A DNA stretch of 64,000 bases from a virus (IMGVR_UViG_2571042390_000001); one strand, 5' to 3'. Counted from the first letter of the stretch, positions 1 through 64,000 are shown. Notes: a model not told the origin generated them from the letters alone. Translations and numbers: made by a program.

Positions 1-670
1 CACTAACAGCACGTCTGAAGTGCTGGCCGCTACACCGAAAGCTGTCAAGGCTGCATATGACCTGGCTAACGGAAAACAACCGGCAGATGCCACGCTCACT
101 GCTCTGGCAGGACTTGCCACTGCAGCAGATCGGTTGCCTTATTTTACCGGAGCAGACCGCGCAGCGCTGGCAACCCTTACAGCTATTGGTCGCGCTATTA
201 TCGCTAAGGGCAGTATAAAAGATGTCCTCAATTACCTTGGTTTGGGGGAAGGCTCGGCGCTGCCCGTTGGTGTACCTGTTCCGTGGCCCACTGCCACACC
301 GCCAGCAGGCTGGTTAAAGTGCGACGGGCGCACCTTTACAAAAGAACAATATCCTGTTCTGGCCAGAGTCTACCCGACCCTCCGTCTTCCCGATTTACGC
401 GGTGAGTTTATCCGTGGATGGGACGACGGGCGAAAAGTGGATACAGGGCGCGATCTGCTTTCACGGCAGGATGGTACAAGTTTTTCTCATTACGCAGGTA
501 ATTTTGACATTGGGTCTGGTCATGCAATCAATAACTATGACCAAATCGTTGACAACCACCCTGGATTCTCCCGTTTTTCATTTGCAGGTCCTTCGCGAGG
601 CGATGGGGTTAATTTTGTGACCATTCGTCCCCGTAACATTGCGTTTAATTACATCGTAAGGGCGGCATAG
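1..670 (+). CDS. Tail-fibre protein, C-terminal part (cassette A); reading frame enters from upstream of the window
   Basis: Frame is open from position 2 to stop at 670. Contains the block PVGVPVPWPTATPPAGWLKCDG...RGEFIRGWDDGRKVDTGR shared with two other cassettes and the C-terminal motif RPRNIAFNYIVRAA. Confidence 0.7.
   Translation, partial: TNSTSEVLAATPKAVKAAYDLANGKQPADATLTALAGLATAADRLPYFTGADRAALATLTAIGRAIIAKGSIKDVLNYLGLGEGSALPVGVPVPWPTATPPAGWLKCDGRTFTKEQYPVLARVYPTLRLPDLRGEFIRGWDDGRKVDTGRDLLSRQDGTSFSHYAGNFDIGSGHAINNYDQIVDNHPGFSRFSFAGPSRGDGVNFVTIRPRNIAFNYIVRAA
227..252. other. Candidate Cin/Gin-type crossover site 1 (cix-like), inside the tail-fibre reading frame
   Basis: Reverse complement reads TTCCCCCAAACCAAGGTAATTGA, resembling the AAACC-NN-GGTTT core of Hin/Gin/Cin sites; sits at the start of the conserved cassette block. 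Confidence 0.4.
237..440 (+). repeat. Conserved cassette 5' block, copy 1 of 3 (about 200 bp)
   Basis: Near-identical DNA to 675-880 and, inverted, 2085-2290; a roughly 90-nt core (aaagaacaatatcctgttctggccagagtctacccgaccctccgtcttcccgattt...) is almost invariant. Confidence 0.8.
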
Positions 671-689
671 AAACGTTGGTTTGGGGGAA
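664..689. other. Candidate cix-like crossover site 2
   Basis: Core aaacgttggttt; reverse complement TTCCCCCAAACCAACGTTTCTATGCC; same orientation as site 1. Confidence 0.4.
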
Positions 690-880
690 GGCTCTGCATT
701 GCCTGTTGGTGTACCGGTTCCATGGCCCACCGCCACACCGCCAGCAGGCTGGTTACAGTGCAACGGAGCTACGTTCACCAAAGAACAATATCCTGTTCTG
801 GCCAGAGTCTACCCGACCCTCCGTCTTCCCGATTTGCGCGGTGAGTTTATCCGTGGATGGGACGGTGGTCGCAAGGTTGA
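675..880 (+). repeat. Conserved cassette 5' block, copy 2 of 3
   Basis: Direct repeat of 237-440. Confidence 0.8.
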
Positions 881-1142
881 TACCGGGCGTGCGCTACTTT
901 CATTTCAGGAAGGGACTATCGTATCCGGTTTTGATGATAATGATACCGGAGATATCAGTTCGCTCGGCTCTACACAATACGGATTTGGTGACGCTTTAAC
1001 CTCTAATCAACTGGGGGTCTTAAATGGCAAAAAGTGGATATTTGATGCATCCTCTAAAGGTGCACGAAGATATGACTGGTGGGCTTATGTATCAGCTCGC
1101 CCCCGCAATATCGCATTTAACTATATCGTGAGGGCGGCGTGA
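681..1142 (+). CDS. Promoterless alternative tail-fibre C-terminal cassette B
   Basis: Begins in frame inside crossover site 2 (GEGSALPVGVPVPWPTATPPAGWLQCNG...) and ends with RPRNIAFNYIVRAA; no own start context. Confidence 0.55.
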   Translation: MGEGSALPVGVPVPWPTATPPAGWLQCNGATFTKEQYPVLARVYPTLRLPDLRGEFIRGWDGGRKVDTGRALLSFQEGTIVSGFDDNDTGDISSLGSTQYGFGDALTSNQLGVLNGKKWIFDASSKGARRYDWWAYVSARPRNIAFNYIVRAA

Positions 1143-1148
1143 TACCGT

Positions 1149-1763
1149 TCAACTGGCAAGTGCCAGTGGTGCTTCCGGCCAGCTGATTTCAGGTGCCGTG
1201 CTGATATCCAGTGCGTTCAGCTCGTCGATATAATCCAGCACGGCGTTCAGTTTTGCCGTTTCTTCTGGTGTCAGACTGCGACCAGCACGCAGTTTGAGGT
1301 TGATAAGATCGACGGACGCCATCGCCTGTTTCACCCGTTGCTGGCGTTGCTGTCTGGCAACCTCCAGTTCTGCGGTTCGCTGCCGTTCAGTATCGGTTAC
1401 CCACGCCTCACCGTTCCAGGTATCCCATGGCGTGGCTGGCTGTTTTGTGGTGGTGTCCGCCGGGTAATCACCCGGTTGGGTAATCAGAACGGGGTTACCG
1501 TTCTCCGTGCTGTATACCGTCTCGCCGCGGTGATCAGGCACATGCTCCCACCCGTTCAGCGTGGCAGTCCGGCAAACCACGTAACCCGAAATTGCCTCCG
1601 GCGGTGCATCGGCGCACGAATGTGCCGGAGTACCCACCCCAAGGGCGAGATACTCCACAGAGGATGAGGTGTATTCCCGGGTTTCCTCGTCATAGTGATA
1701 TACAGTGATATCGCCCGCTACAGTGGCGATACCGTTTTCATCCAGAACTGCAGTGTTACTCAT
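1149..1763 (-). CDS. Tail fibre assembly protein (Tfa / Mu gpU-like)
   Basis: 204 aa; typical Tfa architecture with variable N-terminus and conserved C-terminal region (LNAVLDYIDELNALDISTAPEISWPE); immediately downstream of inverted cassette C. Confidence 0.8.
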   Translation of the reverse strand: MSNTAVLDENGIATVAGDITVYHYDEETREYTSSSVEYLALGVGTPAHSCADAPPEAISGYVVCRTATLNGWEHVPDHRGETVYSTENGNPVLITQPGDYPADTTTKQPATPWDTWNGEAWVTDTERQRTAELEVARQQRQQRVKQAMASVDLINLKLRAGRSLTPEETAKLNAVLDYIDELNALDISTAPEISWPEAPLALAS

Positions 1764-2245
1764 TAAACTGCCCTCACAATGTAATTAAGTGCAATGCTAC
1801 GGGGTCTGACAGTGATACCCTTCGCATACCCGCTTCTGATAGAGGTCAGAATAGTAGCCTGCATACCATTGTCTGACATTACTATGACAGGATCGCTGAA
1901 TGTTGTCCCGTCCGGCATTTTAAAGCTGCCCTCACGAAGGTCTGTAATGGAATCTTCATTGTTGAATCCCATGCCGACTATCCCCGAGGTTCCCGTAGTG
2001 TCCTGGTTATAATAATCCAGCATTGCTGTTCTTAACAGCGTTGCCCCTTGTGCGGACAGCAACTTACGTCCTGTATCAACTTTGCGCCCGTCATCCCATC
2101 CACGGATAAACTCACCGCGTAAATCGGGAAGACGGAGGGTCGGGTAGGCTCTGGCCAGAACAGGATATTGTTCTTTTGTAAAGGCGCGCCCGTCGCACTT
2201 TAACCAGCCTGCTGGCGGTGTGGCGGTGGGCCACGGAACAGGCAC
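1763..2245 (-). CDS. Alternative tail-fibre C-terminal cassette C (inverted orientation)
   Basis: Starts with the same conserved block (PVPWPTATPPAGWLKCDGRAFTKEQYPVLARAYPTLRLPDLRGEFIRGWDDGRKVDTGR) and ends RPRSIALNYIVRAV; conserved coding continues upstream through site 3. Confidence 0.6.
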   Translation of the reverse strand: MPVPWPTATPPAGWLKCDGRAFTKEQYPVLARAYPTLRLPDLRGEFIRGWDDGRKVDTGRKLLSAQGATLLRTAMLDYYNQDTTGTSGIVGMGFNNEDSITDLREGSFKMPDGTTFSDPVIVMSDNGMQATILTSIRSGYAKGITVRPRSIALNYIVRAV

Positions 2246-2290
2246 ACCAACGGGTAGCGCCGAGCCTTCTCCTAAACCAACGTTTATCTC
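2085..2290 (-). repeat. Conserved cassette 5' block, copy 3 of 3 (inverted)
   Basis: Reverse-complement copy of 237-440 and 675-880. Confidence 0.8.
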
Positions 2291-2293
2291 TCA
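2268..2293. other. Candidate cix-like crossover site 3 (inverted relative to sites 1 and 2)
   Basis: Plus strand TTCTCCTAAACCAACGTTTATCTCTC; 54 bp upstream of the invertase start codon. Confidence 0.45.
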
Positions 2294-2346
2294 AATCCTC
2301 CCCACATTATCTCAGTACTTTAACCACTCAAAAGGGAGTATTTTTA

Positions 2347-2919
2347 ATGCTGATTGGCTACATACGTGTGTCAACAAATGACCAAAACACAGATTTGCAA
2401 CGCAATGCATTAATGTGCGCAGGATGTGAACAGATTTTTGAGGACAAAATGAGCGGAACCAAGTCGGAACGACCAGGCCTGAAACGCGCTTTAAAGTGCC
2501 TTAAAAGAGGGGATACATTGGTGGTCTGGAAGCTGGATCGGTTGGGTAGAAGAATGAAACACCTCATTGCTCTCACAGAAGAGTTACGCGCAAAAGGTGT
2601 CAATTTTCGCAGTCTGACGGATTCAATCGATACCAGCACTCCGATGGGAAGGTTCTTTTTTCATATGATGGGTGCACTGGCAGAAATGGAGCGTGAACTG
2701 ATAGTTGAGCGCACGCTGGCAGGACTGGCTGCTGCGCGAGCACAAGGAAGAGTTGGAGGACGTCGCCCGAAACTGACGAAGGAGCAGCATGAGCAGATCG
2801 CAAGATTGCTCCAGAAAGGGTATGACAGAAAGCGGCTGGCAATTATCTATGATATTGGACTGTCAACGATCTACCGCTATCACCCTGTTGGGACTGTCAT
2901 AACGCAACCTGAAATGTAA
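2347..2919 (+). CDS. cin: Serine DNA invertase (Cin/Gin/Hin/Pin family)
   Basis: 190 aa starting MLIGYIRVSTNDQNTDLQRNAL with catalytic serine context and C-terminal HTH (GYDRKRLAIIYDIGLSTIYRY); RBS aagggag upstream of ATG 2347. Confidence 0.9.
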   Translation: MLIGYIRVSTNDQNTDLQRNALMCAGCEQIFEDKMSGTKSERPGLKRALKCLKRGDTLVVWKLDRLGRRMKHLIALTEELRAKGVNFRSLTDSIDTSTPMGRFFFHMMGALAEMERELIVERTLAGLAAARAQGRVGGRRPKLTKEQHEQIARLLQKGYDRKRLAIIYDIGLSTIYRYHPVGTVITQPEM

Positions 2920-3135
2920 TTCTTTTTCAAATAATGAAACGCCGCGTGGATGCCATTTATCGCACAAGATAGAGTGCATTTATCGCGCGGCGCATCATCA
3001 TTTGTTGATATGCGAATGTATCCAATAAGCATATGTCTCCCTTGTATGCTAAGGATACGATCCTAGAAGATGTCCTGTAAGGAAATAACAAACTGACTAA
3101 GTTAGTGGCGCATTAGATGTTATTTCTGGAGGGGT

Positions 3136-3462
3136 ATGTTTGCAGATTATGAAAATCTGGCTGTAGTAGTCATAACATCCCTACTAAGTGGAACCGGCGT
3201 ATTCCTTCTCGGAGTTAGAGACGGGCGCATTTCTGCGTCCCTGCTCAATCTTGCGAGTGAATTGTTTACTGCGGTAACAGCCGGGCTTGCGGGGTATGGG
3301 GTGGCGGTTAGCCAAGAATGGCCTGAAGGTATCATTTTCTGCGTTGTTCTGATTGCCAGTAACAACGGTAGTGAAATTTTACAGGGCTTGAAGTCCAGAG
3401 CTAGTTACGTCTTGAATCTCTTAAGCGTAATAGCGAATGGGGGAAAAGGTGGAGAGAAATAA
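3136..3462 (+). CDS. Holin-like membrane protein (LydA-like by size and position)
   Basis: 108 aa with three hydrophobic segments; first gene of a plus-strand operon after the invertase. Confidence 0.45.
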   Translation: MFADYENLAVVVITSLLSGTGVFLLGVRDGRISASLLNLASELFTAVTAGLAGYGVAVSQEWPEGIIFCVVLIASNNGSEILQGLKSRASYVLNLLSVIANGGKGGEK

Positions 3463-3908
3463 TGGGTAACTTTGGAAATTATTTCATTTTTATCATGGCA
3501 TTTGTTGCCATCATTGACCGTTTCATTTTTCGTCGCAAGAGTGTTGAGATTTTGAGTATTGGTGACGCTGTAGTGAAAGAATCCGCTATAGCATTTCCTG
3601 TTTCGCTACGTGTTAAGCGAAGCTGGGTCAGCAATGCTCAAATCGAATATTGGTTGCAAGACCTGAAAAATCCATCTGTGGTTATTTCAGGGAAAACGCG
3701 ACCAGTTGACGCCTCAAAACGCGGTGAGAGAGAAGAGTATTTGCTCATCGATACGAAATATCTTGAGCCAACGAAGTGGGATCTGAAAGTCACATTGACT
3801 AACGGTAACTGCCGACTGAATCCGCTTTATCGCATTTTCCCTATCAATGACTGCATAGAGCGCCAGTTTACGATCGAAAAGCGTAAAGGAGACTGGGATG
3901 TCAAATAA
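3462..3908 (+). CDS. Membrane-anchored protein (LydB/antiholin-like by position)
   Basis: 148 aa, N-terminal transmembrane segment; start overlaps upstream stop. Confidence 0.3.
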   Translation: MGNFGNYFIFIMAFVAIIDRFIFRRKSVEILSIGDAVVKESAIAFPVSLRVKRSWVSNAQIEYWLQDLKNPSVVISGKTRPVDASKRGEREEYLLIDTKYLEPTKWDLKVTLTNGNCRLNPLYRIFPINDCIERQFTIEKRKGDWDVK

Positions 3909-4518
3909 GAATAATTATGTTCTTCTTAATTATGATGAGTTAAACGAAAAGGGGCTGGCAAAACTCGTCAAAGAAATCAGCAAAGGTGGTTACAAGATAG
4001 CGAGGGTGATCCCTGCAAGTAATGGCAGGAAGAAAGATGGGATCATGACGCGCACGTTTACCCTTATTGGTATTGATGAACAGACAATGGAAGTTCAGGT
4101 TAACGATACCGGTGATATATCTGGGATCAAACTGAATGGTAAAACAGTACCGTTCAAGCCAGTAAAAACAATGTCGGCTTTGGGGCAATCTCTTGCGGCT
4201 TTATTTAATCGCGGAGCAACTTCTTTCCAGAAGTCATTAGCTCGAAAACTTGCTCGTGCAGCAAAAAATATTGATGACGGAAATAAGAAGCGGCAGGGAG
4301 TTAAATCTAACGCTCAGAAATTAGCTGAAGCGAAAGAATCACGTGATGCACTCCGTGAAGATATCGCTAATGCTAACGACAAACTGTCTAAACTCCAGAG
4401 CAAGTCAGACAAAGTAATGCAAGATACGGGTAACGTTAAAGCTGCCTTGTCTCAGGAAGTAGCTAAGACACGTGCTCTTAAAGAAGAAATCGCGCGCCTG
4501 GAGGATGAGCATGATTAA
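3898..4518 (+). CDS. Hypothetical coiled-coil protein (Hdf-like position in a dar-type operon)
   Basis: 206 aa, charged C-terminal half with heptad-like repeats. Confidence 0.5.
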   Translation: MSNKNNYVLLNYDELNEKGLAKLVKEISKGGYKIARVIPASNGRKKDGIMTRTFTLIGIDEQTMEVQVNDTGDISGIKLNGKTVPFKPVKTMSALGQSLAALFNRGATSFQKSLARKLARAAKNIDDGNKKRQGVKSNAQKLAEAKESRDALREDIANANDKLSKLQSKSDKVMQDTGNVKAALSQEVAKTRALKEEIARLEDEHD

Positions 4519-6436
4519 CAATCCTTTACGAATTAATATTCAGTCTACTTTTGCTGATACGATCCCCGGCTATGTGCCAAGTCGCTGGTCTTCAGAAGAA
4601 TTAAGCGAAGATGACCTGATTTTTGAGGCGGCGACCTTAGAAGATATTGAGCTTGCCTATATGGGCAATGAAATTCTGGTTGTGTCTGACGAAGCTATGT
4701 TTGAGTCCATAACTACAACCAGAATTCGGTTAGCTCAAACAATGCGAGCTTTCGTCCGTGCGCTGAATCGTGGCCTGAATGGTACGAATATTATGGCAGG
4801 GACTGATGAAGCCGGGACCGATGAAAATGGACGTAATTGTATTGGTGGTGCGATTATCGGTCGTGTACGTCGGGTAGCTAATATCCCTGTTTTGACCGCG
4901 CAGATACCGCTTACTGACGGGCAGAGTACAAGCATAATTTTCCACTCTCCAACAGCTGACGGGGCAAAAATAAAGAGTAACGACGAGCTTGTTGCATTTC
5001 AGTTTTTACTTAATAAGCGTAACGTAACTCACGTTGTCGCCCCGATTGGTGGGAGAGATGTTTCTTTAAGCCAGGTATGCCAGGCGCTATCTAATTTGAT
5101 TGAGCGTAACAGCGAAAAATTTAAGAAAGCAAAAGAGCGCCAGGACAAAATGAAGGCAGATATTGAGAGTTATCTCAATGAAGCAGATAAACTGGCAGAA
5201 GAACGGTCAATAATGATTGATCAGGTGGACGTTGCGCAACGTGGGCTGACTGAAAAGCGTGCTGCTCTTACGGAGATGCAAAAAAAACTTGATGCCCAGA
5301 AAGCCATCAACGAGGAATTACAAGAAAAACGCGATAAATTGTTGTCTGCTAAAGGTGAAAAAACGAAGGAACGAGCGTTTAGTGACCAGCTGCGACATGT
5401 AAAACATAATCTTGCCATTGACGGAAAAACAGTGCTGGATAATGGCGCTGAAGTTAATTATATCACGTCCGGCAGTGACAATTTCGTTACGATAGTAGCA
5501 CCTGAAGGTAAATTCAGTATTGATGCCAGTGCTGTCAAAGGAGGCAGTTTGGCAGATGCTGCAACCAAATTACTTAAAGCCTACCGAGAGCATAACGCAG
5601 ATAAATATAAAGTTGATGTGTTACCAGGCCAGCAGGAAGACCCCGAACCACCACAGACAGACCCCGAGACGAACCCAGTATCACAACCAGAGAGCCAGGA
5701 TGTAGGTAAATACCACTATGCACTTCAATCTCGCCCGGCTGGTGTTGGTGCTGTGCCGGATGGAAATAAAGCCGTGCTTGATCGTCCTGACCAGGCTGAT
5801 CAGTATTACGAATATGCTCGTCACGGTATCATTACGTATGACCGTAAACTGACAGATGAAGAAGTCAGCCAGTACGAGTTGCTCTATCTTCCTGATGAAG
5901 ATGAGCTGAAAGATTTTGCAGGCCAATTGGTTGTGTCCAGCATGTCGAAACATATTGATGGCTATGTAGACCTGTTTGGCAGTGACCTGAAAACATTCAA
6001 GGCGCAAGTGAAAATTCTTTTCCGCAAAGCGTTTCCAAACGTGGCGTATCCACTTGGTGATGGGGAGAACCTTTTCATTATGGACGTGTATAACGCCCTT
6101 CAAAATCATTCAAGCGAAGTAAAAACAGAGCATGTGGTTGAGCCGGAATCACAACCACAACCAGCACCAGAACAGGAGCCGGAGCCAGAAGAAGCTGGTG
6201 AATCAGCAAGTGAAGCTGATCAGGAGGCAGATAAAGCACTGGAGTACCTGAAATCCGTGCCGGAGCAGTTTACATCCCGCGATCTGACGGTCATCAGTGC
6301 TGAACTTGATCATGTGCAGGAAGCAGCAAACGCTCTAATCAGCGCAGGTCGATACGACGAGAACGAAGCCACTGTTGGTGCAGCAGTTGACTACCTGATC
6401 AACATTCTGGCTGAAATTCAGCAGGGAGGTGCTTAA
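4511..6436 (+). CDS. Large virion-type protein, DarA-like by size and operon position
   Basis: About 642 aa; GGAGG RBS 7 nt upstream of ATG 4511; coiled-coil core and Pro/Glu-rich linkers (EDPEPPQTDPETNPVSQPESQ, EPESQPQPAPEQEPEPEE). Confidence 0.5.
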   Translation: MINNPLRINIQSTFADTIPGYVPSRWSSEELSEDDLIFEAATLEDIELAYMGNEILVVSDEAMFESITTTRIRLAQTMRAFVRALNRGLNGTNIMAGTDEAGTDENGRNCIGGAIIGRVRRVANIPVLTAQIPLTDGQSTSIIFHSPTADGAKIKSNDELVAFQFLLNKRNVTHVVAPIGGRDVSLSQVCQALSNLIERNSEKFKKAKERQDKMKADIESYLNEADKLAEERSIMIDQVDVAQRGLTEKRAALTEMQKKLDAQKAINEELQEKRDKLLSAKGEKTKERAFSDQLRHVKHNLAIDGKTVLDNGAEVNYITSGSDNFVTIVAPEGKFSIDASAVKGGSLADAATKLLKAYREHNADKYKVDVLPGQQEDPEPPQTDPETNPVSQPESQDVGKYHYALQSRPAGVGAVPDGNKAVLDRPDQADQYYEYARHGIITYDRKLTDEEVSQYELLYLPDEDELKDFAGQLVVSSMSKHIDGYVDLFGSDLKTFKAQVKILFRKAFPNVAYPLGDGENLFIMDVYNALQNHSSEVKTEHVVEPESQPQPAPEQEPEPEEAGESASEADQEADKALEYLKSVPEQFTSRDLTVISAELDHVQEAANALISAGRYDENEATVGAAVDYLINILAEIQQGGA

Positions 6437-6804
6437 TGACCATCTCTGTTTTAGACCGCCTGAAATTAGGTAAAGAGCTATCAGATCTAATGCAGGCGCA
6501 GAAAACGGCGCCAGTATTGCAACGCGTCACCATTGGTAAGCAGATTGTTGATGTGATGCTGAAATTGGGCTTGGGGACTGCCGCGCAACCGGCAGCGGAA
6601 CCGCAACAACAGACTGATCCTGTTGTAGATGAAGTTCCTAAGATAGTGACTGACTTCCTGGGCGGTGTGTTCACAAAGTCCACACAAATGGAATTTATTG
6701 ATGCGCTGCGTGGGATCTCAAACTATGTTGGCGAGTTCCTTACGTTGGAACAGGCAAAAGAGCAGACCATAAGCTGGGTGAAAGCCAACGGTTATGCAGG
6801 GTAA
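6436..6804 (+). CDS. Hypothetical protein (DdrA-like position)
   Basis: 122 aa; ATGA start/stop overlap with upstream gene. Confidence 0.5.
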   Translation: MTISVLDRLKLGKELSDLMQAQKTAPVLQRVTIGKQIVDVMLKLGLGTAAQPAAEPQQQTDPVVDEVPKIVTDFLGGVFTKSTQMEFIDALRGISNYVGEFLTLEQAKEQTISWVKANGYAG

Positions 6805-6807
6805 TCA

Positions 6808-6833
6808 AAGGGGCTGAAATGCCCCTTTCACTT
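6808..6833 (+). terminator. Intrinsic terminator or attenuator hairpin inside the operon
   Basis: aaggggc-tgaaat-gcccctt followed by T-rich tract. Confidence 0.45.
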
Positions 6834-6897
6834 TCCTGTAAGTCCATAAATCACACACTTTTTACACTTCCTGCTTTCTATGTAAGGGGAGTGTATT

Positions 6898-9800
6898 TTG
6901 AACAAGTCAGTTACTTCCGCGCTATCCGAAGCAGCAGACATTAACAGTGTTATTGCGCTGGTTTCTTCATTAGAGAGGCGAGAAACACGCCAGGGGCGCA
7001 GTAGTTACGTAGTCACCAGTAAAGGGGCAGAGGTAAAGACGGCTTTTAAGGTCGTTGATGCCAGCAGTCTGATCATTTCGAACAACCTTGACGGTACGAT
7101 TAATCCGGCCTTCCCGGAAGAACTCCAGCCACGTGACCGTACACGGCTATCAAGCAAACTCCAGGTTAACCGTATTGCCTCCAATTTACGCCCGGCACAA
7201 TTAACGGATTCCGGCATGAGCAGCCACGGAGCGCCGATAGTTGGTCCGGACAACGTTGTTGAATCCGGCAACGGAAGGAGCATGGGTATCTGGCGTGCCT
7301 ATGAGCAAGGGCAGGCGGATGAATATCGCCAGTACCTGATCGATCATGCAAAAGAGTTTGGTCTGAATCCTGACGACATTTCACAAATGTCTATGCCCGT
7401 ATTGGTGCGAGAAAGACTCACAGATGTAGACCGCGCACAATTTGCCCGCGATTCAAACATCAGCGATCTGCAAGAGATGGCTGCAAGTGAAAAAGCGTAT
7501 GCGGATGCGCAATTTCTCACTGAGAGCGTCATGGCGCTATTTAATCCTTCAGATGATGGAAATCTACTGGCGCGGTCCAATGATGCGTTTATTCGTGCGT
7601 TTTTGCGCGAAATAGGTGATACGGCGACGGCAGGTTTGCTTACTGCCGATGGGCGTCCAACGAAACAACTTATCGACCGCATCCAGAATGCAATTTTTGC
7701 CAAAGCGTACAAGGATGAAAGGCTTGTTCGGCTGGTGGCGGAAGAGCCAGATCCGGAAATGCGTAACATTCTTACCGCATTAAATACGGCAGCCAGCGAT
7801 TTTGCGCAAATGCAGTCGCTTTCAGGTGATGTTCACCATGACACGGTAACCGGACTGGTAGACGGTATAGAGCAATTGAATGGTCTGGATAAACAGGCTA
7901 TTGCCGCGCTACAGGAAGCAATTAACCTTGTTCGTGAAGCAAAAGATAACGGTCAGGCAGTAGAAGAGGTGATCGCACAGCGTGGATTGTTTGGAGATAG
8001 CACTCCGGAAGCAGAAGCGCTTGCTCTGTTTATTGTTGCCAACAACCGAAGCGCTAAGCGAATGGGGGCAGCTTTCAAGAAACTGGCGCAAAAAATTAAC
8101 GATGAACTTATTCACCAGCAACAAGCGTTAGGCGATATGTTCGGCGGCGGAGATGTCGATCTGCGTAGCATTTTATCTGCCGTTTCTGATGAAATTGAGG
8201 CTGAGTATGGCGAAGGTAAAGGGCTTAATTTCGCCATGTTTGAATCGGTTTCAGGAGAGGTCGAACCATACATTTCAAAGCTAATTGCTGATGCGACCAG
8301 CGTGGAGGACTTGATCCGAATCGTGAAGGTGTCAGAAAAAATTAAGGAGTCCGCAAAAAAAATAAAGCGCAATGTATTTTTGGAACTTGGTTTTTATATT
8401 CGCAATGTCACCGTTAATGAGATTAAGGAGTGGGCTAAACGTTATGGATACAGCGACGCTGTGTTAACAACGATGTTATTGTCTTATCAACGCAGCAATT
8501 TTTATGCTAACGCACTGCGTGACGCGATTGAAAAAGGAGATGAAGCTCCTTCGCTCGCAGATGAAAGAAATATTGATTGTGATATTGAAACGTTTTGCAA
8601 CATATCAGAAGAAGGCGTGCCCGCTGAACAATTTATACGTGTTTTACATAATGCAGCAAAACATATTCCTGATGACTTTAGTATTGATGAATTGCGCAAT
8701 GGTTGTCTTGTTTGGTTAGGTAACTATTTAAAATCTCCAGCGTCTATTGCAGAGAAAACAGCTTTAAGATTTAGAAAGGAAATGAATAAAGCTGGAAGCG
8801 CAGAAGAGATGGTGTGCATAATCCAAAATACTTTGAAGTTATTCAAAAAGAGCTTGCATAATATCGACGATATTATGGCGGCTGGTAGGAAAATAACAGC
8901 CAGTGTCGGAGTTAGCTCTGAACTAACGGCAGAGGAGATCGCTGATGCGTATATTGAGACACTTGTCAGGCTTAAGGAGATAGTGGAATTAGCAGAGCAT
9001 TCCTCATATTACGGAATCAAGGAGCGTGTTGACTTTACTATAGAACAAATCAATAAAGTTAGGTCAAATAAGGAAAAACTCACTGACTACCTTGCTGAGG
9101 TTTTGCACCAGAATGATCATGGGATTGGATATGATCTGAAAAAAATGCTTGTTTTTAATCTGGACATACCGGAAGACTTGCAAGCAGAACTATATGAAAT
9201 AGCTTCATTAACACGTGGACAAAAAGCCTATCCTAATGCGCTTGAAAATGTAGTACATAAAAAAGTCAGAGCCGCATTTGACATGATTCTTGAATCGTCA
9301 AATGTGTCACATGACCAGTCTAAGGAATGGAGTCGTGGGATTGCTATTTCTGATGAAGCAGAGCAGTTAAGTGGTCACGATAATGAAACTTTCTCCCGTA
9401 AAGCATACAGTATTCGCGAGACGATTGAAAAAGCCTATATTATTTCAGGAGGGACTTTATCTACATTAAAAAATATTAACCACAAGAACAATGTTCGTGC
9501 TTTTGCAAGTCGAAATGGGAATATAACAATTGATGCTAATAGTGATCACGAGCGTGTATTATGGCATGAAATAGGTCACCATATAGAACATTCAAATCCC
9601 CATCTATTGGAGAGGGCCAAAGCCTTCATTAAATCAAAAACTAACGGTAAAGTTTCTTATCATAATATTGGTAGCCGTGGCAGTGCTGAGTATTTGGTGC
9701 GAACCGACCTAAGTCATGGATATATGTCTAAAATTTATATGGAAAATACGGTAAGTTCTGTCAGCGGCAGATTTATATCAAAGCCACCTGCATTAAGCAA

Positions 9801-9939
9801 TTGCAGGGCGACTGAGATTTTTTCTATGGCCTTGCAGATGTATGCCGATCCGGAGCAGGCGACTAACTCTGTATTAAACAATGACGGCGTGCTGGAATTT
9901 TTCTTGGGATGTATGAAGGAGTTGCAAAATGAAGTATAG
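6898..9939 (+). CDS. Large protein with C-terminal HExxH zinc-metallopeptidase-like motif (DdrB-like position)
   Basis: 1013 aa; TTG start after RBS aagggga; motif ERVLWHEIGHHIEHSN near the C-terminus. Confidence 0.6.
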   Translation: MNKSVTSALSEAADINSVIALVSSLERRETRQGRSSYVVTSKGAEVKTAFKVVDASSLIISNNLDGTINPAFPEELQPRDRTRLSSKLQVNRIASNLRPAQLTDSGMSSHGAPIVGPDNVVESGNGRSMGIWRAYEQGQADEYRQYLIDHAKEFGLNPDDISQMSMPVLVRERLTDVDRAQFARDSNISDLQEMAASEKAYADAQFLTESVMALFNPSDDGNLLARSNDAFIRAFLREIGDTATAGLLTADGRPTKQLIDRIQNAIFAKAYKDERLVRLVAEEPDPEMRNILTALNTAASDFAQMQSLSGDVHHDTVTGLVDGIEQLNGLDKQAIAALQEAINLVREAKDNGQAVEEVIAQRGLFGDSTPEAEALALFIVANNRSAKRMGAAFKKLAQKINDELIHQQQALGDMFGGGDVDLRSILSAVSDEIEAEYGEGKGLNFAMFESVSGEVEPYISKLIADATSVEDLIRIVKVSEKIKESAKKIKRNVFLELGFYIRNVTVNEIKEWAKRYGYSDAVLTTMLLSYQRSNFYANALRDAIEKGDEAPSLADERNIDCDIETFCNISEEGVPAEQFIRVLHNAAKHIPDDFSIDELRNGCLVWLGNYLKSPASIAEKTALRFRKEMNKAGSAEEMVCIIQNTLKLFKKSLHNIDDIMAAGRKITASVGVSSELTAEEIADAYIETLVRLKEIVELAEHSSYYGIKERVDFTIEQINKVRSNKEKLTDYLAEVLHQNDHGIGYDLKKMLVFNLDIPEDLQAELYEIASLTRGQKAYPNALENVVHKKVRAAFDMILESSNVSHDQSKEWSRGIAISDEAEQLSGHDNETFSRKAYSIRETIEKAYIISGGTLSTLKNINHKNNVRAFASRNGNITIDANSDHERVLWHEIGHHIEHSNPHLLERAKAFIKSKTNGKVSYHNIGSRGSAEYLVRTDLSHGYMSKIYMENTVSSVSGRFISKPPALSNCRATEIFSMALQMYADPEQATNSVLNNDGVLEFFLGCMKELQNEV

Positions 9940-10222
9940 CATTGTGAGTCCCGCTGGGATTAGAGGGATTGTTGAATGCTCTGATGACGGCACATTGCGT
10001 ATATTTGAAGGCGATATTTCGGAAGAAAATATTGCGCAAGATTTACGCTTTATCAACACAAATTCCGCAATGGGGATCGTGAATACCATTCATGCCGATG
10101 GGGTGTTTGTTCTGCGGAGCCTGGAAACTGTTGGCTGGGAGGTTGAGTGGCCAGAGGTGGAAGGAGATCCTGACGACGAAGACGATACTGGCGAATCATA
10201 TCAAGACATTGATGTGAATTGA
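9929..10222 (+). CDS. Hypothetical acidic protein
   Basis: 97 aa, start overlaps upstream stop; acidic C-terminus (EGDPDDEDDTGESYQDIDVN). Confidence 0.45.
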   Translation: MKYSIVSPAGIRGIVECSDDGTLRIFEGDISEENIAQDLRFINTNSAMGIVNTIHADGVFVLRSLETVGWEVEWPEVEGDPDDEDDTGESYQDIDVN

Positions 10223-10235
10223 TATGATTGATAAT

Positions 10236-10258
10236 CCCGCCGTCAGGCGGGTTTTTTT
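10236..10258. terminator. Bidirectional intrinsic terminator
   Basis: cccgcc-gtca-ggcggg followed by TTTTTTT; lies between convergent genes. Confidence 0.65.
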
Positions 10259-10520
10259 AGCGTGGTGTAAGAATAAATTCAGGATGCTCTCCAGCAAGCA
10301 ATAACAGGTACTCAAATTCACCAGCCATAAGGCGTCTCGGTTTATTTCTATCTTCTTTGAATTGCCAAGCCCGGAGTTGATACCCCATTTTGTGGGCTAA
10401 CTCCGTTTGCGTTAGCCCCATTCGCTGGCGGATTTCAATTATAGTTTCCGGGGTGTTTGGTGGGAGTTGTTTCACAATATGCCCTTTGCCAATGCTGTGA
10501 TTCGCAACGAAGTATATCAT
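10257..10520 (-). CDS. XRE-type HTH DNA-binding protein
   Basis: 87 aa; HTH segment RMGLTQTELAHKMGYQLRAWQFKE; 12 bp downstream of partner gene. Confidence 0.6.
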   Translation of the reverse strand: MIYFVANHSIGKGHIVKQLPPNTPETIIEIRQRMGLTQTELAHKMGYQLRAWQFKEDRNKPRRLMAGEFEYLLLLAGEHPEFILTPR

Positions 10521-10532
10521 CGTTGAATCGAT

Positions 10533-10835
10533 TCACAGAGCTGCGCCGAATAGACCGCAGCATGGCATCCCTTCATCACAGTACCTGGCCCATTCTTTTT
10601 GGCATTCTTCTGTTTGCGCGTATTGGCTTAACGCGTCATCCAGCATATCCCAGGCCTTATAGGAATCCTCTGCAACGCTAAACAAAGTCCTGCCTTCCCG
10701 GCTTAGAATTTGCAGATTGTAAATGTTTTCATTGCTCAGACATGCGCGGCTGATATGCATGTAAACCGACCATGCAGGAACTCGATTTTTGATAGCAAGT
10801 TGGTGTAATTTGGAATTAATTAAAGAGCTTTTCAT
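10533..10835 (-). CDS. Hypothetical small protein, partner of the HTH gene
   Basis: About 100 aa from ATG 10835 with RBS GGAGAA; Cys-rich C-terminus (CDEGMPCCGLFG). Confidence 0.5.
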   Translation of the reverse strand: MKSSLINSKLHQLAIKNRVPAWSVYMHISRACLSNENIYNLQILSREGRTLFSVAEDSYKAWDMLDDALSQYAQTEECQKEWARYCDEGMPCCGLFGAAL

Positions 10836-11018
10836 GGGATTTCTCCGCAGCAAAGTGGTCAACTTTTTCAATCTTAATGCGCACAATGTGCATATTCAAG
10901 TTTTATTCTTCACTTTGTTACGAGAGGGGCCAGCCAATATTTCTAGTTGAAAAGATCCATCATCAAAAATCACATACTGATTATGCTGCCGCAAACTGAA
11001 AACATTTCGCGGTGACTC

Positions 11019-12701
11019 ATGGCAACGAAAGACAAAAACAAAGGCTTTCTGTCGGCATTGAAGAAAGCCTTCAACAGTGGCGATGTCACGCCTGCCGATC
11101 CGGTCGTTTTTACGAGCGGTCATAGTGTCGTTGCGCGTTCTGGTCTGTCCGCTTTACGTCCGGGGATACTGGGTGGCAATAGCGATGGCATGACAAGCGC
11201 GGCAGATACAGTATCAATTTCGGCAGAACTGCCCGGCGACCGCCTGCAAAAGTACAACATCCTGGAAACGATGGCTAAAAGCCCGACTATCTCGACGGCT
11301 TTAAATATTCACATTGCACATGCGCTTGCGCCTTCAAAAAAAACCGGACAAGCATTCATCCTTTCGCCAAAGGATGGTTCCGATGCCGAGGCAGTAAGTA
11401 GATGTGAAGAGTTAACCGCTGATTTGGGGACGATGATTAATGACGGACTTCCTTCATGGGCCATGATTATGGCGATCTTTGGGGTGTCTTATGTCCGACC
11501 TTATGCTGAACAGGGCAGGGGGATAACAGGCATTGAGTCCAGTTATTACACTCTGCCACACTTCGTCCAGGAGTTTTATCGTGGTAGCCAGCTGGTAGGT
11601 TTCAGTGGTGATTACATTCTGGATACGCATAGTTTGCGCAGAGTAATAACCGAACCGTGGAATCTGGTTTCCATGAAAAATCCCTATTGGACGCCACAGC
11701 ATAAAGTTATTCCGGTTAGCTACGGCACAAAAGGGTACTCACTGTTAAGTGATCAGGCTGATAAGCCGTTAATGGAGACGCAGAATTACGGAACTTCATT
11801 CCTGGAATACAGCTATGAACCTTACCTTAATTTATGTGCTTCGCTCGCCGCGCTGAAATCAACGCGAAATAATGCAGCCAAAATTGACCGCCTGATTGCT
11901 CTTACGACGAACACACTGGACCCGGTTAATGCGGCGAACTATACGCGTGGCGTCAGCCAGGCATTGAAGCGTCATAGTGACCTGGTGGCGCAAAGGTCGA
12001 TTAATGCCAACGCTATTCCGACTGTGCTTAACCATCTGATACCTGTTATGGGAGACGGGAAGAACGGCATCACCATTGATACGCAATCCATACCCGCAGA
12101 TATCAGTGGTATCGAAGACGTTATGTTTCACCTCCGGCAGCTTGCTGCAAGCCTCGGCATTGACGCAACAATGCTTGGCTGGGCTGATCAGATGAGCGGA
12201 GGGCTTGGAGAAGGCGGCTGGCAGCAAACTGCTATCCAGGCTGCATTGCGTGCGAACTGGATCAGACAGGCCGCCCAGCGAACTATTTATCGGCTTCTGG
12301 ACATTCACCTCGCTTATAAATACGGCAAGGTTTACACCGAAACAAACCGCCCTTATGACGTGCAATTCAACTCAATGAACACAGCTATCCAGGAAGAGGA
12401 AAACCGAGAACTGGATGCACGCGCCAACTTTGTTGCTGTCATCTCCCAAATTATGGACCAGATCCAGAACAACCCGAAACTGGCTGGTAGCGACGCGTTT
12501 ATGCGTTATCTGTTCACTGAGCAGTTGCACATCGACGATGACACTCTCAACACCATGATCAAAGAGTTTAAGGCGAATGAATCAGAGCAAAACAACGAGC
12601 ATGGTATGTACGAATCCGCGCCGTTGTCGTCCGGTGACGATCCGGAAAACTGGACGCCAGAACAGTTAATAAACTTTGCAAAATTTGTGATGAGCAATTA
12701 A
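11019..12701 (+). CDS. Hypothetical head-morphogenesis protein, possibly portal
   Basis: 560 aa; size, acidic C-terminus and position directly before a putative head-processing gene; no diagnostic motif verified. Confidence 0.4.
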   Translation: MATKDKNKGFLSALKKAFNSGDVTPADPVVFTSGHSVVARSGLSALRPGILGGNSDGMTSAADTVSISAELPGDRLQKYNILETMAKSPTISTALNIHIAHALAPSKKTGQAFILSPKDGSDAEAVSRCEELTADLGTMINDGLPSWAMIMAIFGVSYVRPYAEQGRGITGIESSYYTLPHFVQEFYRGSQLVGFSGDYILDTHSLRRVITEPWNLVSMKNPYWTPQHKVIPVSYGTKGYSLLSDQADKPLMETQNYGTSFLEYSYEPYLNLCASLAALKSTRNNAAKIDRLIALTTNTLDPVNAANYTRGVSQALKRHSDLVAQRSINANAIPTVLNHLIPVMGDGKNGITIDTQSIPADISGIEDVMFHLRQLAASLGIDATMLGWADQMSGGLGEGGWQQTAIQAALRANWIRQAAQRTIYRLLDIHLAYKYGKVYTETNRPYDVQFNSMNTAIQEEENRELDARANFVAVISQIMDQIQNNPKLAGSDAFMRYLFTEQLHIDDDTLNTMIKEFKANESEQNNEHGMYESAPLSSGDDPENWTPEQLINFAKFVMSN

Positions 12702-12714
12702 CCGGAGGGAAATA

Positions 12715-13713
12715 ATGCAATCACTGAATACTGTTACGGATCGCTTCTCCCTGGTAGAGAAAATCCGCAAACACACACCGCAGAACAACCGAAATTACGT
12801 CATTCAGTCGGTACGAGACACATTCAACTCGCCAGAAACAAAAGAGCGTATCGCGCTGGGTGAGATGTATGGTTATTACGGTCATGGTCGCCGGGCGATG
12901 CACTATAACAAAACGAAAAGCCTGAACTTGCCGGAAGTCTCTGTTGTGATGGTAGATGGGAAGCCTGTTGTATTGGAGAACGTGCCGTCAAACAGGACTA
13001 TCGACATTTCGATTGACGACAACGGCATTGTTACTCATACGCAGGAAATACTGGATACAGACACCGGGCGTATTGTTCAGGGCATGATTAATTCTGGTGC
13101 TGGTGGTTGGTCGTGGGCTACATCTGGTCCAGATTCATCGGTATCCCTGGTAAAGTCTTTCCACGGCTTTGATTACGTAACTGTGCCTAACTATATCAGC
13201 CTCGACAAGAAAAGCCTGATGCTTGAATCAGCAGAAGAGCGCGATGCGGCTATTCATGCAGCACTTATCGAACAAGGTTTTACCGATAACGCTGCTACGG
13301 ATCTGGTTCACCACTTTTCAGCAATGAAAAATCAGCAAGCCATGCTCGAATCTGCACATCGTGAAGCCCTGGAATCAGAATTGATGCTCCTTGAAGTGGA
13401 AAACATACAGCTTCGAGATAAGCTGCGCGCTCAAACAGCGATGATGGAAAGCCAGGGGGAAAATGCAAAGCAATACCGCCGGATTTTGCGTGAAGCTATC
13501 CAGGAAATGCCTGTTTTTATCAGCGCAGAACAGCGCCGGGCGCTCTGCCGTATGCAGTCTGAAGATGATGCCCGCATAGTGGCTGCGATGCTTGAATCTC
13601 TTGGGGCAAATGCTACTTATGGCTTACCGGTATCAGGCAAGAAAGAACCAGAGTTATCACCGAAGGAGAACAAAAACACTACCCCGTTACTCTTCGTTTC
13701 CAGAAGGGGGTAA
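12715..13713 (+). CDS. Hypothetical protein, possibly prohead protease or scaffold
   Basis: 332 aa; coiled-coil C-terminal half; tightly follows the 560-aa gene. Confidence 0.4.
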   Translation: MQSLNTVTDRFSLVEKIRKHTPQNNRNYVIQSVRDTFNSPETKERIALGEMYGYYGHGRRAMHYNKTKSLNLPEVSVVMVDGKPVVLENVPSNRTIDISIDDNGIVTHTQEILDTDTGRIVQGMINSGAGGWSWATSGPDSSVSLVKSFHGFDYVTVPNYISLDKKSLMLESAEERDAAIHAALIEQGFTDNAATDLVHHFSAMKNQQAMLESAHREALESELMLLEVENIQLRDKLRAQTAMMESQGENAKQYRRILREAIQEMPVFISAEQRRALCRMQSEDDARIVAAMLESLGANATYGLPVSGKKEPELSPKENKNTTPLLFVSRRG

Positions 13714-13727
13714 TCGCCTTGTTAAGT

Positions 13728-13745
13728 TAAATTTCTAACATAGTG
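13728..13745. promoter_or_regulatory. Copy of dispersed operator-like motif (TTTCTAACA core)
   Basis: aaatttctaacatagtg; member of a family of at least 14 intergenic sites. Confidence 0.5.
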
Positions 13746-13827
13746 TATTTATATACACTGTTGATCCTGGTGGATGGGATCGAGTAGGATCGCGGTCACT
13801 GCTCCGGTAGCGACTGCCAAAAAAGCA

Positions 13828-13851
13828 AAAGCCGCTTCTCAGCGGCTTTTT
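13828..13851 (+). terminator. Intrinsic terminator
   Basis: agccgct-tctc-agcggct followed by TTTTT. Confidence 0.65.
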
Positions 13852-13913
13852 GGGTGTATAAATCCACTGCCATAGATTTATACGGTAGATAGATTTTTTC
13901 ACGGAACTATCTG

Positions 13914-14876
13914 GTGAGTATTTTAAATTCAGTTTCAGTAACTTTCAACACTTCTGAGTATAAAAACAACACTGAATACCACAAAAAAATCAAAGGTCAT
14001 CAGTTGAGTTTTTTTGCTCGTCATAGCGGTCTTCTTTCCCCTTCACATAGCGCCATTATTGCCGAGTTCGCCAACCTGGCAGGGTCTACCGATGAATACA
14101 TGATCCGTCGCTCATATGCTGATATGTCCGAGATTACAGGACGCAGTATTTCTACTGTGCGCCGGGCATTTGCTGAAGCGACGAAGTGCGGAATGCTTGT
14201 TAAGCAACATCAGGTAGCGAATAACAATGCCCAGGTGTGTAACGTATATCGGTTTACGACACAATTTCTCCACTTCATTCATGTAGCAATGGAGATAGGG
14301 GGTAAGCAGGGCATCAAATTTGCCAACGCCACAAAACTGGTTAAGCAGTTGATTTCAAAGGTTCGTTATTTTTTTGAAACTGGGAACCCCCTGTTCAAAT
14401 TGAACAAGTCCCCCCATGTTCAAAATGAACAGCCAATAGAAAATAAGAGTCACTCTATAGCCAAAAGAAGAGAAAGATCATGCGCGGTTCAGCCAAAGGC
14501 TTCACCTGCAGATAGTTCTCAAACGGATAACGGGGTACTGGATAAAAAACCAGTAATCAGGGAAGAACATACCAACCACTGCCTGGCGGCGGCAAAAGCG
14601 AGAGCTGCAAAGCGTCGTTCAGACGAGGGGCACGCAAAACGGCAGGCTCTGTATCGTACCGCTGAAAATCTGGCAAAAAAATTTGCATGGATACGTAGTG
14701 CCGCTACCGCAGTGAATAAGCCTAAACAATCCAGTGCCCTAGATTTCTCAATGGATTATTCTGGCTCCCAGGGGTGTGCAACCATTGGTGAAGCCTTTGA
14801 CCTGATGAAACAGCGTGGCTATCGGTCTGAATTTGACCGTGAGGATTGGTCAATCCCTGCGGGATTTAGGGGATGA
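13914..14876 (+). CDS. Hypothetical protein with HTH-like segment; start uncertain
   Basis: 320 aa from GTG 13914; segment ITGRSISTVRRAFAEATKCGML resembles a DNA-binding helix-turn-helix. Confidence 0.45.
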   Translation: MSILNSVSVTFNTSEYKNNTEYHKKIKGHQLSFFARHSGLLSPSHSAIIAEFANLAGSTDEYMIRRSYADMSEITGRSISTVRRAFAEATKCGMLVKQHQVANNNAQVCNVYRFTTQFLHFIHVAMEIGGKQGIKFANATKLVKQLISKVRYFFETGNPLFKLNKSPHVQNEQPIENKSHSIAKRRERSCAVQPKASPADSSQTDNGVLDKKPVIREEHTNHCLAAAKARAAKRRSDEGHAKRQALYRTAENLAKKFAWIRSAATAVNKPKQSSALDFSMDYSGSQGCATIGEAFDLMKQRGYRSEFDREDWSIPAGFRG

Positions 14877-14928
14877 CCTGTGTGTCTACAAAACATCCCA
14901 ATGATCGGAAAATGCTCGGCCGATTATT

Positions 14929-14963
14929 TATGTTAGAAAATTAATTTGCTGTTTCTAAAACGG
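14929..14963. promoter_or_regulatory. Pair of divergent operator-like motifs upstream of the first icd/ant module
   Basis: atgttagaaaattaatttgctgtttctaaaacgg: one TGTTAGAAA and one TTTCTAAAA copy 11 bp apart. Confidence 0.5.
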
Positions 14964-15289
14964 AATGTATGATCTGCATCATCGACTGAAGTCATCCATT
15001 GCTGAAATTTTTAGTTGATCTTCCATGTTTTCAGGCTTATATTCATGCCGTCGTAGCAAATTCTGCGACCGGGTTTGACAGCCTGAATGTTAGTGCGGAC
15101 AACCGCAGATTTCCGATATTGCGGTATTTTTGTGTCCGTAAACCGCGTTACGCCCGAATTATGGTGGGGCGTGATGGGGAGGCTTCGGCCTGCTGGTTTC
15201 ACTAACGCCAGTCTGTCAACCCTGTCACGTCCTGCCACCTGTTTGACAGCGGGTGGCAGGTTGTTAAACCTGTTAGTGAGGCCGTAACT

Positions 15290-15514
15290 ATGGTTAATGC
15301 CAATCCTTGCTCACGTCCAGAATTCATCTGGCGTTTCCACTCCCTGCAAAAACGCTGCGATCACTTCGCAATTGCCGCAACCGAAAAAGAAGCCCGTTCT
15401 CTGATCCCTGATCAGCATGGTGTTCTTACTGGTCGTTTCTCTACTTCCCCACAACCAAACACTAATCCCTGGTATCGCAATATTACCAATCCCGGCATTG
15501 CGGAGGCTCACTGA
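15290..15514 (+). CDS. icd: Icd-like small protein (copy 1)
   Basis: 74 aa; shares FIWRF, AATE and EARS segments with the 71-aa ORF at 55564-55779; directly precedes an antirepressor-like gene. Confidence 0.5.
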   Translation: MVNANPCSRPEFIWRFHSLQKRCDHFAIAATEKEARSLIPDQHGVLTGRFSTSPQPNTNPWYRNITNPGIAEAH

Positions 15515-16221
15515 TGGGTATCTGCATTCTCGAAAAACTATCAATGACCAGCATTGAGATTGCGGAGCTGGTGGGAAGCCAACACTCTGACGTTAAACGT
15601 AGTATTGAGCGTATGGTTGCTCGAAGCATTATCCGAAAACCGCCAATGGCTGTTTTCGAAAAAATCAATAACTTAGGATTGCGTCGTGGCGTTGAGGCTT
15701 ACGTCTTCGAAGGCGAGCAAGGCAAACGAGACAGCATCATTGTCGTCGCGCAGCTCTCTCCCGAATTCACCGCCCGGCTGGTGGACCGCTGGCGCGAACT
15801 GGAAGAACAAGTACGCCAGCCGTTGACCGAAATAGAGATGATCGCTGCAATGGCTGCGAATGCAGTTCAGCAGCAAAAGCTGATTCATGCTGTTGAGTCA
15901 AAGGTTAGCCAGGTCGCTGAAACCGTCGAGCAAATAAAGAAAGGCAATATTCCGGAAGGCTACATTGGCTACCGCCAGTTGGCGGCGAAATGCGGCCTGA
16001 CTGAAGCCAAATGCCGAAACCTTGTCAACGCTTACCGGATTCCCACCGATACACATGAGTTTTTGACTCCAGAGGGGGTATTGTCGCGTCGTTCCATCGT
16101 GGCCTTATCTCCCTTCATGAATGCTTTTAACCGGATGATGTCGGAGGCTGAACACCGAGGAAAACGCTGGTATCACCCCAAAATGGGGCAATTCCAGGTG
16201 ATCGGTTGGGGAGGTGAGTGA
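15514..16221 (+). CDS. ant: Antirepressor-like protein (copy 1)
   Basis: 235 aa; N-terminus MTSIEIAELVGSQHSDVKRSIERMVA; C-terminal segment EGYIGYRQLAAKCGLTEAKCRNLVNAYRIPTDTHEFLTPEG nearly identical to 55779-56720. Confidence 0.7.
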   Translation: MGICILEKLSMTSIEIAELVGSQHSDVKRSIERMVARSIIRKPPMAVFEKINNLGLRRGVEAYVFEGEQGKRDSIIVVAQLSPEFTARLVDRWRELEEQVRQPLTEIEMIAAMAANAVQQQKLIHAVESKVSQVAETVEQIKKGNIPEGYIGYRQLAAKCGLTEAKCRNLVNAYRIPTDTHEFLTPEGVLSRRSIVALSPFMNAFNRMMSEAEHRGKRWYHPKMGQFQVIGWGGE

Positions 16222-16418
16222 TGGACATCATGCAGGCGGTAAAAAAAATCAGGGAAGGACAGGCTGAAGTGTGCCGCCGTAAAGCATGGAGTGTTGGTGT
16301 ATGGGCCTGGCCTGATAATTACTCTACTACCGGATGGTTTTGTATTAATGGACTCCAGATCCGGGAAGTTGATTTATCGACGGCTGATATAGTCGGTAAT
16401 GATTGGATCGTGACTTGA
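16221..16418 (+). CDS. Small DUF2829-like protein, split from the antirepressor by a TGATG junction
   Basis: About 65 aa; motifs CRRKAW and DIVGNDWIV match the C-terminal extension that is fused in frame in the second ant copy. Confidence 0.5.
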   Translation: MDIMQAVKKIREGQAEVCRRKAWSVGVWAWPDNYSTTGWFCINGLQIREVDLSTADIVGNDWIVT

Positions 16419-16426
16419 AGCGTGAT

Positions 16427-16452
16427 GCCCCGGCCTGGCCGGGGCTTTTTTC
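16427..16452. terminator. Bidirectional intrinsic terminator
   Basis: gccccgg-cctgg-ccggggc followed by TTTTTT. Confidence 0.7.
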
Positions 16453-16936
16453 ATGCCTCATTAGTTGAGGTTGCTGCGTCTCCGACTGGTAACAGGGCGG
16501 TATTGCGTGGTTCGCCAGCAGGCCAGCGATAGCCAGACACTCTTGATGTTGGGAATGCGCGAATATTAACCGCATCCCCCTGGTTCCCACCCAGGACAAG
16601 CAGATCGCCATTGGCGCGGCGTCCGACAACGAAGCCTACGTGCCCACCGCCTACGCGGGTAAATACAACGATACATCCGTATGCCGGTGTATCTAATTTC
16701 TCGCCCCAATCCAGATAGGATTTTGCCGACTCAAATCTTGTTGAGCGAATGCCTACACGTTCCAGCATTGCACCGACAAATGCTGCGCACCACGGCGTTT
16801 CATCGTCTTTAATTCCGCCGCGCTTGATGTCGCGCCAGAACTGAACGATTTCAGGGTTGTGTTTAGCGCCTTTTATTTCAGTCAAGCCAATGTGCTTACG
16901 GGCTTCAATTAGCCAGCGAGGTTCAATGTTTGCCAT
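16451..16936 (-). CDS. Putative papain-like (CHAP / NlpC-P60-like) peptidase
   Basis: 161 aa; candidate catalytic Cys in TPWCAAFVGAM and His in GGGHVGFVVG. Confidence 0.45.
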   Translation of the reverse strand: MANIEPRWLIEARKHIGLTEIKGAKHNPEIVQFWRDIKRGGIKDDETPWCAAFVGAMLERVGIRSTRFESAKSYLDWGEKLDTPAYGCIVVFTRVGGGHVGFVVGRRANGDLLVLGGNQGDAVNIRAFPTSRVSGYRWPAGEPRNTALLPVGDAATSTNEA

Positions 16937-17087
16937 ATTTTTCTCCCGGTCATGGGTTAATAAGTAGGCAAACTATGGGGAGTATGTGATTTTGACGGTA
17001 GTATCGTCCCCCTGAAAATAACATTCTCCATACCCTCTCAACCGTACCGCATAGCGGAATTTTTTACGGTTTAGAGGGGGAAATCCT

Positions 17088-20000
17088 TTGGACAAACTAC
17101 TTCATTCAATCAGTGAAGCCTCCAGCTTAGGCGAACTGATTGAAATTGTTAGTCGGTTGCATAAATTACGTGCTGTTGCGACCTTTGGCGTCAGGAAAGC
17201 CGATGGCGTCAGTATTCAGAAAACACGCCGGGCAGCAAACAATGCCGCAGTAAATCTTCTTAATTCCCTTCCGCCCGGCTTCGATGGGGCGAAATTAACT
17301 GACGAACAACGTCAGATTCTTGCTGGGTATACCGGTGAAGGCGGCCTGACAGATGGTGAGGGCAGCCAATACGAATACTACACGCCACAGTTTATGGCTG
17401 AAGGTATATGGGAGCTGTTTGCTGACTACGGTATTGATGGCGGTCACGTACTGGAACCATCAGCTGGCACGGGTATTTTCCAGGAGACAAAACGGCAGGG
17501 AATGATAATGACCAGCGCCGAGCTGTCTCCGATCTCCGGTCGAATCAACCAGCTGTTGCACCCGGAAGACGATGTGAACATTGGGGCGTTTGAGGCTCTG
17601 GCGGCGAAAGACGCAATGTATGACCACGCTGTTGGTAACGTACCGTTTGGCGAAGGCCGTTCCGGCGTTGCAGGGCTTGATCCGGCATATGCAAACGAGA
17701 AGAACGTTGGCAATTACTTTGTGCTGCGCACGATCGACAAGGTTAAACCTGGTGGGCTTATCGTATTGGTGGTGCCGAATGGCATGACTGATGGTACGAA
17801 ATACAAAAAATTGCGCGATAAAGTCAGCCGTAAAGCGGAATTTTTGGGCGCGCATCGTATGCCTTCCGGTACGTTCAGTGAATCAGGTACAGATACCGTG
17901 GTGGACGTATGGGTATTGCGTAAACACCCGGAAGCCTTCCTGGAGATGATCCCCGATACGGATGATTCGACGCTCAAATCGGCAAACGTCCTTTGGGTTA
18001 CCTTCCTCAAAGGGAAATGGTTTACAACCGAAGGGAAGCGATTTGTTTACGGCGACATGGAACGTACCAGCTTCCGCAATACCCTAGTGGTGAAAAAAGA
18101 CGGTCGTGTATCCAATGAGTCGATGAAAACCGCGCTATCTCGTCGCTTTGATAGTCGCATCAATTGGGATTTGCTCGGCGTAACTACTCAGGCATGGCAG
18201 GGCGCGAAAGTGGGCGATAAACGCCTTGTAGGCGGTATCTGGCATGAGTTTGATGGTCTGAAATGGGTTCAGGACACGACAACCAAATCCTCCGCGCTTG
18301 ATGTAAGTCGATATGGTGTTTCGACGTTTGGCGATCTGCAGATCGCGTTCCAGTCAACAAACGGGATTCTGGCTTTGTCATGGGACCAGATATCGGCGAT
18401 CGCGTCCGACTATCCATCGGTTGTCAGTGATGAAGTGGCAGCAATGATTCGCTTTGCTGGCAAGCAGCGAGAAAAAGACAGGGAGCGCGTTATGCGCGGT
18501 GCACTGATAGGTCAGTTGATCAACAAGGCACTTGATTTGCGTAACCTGGGGGTGAACGTTGATGACAAACTGGCAGATGCATCCCGCTTGGCGGCAGCAG
18601 AAGTTGCGAAGTATGGACCACCGCACGCGATTAAGCTGAATGGGCTTGCTGAAGCTGGCGCTAAAAACTGGATGACGTTCACTGGCAATGTGAAACAGGA
18701 TGGTTCCACTTCTGACCTTCTGGCAGGGCGACTTGATGTAACGGATGGTGCTGCCGGTATTGACTTTACGCGTCCTGAACAAGTGATAGCACATCTTTTT
18801 AGTGATGTAGCCCTTAATCCTATAACGCTGGGCGACTTTCGTGAGGCGTTTGCTGGTGAACTGCCAGAGGACGACGACGCGGTCCTTGAATACCTGGCGA
18901 AATTTGATGATATCGCTATTGATGGGTATGGCTGTCTGCTGCCGATGGACCGCGCCACCAGCGGCGATGTTGCAACCAAAACAGCACTGCTGGTGGGCTG
19001 GCGTGATGCGTCAACAGGTGAGCAGAAAGCGAACTTTGAGCGTCAGTTGGCGAAAATCGAAGAGAAACGCATTTTCACGCCACTAAATAAAGTCACCGTT
19101 AATCTGAATGCCCGCTGGCTGGATCGCCGCTTGATAAAAGAGTTCCTGGCAGAGCAGGGCTATGACGAGTTTAAGTACACTGAACCTGATCTGAAGGTCG
19201 TCGATGGCATTCTGGTATCTCCGGACGATTACGAAGGTAAGGACGGGGTATTTACCGGCTATCAGCTACGAACCGTAAACGGCAAAAACGGGAATGAGTT
19301 CAAGAAGGCCAACAATAAAGACGGCTTCCTGAACCAGTTAGAAAACTACCTGAACGGTGTTAAACCGCGTGGGCAGAACGCTAACGAGTACCTGGATAAA
19401 ATTGCTCAACTGGAAGTTAGCTTTAACGACTGGTTACGCACCCACCCGCAGGCGGATCAGATAGCCCGTGACTATAACGACGCATTCAATGGTTTCATTC
19501 CGTTCACACATTCTGACGCACCGCTTGGCCTGGAAGGGATTAGTGGAAAGCGCATTCCTCTGACTTATCAGAATGAAGAAGTTCGGCGCTTGTCAGAAGA
19601 TGGGCGTGGCATCATGGGATTTGGTACCGGGCTGGGTAAAACCACGACCGCGCTTGCGCTTGAGGCGTATAACTTCGAAACAGGTCGCACTAAACGCACG
19701 TGTATTGTTGTTCCGAAGGCGGTTTATCAGAACTGGTATCACGAGGCACAGAGTTTCTACAGTGCTGATGCCTTCGCCAATATGATGTTTATCGGTTTGG
19801 ATGAAGTTCGTGATGACAGCGGAAATATTCTGACCGCGCCGGTGCTTGATGAAAATGGCGAACCACGCCTCGACAGTAACGGGCAGCCTCTTACCAGAAA
19901 TGTTGTGAAAGAGTCCTCCAGCGCCGTTATCGTTCAGCGTATGAACATGATCCCGTCGTCAAATTGGCGAACGGTCATCATGACAAAAGAACAATTCGCG

Positions 20001-23000
20001 TCTATCCCGCTACGAGAAAAAACCATCGAGGAGAACTCACAGCAAGCTGTCTTTAATGCTGTGGAAATGGGGCGTCTTGACCTGGCGTCCGGTAAACACC
20101 GTGATGCGCAGAAGAAGAACAAGATTAAGGATCAGGCCGCGAATACCGGTACAACGAAGAAGCAGAATATCCCTTACTTTGAGGATATGAACTTCGATAG
20201 CGTGATTGCCGACGAGGGGCATAACTACCGCAACTCCTTTAATGCCGGGCGTGAAGCGGGACAACTGGCATATTTGCCTAACCCGGCAGTATCCAAGATG
20301 GCCCGCGACATGGCTGTAAAAGCTGCGTACATGATGAAACGCAACAACGGGCGTGGTGTAGTCATGCTGACGGCAACACCGCTGGTGAACAGTCCGATTG
20401 ATGCCTTCAACATGCTGTCTACTGTCATTCCGCAGGAAGAGTGGATGCGTATGGGCATCATTACGCCTGATGATTTCGTTCGTGTGTTTGGCAAAACAGC
20501 CACAGTTCAGGTCCAGAAAATTTCCGGGGAAGTGGAAGAGAAGCAGGGGCTGGTGGGCTTCCAGAACCTTGACGGCCTGCGTGGTATTTTCCATCGTTGG
20601 ACCACTCTGAAGACTGCTGCAGATGTCGGAGCGACGGTTAAAATTCCCGACATCATCGAGAACACCTTGCAGATCCCGATGACAGGGGAGCAGGAGACTG
20701 CTTATGAAGAGCTTCGTAAGCGTGCTCAGGAGTTAAGTCGCAATGATGAGCTGACAGTCGATGAAAACGGGCATATCACTAACGACAAACCGGATGATTT
20801 CATCTTCTCCATCATCCGTGACATGGATAAGGTTGCTATAGACCCGGATCTGTATGCCAGTGCGATTACATTCCAGTTCCCCGTTGAGCTTGCAGACCAG
20901 GTAAAAGCTATTGCTGATGCCTTGCCAAAAGTAGCTGGCGGTAAAGTGGCAGATGATGTTGATGAGGCCGAGGAAGACGGCGCTGGCGGGCTGGTCAGTA
21001 CGCGTACCAGCAAGGTAGTGAAGACCGCTTTTAGTGAACATCCGACGCATGTTGAAATACGTGCCAGCATTGAACTGGAAGCTGAAATACTGAAGGCCAT
21101 TGCGGCTGCCGGCATTGATATGCAGCAGGTGTCGCACCCCATCCCGCCGAAGTATGCCGCGCTGATCGAAAATCTTCGTGAAGGTCTGAAGAACGGTAAG
21201 CAGATCGTCTTTATTGATGAAAAAGCCCAGCACCAGAAGCTGCGCCGTATTATCGCCAGTGCACTGCAAATGCCGGAGCAGGAGATTGGCATTATCAATG
21301 CGACGACAGTTAGCCAGGCTGGTGGCATCAAGCTGAAGAAGGTGAATAAGCCGACCGAACCTACTCCAAACAAAAACGGTGAATACAAAGAAGGGGCATG
21401 GGAAACCTACTACAGCAAACTTGCCCAATATGAGGATTATCTCTCCGCTAAAAATGATGCTGGCCTTGAGGGCATGGAAGGTATTGCCGCCGACTATAAC
21501 GAAGGTCGCACGCGCATCATAATCTGTAACAAGAAGGCTGAAGTAGGTATTAACCTGCACATCGGGACAACCGATATCCACCACCTGACACTACCCTGGA
21601 CACCAGCCAGTATCGACCAACGAAATGGGCGCGGTGCGCGCGTAGGTTCACCGCAAGAAAAGGTCAATGTTCACTACTATTGTGGCAAAGGCACATTCGA
21701 CGACTTCCGTCTGGATACGCTGAAACGTAAGAAAGACTGGATCAAGATGGTGATGACATCCGACATGTCAGAGATCGCCAATGGTGATGCGGATGATGCT
21801 GATGAACGCGCCATTATGCTGGCGGCAAACCCGGAAGAACGCCGCGCAATCATGGCTCGCCAGGCGCAAGAGCGTGAAGAACGTCTGAAACTGAAAGCAC
21901 AGCGCGAGGCCAACAATGCTCTCGATATCTACCTGAAAGCGGCAAACGCCGCCGGAAAAGATATCGGCATGATGGAGACAGAACTGAAAAGCGCGATGGA
22001 ACAGATAGAGTATTACCAGCGCAATCTTGACGACCTGATAAAAGCGGGTACGAACAGGAATGGGCAAAAATACGCGCTTGAGCAGTTGAGTAGCTACAGA
22101 AAACGTGCGCGGGTGCTGCGGTTTGCGATCACCAGGGCAAAAGACGCGGATACCATAATGAAACGCTCTCGTGGTGATGTGGAGCGCGCTATTAAGTCTG
22201 GTGTGCTGGATATCAGTATCGATGTTATTCAGAACCCACAGGAATATATGCGCACTGACAAGAATATCCTGTTGCATAAAGGTAGTTATTACCGTGCAGT
22301 CATTGATGATCGCGAAACAACAGCGATTGTCCGGGTGGAAAAAATTGACGGTGAAAAAGCACAATACCTCTGCCGTATCGCCTGGCTGGATAGAGCAAGT
22401 CGTTACGCTCGAGCACCGGGGTCAATCGTTACATTGCCGTTTGACTCTGTGATTGAAGCGGTAACTTTTGAAGAGGGGGTAGCTGAATCGCGCGCAACGG
22501 CTGCGCGTGGTGTTCAGTGCCACCAGCTATCAACAATACTTACTCGCGATCAGTTCTATGATGCTATTCGCAATGGGGTAATGAATGTTATTGCTGGTAA
22601 ACCTGGTAATGCATGGGGCGGTGGGTCAGCTATTAAATACTGGGCATATCGCACAGATGATGGTCAGATCGCGCTGTCATCGGCCTATGATGGCGTGATA
22701 GGCCAAAAAATCGGGCGAGCATCGGATATAGCACCTGAGCGATGGATATATCCTGATGGCAACGACGAGGCGCTGAAGCGTGAAGTGGCAAAAATACAAG
22801 CCAGTGATAACCCGCTGAATATCGTGGACGGCGAGGGATTCCTCCAGGCATTGTATGGGTATGATTACACCCAGGGAATGCAGGCATGGGGCGCACAGGC
22901 AACGATGGATGATGTTGCCCATGAGTTCGAAAACTGGATGGCTGGGCGTGGTCTGTCAGGTCGTTCGCTTAATAAAGTCACTTCTGAAGATATTCTTAGC

Positions 23001-23924
23001 TTGTTCCGCAAACCGTCCGGAGAAGGTCTGGAATCATTCTGGAGGACCGTGCTGGCATACCGTTTATTCCAGGGCAGGATGAAAGCCTTTAGCAATATCG
23101 ATGATATTGAACGGATGTTTAATCAGGTCAAGATCGCGAAAATTAAGGCGAAGATCGAAAAAACACGTTCTGCGCTGGTGGCCTGGCGCGATGCATTGTT
23201 TGAGCAATATAAATCACTCAGTGATGCAGATGGATGGGCGGCATTGGAACAGCTGGCGAATAATGGGGTAGATGGAGCGAAACTCGCCATTGTTCAGGCT
23301 GATAACCCCCTGGAATCACCGGCAGCACAGTGGATTAAGGTGGGGGCTGTCATCAATGCATTTGATGAAAAACACATTAGTAAGGACGATTTTGCTGATG
23401 CTGTTTCTGTTAATCGCCTGGTAGAAATGGCTACCCGCCGCGCCCGTGAGTTGAAAGACGGCGACTATGTGAATGAGTTGCCGGATACGCTCAAATCGGC
23501 AACGTGGCAGGACTATGTATCGCTGAAAAACGGCGGGGCCACTGAATCAGAGATCGCGGAAAGGCTTGAGCAGGCTGAAAGCAAAAGAGAAGAGCAGGCG
23601 GCAGTGGCTGAAGCCAGAGCTGATGAAGCGGCGAATGATGACTATATCATTGTGGTTAATGATAAGCCGATTCGCGCTAAGGCGCGTGTTCGCGGGCGCT
23701 GGTGGAGCGTCAGCGAGGACGTTGGCGCGGTTTATCTCATTGCCGACCAACCAGGTTCCTCGACAATACGGAACGCCAAAGACGCGATTAAGAAGATTGG
23801 CGGACGTTTCTGGAATTTTGAAGCAAACCCGGTTGCTGATGTGAACTTTGACCGTCCTGCATGGATGGTATCTACGCGTTACTCGGTAGATGAACTGCGT
23901 AAAATAATCGCCGATGCGGCCTAA
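17088..23924 (+). CDS. darB: Giant DarB-like protein: N6-adenine methyltransferase domain plus SF2 helicase domain
   Basis: 2278 aa; MTase motif I VLEPSAGTGIF and motif IV NVPFGE; helicase Walker A GFGTGLGKTTTA, DEGH box VIADEGHNYRN, later QRNGRGARVG; TTG start after RBS. Confidence 0.8.
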   Translation: MDKLLHSISEASSLGELIEIVSRLHKLRAVATFGVRKADGVSIQKTRRAANNAAVNLLNSLPPGFDGAKLTDEQRQILAGYTGEGGLTDGEGSQYEYYTPQFMAEGIWELFADYGIDGGHVLEPSAGTGIFQETKRQGMIMTSAELSPISGRINQLLHPEDDVNIGAFEALAAKDAMYDHAVGNVPFGEGRSGVAGLDPAYANEKNVGNYFVLRTIDKVKPGGLIVLVVPNGMTDGTKYKKLRDKVSRKAEFLGAHRMPSGTFSESGTDTVVDVWVLRKHPEAFLEMIPDTDDSTLKSANVLWVTFLKGKWFTTEGKRFVYGDMERTSFRNTLVVKKDGRVSNESMKTALSRRFDSRINWDLLGVTTQAWQGAKVGDKRLVGGIWHEFDGLKWVQDTTTKSSALDVSRYGVSTFGDLQIAFQSTNGILALSWDQISAIASDYPSVVSDEVAAMIRFAGKQREKDRERVMRGALIGQLINKALDLRNLGVNVDDKLADASRLAAAEVAKYGPPHAIKLNGLAEAGAKNWMTFTGNVKQDGSTSDLLAGRLDVTDGAAGIDFTRPEQVIAHLFSDVALNPITLGDFREAFAGELPEDDDAVLEYLAKFDDIAIDGYGCLLPMDRATSGDVATKTALLVGWRDASTGEQKANFERQLAKIEEKRIFTPLNKVTVNLNARWLDRRLIKEFLAEQGYDEFKYTEPDLKVVDGILVSPDDYEGKDGVFTGYQLRTVNGKNGNEFKKANNKDGFLNQLENYLNGVKPRGQNANEYLDKIAQLEVSFNDWLRTHPQADQIARDYNDAFNGFIPFTHSDAPLGLEGISGKRIPLTYQNEEVRRLSEDGRGIMGFGTGLGKTTTALALEAYNFETGRTKRTCIVVPKAVYQNWYHEAQSFYSADAFANMMFIGLDEVRDDSGNILTAPVLDENGEPRLDSNGQPLTRNVVKESSSAVIVQRMNMIPSSNWRTVIMTKEQFASIPLREKTIEENSQQAVFNAVEMGRLDLASGKHRDAQKKNKIKDQAANTGTTKKQNIPYFEDMNFDSVIADEGHNYRNSFNAGREAGQLAYLPNPAVSKMARDMAVKAAYMMKRNNGRGVVMLTATPLVNSPIDAFNMLSTVIPQEEWMRMGIITPDDFVRVFGKTATVQVQKISGEVEEKQGLVGFQNLDGLRGIFHRWTTLKTAADVGATVKIPDIIENTLQIPMTGEQETAYEELRKRAQELSRNDELTVDENGHITNDKPDDFIFSIIRDMDKVAIDPDLYASAITFQFPVELADQVKAIADALPKVAGGKVADDVDEAEEDGAGGLVSTRTSKVVKTAFSEHPTHVEIRASIELEAEILKAIAAAGIDMQQVSHPIPPKYAALIENLREGLKNGKQIVFIDEKAQHQKLRRIIASALQMPEQEIGIINATTVSQAGGIKLKKVNKPTEPTPNKNGEYKEGAWETYYSKLAQYEDYLSAKNDAGLEGMEGIAADYNEGRTRIIICNKKAEVGINLHIGTTDIHHLTLPWTPASIDQRNGRGARVGSPQEKVNVHYYCGKGTFDDFRLDTLKRKKDWIKMVMTSDMSEIANGDADDADERAIMLAANPEERRAIMARQAQEREERLKLKAQREANNALDIYLKAANAAGKDIGMMETELKSAMEQIEYYQRNLDDLIKAGTNRNGQKYALEQLSSYRKRARVLRFAITRAKDADTIMKRSRGDVERAIKSGVLDISIDVIQNPQEYMRTDKNILLHKGSYYRAVIDDRETTAIVRVEKIDGEKAQYLCRIAWLDRASRYARAPGSIVTLPFDSVIEAVTFEEGVAESRATAARGVQCHQLSTILTRDQFYDAIRNGVMNVIAGKPGNAWGGGSAIKYWAYRTDDGQIALSSAYDGVIGQKIGRASDIAPERWIYPDGNDEALKREVAKIQASDNPLNIVDGEGFLQALYGYDYTQGMQAWGAQATMDDVAHEFENWMAGRGLSGRSLNKVTSEDILSLFRKPSGEGLESFWRTVLAYRLFQGRMKAFSNIDDIERMFNQVKIAKIKAKIEKTRSALVAWRDALFEQYKSLSDADGWAALEQLANNGVDGAKLAIVQADNPLESPAAQWIKVGAVINAFDEKHISKDDFADAVSVNRLVEMATRRARELKDGDYVNELPDTLKSATWQDYVSLKNGGATESEIAERLEQAESKREEQAAVAEARADEAANDDYIIVVNDKPIRAKARVRGRWWSVSEDVGAVYLIADQPGSSTIRNAKDAIKKIGGRFWNFEANPVADVNFDRPAWMVSTRYSVDELRKIIADAA

Positions 23925-23960
23925 CAGATAAGGAGCGGCCCCAACTGGGGCCGAATTTGA

Positions 23961-24395
23961 ATGACGACATTAATTGACACTGTAAAACCGACGGAATCCT
24001 ACCTTGAGGACATTTTGCCGCAGGCGCTCAATGGCAGGAGTGAAGAGGCGTTTCTGGATGCATATCTGAATGGCATGGTGGAAAGGCTGAAACGAGATCC
24101 ACAGCTTTATCACCTTTATGGGCCGTGGTGGCCTGCGCTTAAAACGTTATTGCTGGAGCGCGGCGACATATCATTTGGACAAGTTGTAGATAGTGATGTG
24201 GCAGAGATCTACAAAATGAGTCGCCCGGCGCTTACGGTTTTGGCTGGGCATCTGTATTCGAGCGATCGCCTGGAAAATGACGCGGTATACAATCCTGTTC
24301 ATGCTCTGGAAGTCGCACCTTATGCCGATGATACAGAGCCATACGTGTACACAAGTTACGACGAGTCTATAGAGAAATATCGAATTATGGGGTAG
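23961..24395 (+). CDS. Hypothetical protein
   Basis: 144 aa, follows darB-like gene with RBS aaggag. Confidence 0.5.
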   Translation: MTTLIDTVKPTESYLEDILPQALNGRSEEAFLDAYLNGMVERLKRDPQLYHLYGPWWPALKTLLLERGDISFGQVVDSDVAEIYKMSRPALTVLAGHLYSSDRLENDAVYNPVHALEVAPYADDTEPYVYTSYDESIEKYRIMG

Positions 24396-24397
24396 CC

Positions 24398-24658
24398 ATG
24401 CGAAAGAATCGTAGGTTTACGGTCGAAGACCTAAAGGAATATTCCATATCGAAGGGGTATATCCTTGAGTTCCACCGATACAAGAAGGTTTTTACGCTGC
24501 GAAAAGCAGAAAACCCTGCGAACTGGAGCTGGATATACTTTCCTCACACCGATGATAAGTTGGTAGAACTTGTTGATGATTTAACCTATGAAGGTTGGTT
24601 GATCGCAATCGACAAGACAATCAAAGAATTATCCGAACAGGATAAAATAACCCTTTAA
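24398..24658 (+). CDS. Hypothetical protein
   Basis: 86 aa, 2 bp after upstream stop. Confidence 0.5.
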   Translation: MRKNRRFTVEDLKEYSISKGYILEFHRYKKVFTLRKAENPANWSWIYFPHTDDKLVELVDDLTYEGWLIAIDKTIKELSEQDKITL

Positions 24659-24794
24659 AAATAACAGGTTGGGTAAATGCCATGCGATTTACCCTCCTTG
24701 TTGATTAAGGTCACTCTTTACTCTAAAAGCAAATCCGACCTGTTGCATATAGACCATCCTTGAGTAGTATCTCTCTTGTTTTACAAATCTAACG

Positions 24795-25289
24795 TTGTTG
24801 TTATTATTTCGCATATTTACTATCAATGGGTGTGTTAGAAAAATAGCGCGAAAGAGAAGGCGTCGCAGTGAATATTCTGAAACATCCCCACATGCCGCAG
24901 CTCTTAGAGAACTGGAGAAAAACCCAGATCTAATCAAAAGGAACCATGAGCATTACGAGCAGGTTCGCGTCCTGGACTGGATGTATCGCAATATGCGTTA
25001 TGTGTATGAGCATACTCACGCCACTCCAAACGGTGGCCTGCGAGGCATAAGGACGGCAATAAAAATGGTGGCAGAGGGCCAAAAGAAGGGATATCCCGAT
25101 CTTTCTATAGACCTTGCTTGTGGGGGATACCACGGAATGCGCATTGAGATGAAACATGGGAGAAATCGCCTGACTCCCGAACAACTCGTCTGGATGACTC
25201 GCCTCACAGAAGCCGGTTACTACTGCTTTGAGGCGCGCAGTGCCGCTGAAGCCATAAAAGCTATCACGGAGTATGTTTGTCTTGATTAA
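24795..25289 (+). CDS. VRR-NUC domain nuclease-like protein; start codon uncertain
   Basis: Segments EHYEQVRVLDWM, KGYPDLSIDLACGGYHGMRIEMKHG and LTPEQLVWMTRL fit the PD-(D/E)xK VRR-NUC pattern; the operator motif lies inside the annotated 5' end. Confidence 0.55.
   Translation: MLLLFRIFTINGCVRKIARKRRRRSEYSETSPHAAALRELEKNPDLIKRNHEHYEQVRVLDWMYRNMRYVYEHTHATPNGGLRGIRTAIKMVAEGQKKGYPDLSIDLACGGYHGMRIEMKHGRNRLTPEQLVWMTRLTEAGYYCFEARSAAEAIKAITEYVCLD
24831..24846. promoter_or_regulatory. Operator-like motif
   Basis: tgtgttagaaaaatag in an AT-rich stretch upstream of the VRR-NUC domain. Confidence 0.45.
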
Positions 25290-25303
25290 ACGGAGAAATC
25301 GTT

Positions 25304-25504
25304 TTGCGGTTACTTAACGTGGCAGAACTTATCCCTGCAGGAACTAATGCTATCGCTCGTCGTCGCTCATGGCAGCAGGCTCTATGTATTGAGATCTCGA
25401 AACGTATCAATGGAAGTTTTGAAGCTCGCAATATTGTTACTGGCGATAAGGTTCACATAACCCCGGAAAGTGCAAGCGCTGATGATTGGGAGTTTGTACA
25501 TTGA
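25304..25504 (+). CDS. Small DUF2829-like protein
   Basis: 66 aa; AIARRRSW and DDWEFV motifs; TTG start after RBS ggaga. Confidence 0.45.
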   Translation: MRLLNVAELIPAGTNAIARRRSWQQALCIEISKRINGSFEARNIVTGDKVHITPESASADDWEFVH

Positions 25505-25800
25505 GCAAAAAATATTATGTGAGTCTGGCGTTCGCTGACGATGCGGGGAGGACGCGGAGTATCACGTTGAGCACACCGGTTAAGGCTGTGACAGCGCCGT
25601 TAATCCGTGAAGCTCTCAGAGAGCTGGAATTGGGGGAAAACTCGGCACTGTTGTCGGTTAGTTGGTTCGGGAAAATGTCAGAGAAACAATACGTGGATGG
25701 AGTTACCCCAATAACAGTAATGAGGCTACTTTCATTGCTGCAATGGGCCATCGTACCTGTATTTATCGCGTATCTTATTTATCAGGCTGCAACACAGTAA
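25501..25800 (+). CDS. Small protein with C-terminal transmembrane helix
   Basis: About 99 aa from TTG overlapping upstream stop; C-terminus VMRLLSLLQWAIVPVFIAYLIY. Confidence 0.4.
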   Translation: MSKKYYVSLAFADDAGRTRSITLSTPVKAVTAPLIREALRELELGENSALLSVSWFGKMSEKQYVDGVTPITVMRLLSLLQWAIVPVFIAYLIYQAATQ

Positions 25801-25807
25801 TTGCATA

Positions 25808-25835
25808 AAAACCCGCCAATTAGCGGGTTTTTTGT
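25808..25835 (+). terminator. Intrinsic terminator
   Basis: acccgc-caatta-gcgggt followed by TTTTTT. Confidence 0.7.
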
Positions 25836-25872
25836 TTATTGCATCTTTCGATACTGTCATCAAACTAATAAA

Positions 25873-25890
25873 ATATGTTAGAAAAATAAT
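25873..25890. promoter_or_regulatory. Operator-like motif
   Basis: atatgttagaaaaataat, 25 bp upstream of the 402-aa gene. Confidence 0.5.
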
Positions 25891-25913
25891 TTAACAAAGT
25901 AACGGGAATAGCA

Positions 25914-27122
25914 ATGAGTCAACACACTGATACTTCTAATCTGGAAATTATCTCGACAGCAATTGAAACGCTGCGCACACAAATCGCTCTTATACAGAAA
26001 CGGAATCCGGGTGATGACCTGTCAAAGCGACTGCACGAGAGTGTCATTGCCACTACAGATAACCTGGTGGCGGAAATCAACAAGCTGCTTGATGATGGGG
26101 CAGTTGATTACAATAAGCTGGTGGATCAGTTTGAGGAATACCAACAAGCAGTTAATGATGGCTTGATCCGTTTTTCACAAGTCACAGGCGTATCAGCGAC
26201 AGTTGAAAGCCTGGGTGATGCAGTTAATCAATTTGCCGCGAATATGCGTAATGAGATCGGCAATCTGGAAGCGCGTCTTGAACAGGCAAATACACTGCGT
26301 AAATCTGCCGAAGCCGATTTGAACCGTTACAAAAAAGACTATCCGCCAAGCCTGACAAAGCGGCTGGATGTTGCGGAGAAGGATAACCGCACGCTGAAAA
26401 GAGAGCGCCGGGAACTAAAAGAGCGTTTAACCAAGCTCAATCAGCAATGCATTGATTATCAAGGCGAAGGCGTCACACTGCGTAAAAAGTTGGCTACAGC
26501 GCAGAGCATTATCGAAACATTAAAGCGAGAGTGCTCACAGCTTGGTCACGATCTGAACCGTGCTTGTGGCATGGGACAAAGACCAGAGACATTTCCACTT
26601 ATGTATGATGGAAGGGATGCCATTGCCTACATCCATGAGTATCCGCACGGCCTGGTTGCGGAAACTGGGCAGCGTGGCGAAGCACTGCTGACGGCTAATT
26701 ACCATCAACAAATCAGAACCAATCGCCTGTTAACGATGGATGTGATCCCATCGGTATGGGGAACGCCGCTTTACTATCGCCTGCCGGGCTTCGAAAAGGA
26801 CTGGAATACCGACATAGACGAATGTCTCGCAGATAAAATTATGGCGTATCTGGAGACGGATTTTCCGCGCTTATATCGCCGGATTATGGACTCTAAGGAT
26901 GCGCCAATCGATGAATTAAAAATGCGTCCGGAGACGCTGGAGGCAATCAAGCAGACGGAGTTTGATACTGTATTCAGTGTGGCCTGCATTCCAAGCTGTT
27001 TCCATGAAAGCATCCCGTTCATGCAAGGAGATCGTCGTCAGGAAATCATTGACGCTTGCCGGGTATGGGCGAACGAATGGGATAAGAAGAATGGGGGTGT
27101 AGAAGATCTTTATGGGAAATAA
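25914..27122 (+). CDS. Hypothetical protein, N-terminal coiled coil and C-terminal globular domain
   Basis: 402 aa; flanked by operator-like motifs on both sides. Confidence 0.6.
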   Translation: MSQHTDTSNLEIISTAIETLRTQIALIQKRNPGDDLSKRLHESVIATTDNLVAEINKLLDDGAVDYNKLVDQFEEYQQAVNDGLIRFSQVTGVSATVESLGDAVNQFAANMRNEIGNLEARLEQANTLRKSAEADLNRYKKDYPPSLTKRLDVAEKDNRTLKRERRELKERLTKLNQQCIDYQGEGVTLRKKLATAQSIIETLKRECSQLGHDLNRACGMGQRPETFPLMYDGRDAIAYIHEYPHGLVAETGQRGEALLTANYHQQIRTNRLLTMDVIPSVWGTPLYYRLPGFEKDWNTDIDECLADKIMAYLETDFPRLYRRIMDSKDAPIDELKMRPETLEAIKQTEFDTVFSVACIPSCFHESIPFMQGDRRQEIIDACRVWANEWDKKNGGVEDLYGK

Positions 27123-27140
27123 TGTGTTAGAAATCTAAAA
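27122..27140. promoter_or_regulatory. Operator-like motif
   Basis: atgtgttagaaatctaaaa, overlapping the stop codon of the 402-aa gene. Confidence 0.45.
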
Positions 27141-27276
27141 TCACAATTCGAATGTATTGATTGTGAAGATAACTTAACATAGAATTTTCCTTGCTGGTGG
27201 GCGGTACCCACGTTTCGCTTGCTGGGCTTGATAGTCACTTATTGGTTATTGTTCGCCCACCAGCATTTAACAAATT

Positions 27277-27296
27277 AAAGTGTTAGAAATGTATAG
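27277..27296. promoter_or_regulatory. Operator-like motif
   Basis: aaagtgttagaaatgtatag. Confidence 0.45.
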
Positions 27297-27872
27297 TAAT
27301 GCAAGAGCACGCTTTGGCACCGTGCAGGCCAAAGTTCAGCAGGTTTAGTGCGGAAAGTGGTTTCAGAGAGAGCACTTTGCGGAGTAAACGACAATACATG
27401 TTGAGCCACGGAAGGTCTTTTTAAGGTGTTCATTGATGATGGTCCGGCAGAGAGTAACGGTACATGCTGCATCTAATCATCAATGCACATCTTCAACATT
27501 AAGGAGGCATAGGGATTTTTGTGGCGGTTACCTTTTGCCCTGAGTCTCCTTAATGTTGCGGTAATGCACCTATGCGGATGTGGCCTTGCATTGTGTCTTG
27601 AAAGAATGGGGTAAGGCCGGGGATATCCCCAGGGGGAGGCACCCCCGCTGCAACGAACAGCCACAGACGGCAGTCGAGTGATGGAAACGTGTAAAGACTT
27701 TAAACCTCGTTACGGCTGGCGTGGCAAACGCGACAACCGAGACAGAGCGGTGACGGGCGGAGAGAGTGCCGCATCAAGAAAGAAGCCGACTTGTGATCCC
27801 TTTCAGCGGGCATTTGAAAGTGAATCCAGCTCAGGCAGTCGGCTTCTTTCTTGTGTGAGATGTAGCGTATTT

Positions 27873-27896
27873 GCCCATCTTCGGGTGGGCTTTTTT
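27873..27896 (+). terminator. Intrinsic terminator inside the ORF-poor region
   Basis: gcccatc-ttcg-ggtgggc followed by TTTTTT; preceded by a 16-bp-stem hairpin at 27767-27846. Confidence 0.55.
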
Positions 27897-28357
27897 AGGG
27901 TTTTCGTCATGGTTAGCGACTTTGCGGCGGTTTAGAAACTGACCATTAAAGTAAATGCAAACGATGATCTGATGATGGTAGCGGCCTAAGAAGCCAGACG
28001 CCACGGGGTATGAGTCGTCCCCCGTCAAAAAAATCGACCGCAGAGTGTCCCCGTCTGTGTATTAGGGAACGGGGAGGCATAACAGGCAAGGGCGCTGGTG
28101 TGATTAACCAGATGAATGAGAAGGGTCAGGTCTTTCTGGTCAGCGCCCTTACCTGTTGCGTCCTTCCCGCGTAACAGCCATTGCTTAATGGCATCCTGGG
28201 AGAACTTCTTGTAACGGGTATATCCCGTCATGCTGAAGGCGCTAATCACGCTGGAAGCCAGGGTTGTGCATCCCCTGTTACCGAATTGCAGCCAGGGCGC
28301 GGTGCGCCGAAAAGCATACGGAGGTGGAAGCCCTCGCCGGAGACGTACCCGGCAAGT

Positions 28358-28432
28358 GATGGTGTAGCTCAGCGGTAGAGCAGTTGGCTGTTAACCAACT
28401 GGTCGGTGGTTCGAATCCACCCACCATCGCCA
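28358..28432 (+). tRNA. tRNA-Asn (anticodon GTT)
   Basis: 75 nt with CCA; acceptor gatggtg/caccatc, T-arm ggtgg-ttcgaat-ccacc, anticodon loop ctGTTaa. Confidence 0.85.
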
Positions 28433-28437
28433 ATTTA

Positions 28438-28524
28438 GGGGAGTTAGTCCGTAGGGGTAGCGGGGTAGACTGTAAATCTACTGTCATTGCGACTCGGGTG
28501 GTTCGACTCCATCACTCCCCACCA
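28438..28524 (+). tRNA. tRNA-Tyr (anticodon GTA), type II with long variable arm
   Basis: 87 nt with CCA; acceptor ggggagt/actcccc, anticodon arm gtaga-ctGTAaa-tctac, variable arm gtcattgcgac, T-loop ttcgact. Confidence 0.7.
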
Positions 28525-28528
28525 AATT

Positions 28529-28604
28529 GCCGGTTTAGCTCAGTTGGTAGAGCAGTCGCTTTGTAAGCGAATGGTCAGCGGTTCGATCCCGTTAACCGGC
28601 ACCA
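28529..28604 (+). tRNA. tRNA-Thr (anticodon TGT)
   Basis: 76 nt with CCA; acceptor gccggtt/aaccggc, anticodon loop ttTGTaa, T-loop ttcgatc. Confidence 0.85.
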
Positions 28605-29058
28605 ACACAACAGGTAAGAGCATTTGTAGAGTTCGACTCTCTACCGTGGGCTTTTTCCCGCGATGCGAGCCATAAATGCTCTTACCGTTGTGATGAAGTG
28701 CAGCTCTTTGAAGCAACCAGAAGATAAGCATCTGGCTTCACAACATAAACCGCAGGAACGACCAATAAACGGTAGTCCGTATGGAGAACACCCCGTTGAG
28801 GAAGAGGTCTGGCCGGAACCGTAACCGGCACTACAACGTTGAGAACACTGGCGTAACGGGGTCATATCCCAATCTACGAATAAATGTTGCGTTGCAGCGT
28901 GACAACCAGTGTTCTCAACATTGTGGTGAATGCGCAGGCTGATGCGCGAAAGACATTGCAGCTATTGCGGAAAAGAGCTGTTCGGCGGGGCAATTAAACG
29001 CCCGTGAGAGTCTGAAATAACCGCAAGCCGGAGATCAGCACCGGTCGCCACAATAACG

Positions 29059-29145
29059 GGAGAGTAGGGAGCATGGTGCTCAAGCGGTCTTGAAAACCGT
29101 CCCATTGCGCAAGCGATGATGGTTCGATTCCATTACTCTCCGCCA
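29059..29145 (+). tRNA. tRNA-Ser (anticodon TGA), type II
   Basis: 87 nt with CCA; acceptor ggagagt/actctcc, anticodon arm gcggt-ctTGAaa-accgt, T-loop ttcgatt. Confidence 0.7.
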
Positions 29146-29436
29146 GTGCAACATTAAGGGTATTTGGCTAATTAAGCGAATGCCGGAAGCAGAACCGGAT
29201 CACCAAATGCGTACAGGCGTCATCGCCGCCCAGTCAGCCAAATGCTCTTACCATTGCGGTGAATGCGGCTAAGCGCACGCGGAACAGTTAAAACAGTAAA
29301 GGTGGTCTTTTTACTGGCGTAACGAGAATCCATAAGTGATCCGGCGTTAATTGTTAACTGGTTAACGTCACCGGGAGGCGCCCGGCACCGCAACCTAACA
29401 GCAATGGCGTTTTGTCTTAAAAGGTGGCTGCAAGTG

Positions 29437-29565
29437 ATGGATTTTTGGGCGTTTGCCGATAAAAACCCGGAGTGGACATTATTGTTTCTGCTGGTGGTTG
29501 CATACGGGGTAGAGCAAGCGGCAAAAGCCTTACGCGGTTCTGGCAAAAAGCGTAAGCGTAATTAA
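29437..29565 (+). CDS. Possible small membrane peptide (42 aa)
   Basis: RBS aaggtgg then ATG; MDFWAFADKNPEWTLLFLLVVAYGVEQAAKALRGSGKKRKRN; hydrophobic core with basic tail; sits between tRNA genes. Confidence 0.25.
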   Translation: MDFWAFADKNPEWTLLFLLVVAYGVEQAAKALRGSGKKRKRN

Positions 29566-29574
29566 CAGTAATCT

Positions 29575-29650
29575 GGCCCTTTAGCTCAGTGGTTAGAGCG
29601 GGCGACTCATAATCGCACGGTCACCGGTTCAAGTCCGGTAGGGGCCACCA
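29575..29650 (+). tRNA. tRNA with CAT anticodon (Met or lysidine-modified Ile)
   Basis: 76 nt with CCA; acceptor ggccctt/aggggcc, anticodon loop ctCATaa, T-arm accgg-ttcaagt-ccggt. Confidence 0.85.
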
Positions 29651-30102
29651 CATTTGGTTGTAACACGGCGTATGGCACATGCGTCGTTAGCGGTCTGGTG
29701 TAGCTGTTAGGTACCTTTTACTAACACTGCATGGGCACACCAGGTAGCCGGAATGTGCAAGCCCCGTTCATAGCGTCGGACTGCGGATTCACCATCCTGG
29801 CGATTCGGTGTGACAGCCGGAAGAGCACGGCGCACAACAGGAAAAGGCGTTTAATTAGCGTGAGCGCCGTTTCCGTTGTGGTAATTGCGGCTATGCGCTC
29901 GTGACGAAGCCATTTTCATTCACTACGTTCTGATAAGTGACGTCGCCAGGAGTGGCTAACCTGGCAGGTGGAGGCACCACCGCCACAACTCCTTTCAATT
30001 CATCATATAGCCGCTCAGGCTGTACCCCTTAATTAATACGAAGTTACGACATCACTACCGGTACTTCCGGGGGATAGTCGCGCGTGTAAAAAAGGAAACG
30101 TT

Positions 30103-30678
30103 ATGTTAATGGCGAACGATAACGCATATACAGAAGAAGATCTCATTTTGAGTGACTTCATAGGGAAGCGTGAACGCTGGACCCAAAAGCGAGAGGAAAT
30201 TTACGCCTCATTAGTTCGCAAAGGCGTCAATATCGAAACCGCACAGAGCGGCGATATGACAGTGGTAAGCGTTGGATTGCACGGTGTAAGCGTGTCAGCA
30301 ATCAATCATGAGCCATACGTTGCGTTATCCGAGTCAATGGTAAGGTTAGTTAAGTTCCTGAAATACACAGAAGCGAATAATGTAATCATTGGCAAAAAGA
30401 ATATCCCTTTTTCCTCGGCTTTTTACTGGATGATGAAAGGGCTTGATGCCCGGCGGACATCATGGCCCAAAGGGAGCTATATATCGATGTTCCGTGGCAG
30501 TATTGGCAGCAAAGAAAAGCTCTTCGAATTCTTGCCGGAAGAGGCATTCGATATTGTGGAAGGGTGCGATGTGATGGTGATGCCTCGCCTGGTAATGATG
30601 AATGGGGATTTACAGGCGCAGACAGACTGGTTTGCAACTGGTGTGGATATTATCGCGACTGACTGGGAGGCTTTCTGA
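30103..30678 (+). CDS. Hypothetical protein with C-terminal DUF2829-like domain
   Basis: 191 aa; C-terminal part FSSAFYWMMKGLDARRTSWPKG ... QTDWFATGVDIIATDWEAF. Confidence 0.55.
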   Translation: MLMANDNAYTEEDLILSDFIGKRERWTQKREEIYASLVRKGVNIETAQSGDMTVVSVGLHGVSVSAINHEPYVALSESMVRLVKFLKYTEANNVIIGKKNIPFSSAFYWMMKGLDARRTSWPKGSYISMFRGSIGSKEKLFEFLPEEAFDIVEGCDVMVMPRLVMMNGDLQAQTDWFATGVDIIATDWEAF

Positions 30679-31070
30679 TGTACGGGACTACCAAATTAAG
30701 CACTCAACAGGCCACCAATATGGAGTGGTCTATCGCTAACTGTAAGATCGAGTCATGCAATGCCACGCGTACTGATGTGGGCCATAAAAGCACTATAACA
30801 GGCTATCTAGTAATGACCACCAGGGGGATAAGGGTTAGATTTCGCTGGAAAGCAGAGCAAGTAACCCCATTCAGAGAGCCATCAATGCCGCTGCAGGTTG
30901 AGCAGGATTATCTATGTTTACCAGAAATAGATGGAGGAATGCTGGTGGAGTCTGATGGTAGTAAGGCTGATTTTGAAGCCAATTTGAAGCTGGCACAGGC
31001 CGTAATCAATAGTTATCGCGGACAGTGGATCGCAAAAGTGAAACATGTTGTTCGTTTGTCTCGCTGGTAG
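30678..31070 (+). CDS. Hypothetical protein
   Basis: 130 aa; ATGA overlap with upstream gene. Confidence 0.5.
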   Translation: MYGTTKLSTQQATNMEWSIANCKIESCNATRTDVGHKSTITGYLVMTTRGIRVRFRWKAEQVTPFREPSMPLQVEQDYLCLPEIDGGMLVESDGSKADFEANLKLAQAVINSYRGQWIAKVKHVVRLSRW

Positions 31071-31087
31071 CATTAGATATTTAGTAT

Positions 31088-31104
31088 TAATTTTCTAATA
31101 CATT
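31088..31104. promoter_or_regulatory. Operator-like motif (variant TTTCTAATA)
   Basis: aattttctaatacattc, upstream of the gene preceding pacA. Confidence 0.4.
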
Positions 31105-31178
31105 CATCTTTTTACCAGTCTATACAGTTTTAACATTCTCATTATCATCCCCTCGGTCATTTCCTGCCCGGGGGATTA

Positions 31179-31571
31179 ATGGAACAAATCAGCAGCGCAG
31201 AAATTGCGGATATCATGATCAGGGCTGACTGCTATCTGACAGTCACTGAAATTACCACTCTCGCCAAAGAAAAATACCCTCATCTCCATGTTTCACGAGT
31301 AAGTGTAACTAACATCATTCGTCATTTTGTTCGTTCAAGCAGGGCAATCTGTGAGCTTGATGATCGTGTTTACCCACGAAAATACTGGTTGCATGGCCTG
31401 AACGGATATCAGTTCAAGGTGCGTGGGCGAACCCCTGAATATGGCAGTTTACTGGTTAAAAACTGTAGCAGGAAATCAGTCGAACAGGCGCGAAAAGAGC
31501 AACGAGAGCTGGTGGACATGGCGAATAAGCTGTGGAATGCCGCCGTTAAAAAGCGTGGTGTTGCTTTATGA
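31179..31571 (+). CDS. Hypothetical protein in the position P1 uses for the late-promoter activator Lpa
   Basis: 130 aa; operator-like motif upstream; immediately precedes pacA; homology not verified. Confidence 0.4.
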   Translation: MEQISSAEIADIMIRADCYLTVTEITTLAKEKYPHLHVSRVSVTNIIRHFVRSSRAICELDDRVYPRKYWLHGLNGYQFKVRGRTPEYGSLLVKNCSRKSVEQARKEQRELVDMANKLWNAAVKKRGVAL

Positions 31572-32932
31572 GTCTGGTTAATTGGGAGGAGCACCGCGCC
31601 CGCTTTATAGCGTTGCGTGAAGAAAAAGGGATCACTGTAAAGGAATACTGTGAGGAGCATGGCCTTAGCTTCAATACAGCCAGAAAGCATCTCAATATGA
31701 AAAAAAATGAGGTGCGGTCGCAGGTAAAGACAACAAAAAAAAGCACCAAATCACCTGAAAAAAAACGGGCGGGAAGAGCAACAAAAAAGCTGGAAGAGGG
31801 TGCAGAAAAAACAAAATTTACAGAAATTGACAATTCGCAGGGCGCAGGTTCTTTCCGAAGTATGCCGAGAAAGAAAACTTCGGATCATGAAAATAATTCA
31901 AATAATAACAATGAGATAAAAGAATCTGTCAGGAGATCATTGCGCGAAAAAATGGCGAAAATGATCCCCGAAGAAGATAAAAACGCCCCAAAAATTGAGG
32001 GATCTTCTGCAATGATCCCTGACGGTGCTGTGCAGCGTGCCACATTGCCAACTACGAATGTGGCTCGCGATATGATGAAGAACGGCGCAGAAGAACACCT
32101 GCGGTTAGCAATTCAAATGGCGCAAGAGCGCGCACTTCAGTATCAAAGCATTGTTGATCAGGAGGCCGAACGTCTACAGGCGGAAATAGACGCCTTGGGC
32201 GATAAAGAGCCAGAAGGAATGCACCCTGGGCAGCGCCTTCTCGGTCTAATCAGTGACGCGGCCTACTACATGAATGATTTTATCAGTAGGTTGGCAGCTA
32301 TATATCAGTCCGAACAAAAGCTGCGACAGGGGGATGAAAAGCTTCGTCAGAGCGCTCGCCAGCAAGCATTCAAAGAGGCTGAGGCCAGAGAAAAACTCGA
32401 ATTAGCACGCCTACAGGCCGAACAGCGTGGCAAAGAGATTGAATATCGCATTGGCGCTGACGCACGCGCAGCCAGAGTTATCGCCGCCGCTATACGTATG
32501 CGTGAGCGCGAGGAACTGGATGATATCGGTGTTGCTGAATACATCGAGCGCCAGGGTGTCAGCGTCCCGGCTATCCTCGCGGCGCGCGCGGCGAAAGCTA
32601 TCACTCTTCTCGAACCACCTGTTTCTGACGTCAATGATGTTGATGATGAACAGCTGGACAAAGAGGCAAGGGAGTTTGCAACGCTTCAGGCTAACCATCC
32701 GCAATGGCTGGCAGAGCGCCGGGCGGATGTGGCAACCATTGTTGAAGAATTGGGGTGCGGAGATTACGACCGCAATGGCGAGCGTAAAGCTGGAGAATTC
32801 GAGGCCAACGACGAAGAGCTGGATATTGACCCTTCGGCAACGGCTGAAATTTACGGTGATTATGATGCATCTGATGCAGGGTATGACGCCGGAGATGATG
32901 ATATCGCGATAGAACCGCCGGAGGATGATTAA
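31568..32932 (+). CDS. pacA: Terminase small subunit, PacA-like
   Basis: 454 aa; N-terminus MSLVNWEEHRARFIALREEKGITVKEYCEEHGLSFNTARKHL resembles my recollection of P1 PacA; acidic C-terminus; overlaps the large subunit gene. Confidence 0.65.
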   Translation: MSLVNWEEHRARFIALREEKGITVKEYCEEHGLSFNTARKHLNMKKNEVRSQVKTTKKSTKSPEKKRAGRATKKLEEGAEKTKFTEIDNSQGAGSFRSMPRKKTSDHENNSNNNNEIKESVRRSLREKMAKMIPEEDKNAPKIEGSSAMIPDGAVQRATLPTTNVARDMMKNGAEEHLRLAIQMAQERALQYQSIVDQEAERLQAEIDALGDKEPEGMHPGQRLLGLISDAAYYMNDFISRLAAIYQSEQKLRQGDEKLRQSARQQAFKEAEAREKLELARLQAEQRGKEIEYRIGADARAARVIAAAIRMREREELDDIGVAEYIERQGVSVPAILAARAAKAITLLEPPVSDVNDVDDEQLDKEAREFATLQANHPQWLAERRADVATIVEELGCGDYDRNGERKAGEFEANDEELDIDPSATAEIYGDYDASDAGYDAGDDDIAIEPPEDD

Positions 32933-34440
32933 TGGCTGGCGGGCGCAAGATTAAATGCGTCACCAGCGATCCACGCTGGCGCGATATGGTAATCAAATAC
33001 CGCTACAACTTTACCCAGGCTGTAGTCGATATTTTTGGGATGTTCCCCTCCCACCAGCAGCAGCAGATCATTCAGTCAGTGCAGGAAACGGGGAGTAGGA
33101 CGACCGTCACGTCCGGACACGGAACGGGGAAGTCGTCCCTTACCGCGATGTTGCTGTTGATTTTTATGATCCTGTTCCCCGATGCCCGTGTCATCATTGT
33201 TGCTAACAAGATAGGCCAGGTAAAAACAGGCGTATTCAAATACGTTAAACAGTATTGGGCGAATGCAGTTAAGCGTCATGGGTGGTTGCAGACCTATTTT
33301 GTCCTCTCTGACACCATGTTTTATGAGCGCTCCCGTAAGGGGATTTGGGAAGTTCTCTGCAAAGGTTATCGACTCGGCAACGAAGAAGCGCTGGCGGGGG
33401 AACACGCGGCACATTTGCTTCTAATTCTGGATGAAGCATCTGGTATATCTGATAAGGCGATCGGCGTAATGACCGGTGCTCTTACTGAAGAAGATAACCG
33501 GATGTTGATGCTATCCCAGCCAACAAGGCCAAGTGGTTATTTCTACGATTCGCACCATTCTCGAGCAAAAACCCCAGACAACCCGAAAGGGATCTGGACA
33601 GCAATTGTTCTTAACTCGGAAGAATCACCGTTCGTCACACCACAATTCATCAAGGAGAAGCTTCTGGAATATGGTGGGCGCGATTCTATTGAGTACATGG
33701 TCAAGGTGCTTGGTCAGTTCCCACGAGAAATTAACGGCTATTTGCTTGGTCGTGATGAATGCGATCGCTCTGCTCGCCGCAAGGTGTTGTTGGAGAAAAA
33801 CTGGGGATGGGTGGCAACGGCTGACGTTGGTAATGGGCGAGATAAGTCGGTCCTCAACATCTGCAAGGTATCAGGTCACAGGGATAAGCGGCGCGTTGTT
33901 AACTTTAAGGTAATGGAGATGCCTGGCACTATGGACCCATTGGCCTTTGCTGACTTCATATATAACGAATGTACGCCGGAAAAATACCCGAATATAACAA
34001 TCGCGGTTGATGCTGATGGTTTTGGTTCTGATACGTGTGCGCAGTTGGTGCGTCGTGGTGCGAACCCGGTACGTATTCGGTGGGGAAAACCCATGTTTGC
34101 GAACAAAGACAGGGAGCGATTTGTTAATCAGCGTGCCTACGCAAATATTATGGCGCGAGATGCCATAAAGTCAGGGCGTATGCGGATAGACAGTGACCCT
34201 AAAACGGCAGAGCAAGCGTCAAAAATCCCCTTTTTACTGAATGAAGAAGGGAAAATGGCGATGATGCGCAAAGAGCACATGCGGCAAAAGCTAAACATCA
34301 AATCGCCTGACCGATGGGATACCTACTGCTTCACTATGCTGGTGGACTATGTGCCTGCTAATGAAGATATTGGTGCCGAAATGGCAACTTTCCGAGATCA
34401 GGTTCTGGCGGATATCGAAATGCCGGATCTGGATATATAA
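32932..34440 (+). CDS. pacB: Terminase large subunit, PacB-like
   Basis: 502 aa; Walker A TSGHGTGKSS, Walker B LLLILDEASG, C-terminal nuclease-type region with conserved acidic residues. Confidence 0.8.
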   Translation: MAGGRKIKCVTSDPRWRDMVIKYRYNFTQAVVDIFGMFPSHQQQQIIQSVQETGSRTTVTSGHGTGKSSLTAMLLLIFMILFPDARVIIVANKIGQVKTGVFKYVKQYWANAVKRHGWLQTYFVLSDTMFYERSRKGIWEVLCKGYRLGNEEALAGEHAAHLLLILDEASGISDKAIGVMTGALTEEDNRMLMLSQPTRPSGYFYDSHHSRAKTPDNPKGIWTAIVLNSEESPFVTPQFIKEKLLEYGGRDSIEYMVKVLGQFPREINGYLLGRDECDRSARRKVLLEKNWGWVATADVGNGRDKSVLNICKVSGHRDKRRVVNFKVMEMPGTMDPLAFADFIYNECTPEKYPNITIAVDADGFGSDTCAQLVRRGANPVRIRWGKPMFANKDRERFVNQRAYANIMARDAIKSGRMRIDSDPKTAEQASKIPFLLNEEGKMAMMRKEHMRQKLNIKSPDRWDTYCFTMLVDYVPANEDIGAEMATFRDQVLADIEMPDLDI

Positions 34441-34442
34441 AG

Positions 34443-34457
34443 CCCCGCGATGCGGGG
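34443..34457. terminator. Weak hairpin between convergent genes
   Basis: ccccgc-gat-gcgggg; flanking T-tract only on the minus-strand side. Confidence 0.35.
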
Positions 34458-34467
34458 CCGGTTGTGA

Positions 34468-35505
34468 TTACCAGAGCTTCGCGGCGTACTGCGTTTGGGG
34501 GAATGTGTATCCGTAACGTTCTTCGATTGCTTTGCCGTATTTTTTACGAGCTTCATTCAGTTTTATGCCGGTCAGGTCGTCTCCAGAGGCCATCATTACG
34601 TCTAACAATTCCAGATCCATTTTATCCAGCCTTGCCATTGCTTCACGTGATGTACGTATCTTACGCTCAATGATATGGCGAATAGCCGGATCGGCATCCT
34701 CCAGCATCTTAGCGGATTTCTGCTTAAGGCTTTCATTGCGAATATCGATGTTCCTTAAGATGTACGACTTCGCAACGTAGCTTGGCTGGTGTTTTTCCAG
34801 GTCACGAACACGATATAAGTTAAAATCGCCGAGAAGGCTGCAAGGTACCGATTCGACGCCAGAATAAATTGTAATGCTCCGGCGCTCACCAACATTATTG
34901 ACAACGGGGATCGTTGTCTTCGGTAGTCTTGCGAAAACCAATGCGCCATGTGCGCCAACTCTAAAGCGAGAAAGGGCATTGCTGCCTTCGATGTTTGTTG
35001 TCAGCACAACATCTGTATATGCCTCTTTACGCGCCCGGTAGATCTCGCCTTCAGGCTCAGCTTCAAAGAAGCGCTGTTCTTCTTCAAGAGCACCTACGAT
35101 TTGAGAAAAAACCCTATTTTTCAGGCTTTTCTTTATGATTTTGTCGTATTTTTTGAGCAATTGTTCACGTGTAAATGTACGTGTTGTTGTAGCGCTTTGC
35201 ACAACAACATGCGTGCTTTGATTGGTGTCCTCAATGATGAATGGGATCGGAGAATATACAGACTCAACAATGTTCGACGCTTTGCCGTCGGCATCGCGGC
35301 ACATGTCAACGAAGGCTTTCCATTCAGCAAGACATTTTTCAGCTTCTTCTAATATGTTTTGGTCATGCGTTAATGCAACATGGCGGAATTCCTCGCCAGC
35401 ATAACTGGTATCATGGAAAACAGAGTTTGCGACCACCAGCTCTTTCCACCGTTCAGCGGTTTGCAGGAACCGTTTGTACTCTTTCTCGATCGACTTCTTA
35501 CTCAT
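34468..35505 (-). CDS. Putative immunity repressor (C1-like by position and operator overlap); function unverified
   Basis: 345 aa; lies between pacB and the lox-type site as c1 does in P1; an operator-like motif sits 17 bp upstream of its start. Confidence 0.35.
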   Translation of the reverse strand: MSKKSIEKEYKRFLQTAERWKELVVANSVFHDTSYAGEEFRHVALTHDQNILEEAEKCLAEWKAFVDMCRDADGKASNIVESVYSPIPFIIEDTNQSTHVVVQSATTTRTFTREQLLKKYDKIIKKSLKNRVFSQIVGALEEEQRFFEAEPEGEIYRARKEAYTDVVLTTNIEGSNALSRFRVGAHGALVFARLPKTTIPVVNNVGERRSITIYSGVESVPCSLLGDFNLYRVRDLEKHQPSYVAKSYILRNIDIRNESLKQKSAKMLEDADPAIRHIIERKIRTSREAMARLDKMDLELLDVMMASGDDLTGIKLNEARKKYGKAIEERYGYTFPQTQYAAKLW

Positions 35506-35520
35506 TATTCCTACTCGATT

Positions 35521-35538
35521 TAGTTTTCTAACATAAAA
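35521..35538. promoter_or_regulatory. Operator-like motif at the promoter of the putative repressor gene
   Basis: agttttctaacataaaat. Confidence 0.5.
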
Positions 35539-35715
35539 TTACTATGACAAATTTATGTCGAATAACAGAGTGAGTAAAGGATCGAACTGTGATTTTTTGT
35601 CATCAAATTTAGAAAACCAACTGTATAAACCACGCTTCGCAAATTAAAGACCATGAAGGCAACGTGTTACTGGTCAGAATCAATCTGTGATGGATTAAAA
35701 AAAATCGCCATTTTA

Positions 35716-35747
35716 TAACTTTAAATAATTGGCATTATTTAAAGTTA
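35716..35747. other. rox recombination site (Dre target): 14-bp inverted repeats around a 4-bp spacer
   Basis: TAACTTTAAATAAT-TGGC-ATTATTTAAAGTTA; reverse complement matches the rox sequence as I recall it (TAACTTTAAATAATGCCAATTATTTAAAGTTA); 150 bp upstream of the recombinase gene. Confidence 0.85.
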
Positions 35748-35899
35748 GGCTATAATTATGGGTAGATGATCAGTATTGACATCACTGAAAATACGCGCCT
35801 CGAATCAAAGGCTTGAATCTTGAAAATTAACTTATAGCTACCCTGTCATTTTTATATTTTTCGCGTAGCGTTATCTGTATATAGAGGTTAAATAGTTTC

Positions 35900-36928
35900 A
35901 TGAGTGAATTAATTATCTCTGGCAGCTCCGGTGGTTTTCTGCGCAACATTGGCAAAGAGTACCAGGAGGCCGCAGAAAACTTTATGCGGTTCATGAATGA
36001 CCAGGGGGCTTATGCGCCGAATACTCTGCGCGACCTCCGGTTGGTGTTTCATTCATGGGCGCGCTGGTGTCACGCTCGCCAGCTTGCCTGGTTTCCGATC
36101 TCACCAGAAATGGCCCGCGAGTATTTTCTTCAGCTGCATGATGCCGATCTGGCTTCGACCACCATTGATAAGCACTACGCCATGCTGAATATGCTGCTTT
36201 CGCATTGTGGCCTTCCGCCACTTTCGGATGATAAAAGTGTTTCTCTGGCTATGCGGCGCATCCGGCGCGAAGCGGCAACTGAAAAAGGCGAACGAACAGG
36301 CCAGGCTATACCGCTTCGGTGGGACGATCTGAAACTGCTCGACGTCCTGTTGTCCAGGTCAGAACGGCTGGTGGACCTGCGCAACCGGGCTTTTCTCTTT
36401 GTTGCATACAATACGCTGATGCGTATGTCGGAAATCTCGCGTATTCGTGTAGGAGATCTGGACCAAACAGGTGACACTGTCACGCTACATATTTCACACA
36501 CGAAGACAATAACGACCGCCGCCGGGCTTGATAAGGTGCTTTCCCGTCGCACTACCGCTGTGCTGAATGACTGGCTGGATGTTTCCGGGCTTCGCGAACA
36601 TCCTGACGCAGTGCTGCTCCCGCCGATACACCGTAGCAATAAGGCCAGGATCACGACAACGCCCCTTACTGCACCTGCAATGGAGAAAATATTCAGCGAC
36701 GCCTGGGTGTTGCTGAATAAAAGAGATGCTACGCCAAACAAAGGAAGATACCGGACGTGGACCGGGCATAGTGCACGCGTCGGGGCCGCTATTGATATGG
36801 CTGAAAAGCAGGTGTCTATGGTGGAGATCATGCAGGAAGGAACCTGGAAGAAACCGGAAACACTTATGCGGTATCTTCGCCGTGGCGGCGTGTCTGTGGG
36901 GGCTAATAGCCGCCTGATGGATTTGTAA
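35900..36928 (+). CDS. dre: Cre-family tyrosine recombinase (Dre-like)
   Basis: 342 aa; Cre catalytic residues conserved (ISRIRVGDL, HTKTITTAAG, GHSARVGAA, GTWKKPETLMRYL); N-terminus MSELIISGSSGGFLRNIGKEYQ matches my recollection of Dre. Confidence 0.9.
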   Translation: MSELIISGSSGGFLRNIGKEYQEAAENFMRFMNDQGAYAPNTLRDLRLVFHSWARWCHARQLAWFPISPEMAREYFLQLHDADLASTTIDKHYAMLNMLLSHCGLPPLSDDKSVSLAMRRIRREAATEKGERTGQAIPLRWDDLKLLDVLLSRSERLVDLRNRAFLFVAYNTLMRMSEISRIRVGDLDQTGDTVTLHISHTKTITTAAGLDKVLSRRTTAVLNDWLDVSGLREHPDAVLLPPIHRSNKARITTTPLTAPAMEKIFSDAWVLLNKRDATPNKGRYRTWTGHSARVGAAIDMAEKQVSMVEIMQEGTWKKPETLMRYLRRGGVSVGANSRLMDL

Positions 36929-36930
36929 AT

Positions 36931-36948
36931 TAAATTTCTAACACATCT
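36931..36948. promoter_or_regulatory. Operator-like motif
   Basis: taaatttctaacacatct, just after the dre stop. Confidence 0.45.
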
Positions 36949-37001
36949 TTTTAGATTAACGCCTTTGCTGTAAAGTACCCTCGCCTATTTAGGAGGGTGC
37001 T

Positions 37002-37346
37002 TTGCAGAGCCAAATCACGGAATCAAGACGCTTCAAGGTGGATGGTTACACCGTAACCTTCGCCGCTGGTGTTAAGAACAGTCATGCTGTTGTTGTGTTC
37101 GGCATCATGACCGGGCTTGAGGCCGTCCCTGTGTTTACCCTCGAAAAAAACTGGCGAAATCTGGAGGAAGCAGAAAGCTACGTCCGGAAAGTAACCATCA
37201 TTGCCGCCGAAAAACTCCTGGCCCACTATCAGGAAAATTATCGCACTATGGTCGAGAAGATTAATCTCGCTTTCACTCGCCCCACTACCGGCTTTATTGC
37301 ACCGAATACTAATGCAGGTCGATATCCGGCAAGGGGGCGTCGGTGA
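37002..37346 (+). CDS. Hypothetical protein
   Basis: 114 aa; TTG start 5 nt after strong RBS aggaggg. Confidence 0.5.
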   Translation: MQSQITESRRFKVDGYTVTFAAGVKNSHAVVVFGIMTGLEAVPVFTLEKNWRNLEEAESYVRKVTIIAAEKLLAHYQENYRTMVEKINLAFTRPTTGFIAPNTNAGRYPARGRR

Positions 37347-37819
37347 AAACTTATTACCCATCTCTGAATTGTTACCCGTCTTCCTATCCAGAATTATCCG
37401 GGAAGCTGTTAGCTCTATTAGCTAAAGCACCTACGGAATGGTTTAAGCCAGTCGTTATCAATCCACACTTCCTGGATTACGGATCTGTTCGCACTCGTAA
37501 CGAACTCAAAAACCTACTGGCGCATGGATTCATTCGACACCGTTCCGGTAAAGGCTATCAGTTAGCGATTGCGCCAGAAGAGGCCGTGCGGCTATTCGCA
37601 TATCGTGACAGCCAGACAAAAGCTCGGGTAATAGCTCAAATACTTCATAACGGCAGCACCTATGCCCGCCAGTTTGGCGGCGACACGTCGCAGTTCTTGC
37701 GGGCGGTGCGATCGCTGGAGGAGCAAGGAATTATTGAAAGTTCCTGTCTTCCTGTTCCTACCGTTCCACATATCAAACGTCGGGTTTACACCTTCACGCA
37801 GAGAGCTAAAAAACAATGA
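37343..37819 (+). CDS. Hypothetical protein
   Basis: 158 aa; overlapping start/stop with neighbours. Confidence 0.5.
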   Translation: MKTYYPSLNCYPSSYPELSGKLLALLAKAPTEWFKPVVINPHFLDYGSVRTRNELKNLLAHGFIRHRSGKGYQLAIAPEEAVRLFAYRDSQTKARVIAQILHNGSTYARQFGGDTSQFLRAVRSLEEQGIIESSCLPVPTVPHIKRRVYTFTQRAKKQ

Positions 37820-38310
37820 TTTACGTAAAAGTGAAACGCCTACATCCGGCAGCAAAACTTCCAGCTTATGCCACCTCCGGATCGGCGGCGATGGATTTTG
37901 AGGCTGTTGAAATAAAACCATGCGTCGATAGCAATGGTGCAATTTCCTCAAGCTGGTGGGTGTATACCGGACTGGCTATGGAGATCCCGCCCGGCTGGTG
38001 TCTGAAACTCTATCCGCGATCCGGATTGGGCTGCAAAAAACATACTCGCCTGGCTAACTGCGTAGGAATTATCGACTCCGATTATCGCGGCGAAATCATG
38101 GCAAAACTGATTACTGATCCCGGCGGGGAAGGCGTTTGTCTCAAGCCTGGAATGGCGGTCATGCAAGGCATTTTTGAGCGTGTTGAACCGGTATCGCTGG
38201 TAGAAGTTGATGAACTCGATGAAACAGAGCGAGGTGCTGGTGGCTTTGGTAGCACATCGGAAGACCGCATTGAAATCAAGCGTACACCGCTTCAGTACGA
38301 AAAGTTTTAA
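37816..38310 (+). CDS. dut: dUTPase
   Basis: dUTPase motifs YPRSGLG, GIIDSDYRGEI and RGAGGFGSTS. Confidence 0.85.
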   Translation: MIYVKVKRLHPAAKLPAYATSGSAAMDFEAVEIKPCVDSNGAISSSWWVYTGLAMEIPPGWCLKLYPRSGLGCKKHTRLANCVGIIDSDYRGEIMAKLITDPGGEGVCLKPGMAVMQGIFERVEPVSLVEVDELDETERGAGGFGSTSEDRIEIKRTPLQYEKF

Positions 38311-38324
38311 GTAGAGGAAAGATT

Positions 38325-38987
38325 ATGGCCAGCACTTTTCAGGTGTTCCCCAAATACAAAAGCCACAGCATCATTCGGGCATCGAAAATCAAAGATATTG
38401 TTATTGTCGGCGAAGCTTATGCGCCCATTTTTGGCAGTATCGAAGTCGTTGAGCCAAAAGGAATGACGCTTCGTGTTGATGGTGTGTTCTTGGAAAAATT
38501 CCGACCGCAAATAGGAGGATATCTCGTCACTGCTGAAAATGGCTATCTGGTCTATGTGCCAGAGAAAGCATTTGAAAAATGCTATAGCCGGGTTAACGAC
38601 GCCTCCGAAAATGGGGTATCGCTCAGCATTGAAGGTCACAATGGGGTGACATTCATTACAGCCAGGGACGTAACTATTTCTGCTGGCGGTATCGCTACTC
38701 TACAAGAAGAAATCGACCTTGAAGCAGCCGACTTTTCTGACGCGCTGATGTGGCTGAAGGATGGCAAGAAAGTTGCCCGACGTGGGTGGAACGGCGAAAA
38801 CCAATTCTGCTGGCTGGTTCCCGAAGGACAGTACCCGGCACGAATGGAAGCCATTAAGGGATATTTCCCCGGCGATCTCGTTCCGTATGGTGCTTATTTC
38901 GCCTTAAAAAATGCACAAGGTGTAGTTGTTCCGTGGGTTCCTTCTGTAGGCGACTTACTGGCATGTGACTGGTTTGTGGTGGAGTGA
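38325..38987 (+). CDS. Two-domain protein with C-terminal DUF2829-like domain
   Basis: 220 aa; C-terminal FSDALMWLKDGKKVARRGWNG ... VPWVPSVGDLLACDWFVVE. Confidence 0.6.
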   Translation: MASTFQVFPKYKSHSIIRASKIKDIVIVGEAYAPIFGSIEVVEPKGMTLRVDGVFLEKFRPQIGGYLVTAENGYLVYVPEKAFEKCYSRVNDASENGVSLSIEGHNGVTFITARDVTISAGGIATLQEEIDLEAADFSDALMWLKDGKKVARRGWNGENQFCWLVPEGQYPARMEAIKGYFPGDLVPYGAYFALKNAQGVVVPWVPSVGDLLACDWFVVE

Positions 38988-38993
38988 TTTAAC

Positions 38994-39761
38994 GTGGAAA
39001 ATACTAAAGCAATTCAATACCGCTTGCGTAATGGCCTGCTGGTGGCTGTTAACGCCGACATGTCACTGCCGTTTGACACGATTGAACGCACTATCATGAC
39101 GTATCTCGGCTTTAATGAAGAACTGAATGAAGAGCATGGCGTAGCTATATGGAACGATGCAGATAACGGCGCTCGTCGTCATATTACAGCCAGAGGAAAA
39201 GACTACTCTCTGGAAGAACTGTTTACCCTTGCACAGTCTTTCGAATGTGTAGCATTGGACCTGTTTAATGATCATGCTATAGCGCAACGACTTATCCGCG
39301 AGCTTGGGCTGTCCGTTACCCCAATCATCTTTAGAAATGGCAGCCTGACTGGCACATGGCGCGTAGAACGCATCTCAAACTACCTTCCATATAACCGACT
39401 GTTAAATGGAGTAATCTCCGGCGTTAATCAGCCCGTAGCGTGTGAAAATGTAAACCTGGTTGTCGCTGTTTTGGCAACCGCATGTCGTGTTATCGGTTTG
39501 GCTAAACAGGCATTTATTCATTTCCCAAATGGTGCAGAAGGTAGCGCAGAGATTATCGCGTGTGATTTCGAATTTACCTGGATGCTACGAGAATATCTGG
39601 ACCAAACAGTGTTCCGCGCCGAAGAACTGGATATGTATATCACGTCAACGATTCCTGATGATGTGCGTGCTGAAGCAATCGCTACAGCAAGGGCCAAATG
39701 CCGTGCGGCGATTGCAGAGCAGGCCAAAGAAGAAGTTAAGGAAGTGGCAGATGGCGACTAA
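38994..39761 (+). CDS. Hypothetical protein
   Basis: 255 aa from GTG; stop overlaps the next start. Confidence 0.45.
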   Translation: MENTKAIQYRLRNGLLVAVNADMSLPFDTIERTIMTYLGFNEELNEEHGVAIWNDADNGARRHITARGKDYSLEELFTLAQSFECVALDLFNDHAIAQRLIRELGLSVTPIIFRNGSLTGTWRVERISNYLPYNRLLNGVISGVNQPVACENVNLVVAVLATACRVIGLAKQAFIHFPNGAEGSAEIIACDFEFTWMLREYLDQTVFRAEELDMYITSTIPDDVRAEAIATARAKCRAAIAEQAKEEVKEVADGD

Positions 39762-40845
39762 GAGCAATATTTATAAAGATCCGCGCTGGCTGTCGCTGGT
39801 GGAGAAATATAAAGACAATTGGGTTCTGGCAGCAAAAGAATTGTTTGATATTGATTTAAGCCACCAGCAACAACAAATTGTTGAAGCTATACAGCCCAAT
39901 AATGCAAAAGCTACTGTCACCACTCCGCATGGGATCGGACGACCGCAAGTGCTTGCTGTTATTAGTACCCTTTATACGATTATGTATCCTGATTCCCGGA
40001 CAGTAATTGTTTATCCAAAATCAAATGCTTGCAAAAAAGGAATTGTTGCATATGTGTGGCAATGTTGGGAGGCATTACTGAAAAAACAACCTTTTATCAT
40101 TGAGTATTTTAAGGTCGGTGATAGCGGTCTGATGTTCAATGAATTTTGGGGAATGTGCTTTTGTAACTACCGCCTTAACTATGAAGATAGCATTGCAGGT
40201 CACTACGCCGACCATCTGTTATTCATTATTGTGGATTCCGCACATATCAGCGATCGGGCATACAGTATTGTGTGGGCAAGCATGACTAGTGGTGATTCAC
40301 GCATATTGCTCACTTCAATTCCGTCACCAGAGGAAATAGGATTTTTTTATGATTCTCATCATGGGCGTGCTTTAGCTGAAGATAATCCGAGTGGTGCCTA
40401 TAAAGCCATTAAGCTGAGTGCTGAGGATTCACCATTTATTACCCAAGAATATCTTGATCATTTTGCCGAAAGGTATGGCGGGCGAAATAGTGATGACTAC
40501 CGTCGTATGATTCTTGGTGAGTTCCCTGGTATTAGGGAGGCTGTTCTTGAATCAGATATGCCGAAGACAATGCGCTTTTCGATGCCTGATGGTAGTGAAT
40601 GGACAATACCATTACGAGTGATAGCCCGGCATCATGCGCAGCACCACGCCAAAAAACATGGCGTCACGACATTAGAATGGTTGAAATCGCACACCATTCC
40701 ACTCTTCACTGCAGATCACAATGCTATCGTTGAGTGGGCAAAAACAATTCCGTGGGAGAATGTCGCTGAATACGCCCACATGCTAAAACCGCCGAAAGAC
40801 AGGCAAGAAATTAGCTGGCTGACAGCAGAAAAAATCATTGAGTGA
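39751..40845 (+). CDS. Terminase large-subunit paralogue with degenerate ATPase motifs and no nuclease region
   Basis: About 364 aa; aligns with PacB-like N-terminus (DPRW, HQQQQI) but Walker A reads PHGIGRPQ and Walker B IIVDSA; C-terminus unrelated to PacB nuclease region. Confidence 0.6.
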   Translation: MATKSNIYKDPRWLSLVEKYKDNWVLAAKELFDIDLSHQQQQIVEAIQPNNAKATVTTPHGIGRPQVLAVISTLYTIMYPDSRTVIVYPKSNACKKGIVAYVWQCWEALLKKQPFIIEYFKVGDSGLMFNEFWGMCFCNYRLNYEDSIAGHYADHLLFIIVDSAHISDRAYSIVWASMTSGDSRILLTSIPSPEEIGFFYDSHHGRALAEDNPSGAYKAIKLSAEDSPFITQEYLDHFAERYGGRNSDDYRRMILGEFPGIREAVLESDMPKTMRFSMPDGSEWTIPLRVIARHHAQHHAKKHGVTTLEWLKSHTIPLFTADHNAIVEWAKTIPWENVAEYAHMLKPPKDRQEISWLTAEKIIE

Positions 40846-40848
40846 TAG

Positions 40849-40880
40849 TAAGAAGCCCGCCTGGTTGAGCGGGCTTCTTT
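40849..40880. terminator. Bidirectional intrinsic terminator
   Basis: aagaagcccgc-ctggttga-gcgggcttctt followed by TT. Confidence 0.7.
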
Positions 40881-41261
40881 TCAAATATTGGAACCATATA
40901 GTTCACGTAGTTTTTTCGCTACTGAAGATACGGGGATTTCACCAGTTGCAGCCCCCACTGCAAGCTCCACCAGCACGGGATCATCATATACCTGTATACC
41001 GTTACGGCGTAGAAATAGCAGCGCACTGTTTAGCGCGGTACGCTTATTGGCATCATTGAATATATGCCCTCTCGCCGTAGCCACCAGGTAGGTGGCGGAG
41101 ACTTCGAAAAGGTCGGTGATCTCTTCGTAGGCAACTCTGGCCTGAACTCTCCCGATAATGGCCTCTGCCCTACCCGGATCTGACATTCCCGGCAGGCCGC
41201 CGTAGCGGCTTATATTCGCATCATGAAGCGCAATAAGTTCTTCCGGTGATATATGCCTCAT
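40881..41261 (-). CDS. doc: Doc toxin (Fic/Doc family)
   Basis: 126 aa; Fic-type motif region [11 protein letters not shown]; overlaps phd stop. Confidence 0.9.
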
Positions 41262-41482
41262 TATCGGTTAACCAGTTCCTTGTTGGTGGAGTCCAGGGTG
41301 TCAAACAGGGATGCAAATTCAGCATCCAGCGCCGCCTTTTTGTAGGCTTCGAAAGTAGCCTTGCTGACAATTACTGCTGGTTCACGGCCTCTGCGGGTGA
41401 TTTCAACCTCTTCCCCGGCTTCAACATTGTTGAGCAATTCAGAAAGGTTGCCGCGCGCGGTACGGAAGTTAATAGATTGCAT
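41261..41482 (-). CDS. phd: Phd antitoxin
   Basis: 73 aa from second Met ([16 protein letters not shown]...STNKELVNR), near-identical to P1 Phd as I recall it. Confidence 0.9.
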
Positions 41483-41554
41483 AAACACCTCGTGTACTCG
41501 TTATGTGTACACAATCATAAACCTCACAGGCATAAAGCACCAGCACTTTGCAGC

Positions 41555-41944
41555 TTAAATAACCGGACAATCATCAAACTCCCCACTTCGGGCATCATTG
41601 ATGACATGAGTGATCACACCAAAAACAGCATTACTGCCCGTGCATCCATCGTCATCTACTGGTAACGCCTCTTTCTTCCCGGTGCTTAAATCCTCCAGGT
41701 GCTGGCGCGGATACTTTCGGTATCTCTTTATGCGATATTCTCCCTCCATAGCGCACACAAGCAGCGAACCATCAACCGGAGTAAGCGAGGAATCAACCAC
41801 CAGCAAAGCACCCTGCAATATTCCCTCACGGTGATGGCTATCAGCTGCCCGCATGAAGTAGGTCGCTGAAGGATGTCTAATTATCTGCTGATCAAGAGAA
41901 ATTCGGCTTTCAACATAATCCGCCGCAGGAGAAGGGAAGCCCAT
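41555..41944 (-). CDS. humD: UmuD-like S24 peptidase (HumD)
   Basis: 129 aa; LexA/UmuD fold signature, Ser in LVVDSS and Lys in EYRIKRY. Confidence 0.8.
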   Translation of the reverse strand: MGFPSPAADYVESRISLDQQIIRHPSATYFMRAADSHHREGILQGALLVVDSSLTPVDGSLLVCAMEGEYRIKRYRKYPRQHLEDLSTGKKEALPVDDDGCTGSNAVFGVITHVINDARSGEFDDCPVI

Positions 41945-42067
41945 AGCGTTTTACCTCAATGATACTGTTTATTCATACAGTATACATTGAAAAGGCATAG
42001 TTTGTGAAAGCGGGGTTTGTAGGCGCGCCACGCTGGGGGCTAATCACATTTCTCCCCCATCTTGCCG

Positions 42068-42319
42068 TTATTTTTTTGGTGCATCCTCGTTCTGATACAC
42101 CGGATCGCTCCCTTTTGGCAACTGGAGGTTTAACTGCCGGTAGTGCCGTAGCCGTTCCATGAAATAGGCGCGCAGGTTTTCCGGTTGCTCACGGGCCACC
42201 TGCTCTGCAATCACAGGTATATTCAGCCGTTCTTTGTAAGCAACGCCGCTGGCGGCAAGGTCTACGTTCACCTTGTCTCGCTCTTCCTGGCTTTTAGCTG
42301 CTATATTTCGATCTGACAC
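42068..42319 (-). CDS. hot: Homologue of DNA polymerase III theta subunit (Hot)
   Basis: 83 aa; [36 protein letters not shown] closely matches E. coli theta (HolE) as I recall it. Confidence 0.75.
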
Positions 42320-42351
42320 AAGAAACCTCCAGGAGTTAGTGGATCAGGCAC

Positions 42352-42702
42352 ATGCACAACAACGTTCTCAATGTTAGCCGTTCAATTCAGACAATCAGAG
42401 ACTGCACCAGTGTGGTGGCATCAATCCCATTGCGAAACAGCATAGACGAACTGCAAATTCGTGTATTGAATCTGAATCAGGCTAATAAGCAATTGCGCTT
42501 TATTTTGACGCTGAAAAGTGAAACAGAGGGGATAAAGCACAGCGTAAAAGTGTTTTCTGAGGCCATTCTGCTTCATGGGACGCTCCGGCATCTGGTAAGG
42601 CCAGAACGTCAATATCCTGACGTCCTGGCGCGTGAAAAAGACCTTCTTTCCGAAGTTCAGAATAGGGTGATCGATTTCGTTAAATGCCACCCACTACAAT
42701 GA
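42352..42702 (+). CDS. Possible plus-strand hypothetical protein inside a minus-strand block
   Basis: 116 aa with protein-like composition but weak start context. Confidence 0.3.
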   Translation: MHNNVLNVSRSIQTIRDCTSVVASIPLRNSIDELQIRVLNLNQANKQLRFILTLKSETEGIKHSVKVFSEAILLHGTLRHLVRPERQYPDVLAREKDLLSEVQNRVIDFVKCHPLQ

Positions 42703-42758
42703 TTTGTAGTAACCAGGGGTACTGCGGGTAGCCAGAACTACAAGCTCACCAGTCATCA

Positions 42759-43556
42759 TTAATACCGGCATTCATAGCATGAGTATCTCCACTGTTCATG
42801 GTCAAAGCACCAGAATGCTTCCCTGGGCAGATTGTGTTTGTTCATTAGCGCCAGAACTTGCGTAGGCGTATTCGCGGGAATTTCTGGTAATAAAGCCTTC
42901 GCCATTTCATGAACCAACATGGCATCAATGACGCCTAGCGTATGGCCTGCCTTAATCTTTAATGCAGTTTCAAGATAGCTCCTTTCCAGAGTTGTGCTTA
43001 CTCTTGGCTTCGGCACCTCTTGTGGATGAGTATCCAGACGGTTGCCAGATTCATAGGCTACCCGCAGCCAGTGCATGAATGTTTCAGTAGACACACAACC
43101 GCAGTCCAAGTCGATTTTTTCGCGTTGTTGCCCCAGCCATTGCTCAAAATTTAACTTATTGGATGCTTCAAGAGCCTCTTCGTATTGTTTGCGCGAAATT
43201 ATTTCCGTGTATTCCTCGCGATCAAGGTTACTTATCGGAAGCCTGACCTCAAGGCAAAAATTGCGCCCACGCGGGCTTTTCGCTGGATCAGAGCCAAAAG
43301 CAAAGAAACCATATGATGGTTCACAGCAGTCCTCTCTAACCATGCGACAATCGAGCACATCATCAGGCCACCCTCCACGCTTTGGCAGCTCCTGCACCAA
43401 CAAGTCAATCAGCTTTATACTCTCACCGTCTTTGCAGGTTGCTAACGCTATTTGGGCAAGCTCCAATACCTCATCTGCCGTGTATCCAGCGCCGTGTCCA
43501 TACATTTCGATGCGTGCAATAATCTCTGATATGCGAAATTTAGTGATTTTAGTCAT
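42759..43556 (-). CDS. Hypothetical protein
   Basis: About 266 aa from ATG 43556 with RBS aagga; ATGA overlap with upstream gene. Confidence 0.5.
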   Translation of the reverse strand: MTKITKFRISEIIARIEMYGHGAGYTADEVLELAQIALATCKDGESIKLIDLLVQELPKRGGWPDDVLDCRMVREDCCEPSYGFFAFGSDPAKSPRGRNFCLEVRLPISNLDREEYTEIISRKQYEEALEASNKLNFEQWLGQQREKIDLDCGCVSTETFMHWLRVAYESGNRLDTHPQEVPKPRVSTTLERSYLETALKIKAGHTLGVIDAMLVHEMAKALLPEIPANTPTQVLALMNKHNLPREAFWCFDHEQWRYSCYECRY

Positions 43557-43762
43557 AGTTTTATTTCCTTGCATGGTTCGCCTTTACGGCATATAGCTGC
43601 ACGGTCATTTCTTACATTAACCACGGTCACCGTTCCGTCATCGCATTGAATAACGATGAAAGGGTGTTCATTCTCTTTTGTGCAATGTTGCTGTTCCCCT
43701 GCTATAACAGTGAGGGGAATTAATAAAATAATAATTACTGCGAATTTACTAAATGTTGCCAT
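43553..43762 (-). CDS. Small secreted Cys-containing protein
   Basis: 69 aa; signal peptide MATFSKFAVIIILLIPLTVIAG; four Cys in the mature part. Confidence 0.45.
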   Translation of the reverse strand: MATFSKFAVIIILLIPLTVIAGEQQHCTKENEHPFIVIQCDDGTVTVVNVRNDRAAICRKGEPCKEIKL

Positions 43763-43786
43763 AGCAATCTTTCTTTCTGTTTTTCA

Positions 43787-44080
43787 TTATGGTTGAATCC
43801 AGTTATCTTCAATAGCAATGCTCAATCTTTGTAACCATTCTGCTAATTTCAGCATTGCTTCTCTTTCGCTTAAACCACGAGGAAAATCATCAAGCGATAT
43901 TGTTGGCTTGAAGTTTCCCAAATTATCCATTTCAACGGTCAGATTTTGCTCCAGCACGGTATTCCTTACGCGGCTATTGTGCCGAAGCAAATATACTGAA
44001 CGTGATTTATTGGTTTTGTGGTCGAGCTGATATTCGGTAAGTATCATCTGGCTTCCGCCATGATTATTACCGCGCCACAT
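43787..44080 (-). CDS. Hypothetical protein
   Basis: 97 aa. Confidence 0.4.
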   Translation of the reverse strand: MWRGNNHGGSQMILTEYQLDHKTNKSRSVYLLRHNSRVRNTVLEQNLTVEMDNLGNFKPTISLDDFPRGLSEREAMLKLAEWLQRLSIAIEDNWIQP

Positions 44081-44103
44081 AATTACTCCGTGTTAATTGA
44101 AAT

Positions 44104-44406
44104 TTAGCTATTAATCTTCACTTTTATCGCGAACACCTTTACCGGTTTATCACCGAAGTGCGGATGTGTGATTGTCTTGATTTCATATCCACCATACGGA
44201 ACATCAATTCTGCGACTGGAATCGTCGCGCTTCGGATATCCCTTTGTGATAATCAGGCGGTCATACTTACGGTTAACGAGGCGCTTATTCCAGTAGTCAT
44301 TACACAGGCGATACTCTTCCGTTTTATCTCCGCGAATCATGGCATCGAAGTATTCACCTTTGACGGCAAGTTGCAGGTTAGCCATTACCTCACCTCCAGT
44401 CTCCAT
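44104..44406 (-). CDS. ASCH-like domain protein
   Basis: 100 aa; GDKTEEYR fits the ASCH GxKxxExR motif. Confidence 0.45.
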   Translation of the reverse strand: METGGEVMANLQLAVKGEYFDAMIRGDKTEEYRLCNDYWNKRLVNRKYDRLIITKGYPKRDDSSRRIDVPYGGYEIKTITHPHFGDKPVKVFAIKVKINS

Positions 44407-44645
44407 ACCGCCTGACCAATCCGGCTGGCATGGGTATCTTTGGATACTGTTCCGTCTTTAGCCAGCTCCATAAGAATTTTGCGCAAATCTGCCGAGCGCC
44501 ATTCTTCATCAGGAAATTCCTTCTCCATTGCCAACCGCAGATTCCAGGTTGCTATCGTGAATGGATATTCACCGCCGAGAGCTTTCTCTTGTAGGGCAGC
44601 ACGGGAACGCATCACCTGCAAAACCTTCTCTTTTACATCCATCAT
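44385..44645 (-). CDS. Hypothetical protein
   Basis: 86 aa; overlaps neighbours by a few bases. Confidence 0.4.
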   Translation of the reverse strand: MMDVKEKVLQVMRSRAALQEKALGGEYPFTIATWNLRLAMEKEFPDEEWRSADLRKILMELAKDGTVSKDTHASRIGQAVWRLEVR

Positions 44646-45331
44646 TACGCCTCCTTCGGCGGTTCTGGTAGCGGCATCCAGTGGGTTACTTCTTTGAGAT
44701 GCAGGTCTTCGCCATCACCGTCATCCCAAGTGGGATTGCCATCATTAAACCAGTCGCCATATACGCCGACCTGAGTGTTGGGGATGCTTGGTGGGTAGTT
44801 GTTTTTAAAGTCAGCTGCTAACACATAGTATTGTCGCTCTCCCATTTCTGGCATTCGATCACTACAGCTTATCCAACCATCCGGAGTTACCGGAGAGTTG
44901 GTTGACGTTTCCGCAATTTCCCGAAAATTATTGGTTGACGAATTCGCGTTTTTCCGAAAGTTTCCGGCATGAAGCATAGCCGCGCGGCAGGCATTCCACC
45001 CCTTCACATAACCGAACGCCATCAACTGATCACTCATGGCGGGCAGCATTGTGTGGGTCGTACTGATTTCTTCCGGCACTACCGGCGCTGGCGGGGCGAT
45101 GCGTCCAAGCAACTTATTTACCTCTTTCGCCATCGCGTCATATTTATCTAAATGGCGATTAGCTTCTAAGCAGACTCGGCGCATCTGATCTGAGTTAACT
45201 CGTTTAACTGGATCTGCTTCCAGCGATGCCAGCGCAATCCGTGCCAGTTCCATTTGTTCACCACGGGTAAGCCCGTTTTCAAGCGGATTTTTAATGAACA
45301 ATTCAATACGTTCTTTGGTAATAGTGGTCAT
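44645..45331 (-). CDS. Member of a paralogous family (MTTIT...RIALASLEA N-terminus)
   Basis: 228 aa; N-terminus homologous to 46101-46550. Confidence 0.55.
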   Translation of the reverse strand: MTTITKERIELFIKNPLENGLTRGEQMELARIALASLEADPVKRVNSDQMRRVCLEANRHLDKYDAMAKEVNKLLGRIAPPAPVVPEEISTTHTMLPAMSDQLMAFGYVKGWNACRAAMLHAGNFRKNANSSTNNFREIAETSTNSPVTPDGWISCSDRMPEMGERQYYVLAADFKNNYPPSIPNTQVGVYGDWFNDGNPTWDDGDGEDLHLKEVTHWMPLPEPPKEA

Positions 45332-45341
45332 GTGTTACTCC

Positions 45342-45605
45342 TTAACCCGCAGTGCTTTCAACTGATGAGGGGAACAAAATCTTTTCATCAAACCCTGCAT
45401 TCATATCATGAACAGCAACACACCAATCCATCGACGAACGATTATCAAGAGTCTCCATGATTTCATCCATGCGGCGCAGGTCATACAGGTAAATGCTTTT
45501 ATCGCCAATGGTGTAAAAACCAATTTTTTTCGGTGATGGACAGCGATCAAGAACGTCCTGTAATTCGCTCAACCATGCTTGTTCTTTTTTTGTCAAAGTT
45601 GCCAT
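45342..45605 (-). CDS. Hypothetical protein
   Basis: 87 aa. Confidence 0.45.
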   Translation of the reverse strand: MATLTKKEQAWLSELQDVLDRCPSPKKIGFYTIGDKSIYLYDLRRMDEIMETLDNRSSMDWCVAVHDMNAGFDEKILFPSSVESTAG

Positions 45606-45606
45606 A

Positions 45607-46098
45607 TCACTCTCCTTTGATGCGAATGCCAGTGGTACTCATTCTCCTGATTTCCCAGAGCACACGAGGAACACCACCGTTTCCGACCGGATCGCGTTTA
45701 CTCCGCAGGGCGACGCTTGATTCCGCCCAGCTTTTTCTTGGAGGAAGCTCTTTCACACGAACAAAACCAGCTGCGCGGAGAGATGCTCCTGATTCATCTG
45801 CCTGGGTGTACGTAATACAACGTTGATAACCCATAGCCTTTGCTGCCCGCCAGACAGCACCATAAAGCGCGCTGTTAGCGTTGCGTTCTCCTGTGGTACA
45901 TGTGCGATTTACTTCAAGCGTTAATCCATCGTCCAAATGTCGTGCAACAGGTCTACCGGCTGTCGCCACACCTATCAATTCTCCGGCATCATTTCTCAGA
46001 CCAATGCTGAATTTATGCCCCACTGGTGGTTTATTGTGTCGGTGATGTCTGGATATAAACGCCTTCGCAACACGAAGAGTAACCGGTGAAATTTGCAT
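45607..46098 (-). CDS. Hypothetical protein, possibly acetyltransferase-like fold
   Basis: About 164 aa from ATG 46098 preceded by AAAGGAGAG; fold assignment not verified. Confidence 0.45.
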   Translation of the reverse strand: MQISPVTLRVAKAFISRHHRHNKPPVGHKFSIGLRNDAGELIGVATAGRPVARHLDDGLTLEVNRTCTTGERNANSALYGAVWRAAKAMGYQRCITYTQADESGASLRAAGFVRVKELPPRKSWAESSVALRSKRDPVGNGGVPRVLWEIRRMSTTGIRIKGE

Positions 46099-46100
46099 TC

Positions 46101-46550
46101 TCACTCTCCTTTGATGCCAATGTTTACAGACTGGCAAGCCTCTTTGAGCACCCAGTCAACAGCGTCTTTCCATGCTCCGGTTTCGACTGGCGGATTCTCA
46201 CGCTTAACTTGTTCATAGAAACGCACGGCTTTAACCAGTCCTTCTGATGTCACCGGGACTGGCGGGGCAGTGAATAAGGCCTGAATCTCATAGCTCGGCC
46301 TGTCGTTGCAATCCTCTTTTGTCGGTACATATTTCCAGTCACCAACCCACGGCTCCCCCTGAGAGTCCGTAACGCCTTTTTTCACGTAGCGATATCGCCA
46401 CGCGACTGGCTCTGCTTCCAACGATGCCAGTGCGATACGAAACACATTGGCAAGCAGACTGCTTGAAGATTGGTTATCGTGCGCCGGGTCGCTCAGGAAA
46501 CCAGTGATGAATGATTTAATTTCCGCGTTTTCTCTGGTAATAGTGGTCAT
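46101..46550 (-). CDS. Paralogue of 44645-45331
   Basis: 149 aa; MTTITRENAEIK...RIALASLEAEPV. Confidence 0.55.
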   Translation of the reverse strand: MTTITRENAEIKSFITGFLSDPAHDNQSSSSLLANVFRIALASLEAEPVAWRYRYVKKGVTDSQGEPWVGDWKYVPTKEDCNDRPSYEIQALFTAPPVPVTSEGLVKAVRFYEQVKRENPPVETGAWKDAVDWVLKEACQSVNIGIKGE

Positions 46551-46756
46551 TTATTAATCCTCAAAACTTTATGCCCGGGCGCAAAAGCACGTGTTTTGTC
46601 TTTGCTTATTCGCCAGCCATCCTTGCGCGCCTCTTTTGCACAGCCAGCCCATGACGTACCGATATACTCACCGAAGTCTGGCGTTTGATATTTACCATTT
46701 GTACACTGGCGACAATCACAGTAGAGATGCATGGTGTAACTTGCAGCGATAGCCAC
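46547..46756 (-). CDS. Small Cys-rich protein, possible zinc ribbon
   Basis: About 70 aa from GTG after RBS aaggag; CDCRQC ... GC pattern. Confidence 0.35.
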   Translation of the reverse strand: MAIAASYTMHLYCDCRQCTNGKYQTPDFGEYIGTSWAGCAKEARKDGWRISKDKTRAFAPGHKVLRINK

Positions 46757-46757
46757 A

Positions 46758-46946
46758 TCACTCTCCTTTAGTACGCAAGTGGTTTTTCCAGCGGTTTTGC
46801 GCCGCACTGGGCTTTTTGCAACAACTGTTACCCATCACCCCGCAACACCCCGCCAACCTCACTCGTCTGTTACTAATCCTCAACCAGCGCCAGATCCCAA
46901 CACCGTTTCTGCGAGCTAACAGAATTTTTGCTTTACGGTTTTTCAT
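46758..46946 (-). CDS. Possible small basic Cys-rich protein
   Basis: 62 aa; CCGVMGNSCC; weak RBS. Confidence 0.25.
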   Translation of the reverse strand: MKNRKAKILLARRNGVGIWRWLRISNRRVRLAGCCGVMGNSCCKKPSAAQNRWKNHLRTKGE

Positions 46947-46950
46947 CGCT

Positions 46951-47616
46951 TTACTCTTCTTCCTCACGCCCAAGATATGAAAGAGATGTGACTGCTGTTG
47001 CATGGAAACCACAAACCTTGCTAAGTGCGCTTTTAAACTCTTCAAGGTCGGATTGCGATTTGATTCTGAAAGGTGACTGCGCAATCCCGGACATGGTAAT
47101 GCCACTAACATTGCTCACTGCGTTGTAGTGATATACGTGCCTATTAGCTGATTGAGTCACGCGTTCCTGTTGGCTGTTTATATTGGCATCCTGCCCTGTG
47201 GTGGTCTTCTCCAACTCTTCGATACGTTCAGCCATCGCAGCACACTCTTCAAAGTTGCTTGATGCTTTTCTCTCCCATTCGGCGCATTGTTTTCCAAGCT
47301 CTGCAATCAGCTTGTCTTTGCCTTCAAGCTCAACACGCAGCTTCCCTACCGTTAGCGCAATATCCTCGTTCTCCTGGTCGCGAGATTTGATGTATTGCTG
47401 GTTTCTTTCCAGTTCATCCAGTAATGCCAAAGCAACCTTTGGATTAAAGGCAGCAATAAATTCAGCGTTGTTTTTCAGAACGTGTTGCGCAATGGCCTGA
47501 CCACTTAGTCGGACCTTATAACCACGTGCGCCACGGTGTGGTTTATATGAGTCCCAGTCTCCCCACGTTGCTTTCTCTGCCGCCTCACGCAGTGCCTGGT
47601 AATTAATTTTGCTCAC
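46951..47616 (-). CDS. Ead/Ea22-like family protein (paralogue set)
   Basis: 221 aa; N-terminus MSKINYQALREAAEKAT and AAFNPKVALALL shared with 48552-49274. Confidence 0.55.
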   Translation of the reverse strand: MSKINYQALREAAEKATWGDWDSYKPHRGARGYKVRLSGQAIAQHVLKNNAEFIAAFNPKVALALLDELERNQQYIKSRDQENEDIALTVGKLRVELEGKDKLIAELGKQCAEWERKASSNFEECAAMAERIEELEKTTTGQDANINSQQERVTQSANRHVYHYNAVSNVSGITMSGIAQSPFRIKSQSDLEEFKSALSKVCGFHATAVTSLSYLGREEEE

Positions 47617-48148
47617 TGACTGCCTCCTTCTTAATCAGTTTACACAGGTGCTCCACAGCCACAGAGAGTGCATCCACCGCTCGTTTATCCAGACGCGGGG
47701 CCAGAGCAAGCAGTTCATTTATTGCAATCTGAATACCATGCTCCGCCGCCAGCGCCGCGCGATTGCTCTCCAGCTCTGCAATGCGCTGTTTTGCGGTATC
47801 AAGTTCAATCGATAATTTTTCCAACTGCTCTTTATGCTTCTTGTATTCCTGATATGCGTGCCAGGACTGACCTTTGCGCACACTATCAGTAATATCAGTA
47901 ATCTGTTCTGGTGTTAGAGTGGTCAGTGGCTGTGCTGGGAAAATCAGCACTTTCCCGGAATCCCAATCAAAACCAGCGTGAATTGACTGAACCTCAACTG
48001 AGGGTGTTGAACCAATGCTGCCAGGCGAATGAACAACGATCGTTACATCCATATCGCGACGATGGCTGTGGTTGTTGGACAAAATACGATTCAACAAAAT
48101 ACGATTCACCAACTCAGAAAATTTGGAGAATTTCATGCGGAGCCTCAA
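47603..48148 (-). CDS. Hypothetical coiled-coil protein
   Basis: 181 aa; contains an in-frame 15-bp tandem duplication near the 5' end. Confidence 0.45.
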   Translation of the reverse strand: MRLRMKFSKFSELVNRILLNRILSNNHSHRRDMDVTIVVHSPGSIGSTPSVEVQSIHAGFDWDSGKVLIFPAQPLTTLTPEQITDITDSVRKGQSWHAYQEYKKHKEQLEKLSIELDTAKQRIAELESNRAALAAEHGIQIAINELLALAPRLDKRAVDALSVAVEHLCKLIKKEAVSEQN

Positions 48149-48555
48149 TATGCAAAATAGACCGTTGCCACGCCGTTATAGTGATCAAACGATACGGCGT
48201 TTACTTCATAACTGGCCGGGAGCTTCGAGCCAAGAACGTATCCGGGCCACGTTTTCCATGGAATTTCTCTATTCTCACTACCCCCATATACCGTACATCC
48301 AAGTGAACCTACAGCTTCATTAGAACGCGTGCCGCACGTTATGAATCCCAGATTTTGCTTACTGCTCTTAATGGTGATTGAGTGAACGCTGGCTGATGCA
48401 TTAGCAGCACGCTGTGCCTGTTGGTTTGCGATATTCGCAGAGTTCGCAGCAGCTACAGCAGCCGTAGTCGCGGCGGTAGAGGCTACAATAGCTGCTGAAG
48501 CATGCACTTGTTGGATATTCACCAACAATGCCGCGATAAAAATCATCTTCTTCAC
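48145..48555 (-). CDS. Secreted protein
   Basis: 136 aa; signal peptide MKKMIFIAALLVNIQQVHA; Ala/Asn-rich region; two Cys. Confidence 0.5.
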   Translation of the reverse strand: MKKMIFIAALLVNIQQVHASAAIVASTAATTAAVAAANSANIANQQAQRAANASASVHSITIKSSKQNLGFITCGTRSNEAVGSLGCTVYGGSENREIPWKTWPGYVLGSKLPASYEVNAVSFDHYNGVATVYFAY

Positions 48556-49274
48556 TTGTCAGCTCCTTTGCGAATCTGTTCCGCCCATTCTTCAAGGGAT
48601 TTCTCCGCATATTCACCAGACAGGCCATCAATCGGATGCGCTTCATTAGCCAACTCTTCTTTCGCTGACAAAATCATGCGTGTAACGTCGAAAACTTCAC
48701 GCAAAGACTTATTGATAAATCCGTGATTGAACGCAGCAGCAAGACGGCTGGCGGTATAGTTAACTCCCTCGTTGCGTGCTTCCGCACGAATTTCAGCCAG
48801 AAAAGCATCGGTGGCTGGCATATTTCCTGTTGCCTTCATGGCCTCCAAAATAACCAGAACGCCATCTCGCCCAACCTCCTCAGCGATAACCTCGGTGTTG
48901 TCGCCAACAACATCGCAGAATGCCTGAACTGCCTTACGAGCCAGTTCATTCTCCGCCGCCAGCGCCGCGAGATTAGTCTCAAGCTCTGCAATTCGACACA
49001 TAGCATCAATATTTGTGTCCTCCAGGCGCTTAATTTCACCAAGAAGCTCCAGTGCAACCTTTGGGTTGAACGCGGCAACATAACGAGCGTTGTTCTCTGC
49101 ATTTTTCTGTCCATCAAAGCCGGTCCATTTGATAACGTCTTCACATCGTTCATCACCGGGCGTGTGCACCGCATAAGTACCAGTATCCGTCGAAATAAAT
49201 GCGACCCATTCGTCTGGTGTTGCCTTTTCTGCCGCCTCACGCAGTACCTGATAGTCAATTGTCATTCTCGCCAT
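48552..49274 (-). CDS. Ead/Ea22-like family protein
   Basis: 240 aa; DYQVLREAAEKAT, AAFNPKVALELL, ATDAFLAEIRAEARNEG shared with paralogues. Confidence 0.55.
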   Translation of the reverse strand: MARMTIDYQVLREAAEKATPDEWVAFISTDTGTYAVHTPGDERCEDVIKWTGFDGQKNAENNARYVAAFNPKVALELLGEIKRLEDTNIDAMCRIAELETNLAALAAENELARKAVQAFCDVVGDNTEVIAEEVGRDGVLVILEAMKATGNMPATDAFLAEIRAEARNEGVNYTASRLAAAFNHGFINKSLREVFDVTRMILSAKEELANEAHPIDGLSGEYAEKSLEEWAEQIRKGADK

Positions 49275-49906
49275 CCTTCACAGTTGTAATCACGACAGCC
49301 TTCAAAATCATATGGGCTGTACTGCCAGGTTATTTTTCCGCAATGCGGACAATTCCAACGCACCTTCCCGCTTCGCGACTTCTTTCTTCTGTTCTGCTCT
49401 TTCAACCAGTCAGGCATGACCAAACCTGCGCCCTGAACCATTGTTCTGCGGTTAAAGTTATTGATATTGAACGTCCGGCGCTTTGCTGCATCAGCAATGG
49501 AAAATGGCAACCAAACTATTCCTGGTTCGTTTTTGTTGGCGAAGCTAAAGATGGTCGCTTTACTGAAGTCATCTGTTGGCAATCCACCGTGTTGAAGCCA
49601 GTAAACATCGTTGCCGTTCCAGCTACCTTTTTTGTAGGCCACATACTCAGTGCAATCTGACTCAATCAGGCTTTCTGTAGGGATGTACTGGCAATCAACG
49701 TGCCACACAGCCATTGCATCCACACTATCGGCACAAACAGGCTGATCGATATCTCGCCCACAATTCCAGGCTTTTTGGGCTTCTTCCAGCGTGTAAATAT
49801 GAGCGCGATCGATATCAGAACTGTAACCATTGCCGTTATGGCAATGGAATGAGGCGTTATTACCCACAGTTTCACGCAAGCACATCATGTAAAAGCGGTT
49901 ATTCAC
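49262..49906 (-). CDS. Hypothetical protein with C-terminal Cys cluster
   Basis: 214 aa; CPHCGK ... C ... C near the C-terminus. Confidence 0.45.
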   Translation of the reverse strand: MNNRFYMMCLRETVGNNASFHCHNGNGYSSDIDRAHIYTLEEAQKAWNCGRDIDQPVCADSVDAMAVWHVDCQYIPTESLIESDCTEYVAYKKGSWNGNDVYWLQHGGLPTDDFSKATIFSFANKNEPGIVWLPFSIADAAKRRTFNINNFNRRTMVQGAGLVMPDWLKEQNRRKKSRSGKVRWNCPHCGKITWQYSPYDFEGCRDYNCEGWRE

Positions 49907-50192
49907 TGGTTGCCTCCGCTTCCCACGTTTTCAGACTTTCACCACAGAATGGGCAAAATGAAACTCGAATAGGCGATTTAGAAAATTCACCAGACCGCAG
50001 CATGATCAGGTCTTGTGAATGAATTAATTCATGGTTATAGATTTTGTATTTCAGCAGACCTTTCCGCGTCGTGTATTCAGCATCCTGCTCCAGAGATTGT
50101 GCCAACGCCGCGCACGGTTCTATTTTTTTGTCATTAATCAAACAAGTGGAGATTCTGCACTTTGCAGCTCCGTCACCATTACCTTGACTCAT
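49899..50192 (-). CDS. Hypothetical small Cys-containing protein
   Basis: 97 aa; CPFCGES motif. Confidence 0.4.
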   Translation of the reverse strand: MSQGNGDGAAKCRISTCLINDKKIEPCAALAQSLEQDAEYTTRKGLLKYKIYNHELIHSQDLIMLRSGEFSKSPIRVSFCPFCGESLKTWEAEATSE

Positions 50193-50205
50193 TGCATTGC
50201 TCCCA

Positions 50206-51201
50206 TCAGTTATTGAACGTGATCACTCCGCGCTCAATGGCGAAGTCGAAAAGCTGGTTAGCGGCTACGTAAAGGCGTATGCCATGTGCTTTTTCCCATG
50301 CCCGGACATCGTTTTCTGCGCTTCTGGCGCAGTCATCGCAAAGAGGAACAGTCCAGCGGTCGTGTTCGTTTAACGAGCGGGCGCGGTACATGAATGGGTG
50401 ATTAACCTTGCCGCCGCAGCCTACACACGGGCGAGACACCACAAACCGGAGATAAGCCGGGCTTTTTCCGAGTAAGGTTTTTGGACGGCGCATATATAGG
50501 AGGCCAGAATCTTCATCGACGGACAGATTGACGATCTGCTCTGCGGAAATATCCACCAGCTCGCGGGTACTATGCTCCCAAGTAATATCCGACTCTTTCA
50601 GAGTGCCGGTAGGGATTTCAGTTTTTGGCTGACAAAATGCAATGCGACCAGCTTCATCAGGCAGTTCGTCTTTAAGATTCCGGCGAATGGCCCAAAAGGT
50701 GAGTTCAACCATGCTCAGATCGCGATCTGGCGGAAGTTTTAACTCGCTGGCAGCCCAGTTCATAATCCAGTTGGCGCGATTCAGTGACAGTTGGTCTTCC
50801 AGCTTGCCGTATCCCTTCATCATGTATTCCGCATCATGCTTCCAGCACAGGCGAACGGCAGAACCGTTATAGAAATGGGTGGTTAGCTGGTGGCTGCAAT
50901 CGCGCTTATCATGCACCTGGCAATCGTGAATGTTGGTGCTAACCCAGTGAACGAGAGAATCCTCACCACCTAACGCGTTAAATACGCGCTCACTTTGAAA
51001 AAAGGGTGCCAGTGACTGGTTGGCAACCAGTGAATAATTCAGGTCAACGACACCATCAGGGGTGTTTTCAGCCTGTTCACGCGGCAATGGGGATATAAGA
51101 AAACGGCGTCCTGCGCCGATGTAATTGCTGGTGGGCTTATCTACAGGAAAGACAGCCACACCAGTTTCATTTACGACATATGGGGTGATTATTGCACTCA
51201 T
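50206..51201 (-). CDS. Hypothetical protein, DUF968-like by recollection
   Basis: 331 aa; C-terminal CVGCGG ... CDDC cluster; operator pair directly upstream. Confidence 0.45.
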   Translation of the reverse strand: MSAIITPYVVNETGVAVFPVDKPTSNYIGAGRRFLISPLPREQAENTPDGVVDLNYSLVANQSLAPFFQSERVFNALGGEDSLVHWVSTNIHDCQVHDKRDCSHQLTTHFYNGSAVRLCWKHDAEYMMKGYGKLEDQLSLNRANWIMNWAASELKLPPDRDLSMVELTFWAIRRNLKDELPDEAGRIAFCQPKTEIPTGTLKESDITWEHSTRELVDISAEQIVNLSVDEDSGLLYMRRPKTLLGKSPAYLRFVVSRPCVGCGGKVNHPFMYRARSLNEHDRWTVPLCDDCARSAENDVRAWEKAHGIRLYVAANQLFDFAIERGVITFNN

Positions 51202-51240
51202 AATGCATACCGACTCTGTTTTGTTCCGATCGGTAAAATA

Positions 51241-51275
51241 ATATGTTAGAAAACTAAAATCAATGTTCTAACGTG
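51241..51275. promoter_or_regulatory. Pair of divergent operator-like motifs
   Basis: atatgttagaaaactaaaatcaatgttctaacgtg. Confidence 0.5.
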
Positions 51276-51429
51276 ATTTTGAGTGCGTAAATGATTTGAT
51301 CAGACTTTAAGCTGCCCTCCCTTCACCTGCATTAGCGTCAGATTTCCGCTAAAAACCGCGCCCGTGTCTAGTTTCTATAGCCAGAACCATCAATACGGCT
51401 ATATAAATTCACTTCATGCAGAGCCTGGG

Positions 51430-51741
51430 TCATGCGGCAACCTTCTCACGCAGCCAGATACAAACCGGACCATCTTCAGTGTCATGAATAGAGCCAACAA
51501 ACCAGCCTTCACCCTCTGGTCGCTCCGGTTCCCAGGCGGCAATATCGGGACCAGCTGCGTCCAGATCAAAATCATCTTCATCCATACTGCGAATAGTCCA
51601 CTGAAGATTATTTTCCTTCATCCAGGCGTCAAATTCCTCAGTGGAAATATATTCACGACCTGCGCAAAACTTCTCATACTCCGGATGTGTCCAGCAGCCA
51701 TATTCATCACGTTCTACCGGCATTTCTTTAATTGTGTTCAC
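51430..51741 (-). CDS. Hypothetical acidic protein
   Basis: 103 aa. Confidence 0.45.
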   Translation of the reverse strand: MNTIKEMPVERDEYGCWTHPEYEKFCAGREYISTEEFDAWMKENNLQWTIRSMDEDDFDLDAAGPDIAAWEPERPEGEGWFVGSIHDTEDGPVCIWLREKVAA

Positions 51742-51962
51742 TCTTCATCCTCCAAATCAGCAACCGCGTCCATCACATCAGAACCGCGAATAACTTCAAA
51801 AGCGCGGCAGGCCATTTGAAATACCCGTTGCTCTTGCGGGTGCGGAGACTCCCAATATTTGAAGCCTGGGCGATGCGTGTACCCCATCATGGAATAAAAA
51901 TCGCCAGCAAGTTCAATCGCGGCATCAACAAGTTCGCGATTTGTCATCGTCTGTTCTGTCAT
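51738..51962 (-). CDS. Hypothetical acidic protein
   Basis: 74 aa; overlapping stop/start. Confidence 0.4.
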   Translation of the reverse strand: MTEQTMTNRELVDAAIELAGDFYSMMGYTHRPGFKYWESPHPQEQRVFQMACRAFEVIRGSDVMDAVADLEDEE

Positions 51963-52234
51963 TTGGTTTTCTCCTGTCTGAACATCACTATCATCAGGTC
52001 GCCTTTTGTCGCTATTCTGGCTGTTGTGCCTGGTTCAATGCGGCTAAGTTCAAATGCGTCATAGAACGCTTCTAATGCCTTCTGGCGTAGTTCCTGTTTG
52101 CGCCGTTTTTTCCACTCTTTTAGGAAAATGGAACCCAGCCATCGCCAGGTACGGGACATGATGTAAAGCCAACCAAGAAGTGCCAGACCGGTATTTAGGG
52201 CCGTATCGAGCGTTATCGTGGTGTCGATATTCAC
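51959..52234 (-). CDS. Small membrane protein
   Basis: 91 aa; hydrophobic N-terminal half. Confidence 0.4.
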   Translation of the reverse strand: MNIDTTITLDTALNTGLALLGWLYIMSRTWRWLGSIFLKEWKKRRKQELRQKALEAFYDAFELSRIEPGTTARIATKGDLMIVMFRQEKTK

Positions 52235-52479
52235 TGTGGTGGTTCCTGCTTTTCTGCCTTCAATACCATGCGAGAACCATCATCCAGCTCCCAATTAATT
52301 TCACCGCCTTCTGCCATGACCAGATGCCAGACGAGTTGAGCGGCCTCGTTGGTTACATCACGACCGCGATCATTGCCAACACGACGTTTTGTTCCATCCC
52401 CTAAGTCACGCATTTTTGCCAACACGATGGTTTTTGATAGCGGTGAAAAACCAAGCTGTAGTCGTGCGGTATTACTCAC
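52231..52479 (-). CDS. Hypothetical protein
   Basis: 82 aa. Confidence 0.4.
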   Translation of the reverse strand: MSNTARLQLGFSPLSKTIVLAKMRDLGDGTKRRVGNDRGRDVTNEAAQLVWHLVMAEGGEINWELDDGSRMVLKAEKQEPPQ

Positions 52480-52482
52480 TGT

Positions 52483-52986
52483 TTACCTTCCTTTTCTAAG
52501 CTGTTCGGCGATATCTTCGAGAACGCCATCAGAGAATGAGCGGTCAAAATCGCCTTCCCGCGCATTAGCCATAAACTCAGTAGAGGTAAGAATCATCCGG
52601 GCAATATCCGCGGCGTTCTTCGCAGTATCATCAATAAAACCAGCTTCCCAAGCAGCCAGCATCCTGTTCGCCACAAAGTAAGCGCCCTCCTTGCGTGCTT
52701 CAGTCTTCACTTCATCCAGGAAAGTGTCGGTCGCAGGAGTGGTTTTTTGTGGTGATAGGGCGAGACGAATTGTTTCGAGAGCTGGATCTATTTCCACTGT
52801 TGGCACCTTGATAAAGCCAAGCTGCACGCCATTCATAATGAACGTGCGGCGATCCTCACATATCGCATTCAGTCTCGCATTCTCCGCCGCCAGCGCAGCA
52901 CACGCTTTCTCAAGTCGGGAAATTTCCGTTACATACTCAGCGTTACGCTCTGCCAGTTGTGCTGGCGTTAAACCTTCAGACTTCAT
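52483..52986 (-). CDS. Ead/Ea22-like family protein
   Basis: 167 aa; TDTFLDEVKTEARKEGAYFVANRMLAAWEAGF shared with paralogues. Confidence 0.5.
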   Translation of the reverse strand: MKSEGLTPAQLAERNAEYVTEISRLEKACAALAAENARLNAICEDRRTFIMNGVQLGFIKVPTVEIDPALETIRLALSPQKTTPATDTFLDEVKTEARKEGAYFVANRMLAAWEAGFIDDTAKNAADIARMILTSTEFMANAREGDFDRSFSDGVLEDIAEQLRKGR

Positions 52987-53293
52987 GTACTCTCCTTTCG
53001 AAATAAACGTACTGATTAATCATGCCCAGGGGCATTTCGAGTTTTTCCGCGATCTCACGGCGGGGAACACCACACTGATGAAGCTGCCGCGCCAGTTCTA
53101 TATCGCTCTGCCGGAATTTGGCTGACGGATGAAAGTCTCCTTTCAGAATCATGCTGATCCCCAACTCCCGCGCTTTAGTCCTGACGGCATCACCGGTACG
53201 ACCGATCAGCTTCCCAATACTCTCGACCGTCATAGTTCCGGCGCACTGGCGGAGTATCATGATTTCTGCCCTTCCCCATCCCCGCCAGCTCAC
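52976..53293 (-). CDS. Small DNA-binding-like protein with two HTH-like segments
   Basis: 105 aa; SIGKLIGRTGDAVRTKAREL and GVPRREIAEKLEM. Confidence 0.4.
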   Translation of the reverse strand: MSWRGWGRAEIMILRQCAGTMTVESIGKLIGRTGDAVRTKARELGISMILKGDFHPSAKFRQSDIELARQLHQCGVPRREIAEKLEMPLGMINQYVYFERRVHEV

Positions 53294-53928
53294 GCAGAAC
53301 TCCTTCTAACCAAAAGAACGCCATCTTCAGAAACAACGTTGCAGGACTTCAGGTAATTCATTGCCTCTTTCGGTAATGGATTCTTTGGATCGGCGTTTGC
53401 CAGGGATTTCGATAACCTCATGATAAATTTGATCATTACCTTCTGGCGGAGCTTGTGCTCATGAGATAAAGACAGGTAATAGGAAATGGTATGGGCTAAA
53501 CGCTCACGAAGCTGTTCTGTGCCGTGATATACAGCAGCGATATCACGCAGTGCATTGACCAGTTCCCGGTAAATATGCGGAGCAACCTGGCATTCAATGT
53601 TGGTTGGTGACTCATAAATTACAGTCAGCCCCAGCTTTTCAGCCAGCGCGTGCTCTGCGCGAGCACCAACCGATTCTTCCCATCGATTGAGCAAGTAGAT
53701 CGCATCAGCAGAACGCACCATTGCCAGGCAAATATCCATGTATTCACTCTGACAAAGGCCACCAGGTAACATAGCTGGATTCAGAACGATATGCCCTTCA
53801 GCCATCAACTCGCTCGCTTTCGCATTAAACGCCGCACGGTTGTAATCTGGATAACCAGTCATCGGCCCCGCGATGTAAATTTTCAAAACACGTTTCACCA
53901 TCAAAATTTCCCCAGAATCGTGACGCAA
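53290..53928 (-). CDS. Protein with N-terminal nucleoside 2-deoxyribosyltransferase-like (DUF4406-like) domain
   Basis: 212 aa; LKIYIAGPMTGYPDYNRAAF and AEHALAEKLGLTV; first gene after the operator at about 54100. Confidence 0.4.
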   Translation of the reverse strand: MRHDSGEILMVKRVLKIYIAGPMTGYPDYNRAAFNAKASELMAEGHIVLNPAMLPGGLCQSEYMDICLAMVRSADAIYLLNRWEESVGARAEHALAEKLGLTVIYESPTNIECQVAPHIYRELVNALRDIAAVYHGTEQLRERLAHTISYYLSLSHEHKLRQKVMIKFIMRLSKSLANADPKNPLPKEAMNYLKSCNVVSEDGVLLVRRSSA

Positions 53929-54093
53929 AACATAAGCACTGCGAAAAGCTCAATACCAAGCTCAAGTAGCGCCAACGCCCCGAAAAACAACACATAGAAC
54001 AGGCCAATCTCATTCACAGATGGCTGGTGGATCGCACTTAAAGCTATAAGCATCATGTCCTCCAAACAGTTATCAGGAATGATATTAATGTTT

Positions 54094-54112
54094 TGTGTTA
54101 GAAAATCAATTT
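54094..54112. promoter_or_regulatory. Operator-like motif between divergent operons
   Basis: tgtgttagaaaatcaatt. Confidence 0.5.
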
Positions 54113-54173
54113 TGAATATCTAACCATTTTGATCAATCATAGAAAAATCGTTGAAAAGTAAGAGACTGCCATC

Positions 54174-54752
54174 ATGCAGAAACAGAGTTATTGGGAGAAA
54201 CAGAGACAAAAAGCCATGCAAAAATTGGCTGACCCGGCCTGGCGAGAGGAACAAAGGGCAAAGCGCCTTCAACAAGCTCAACGCCAGCAGCAGCGAGCGA
54301 GAGAAAAAGCCGCATCGCCTGAATATCGGCAAAAGAAAATTGAAAAAGCAAAGCAATATGAACAGCGGAGAAAAGATAAAGCTGTATCCGCTCCGTCCAA
54401 AAAAACACGCACGTCACGCGGCCTGAAAGGCAGATCACTCACAGCCGATGAACGCCGGATACAGACCGCTATCGGTGCTCTCCCCTGCATTGCCTGCCAT
54501 ATTCACGGGCAACATAGCCCAGTGGTATCCCTGCACCATATCTTCGGGAGAACGGCAGAGAACGCGCATAAATATGTCCTCCCTTTGTGTAAATGGCACC
54601 ACCAGTACGCAGCGCCAGCCGAGGTCAGAGAACAATATCCCTGGCTGGTCCCTGTTCATGCTGACGGAAAAATAGGCGGAAAAGCAGATTTCATGCGGCA
54701 CAATGCCGATGAAATGACGTTGTATCAGATGGCGATTGAGTTGATAAATTAG
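54174..54752 (+). CDS. ref: Ref-like HNH endonuclease (recombination enhancement function)
   Basis: 192 aa; basic N-terminal region and HNH-type core LPCIACHIHGQHSPVVSLHHIFGRTAENAHKYVLPLCKWHH. Confidence 0.75.
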   Translation: MQKQSYWEKQRQKAMQKLADPAWREEQRAKRLQQAQRQQQRAREKAASPEYRQKKIEKAKQYEQRRKDKAVSAPSKKTRTSRGLKGRSLTADERRIQTAIGALPCIACHIHGQHSPVVSLHHIFGRTAENAHKYVLPLCKWHHQYAAPAEVREQYPWLVPVHADGKIGGKADFMRHNADEMTLYQMAIELIN

Positions 54753-54767
54753 TTTTCTAACATTTTA
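54750..54767. promoter_or_regulatory. Operator-like motif upstream of the second icd/ant module
   Basis: ttagttttctaacatttt. Confidence 0.5.
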
Positions 54768-55389
54768 AGTTGAATTGAAAAACTCTCCGATGTACATTCA
54801 CTACCGATTGGCACACCGGTCAACTTTTTGAGACAAACTGTTTAGTTTTTCGTATTATTGCCTCCGCCATACCTATGGCGGTGCAATATAGGTGGCTGAA
54901 AAGCCCCCGTTGACTCACGGTGTTCCAGCCTTTATTGCGCCGCCACCAGACCGTGGAACAGTCGATGGCGGCTCCGAAAGCAAGGAGTCACAACACTATG
55001 AACAACTACAGTCTTTTCCCATCACTCGTCTTCCACCACTCACGCGATAATCTGCATTCTTTGCTCGCGCCGGGGGTGTCAAAATGACTGTTCGCTACCT
55101 CAACTTTCAAATCAAGAACATTACTGGCGGTTGCTATGACTGGTTTGTCACTCTCGGAAAAGAAGTGATCACCGGGAAGCTGGATGAAGTGAAAGCTAAA
55201 GCAATGGCCTACGCCTGCAAGCAAGTCAGGAAGAAATCCGCCAAAGCATAAAATACTGACTGTTGCGCCCTGGCATTATCGTGGGGTATATTTCTACGGC
55301 ACCTTAGAAAAACGGGTGCCGGGATTGGAACCCCGGATAATGTCAAAGGCGACACAGACGCCGAACGCGTCTTTTTTTGTGTCATGCCA

Positions 55390-55560
55390 TCGCACAGCCA
55401 TACTTAGCGTTTAGCTCAGAGATCAATGGTAGTGCTGGCTGGGCTGCCGAAAGGCAGGCCGGTTCCCTTTGACGCCGGTAGTTCCAACCCAGTCAGTGCT
55501 ACCGCCATTGAGATTGGAACCTCACGCGGTAGCTCCTTAACTTAGTCAAAGGAGGCTGCC
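55390..55560 (+). ncRNA. Candidate c4-type antisense regulatory RNA locus; boundaries not defined
   Basis: ORF-free, hairpin-rich leader between operator and icd-like gene, where P1 places c4; no sequence match verified. Confidence 0.2.
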
Positions 55561-55563
55561 AAT

Positions 55564-55779
55564 ATGGCTACTATCCCTACCCCAACTCATTCTGAATTTA
55601 TCTGGCGTTTCTATTCCTGCCAAAAACACCTGTATATCTGCGTCATGGCTGCTACCGAAGCAGAGGCGCGCTCATACCTTCCCGAAGAACCCTGCATTTT
55701 TGCTGCTCGCTTCACTCTTGATGCGATGGAGATCCTCAATTACTGGAATCTGCCGATGAACTGCGTGGAGGTGCACTGA
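55564..55779 (+). CDS. icd: Icd-like small protein (copy 2)
   Basis: 71 aa; EFIWRFYSCQKH ... AATEAEARSYLPEE; strong RBS aaggagg. Confidence 0.6.
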   Translation: MATIPTPTHSEFIWRFYSCQKHLYICVMAATEAEARSYLPEEPCIFAARFTLDAMEILNYWNLPMNCVEVH

Positions 55780-56720
55780 TGAATCTGTCCATCTCTCAAA
55801 AAGCGACAATGACCAGTATTGAGATCGCGGAACTGGTGGGAAGTCGTCACTCTGATGTTAAACGCAGCATCGAAAGACTTGTTGCTAAAGGAGTTATCCA
55901 ACATACGCCATTGGCTACAGTTGAGAATAATCAATCACTTAGCCCTAATAAATACACAAAAGCCTATTTCTTCGAAGGCGAACAAGGCAAGCGCGATAGT
56001 ATTGTCGTCGTCGCGCAGCTCTCTCCCGAATTTACCGCCCGGCTGGTGGACCGCTGGCGCGAACTGGAGAATGCCCGGGTACAGTTAAAATCAAAAGCCG
56101 AAATCCTGGCTGAAATGGCGCAAATGCATCTTGAGCATGAACGCCGGATCAACGCCGTAAATGCCCAGGTAGCCGAGGTATCGGCACAAGTGTCCAGGGT
56201 CGCTGAAACCGTTGAGCAAATCAAGAAAGGCAATATGCCGGAAGGCTACATTGGCTACCGCCAGCTGGCGGCGAAATGTGGCCTGACTGAAGCCAAATGC
56301 CGTAACCTTGTCAACGCTTACCGGATTCCCACCGATACACATGAGTTTTTGACCCCCGATGGCTTGCTTGCGCGACGCTCCATTGTGGCCCTTGCCCCCT
56401 TCCGGAAAGCCTTTAAGCAGGTGATGTCGGAGGCAGAACCACGCAATAAACGCTGGTATCATCCAAAGATGGGGATGTTTCAGGCAATCCACCATCCTGT
56501 GCCTGAAAGCCCAAAGGATAATCTGTCACTACATACCGCCAGAGAGAAGATCAGGACTGGATACGCAACAGTGTGTCGTCGTTCTTCCTGGCCTGAAGGT
56601 ATATGGGTGTGGCCCGAAGGTGGATCACGAAAGCACTGGCGCACCATCCGTGACGGGAAAATCCATGCTATTGATTTAGCTCCAGAGGATGTTATTGCTA
56701 TGGACTGGATTGTTAGTTAA
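55779..56720 (+). CDS. ant: Antirepressor-like protein fused to a C-terminal DUF2829-like domain (copy 2)
   Basis: 313 aa; N-terminus MTSIEIAELVGSRHSDVKRSIERLVA; C-terminal extension VCRRSSWPEGIWVWPEG ... DVIAMDWIVS. Confidence 0.75.
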   Translation: MNLSISQKATMTSIEIAELVGSRHSDVKRSIERLVAKGVIQHTPLATVENNQSLSPNKYTKAYFFEGEQGKRDSIVVVAQLSPEFTARLVDRWRELENARVQLKSKAEILAEMAQMHLEHERRINAVNAQVAEVSAQVSRVAETVEQIKKGNMPEGYIGYRQLAAKCGLTEAKCRNLVNAYRIPTDTHEFLTPDGLLARRSIVALAPFRKAFKQVMSEAEPRNKRWYHPKMGMFQAIHHPVPESPKDNLSLHTAREKIRTGYATVCRRSSWPEGIWVWPEGGSRKHWRTIRDGKIHAIDLAPEDVIAMDWIVS

Positions 56721-56727
56721 ATGCTGC

Positions 56728-56750
56728 ATCCCCGGCGACGCCGGGGATTT
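56728..56750 (+). terminator. Intrinsic terminator
   Basis: tccccgg-cgacg-ccgggga followed by TTT. Confidence 0.6.
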
Positions 56751-56779
56751 AACTGCCAAATAATCGGATTATCCGCACG

Positions 56780-57091
56780 ATGAAAAAAATAGATTTCACT
56801 TATTCTGCCGCCACACTTGAGCGGCGCTTCACCCTCATTAGAGAGTTGGAACTGTCAAAAGTCTGGTATCAAATCCTACTGGATGAAGAGTTTTCACTGA
56901 TGGTTATAGCAGAAAAATTGGCTATGCCTAATGACCGGCACAAGGTCATAGCCAGCCTCGATCTGGTGACAAACAGATACTGGGAAACAGAGGAACTACA
57001 TGAGGCGGGAGTAATTCGTGACCTGATGGAGAATTCCGTTCCCCGCCGCTATCGTGCAGGGAACGGCATCTCCGTGGTTAAAGGTGTTTAA
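56780..57091 (+). CDS. Hypothetical protein
   Basis: 103 aa. Confidence 0.45.
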   Translation: MKKIDFTYSAATLERRFTLIRELELSKVWYQILLDEEFSLMVIAEKLAMPNDRHKVIASLDLVTNRYWETEELHEAGVIRDLMENSVPRRYRAGNGISVVKGV

Positions 57092-57480
57092 AGCTCACCT
57101 GCGCGCTGTTTTTCAAGCACAGATTTAACATTTGGCGCTTTCCCTTTAAAAGAATGGAAAGTGCCACATTTTTCTGTTTTAACCTCGCGCAGAGCTTCGC
57201 CATCGGCGTTCTGCCATTGATGGGATAATGTCATATCACCGCGAGAAGGAACATCCAGCGAGTACAGCGTGTAAGTTCCCCCCATCTCCGCATACTCCTG
57301 GAACACATAGCTCATTACGTCAGATTCAGTTTTTCGGTGTGCGTTATCAACCTTATTCCCATTCAGAAATATGGCATCTGGATAGATTTTTATATCAAAC
57401 CTACCGCACTTAACTTGTAAATTTCCGGCGCTCGCGATCAAAGGGAAAGACGCCAGTAAAGCAATAGCCAATCTTTTCAA
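57088..57480 (-). CDS. Secreted protein
   Basis: 130 aa; signal peptide MKRLAIALLASFPLIASA. Confidence 0.55.
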   Translation of the reverse strand: MKRLAIALLASFPLIASAGNLQVKCGRFDIKIYPDAIFLNGNKVDNAHRKTESDVMSYVFQEYAEMGGTYTLYSLDVPSRGDMTLSHQWQNADGEALREVKTEKCGTFHSFKGKAPNVKSVLEKQRAGEL

Positions 57481-57500
57481 TTCTGCCTCCGCTGCGTAAC

Positions 57501-58124
57501 TTATTGCCCGTATTTTTTACACCATTGCTCTGCCATTTGTTTGGCTAAAGGCCCGGCTACTGCACTGTATTCTGCTGTTTTACTTTGCACACATGAAGCA
57601 GATGGTTTTTTATTTCGCTGCTCGGTTAGTTTGCGCTCATAAGCCATCATGCTATCGAACCCGGCAATATCACTTTGGCGAAGCATTCCCTTTTTAACCA
57701 AAAATTGCTGCCCCTCGGGCACCAGCGCAAGCATAAAAAGTGGTTGTAATAACTCACCTAATCCTTGCTGGCGATACACTTCGAATTGCTGCCATCCCTG
57801 ACTTAATCTGGAAAGAGTATCTTTGGTTGAATAACCTGTTTTTGTTATAGCTTTGTCCGTCAGATATGCTGTATATGCAAAAACGCAAAAGTCAGTTTTA
57901 CCAATAAACTGAGTTCCAACAGGCCGTAATGGAATGCCCTCTCTCTTGCAAAAGTCCATAATTGCCGCTTGTGAATGATCCCCACCAGCGTTATTCATAA
58001 CCTGCTGCCCTGCCCTGAATTGTGCAGGTAACGCAGTTGCATTGGCTGTATTAACAGATACGCATCCCAACATAGCCGCGAGCGCGGTCCCTAAAACCCT
58101 TAACTTCACTACACCGTCCTTCAT
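57501..58124 (-). CDS. Secreted protein or lipoprotein
   Basis: 207 aa; N-terminal hydrophobic segment with possible lipobox (AAMLGC). Confidence 0.5.
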   Translation of the reverse strand: MKDGVVKLRVLGTALAAMLGCVSVNTANATALPAQFRAGQQVMNNAGGDHSQAAIMDFCKREGIPLRPVGTQFIGKTDFCVFAYTAYLTDKAITKTGYSTKDTLSRLSQGWQQFEVYRQQGLGELLQPLFMLALVPEGQQFLVKKGMLRQSDIAGFDSMMAYERKLTEQRNKKPSASCVQSKTAEYSAVAGPLAKQMAEQWCKKYGQ

Positions 58125-58392
58125 GTAAACAAAATGAAGTTTTATGTTACAAAAACAATCAACTACATCAACATGATTTAGGCCAAATTTCGGTCAAAAA
58201 ATAAAATCCACAAAAAGTGGTTGACACTATTTTGGAAATCACAAACTGCACATAATCCATCGCGCTAACGGCTCCCGTTGAAGGTTCTTTTGACGATTAA
58301 CTTTCAGCCGAAGCGCGGTAGGGAGTCATAACGCCAAAGCAGGCCGCCATGTGCGGCCTTTTTTTGTATCCGTCATCCGTGGAGGAAGGACA

Positions 58393-59046
58393 ATGGAGAA
58401 GATAGCAATATTCAGCCTGACCACCAGCAAACCGCAAATGCTCACTGCAATACTGAAAGACGGTGCTCTCGTGATTAACGAAGTAAAACCCCTTCCCGCG
58501 TCAGCATTGGAACAAAAGCAAAAGATTCCTCCAGCTATAGCAGCCCTGCGGAAAAGCAAATTTAAGGTGCTGGTAGACGAAATTACGCCAACGATCTCCG
58601 CTGGCACCGGAGCAAGCCAGGTAACACTCAAGACACGTCATGCCGACGGCAGAGCTGCGATCATCGTAGGGATGGAAAGATACAGAGAGCTAAAACTCCA
58701 GAAGCTATTATCCCTGCCGCAAAACAATAAAGGTGCTTTCGAAATTCCCGACTCCATCGTTGACACCGAATACAACGGTAACGGAGAAGAAGTTTACCGG
58801 GTGAACTGGCAGGATATTAGGCCGGAACATATTTTGATGATCCTGTGTTGCTACGCGACCGTATACCACAATGTTGCCAGTGCGGATTACGTAGAGCAGA
58901 TGACCGGTACAGTCGAGAAAGAGCAAAAAACAGGCATACTCGCTTCGTTCCTGTCCATTATTGGGCATGAAAAAGTTAAAGCAGGCACCTCCCAGCCAAA
59001 GTCGCTGACTGGGAAAGAAGTTGATGAAGATACCGTGATACTTTGA
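58393..59046 (+). CDS. Hypothetical protein
   Basis: 218 aa from ATG 58393 after RBS ggaggaagg. Confidence 0.55.
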   Translation: MEKIAIFSLTTSKPQMLTAILKDGALVINEVKPLPASALEQKQKIPPAIAALRKSKFKVLVDEITPTISAGTGASQVTLKTRHADGRAAIIVGMERYRELKLQKLLSLPQNNKGAFEIPDSIVDTEYNGNGEEVYRVNWQDIRPEHILMILCCYATVYHNVASADYVEQMTGTVEKEQKTGILASFLSIIGHEKVKAGTSQPKSLTGKEVDEDTVIL

Positions 59047-59319
59047 TCACATTAGTAGCTTTGTTAACTCCCTCAATACCAGGTAGAAGAGTAACAAAAA
59101 CACTGACGTGGATACCTGCTGAGTTAAAGAAGCACTAATAAATTTATTCAATAAATCAATCAGCTTATTAAAAATATTCATCTTTTCGAATCCATTCGAT
59201 CGGTAAATAACACCCAGCTCACTATCGAGCTGGTCCACGCCTTAAGATTAATGAAAGTCACTTGTTGACAGTCAATAAATTCCAGGGTGGCGAAAAAACT
59301 CTGTCTATACGGATAGTGC

Positions 59320-59664
59320 TTGCATTTTACTCTTTCTGTGTGTAGCGTATATACACAGGTTGCACGCACGAATGGAATTATTTTGATTAAGTCATTTCGC
59401 CATAAAGGGCTTGAACGCTTTTTCAAGACAGGTTCAACCGCAGGCATTCAGGCCAAACATGCGGTTAAGCTACGCATTCAATTGACTGCGCTTAATACAG
59501 CTAAACGCCCGGACGATATGTCTGCGCCTGGATGGGAATTGCACCCTCTAAAGGGGGCGGACCTTAAAGGTCACTGGGCAATATCGGTAAACGGTAACTG
59601 GCGACTTACCTTCCGATTTGAAGGAGAAGACGCAATTCTAGTTGACTATCAGGATTATCATTGA
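59320..59664 (+). CDS. higB: HigB-type toxin (RelE/ParE superfamily); true start probably downstream of 59320
   Basis: C-terminal 92 aa [13 protein letters not shown] ... [40 protein letters not shown] matches the plasmid-maintenance-killer family. Confidence 0.7.
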
Positions 59665-59954
59665 GGAACACTATGAGTCGCATGCATAATCCCGCGCATC
59701 CAGGCGCGGTTCTTCGTGAATATTTGGGAGACATGTCAGTCACAGACGCCGCTGCGGCATTAGGCATTACTCGCACGGCGCTTTCCCGAATTCTGAATGA
59801 AAAAGCAGGTATATCTGCTGATATGGCACTTCGTCTGGAGTCCGCTCTTGGAACCAGTGCCGAAATGTGGACCGGTATGCAATCCCAGTATGAGCTTTGG
59901 GTTGCTTCGCAAACCACTCGCCCAAACATCCGTCCATTATTTTTCCACGCATAA
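59661..59954 (+). CDS. higA: HigA-type HTH antitoxin
   Basis: 97 aa; HTH region [31 protein letters not shown]; overlaps toxin stop. Confidence 0.75.
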
Positions 59955-60046
59955 TTTCACAGCGTCACCAGGCCTGGTGACGCTGCTTTCTCGCATTTCA
60001 CACCCTGCATACAGTTTCCCCCAGGTTATGACTGAGGGGCTTTGTT

Positions 60047-60376
60047 ATGGGCTATAGCAGACTCGACGATAGGTACATTGAAGACGATATTTTTCGTGCG
60101 CTGTTTCACCAGGAAATGATTAAGCGGGTATCGGAGTATCACTCTGATAATTTCCAGTACACGATAAAGATTGATGAAGTATATCGTTCAGACCTTGCAG
60201 CCTACAGGGCGTATGGCAATGCAGATTTGCGCTGGGTATTCCGGGTGCTGGTGGGCCATGAGTCAGAAATGGAAGAAATGCCCGCAGGGACCACGTTAAC
60301 TCTTCCTGATGTGGCATGGCTGAGGAACAAGATCCGTGATTACGCAAGCGCGGAACCGGAGATAGAAAATGCCTGA
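60047..60376 (+). CDS. Hypothetical protein
   Basis: 109 aa; overlaps start of next gene. Confidence 0.45.
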   Translation: MGYSRLDDRYIEDDIFRALFHQEMIKRVSEYHSDNFQYTIKIDEVYRSDLAAYRAYGNADLRWVFRVLVGHESEMEEMPAGTTLTLPDVAWLRNKIRDYASAEPEIENA

Positions 60377-61562
60377 TTTCCTGAAAAACCAGGACGGGCG
60401 CTATATCACTGACGGTCTGTCCTCTAAGGACTTCACGCGTATATTCGAGCTTATCAGGAAAGAACAAACCCGTAAGCGCCGACAAGCTCACCGGACGCTG
60501 ACGCCAGGTAGACTGAGGAACAAATCCGCCGAAGATATTCTCAAGTTAGGGAAGAAAAAAGGCGGCACGTTCTTCACGCGAGACGACCTGAAAGGTTTCG
60601 AAAAGCTACGGAGTAAAACACGCGAAAAATATGACAGCAAGACGGCTGGCATCACATACGCCCAGCTGGTGGCATCCAGCCAGGCAATCGATATTAAGCG
60701 TGCAAATAACGCCGTGGATGACGGATCTGGTATCAAAAGAGCTACCCCCGTATCTCTTCGCCACAACGTGATTAATATCCGCGTAGAAGCATCGGATATA
60801 TCCGTCCACCAGCACCATATCGTCCGGATACGCTTTGAAGAATGGGATCAGATGGTCGATGACATCGCAGAAGACGATAAATCAGCTCTCAAAATCACTA
60901 AATCACTGTGCGCCGGGCGAGTGTCTTTCGATTGTGACTGTGGTCGTCATCAATACTGGTATCGTTACATCGCTACTGCGGGTAACTTTGCCCTGGCCCC
61001 GCCAAAAGAATACGCCTATCCAAAAGTTCGTAACCCTAAGCTACAAGGCGTCGCCTGTAAACACGTGATCCACTCAATGACGCGGTTACAGTCCGCAAGT
61101 TGGCAAATGAGTATTGCTCGTGCACTACAAAAGGCTGCAACGCAAATTGCATTTGGTGACGATCGCCGCCGTACAACCAAACACTTCTCAAAAGAAGACG
61201 AGAAGGAGTTTAATCGCAATCGTAGCAGTAAAACGAACGTTGACGCTGCCAAGCGAGAATGGAGACTCTATCAGAAGCGCCAGGCCGCTTTAAGCACAAA
61301 ACTGGCAAAGGACAACGGCAAGATTGACAAGCTACGTGACCAACTGACCAAGGCCAGAAAGTTGTCAGACGCACAGAAAAAACGGGCGGCAGCAAAAGAA
61401 GCGGCGTTGCAACGTGAGAAACAGAAAAACAAGGAGCTTCAGCAACGCCTGGCCGATCAGTTCGCACTGAAGAAGCAGGCGTTTATTGATGCGCTTGTCA
61501 TGGCAGGAACGCCACAAGAACATGCTGAAAAAATGTTTATGGCGTATGTAAAAAAAGCATAA
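60369..61562 (+). CDS. Hypothetical protein with SWIM-type zinc-finger-like motif and basic coiled-coil tail
   Basis: 397 aa; CxC...CxH pattern (FDCDCGRH ... GVACKHVIH); Lys/Arg-rich C-terminal coiled coil. Confidence 0.5.
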   Translation: MPDFLKNQDGRYITDGLSSKDFTRIFELIRKEQTRKRRQAHRTLTPGRLRNKSAEDILKLGKKKGGTFFTRDDLKGFEKLRSKTREKYDSKTAGITYAQLVASSQAIDIKRANNAVDDGSGIKRATPVSLRHNVINIRVEASDISVHQHHIVRIRFEEWDQMVDDIAEDDKSALKITKSLCAGRVSFDCDCGRHQYWYRYIATAGNFALAPPKEYAYPKVRNPKLQGVACKHVIHSMTRLQSASWQMSIARALQKAATQIAFGDDRRRTTKHFSKEDEKEFNRNRSSKTNVDAAKREWRLYQKRQAALSTKLAKDNGKIDKLRDQLTKARKLSDAQKKRAAAKEAALQREKQKNKELQQRLADQFALKKQAFIDALVMAGTPQEHAEKMFMAYVKKA

Positions 61563-61573
61563 ACCACACATAT

Positions 61574-61606
61574 AGCCTGGTGGTCTATGCCAGGCTTTCA
61601 CTTTTC
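61574..61606. terminator. Hairpin between convergent genes
   Basis: agcctgg-tggtctatg-ccaggct followed by T-rich tract. Confidence 0.5.
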
Positions 61607-62389
61607 TGATAAATCAGTTTGCATTTCAGAATACAATCGAGAAATATCAGAGAACAATTCATTAAAATCAGTACTATAGAATGATGTTTTCTTTATTGCT
61701 GCAATAAAATCATATAAATCCTGCGGAGTTTCAATTTTACATTTCCTATTCTCATACAGAGTAGGCAAAATGTGAATATTTTTATATGTAAGCGTTATGG
61801 CATCATCAAACCTTTCTTTCATTTTATCATATTTTTCTTTTTCATCTTCTATTTTGTTTAAAATGTCTTCCAGTTCTTTTTTTCTTTCATCCAGCTTTTG
61901 TTGGCTATAGCTAGCCTCTATTTCACGCTCAGCTCTTTTCTTGGCTCTTTTTGCTAATTTCTCTTTCTCGTTTTCGTCTGTTTTATTGTCCAAAATTTTT
62001 ATTTTATAGTACACCTTAGTTGTAATGCAAGATACCGCAAGTGTAATTACTGGTGCCACAATCGACGCAATCACACCATAGAAAAACGGCAAGAAAAAGT
62101 GGGCAAACCAAGGAGGTAAAATCTCGCCATCAAGAAATTGTATTTTTTCACCGGTAAAAACTATTGACAGAGTATATAGAACATCTTCTTTTGATTTGAA
62201 CAAAATTAATATATCTCTCCAGTTAACAACCAGAAAAGATATAAAAATATATGCAAAAAGCTTATTAAATACTTTATCTTTTATAACATATTCCATTGTA
62301 TTCTTGACGGAATCAACAACGGACTCATTTTCTTTATCTGATTCAGATGTCTTCTTTACTGATGAATCTGTACTCATATATGCTACCAA
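61598..62389 (-). CDS. AT-rich membrane protein with C-terminal charged coiled coil
   Basis: 263 aa; hydrophobic segments (FAYIFISFLVVNW, VIASIVAPVITLAVSCI) then KEKLAKRAKKRAEREIE-type coiled coil; much lower GC than surroundings. Confidence 0.55.
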   Translation of the reverse strand: MVAYMSTDSSVKKTSESDKENESVVDSVKNTMEYVIKDKVFNKLFAYIFISFLVVNWRDILILFKSKEDVLYTLSIVFTGEKIQFLDGEILPPWFAHFFLPFFYGVIASIVAPVITLAVSCITTKVYYKIKILDNKTDENEKEKLAKRAKKRAEREIEASYSQQKLDERKKELEDILNKIEDEKEKYDKMKERFDDAITLTYKNIHILPTLYENRKCKIETPQDLYDFIAAIKKTSFYSTDFNELFSDISRLYSEMQTDLSEK

Positions 62390-62440
62390 ATTTCTAGTAT
62401 CTATTTTTTATAAAAACAGCGGTCATCCAGACCGCAAAAC

Positions 62441-62800
62441 TCAAACGCCAACCAGGCTTTCCAGTGGAATACCAAACTGGGCATGTAAACGACGAATCAT
62501 AGGTAACGTCAAATTTCGTGTCCCATTAAGCACTTCGTAAACACGGTTTGACTTACCAATTGCCGGTTCCAGATCCTTCACGGTCAGTCCTTGCAGTTCC
62601 ATACGGAATTTAATGGCCTCAATAGGTGATGGTGGCTCAATTGGGTAATGTTTTTTCTCGTACTCCTCAATGAGAAGACACATAACCTCAAAGAAATCAC
62701 CTTCCGGAGTATTCATTTCCGGTTCGTTATCGAACATCGGTTCGACCGCACGCAGTGCGGCCTCATAATCTTGTTCTGTACGGATAGGTTTAATGTTCAT
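62441..62800 (-). CDS. HigA-like HTH protein
   Basis: 119 aa; C-terminal HTH GLTVKDLEPAIGKSNRVYEVLNGTRNLTLPMIRRLHAQFGI; upstream of the membrane protein gene in the same orientation. Confidence 0.6.
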   Translation of the reverse strand: MNIKPIRTEQDYEAALRAVEPMFDNEPEMNTPEGDFFEVMCLLIEEYEKKHYPIEPPSPIEAIKFRMELQGLTVKDLEPAIGKSNRVYEVLNGTRNLTLPMIRRLHAQFGIPLESLVGV

Positions 62801-62814
62801 TAATTACAAAGGAA

Positions 62815-62841
62815 AGCCCACTTGCTAAGTGGGCTTTTTGT
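62815..62841. terminator. Hairpin separating the two minus-strand units
   Basis: agcccac-ttgctaa-gtgggct followed by TTTTT on the plus strand. Confidence 0.45.
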
Positions 62842-62856
62842 ATGTGTTTTACTATA

Positions 62857-63195
62857 TCAGGCTGCTTTTTTATTCAGGTTCCGCTGAGAAATAAATTTTT
62901 CAGCAGTATTGATACGACTTAACTCTTCCTGAACGCGCATATCATTTTCGACTTCCCACAGATCTACTGCGGTCTGAAGATTAATCCAAAAATCTACAGA
63001 AGTATCGAATGCTTTTGCCAGGCGATATGCCATATCCATCGTTAGCTTACGATTATTATTAACAAGAGCACTTACGGTGTTACGATGAACATGAAGTATT
63101 TCTGCTAACTCGTTGATCTTCAGCTCTAACGGCTCCAGGTATTCGTACAGCAGGATATCACCTACGGTCGTCGGTTTTCTGGTTGCCTGTTTCAT
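62857..63195 (-). CDS. higA: HigA-type HTH antitoxin
   Basis: 112 aa; HTH ELAEILHVHRNTVSALVNNNRKLTMDMAYRL. Confidence 0.75.
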   Translation of the reverse strand: MKQATRKPTTVGDILLYEYLEPLELKINELAEILHVHRNTVSALVNNNRKLTMDMAYRLAKAFDTSVDFWINLQTAVDLWEVENDMRVQEELSRINTAEKFISQRNLNKKAA

Positions 63196-63265
63196 TTTTT
63201 GCCCTTACTAGCGTGCGTATTAAGTGGACTCTGGTCAGAACCCGGTCCGTAACCGGGTATCTGTT

Positions 63266-63568
63266 TTAGTATTTGTGAGGGTCGAGATACAAGTCCTCGG
63301 CCTTTCCGTTAACCCACTTAAAAATTAACCTATATTGCTTATTCACCCTTACTGATGAATAGCCATTTAGCTTCCCTGACAGTTCCTCATACCGATTACC
63401 TGGTGGTGATCTTAAATCCTTACAGGTAGTTGCGGCATTGATAATGTCCAACTTCCGTGACAATGTCATATGAATATCAGGAGGTATCTTTCTATGTGGT
63501 GTTGAAAATTCAAAAAAATCATCAAGCCACGCATCCCTGAAATCCTTTATGTTAATTTTTTTGGTCAT
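63266..63568 (-). CDS. higB: HigB/RelE-type toxin
   Basis: 100 aa; sits immediately upstream of the HTH antitoxin in toxin-first order. Confidence 0.65.
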   Translation of the reverse strand: MTKKINIKDFRDAWLDDFFEFSTPHRKIPPDIHMTLSRKLDIINAATTCKDLRSPPGNRYEELSGKLNGYSSVRVNKQYRLIFKWVNGKAEDLYLDPHKY

Positions 63569-63791
63569 TAGTCATTTGATCCTCCGTGATGATTACCGAA
63601 TGCCATAACTATAGCGCACCGTTGCACTGTGCGCAAGTGCATTTTATGAATTCCCCCTCCTTCATCCAAAATCACAATCTCCCGAAAATCTTCCTTTCGA
63701 TACCTGACAGATCGACCTTTGAGGATGCTTATGGGCCGTTTTGACGAATGGTTTGCTGACGATGCAAACCTGGCAAGTAAGGAGTCAGAAC

Positions 63792-63980
63792 ATGACAGCA
63801 CGCAGAGAGAAACGCCAGCGCCGATTGAAGCGAATGCAGGAGGCGCGCCGGAACATGGCAATACCGGTTCGGATTCATTCAGCATTCTGGAAGAGCAACC
63901 CGCCGCCAAAGCTGATAGCCATGATAATTTTGCTGATAGCAACGGTGGCCTTACTCCGGATGCTGGCGAATCAGATATAG
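63792..63980 (+). CDS. Possible small tail-anchored membrane protein
   Basis: 62 aa; RBS aaggag 7 nt upstream; basic N-terminus (TARREKRQRRLKRMQEARR) and hydrophobic C-terminus (LIAMIILLIATVALL). Confidence 0.3.
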   Translation: MTARREKRQRRLKRMQEARRNMAIPVRIHSAFWKSNPPPKLIAMIILLIATVALLRMLANQI

Positions 63981-64000
63981 CCATACTTCCATCTTCCCTG

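What the first reader, a model, noticed from the sequence alone, without database searches (positions are those of the whole stretch)
57088..58124. Two adjacent secreted proteins downstream of the second immunity module
Both products have N-terminal signal sequences, one with a possible lipobox. Exported phage proteins at this kind of position are often superinfection-exclusion or surface-modification factors. They are transcribed convergently with the ant gene.
Basis: inference. Interest (0 to 1): 0.35.

Follow-up and report, generated by a model that had tools for sequence, protein, structure and literature searches.

The report
Paired periplasmic proteins in sim-like slot
Two adjacent genes of a D6/P1-like phage-plasmid encode small exported proteins of unknown fold that work as a pair and sit where related phages carry a gene related to P1 superimmunity gene simB, so they are plausible but untested blockers of incoming phages.

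Summary
Two co-oriented minus-strand genes fill 57088-58124: orfA (57501-58109 from a GTG with an AAGGA ribosome site; 202 aa) and orfB (57088-57480; TTG after GGAGG; 130 aa). Both have n-h-c signal peptides with A-x-A cleavage sites that are conserved in every homologue, plus conserved cysteine pairs. Both are under purifying selection (dN/dS about 0.1).

The orfA lipobox is real in this allele. It is absent in several close homologues and in all distant ones, so a soluble periplasmic protein is more likely than a lipoprotein.

New here:
- The two proteins are fused into one polypeptide in Enterobacter relatives and, independently, in a metagenomic relative. They therefore act together.
- The slot between ant/pmgF and mat is a shuffling site for exported modules: orfA, orfB, a SimB-like domain, a 130-aa C-terminal domain and a third head.
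- The D6 simB-like gene still carries the first ~17 codons of orfA, left by a 589-bp deletion.

Neither protein matches any Pfam, NCBIfam, PADLOC, PDB or BFVD entry. Superinfection exclusion is supported only by position and by association with SimB-family genes, not by homology to SimC or by any experiment. Interest is moderate.

The parts
57501..58109 (-). orfA: 202-aa exported protein (207 aa if read from the ATG at 58124). The mature part is about 178 aa, all-alpha, with 4 conserved Cys. It belongs to PHROG 12786.
   Evidence: ORF and sequence. PHROG match E 9.5e-134. Homologues and alignment. AlphaFold pLDDT 84.8 with 9 helices. dN/dS 0.08-0.14.
58038..58109 (-). orfA signal peptide, MKLRVLGTALAAMLGCVSVNTANA, with predicted SPase I cleavage after ANA. 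It contains a non-conserved lipobox; the Cys codon is at 58062-58064.
   Evidence: Heuristic and PS51257 match. Conservation of A-x-A|xLPA and loss of the Cys in homologues.
58117..58121 (-). AAGGA ribosome-binding site 7 nt upstream of the GTG start of orfA.
   Evidence: Read from the sequence. 202-aa gene calls are found elsewhere.
58144..58171 (-). Weak candidate sigma-70 promoter for orfA-orfB: TTGATG, 16 nt, TAACAT (8 of 12 matches). This is inferred only.
   Evidence: Read from the sequence. It lies below the threshold of the promoter scan, which found none. It is conserved in D6.
57088..57480 (-). orfB: 130-aa exported protein. The mature part is about 112 aa, all-beta, with 2 conserved Cys. 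It belongs to PHROG 13864.
   Evidence: PHROG match E 2.9e-90. Homologues. AlphaFold pLDDT 70. dN/dS 0.07-0.11.
57427..57480 (-). orfB signal peptide, MKRLAIALLASFPLIASA, with predicted cleavage after ASA.
57486..57490 (-). GGAGG ribosome-binding site 5 nt upstream of the TTG start of orfB. It lies in the 20-nt gap after the orfA stop, so the layout is that of an operon.
   Evidence: Read from the sequence.
58073..58392 (.). Leader and intergenic region shared at 96% identity with phage D6. It contains the orfA 5' end, its promoter region and the divergent mat upstream region. Homology to D6 breaks at about codon 17 of orfA.
58336..58370 (+). Hairpin followed by a T-run. It is the first plus-strand terminator downstream of ant and the pmgF-like gene, so it lies beyond the antisense of orfB and orfA and just before mat.
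56780..57091 (+). pmgF-like gene, convergent with orfB. The two stop codons overlap by 4 nt (TTAA, 57088-57091).
58393..59046 (+). mat (maturation control) homologue, divergent from orfA. It is the conserved right-hand border of the slot.
55299..56720 (+). Second immI-type module: isrK-like RNA (55299-55377), C4 antisense RNA (55422-55509), icd (55564-55779) and ant (55779-56720).

Best explanation
orfA and orfB form a two-gene operon carried by a D6/P1-like phage-plasmid. Both products are exported through Sec, cleaved by signal peptidase I and disulfide-bonded in the periplasm. There the helical orfA protein and the small beta-rich orfB protein act as one unit, probably as a complex.

The operon occupies a cassette slot between ant/pmgF and mat. 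In this slot, exported modules are exchanged by recombination behind a common promoter and leader. The modules are orfA, orfB, a SimB-like domain, a 130-aa C-terminal domain and a third head domain.

By position and by repeated association with SimB-family genes, the most likely job is that of the P1 sim locus: a prophage-expressed periplasmic block that stops DNA of an incoming related phage after adsorption and before it reaches the cytoplasm.

Shown in silico: the genes are real and under constraint; export signals are present; the pair is functionally coupled (fusions); the cassette is mosaic.

Inferred: periplasmic rather than lipid-anchored location (about 65:35); expression in the lysogen; exclusion as the function (about 0.4).
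For: - Export: n-h-c leaders, conserved A-x-A|(A/P)LPA sites, conserved Cys pairs and disordered N-termini in the models.
- Coupling, gene order: orfA followed by orfB is kept across alleles that differ by 35-45% in orfA.
- Coupling, fusions: P0024 (Enterobacter hormaechei/cloacae, several samples, same slot next to mat) and the much more divergent P0027 each hit both PHROG 12786 and PHROG 13864.
- Selection: dN/dS is about 0.1 for both genes.
- Same slot as D6 orf79: its N-half is 52% identical to P1 SimB (E 9e-27), and it shares the leader with orfA.
- D6 is a 589-bp deletion derivative of an orfA + SimB-like arrangement.
- orfA followed by SimB-like::CTD-X occurs in L033, L042 and L043. simB-like followed by orfA::orfB occurs in L015, which mirrors P1 simB-simC.
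- In both P1 and D6-like elements the exported cassette lies next to a c4-icd-ant module.
- P1 Sim causes superinfection exclusion (Kliem and Dreiseikelmann 1989, cited in PMC8546580). simABC are non-essential (PMC10695390).
- The literature already treats the D6 simB spot as the variable exclusion region (PMC6799933).
Against: - No sequence or profile similarity to SimC, SimB or SimA. The role of SimB itself is only 'putative accessory' in the P1 annotation.
- No SimB-like gene is present in this window.
- No PADLOC, Pfam or NCBIfam hit, and no structural neighbour, so nothing about the fold points to a mechanism.
- No convincing promoter was found, so expression in the lysogen is unproven.
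- Distant orfA homologues stand alone next to an autotransporter, Ail/Lom or SslE-like genes on other plasmids. That would also fit a host-envelope role.
- Phage D6 has lost orfA, so orfA is dispensable for the phage itself.
Confidence: 0.4

Rival explanations
1. A host-benefit (lysogenic conversion) envelope factor unrelated to phage exclusion. The periplasmic pair would protect or alter the cell envelope, for example against lysozyme, bacteriocins, serum or stress, and would be kept because it helps the carrier bacterium.
For: - Distant orfA homologues occur as single genes beside Ail/Lom and an SslE-like M60 protease (L004-L006), beside an autotransporter (L019) and on a Rep3 plasmid (L018).
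- GC content is slightly lower than in the neighbouring genes.
- The pair persists in elements that lack the icd-ant module (L010-L014).
Against: - No similarity to known lysozyme inhibitors, immunity proteins or any Pfam family.
- Almost all contexts still carry P1/D6 backbone genes (mat, pmgF, repL remnants).
- The same slot is used by SimB-family genes.
Confidence: 0.25
2. A function in the phage's own lytic cycle. This would be a periplasmic helper of lysis, DNA ejection or virion maturation, co-regulated with the divergent mat gene.
For: - Linkage of orfA to mat is kept even in a relative whose mat is only 52% identical (L019).
- orfA and mat share an intergenic control region that is 96% conserved with D6.
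Against: - D6 is a viable phage that has deleted orfA and lacks orfB.
- Other relatives replace the cassette altogether.
- No Lpa-type late promoter lies upstream of orfA.
- Exported soluble proteins are not known parts of P1 morphogenesis (own knowledge).
Confidence: 0.12
3. orfA is an outer-membrane lipoprotein that masks or inactivates a phage receptor, in the manner of T5 Llp or phi80/N15 Cor, with orfB as its helper.
For: - The window allele matches the PROSITE lipobox pattern, with Val at +2, which would favour the outer membrane.
- The Cys is kept in about five of the eight close allele clusters.
- One UniRef record is auto-named 'Lipoprotein'.
Against: - The Cys is Gly in P0002, P0003 and P0008 and is absent in P0007 and in all remote homologues, including both fusions. 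The downstream A-x-A site is always kept.
- There is no similarity to Cor or Llp families in Pfam or PHROGs.
Confidence: 0.1
4. The ORFs are chance or decaying reading frames without function.
For: - RefSeq calls orfA only from an internal Met.
- Many truncated copies exist in databases.
Against: - dN/dS is about 0.1.
- Ribosome sites are strong, and homologues are conserved down to 22% identity with invariant Cys and the GYSxxDT motif.
- The AlphaFold model of orfA is confident.
- orfB with exactly this sequence is on at least 1000 contigs.
Confidence: 0.02

Closest known systems
Phage P1 sim (superimmunity) operon simA-simB-simC
   Same: - A prophage-borne cluster of small proteins with N-terminal signal peptides, placed next to a c4-icd-ant immunity module.
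- It is non-essential and lies in a region that varies among P1-like elements (PMC9603915).
- SimB-family genes share operons or the same slot with orfA and orfB in relatives.
- In L015 the order simB-like then orfA::orfB (281 aa, one leader) parallels simB then simC (264 aa, one leader).
   Different: - No detectable homology of orfA or orfB to SimA, SimB or SimC.
- The cassette lies downstream of ant and convergent to it, between ref and mat. In P1 it lies upstream of c4 and divergent from it.
- No SimB-like gene is present in this window.
- The exclusion phenotype is untested.
Phage D6 orf79 ('putative superimmunity accessory function protein', SimB-like)
   Same: - Same slot, same strand, and the same upstream region and first ~17 codons.
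- Both are exported proteins.
- Both belong to one mosaic cassette system.
   Different: - The mature proteins are unrelated.
- D6 has one 277-aa product (SimB-like domain plus a 130-aa C-terminal domain), whereas here there are two products.
- The annotated D6 start is a relic of orfA.
Lipoprotein-type exclusion factors (T5 Llp, phi80/N15 Cor)
   Same: They are small prophage- or phage-encoded envelope proteins. The orfA allele here has a formal lipobox.
   Different: - The lipobox is not conserved in the family.
- There is no sequence similarity.
- This system has two components and is probably soluble in the periplasm.
PHROG families 12786 and 13864
   Same: Full-length, near-identical matches. 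These are the only database families that contain the two proteins.
   Different: The families carry no function, and PHROGs does not record that the two are fused in some elements.

Membership tests
P1 Sim (SimC) superinfection-exclusion protein | Sequence or profile homology to SimC | tested here: not met
   BLASTP E is at least 0.57 for orfA and at least 3.7 for orfB. hhalign probability is below 1%. The profiles are shallow, because the SimC family has only 4 clusters.
P1 Sim (SimC) superinfection-exclusion protein | Made as a precursor with a cleavable signal peptide and active outside the cytoplasm | tested here: met
   In silico only: n-h-c leaders, conserved A-x-A sites and conserved Cys pairs. 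That Sim itself is processed is from my own recollection of Maillou and Dreiseikelmann 1990.
P1 Sim (SimC) superinfection-exclusion protein | Located in the immunity region next to c4-icd-ant | tested here: inconclusive
   The pair is adjacent to the second c4-icd-ant module, but downstream and convergent. P1 sim is upstream and divergent. Relatives L010-L014 keep the pair without icd-ant.
P1 Sim (SimC) superinfection-exclusion protein | Blocks infection after adsorption but not transfection (exclusion phenotype) | not testable with these tools
   This needs expression and phage challenge.
SimB family (P1 SimB, D6 orf79 N-domain; PHROG 14329/13054) | Homology to the DFSK(I/V)DC...NKLxCxGxYxxSxG...NSLG domain | tested here: not met
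   orfA and orfB do not match this domain. D6 orf79 does (E 9e-27) and the L015 gene does. orfA and orfB are neighbours or alternatives of SimB-family genes, not members.
Bacterial lipoproteins (Lgt/LspA substrates), including Cor/Llp-type exclusion lipoproteins | Lipobox with an invariant Cys at +1 at the end of the h-region | tested here: inconclusive
   The window allele matches PS51257. The Cys is not conserved in the family. orfB has no lipobox.
Bacterial lipoproteins (Lgt/LspA substrates), including Cor/Llp-type exclusion lipoproteins | Homology to Cor or Llp | tested here: not met
   There are no Pfam or PHROG matches other than the two unknown-function families.
PHROG 12786 (orfA) and PHROG 13864 (orfB) | Full-length profile match | tested here: met
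   E 9.5e-134 over 1-207/207 and E 2.9e-90 over 1-130/130.
Known anti-phage defence systems (PADLOC-DB 2.0) | Match to any defence-system protein model | tested here: not met
   No hits at E up to 1.
LysM peptidoglycan-binding domain | Pfam PF01476 match | tested here: not met
   One of 14 family members gives E 0.057 over 15 residues at the GYSTxDT motif, and the others give nothing. This is chance level.

The most novel reading that the evidence does not exclude
The slot between ant/pmgF and mat in D6-like phage-plasmids is a polymorphic, modular periplasmic exclusion locus. Head domains (orfA, SimB-like, a third helical head) and tail domains (orfB, the 130-aa C-terminal domain) are recombined, split and fused behind one promoter and leader. 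Head domains have folds with no counterpart in the PDB or BFVD. That would amount to an entry-level 'incompatibility' code for phage-plasmids, possibly matched to alleles of the injected Sit protein.
Probability: 0.25. Interest if true: 0.6.

Novelty: new variant of a known kind. Interest (0 to 1): 0.4.

Why it matters
P1 Sim is one of the oldest known superinfection-exclusion systems, yet its mechanism and the roles of SimA and SimB are still unknown.

If orfA-orfB is a working exclusion pair, it gives a second, unrelated protein solution in the same cassette system. It comes with a confident structural model for orfA, natural split and fused forms, and natural swaps with SimB-like modules. 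That material is well suited to working out what these periplasmic factors bind.

D6/P1-like phage-plasmids spread resistance genes in Escherichia, Salmonella, Shigella and Enterobacter. What decides whether a second element can enter a carrier cell therefore has practical weight.

A smaller practical point concerns annotation. RefSeq annotates orfA without its signal peptide, and D6 orf79 is annotated with a relic leader. Both hide what the proteins are.

Tried and rejected
- tblastn of both proteins against 50,697 phage records found no match. The PHROG hits are nevertheless near-identical, so the source phage is probably absent from that collection.
- Pfam, NCBIfam, PADLOC and PDB sequence profiles gave nothing.
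- Foldseek of both models against the PDB, and of orfA against BFVD, gave a best E of 0.13 to 1.2 and TM-scores below 0.41. I reject the avidin, VirK and small-lipoprotein look-alikes of orfB and the armadillo and ankyrin look-alikes of orfA as noise.
- I tested the idea that orfB, the D6 C-terminal domain and SimC share a beta domain, prompted by a GxYxxxSxD-like string. hhalign probability is below 1% for every pair.
- I tested the idea that the GYSTKDT motif is a degenerate LysM. Only 1 of 14 members hits weakly.
- Diversifying selection on orfA is rejected. Its low identity between elements comes with saturated dS like that of mat, and omega stays near 0.1. The pattern is a recombination breakpoint between orfA and orfB, not positive selection. 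One comparison (L028 orfB) gave an odd value that I attribute to a frame problem in my coordinates and ignore.
- A P1 C1 operator and an Lpa late-promoter box upstream of orfA were not found. D6-type operators are unknown to me, so this says little.
- Scans of GTDB species-representative genomes with both families found no relatives. The wide alignment A7 was too divergent for the scan.
- The P1 genome paper and the D6 genome paper are not held in the library.

Full report
**What the window is.** The region around the finding is 100% identical to ~91-95 kb circular E. coli plasmids such as NZ_CP058619 and NZ_CP074704. It is collinear with phage D6, a P1 relative that lives as a plasmid prophage.

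The gene order on the plus strand is:
- ref (54174-54752)
- an isrK-like RNA (55299-55377)
- a C4 antisense RNA (55422-55509)
- icd (55564-55779)
- ant (55779-56720)
- a pmgF-like gene (56780-57091)
- the two minus-strand ORFs of the finding
- mat (58393-59046), then a higBA pair and tail genes 26 and 25

A first C4 module lies at 15037-16221, so 'second immunity module' is a fair description.

**The two genes.** orfB is 57088-57480. It starts at a TTG that follows GGAGG by 5 nt, 20 nt after the orfA stop.

orfA is 57501-58124 if read from the ATG. That ATG lacks a ribosome site, whereas the GTG at 58109 has AAGGA 7 nt upstream. Most public calls are 202 aa from that codon, and D6 is annotated from it too. 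RefSeq instead starts orfA at internal Met43 (165 aa, WP_001436217.1). That cuts off residues conserved in every homologue and must be wrong.

Pairwise Nei-Gojobori estimates give dN/dS of 0.08-0.14 for orfA and 0.07-0.11 for orfB, against 0.04-0.09 for mat. Both are therefore real, constrained genes.

**Export signals.** Both N-termini have a basic n-region, an uncharged hydrophobic core and a -3/-1 site: ASA|GN in orfB and ANA|TALPA in orfA. I had no SignalP, so I relied on comparison:
- The leaders differ between homologues, but the A-x-A (or Y-S) site and the first mature residues (A/P)LPA line up in all of them, down to 22% identity.
- orfB homologues keep A-x-A|(G/E)N...C.
- Four Cys in orfA (59, 80, 178, 202 in the 207-aa numbering; the first pair is invariant family-wide) and two in orfB (25, 105) are conserved, as expected for periplasmic disulfides.
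- AlphaFold leaves exactly the leaders disordered.
- A crude filter finds such N-termini in only 5 of the 130 ORFs of at least 90 aa in the window, two of them being this adjacent pair.

**The lipobox.** LGTALAAMLG-C fits PROSITE PS51257. The Cys is Gly in three close allele clusters and is missing in P0007 and in all remote homologues, including both fusions. The downstream signal peptidase I site is never lost. I therefore favour a soluble periplasmic protein, at about 65:35. A lipoprotein form of this particular allele cannot be excluded.

**Rarity and lack of database relatives.**
- orfA: 10 clusters among 5.8 billion proteins and 22 representatives among 1.84 billion.
- orfB: 11 clusters.
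- Neither family is in any of 185,579 species-representative genomes.
- The cassette of this allele is in 37 of 5,426 complete E. coli genomes and 45 of 72,556 plasmids. Almost all are ~88-98 kb non-mobilizable plasmids of Escherichia, Salmonella and Shigella.
- The only family hits are PHROGs 12786 and 13864, both of unknown function. Pfam, NCBIfam, PADLOC and PDB sequences give nothing.

**Structure.**
- orfA folds confidently (pLDDT 84.8, pTM 0.70) into nine helices.
- orfB folds less confidently (pLDDT 70) into an all-beta domain.
- Foldseek finds no significant neighbour in the PDB for either model, nor in BFVD for orfA.
- The family-wide invariant residues of orfA are C54, C75, G92-Y93-S94, T98, P123, G133 and D147 in the 202-aa numbering. 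This pattern suggested no known active site to me.

**The pair is one functional unit.** Among the remote orfA hits, P0024 (277 aa) and P0027 (281 aa) carry an orfA-like N-half and an orfB-like C-half in one chain. Each hits both PHROGs strongly.

P0024 is the orthologue in ~87 kb Enterobacter hormaechei/cloacae elements. It sits in the same slot next to mat and has been seen in many samples. P0027 is far more divergent and comes from another sample.

In both fusions the orfB leader is replaced by a short linker, and the C-terminal helical hairpin of orfA, with its second Cys pair, is dropped. Gene order orfA then orfB is also kept across alleles that differ by 35-45% in orfA. This is classic gene-fusion evidence that the two proteins work together, probably in contact.

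**The slot is a cassette exchange site.** I fetched 32 loci through mat and compared them with the loci found through the homologues. Five arrangements occur upstream of mat:
1. orfA + orfB, as here.
2. The D6 type: one gene with its own leader, a SimB-like domain and a 130-aa C-terminal domain.
3. orfA followed by that SimB-like gene (L033, L042, L043).
4. A 291-aa gene with a third, unrelated head and the same 130-aa C-terminal domain (L032, L034, L037).
5. Fused orfA::orfB (L013, L014, L048).

In the small contig L015, a 106-aa simB-like gene is followed 3 nt later by the fused orfA::orfB. That is the order of simB and simC in P1.

The N-half of D6 orf79 is 52% identical to P1 SimB (E 9e-27). 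D6 and the window share 96% identity from mat through the intergenic region to about codon 17 of orfA, and then diverge completely. D6 equals the type-3 arrangement minus 589 bp, a deletion that removed orfA from that codon to its end. In line with this, the PHROG profile for the D6 protein begins at its residue 22.

Synonymous divergence shows a recombination breakpoint between orfA and orfB. Compared with L007 and L045, orfA (dS 1.8-2.0) resembles mat (dS 1.5-1.7), whereas orfB (dS 0.26-0.28) resembles pmgF (dS 0.34-0.35).

In P1 itself, ref and mat are only 78 bp apart. The whole block of the immI-type module plus the exported cassette is therefore an insertion in the D6 lineage. A published comparison had already noted that D6-like prophages diverge around simB, where one plasmid has 'uncharacterized hypothetical proteins' instead (PMC6799933).

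**What it probably does.** None of the modules is detectably homologous to another or to SimC. The link to exclusion is therefore by association only: the same slot and leader as a SimB-family gene, shared operons with SimB-family genes in relatives, and proximity to an immI module as in P1.

P1 Sim excludes superinfecting P1 (Kliem and Dreiseikelmann 1989, cited in PMC8546580). From my own recollection, it is a processed exported protein acting after adsorption. I commit to the reading that orfA-orfB is a periplasmic two-protein exclusion factor of this kind, with about 0.4 confidence for the function. My confidence that it is an exported, co-acting pair is about 0.85.

The rivals are:
- **A host-envelope benefit factor.** Distant orfA homologues sit alone next to Ail/Lom, an SslE-like gene or an autotransporter.
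- **A role in the phage's own lytic cycle.** This is weakened because D6 has lost orfA and lacks orfB.
- **A Cor/Llp-like lipoprotein.**

**Expression is unresolved.**
- The promoter scan found nothing. By eye there is a weak TTGATG-16-TAACAT at 58144-58171 that D6 keeps.
- There is no P1-type C1 operator or Lpa box.
- The first plus-strand terminator after ant and the pmgF-like gene is at 58336-58370. Read-through from the ant operon would therefore run antisense across both genes. This is a possible but untested way to shut the pair off on induction.

**Verdict.** The pair is an uncharacterised member of a mosaic sim-type cassette system, with no relative in any curated family or structure library. 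It is worth a modest follow-up, mainly because the natural fusions and module swaps make it experimentally tractable.

Noticed in passing
15037-16221 and 55299-56720: The window carries two C4-antisense immunity modules. The first has the Rfam c4-a1b1 target element, then C4, an icd-like gene and a 235-aa ant-like gene. The second has an isrK-type Hfq-binding RNA where the first has a1/b1, then C4, icd and a 313-aa ant.
   Followed up: partly
L001 (NZ_CP058619) 6802-7299 and 5080-5790, equivalent to window 57501-57998 and 55779-56489: RefSeq starts orfA at internal Met43 (165 aa), which removes the signal peptide. It also marks the ant gene as an incomplete pseudogene, although the 313-aa frame is intact in the window.
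   Followed up: partly
L002 (phage D6) 5141-6037: The annotated start of D6 orf79 is a relic of orfA. D6 equals an orfA + SimB-like arrangement (L033) minus a 589-bp deletion. The real protein most likely starts at MFFIKNGK, which has its own signal peptide.
   Followed up: yes
57088-57091 and 58336-58370: The pmgF-like gene and orfB end on a shared TTAA, a 4-nt convergent overlap. The first plus-strand terminator after ant/pmgF lies beyond the antisense of both exported genes, just upstream of mat.
   Followed up: no
L032, L034, L037 3844-4719: A 291-aa exported protein occupies the same slot. It has a third, unrelated N-terminal domain joined to the 130-aa C-terminal domain of D6 orf79. This shows domain shuffling among the cassettes.
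   Followed up: partly
L004-L006: A 57%-identical orfA homologue with a different leader stands alone on 94-168 kb plasmid contigs. Its neighbours are IS elements, an Ail/Lom gene, a RepL remnant, a pmgF-like gene and a 1525-aa SslE-like M60 protease gene.
   Followed up: no
48145-48555 (-): Another ORF has a signal-peptide-like N-terminus (MKKMIFIAALLVNIQQVHA|SA). It was flagged by the crude filter.
   Followed up: no
59320-59954 and L001 12158-12869: Two separate HigB/RelE-HigA toxin-antitoxin pairs flank the tail genes 26/25 region just right of mat.
   Followed up: no
16451-16936 (-): A 161-aa ORF next to the first immunity module looks, by eye, like a cell-wall hydrolase. PMC6799933 mentions a predicted peptidoglycan hydrolase next to ImmI in a D6-like plasmid. 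I did not test this.
   Followed up: no
L052 (P1) 678-2069: In P1, ref and mat are adjacent (78 bp) and mat has a C1 operator and a late promoter. In D6-like elements 1.3-3.6 kb of immunity and exported-protein genes lie between them.
   Followed up: partly
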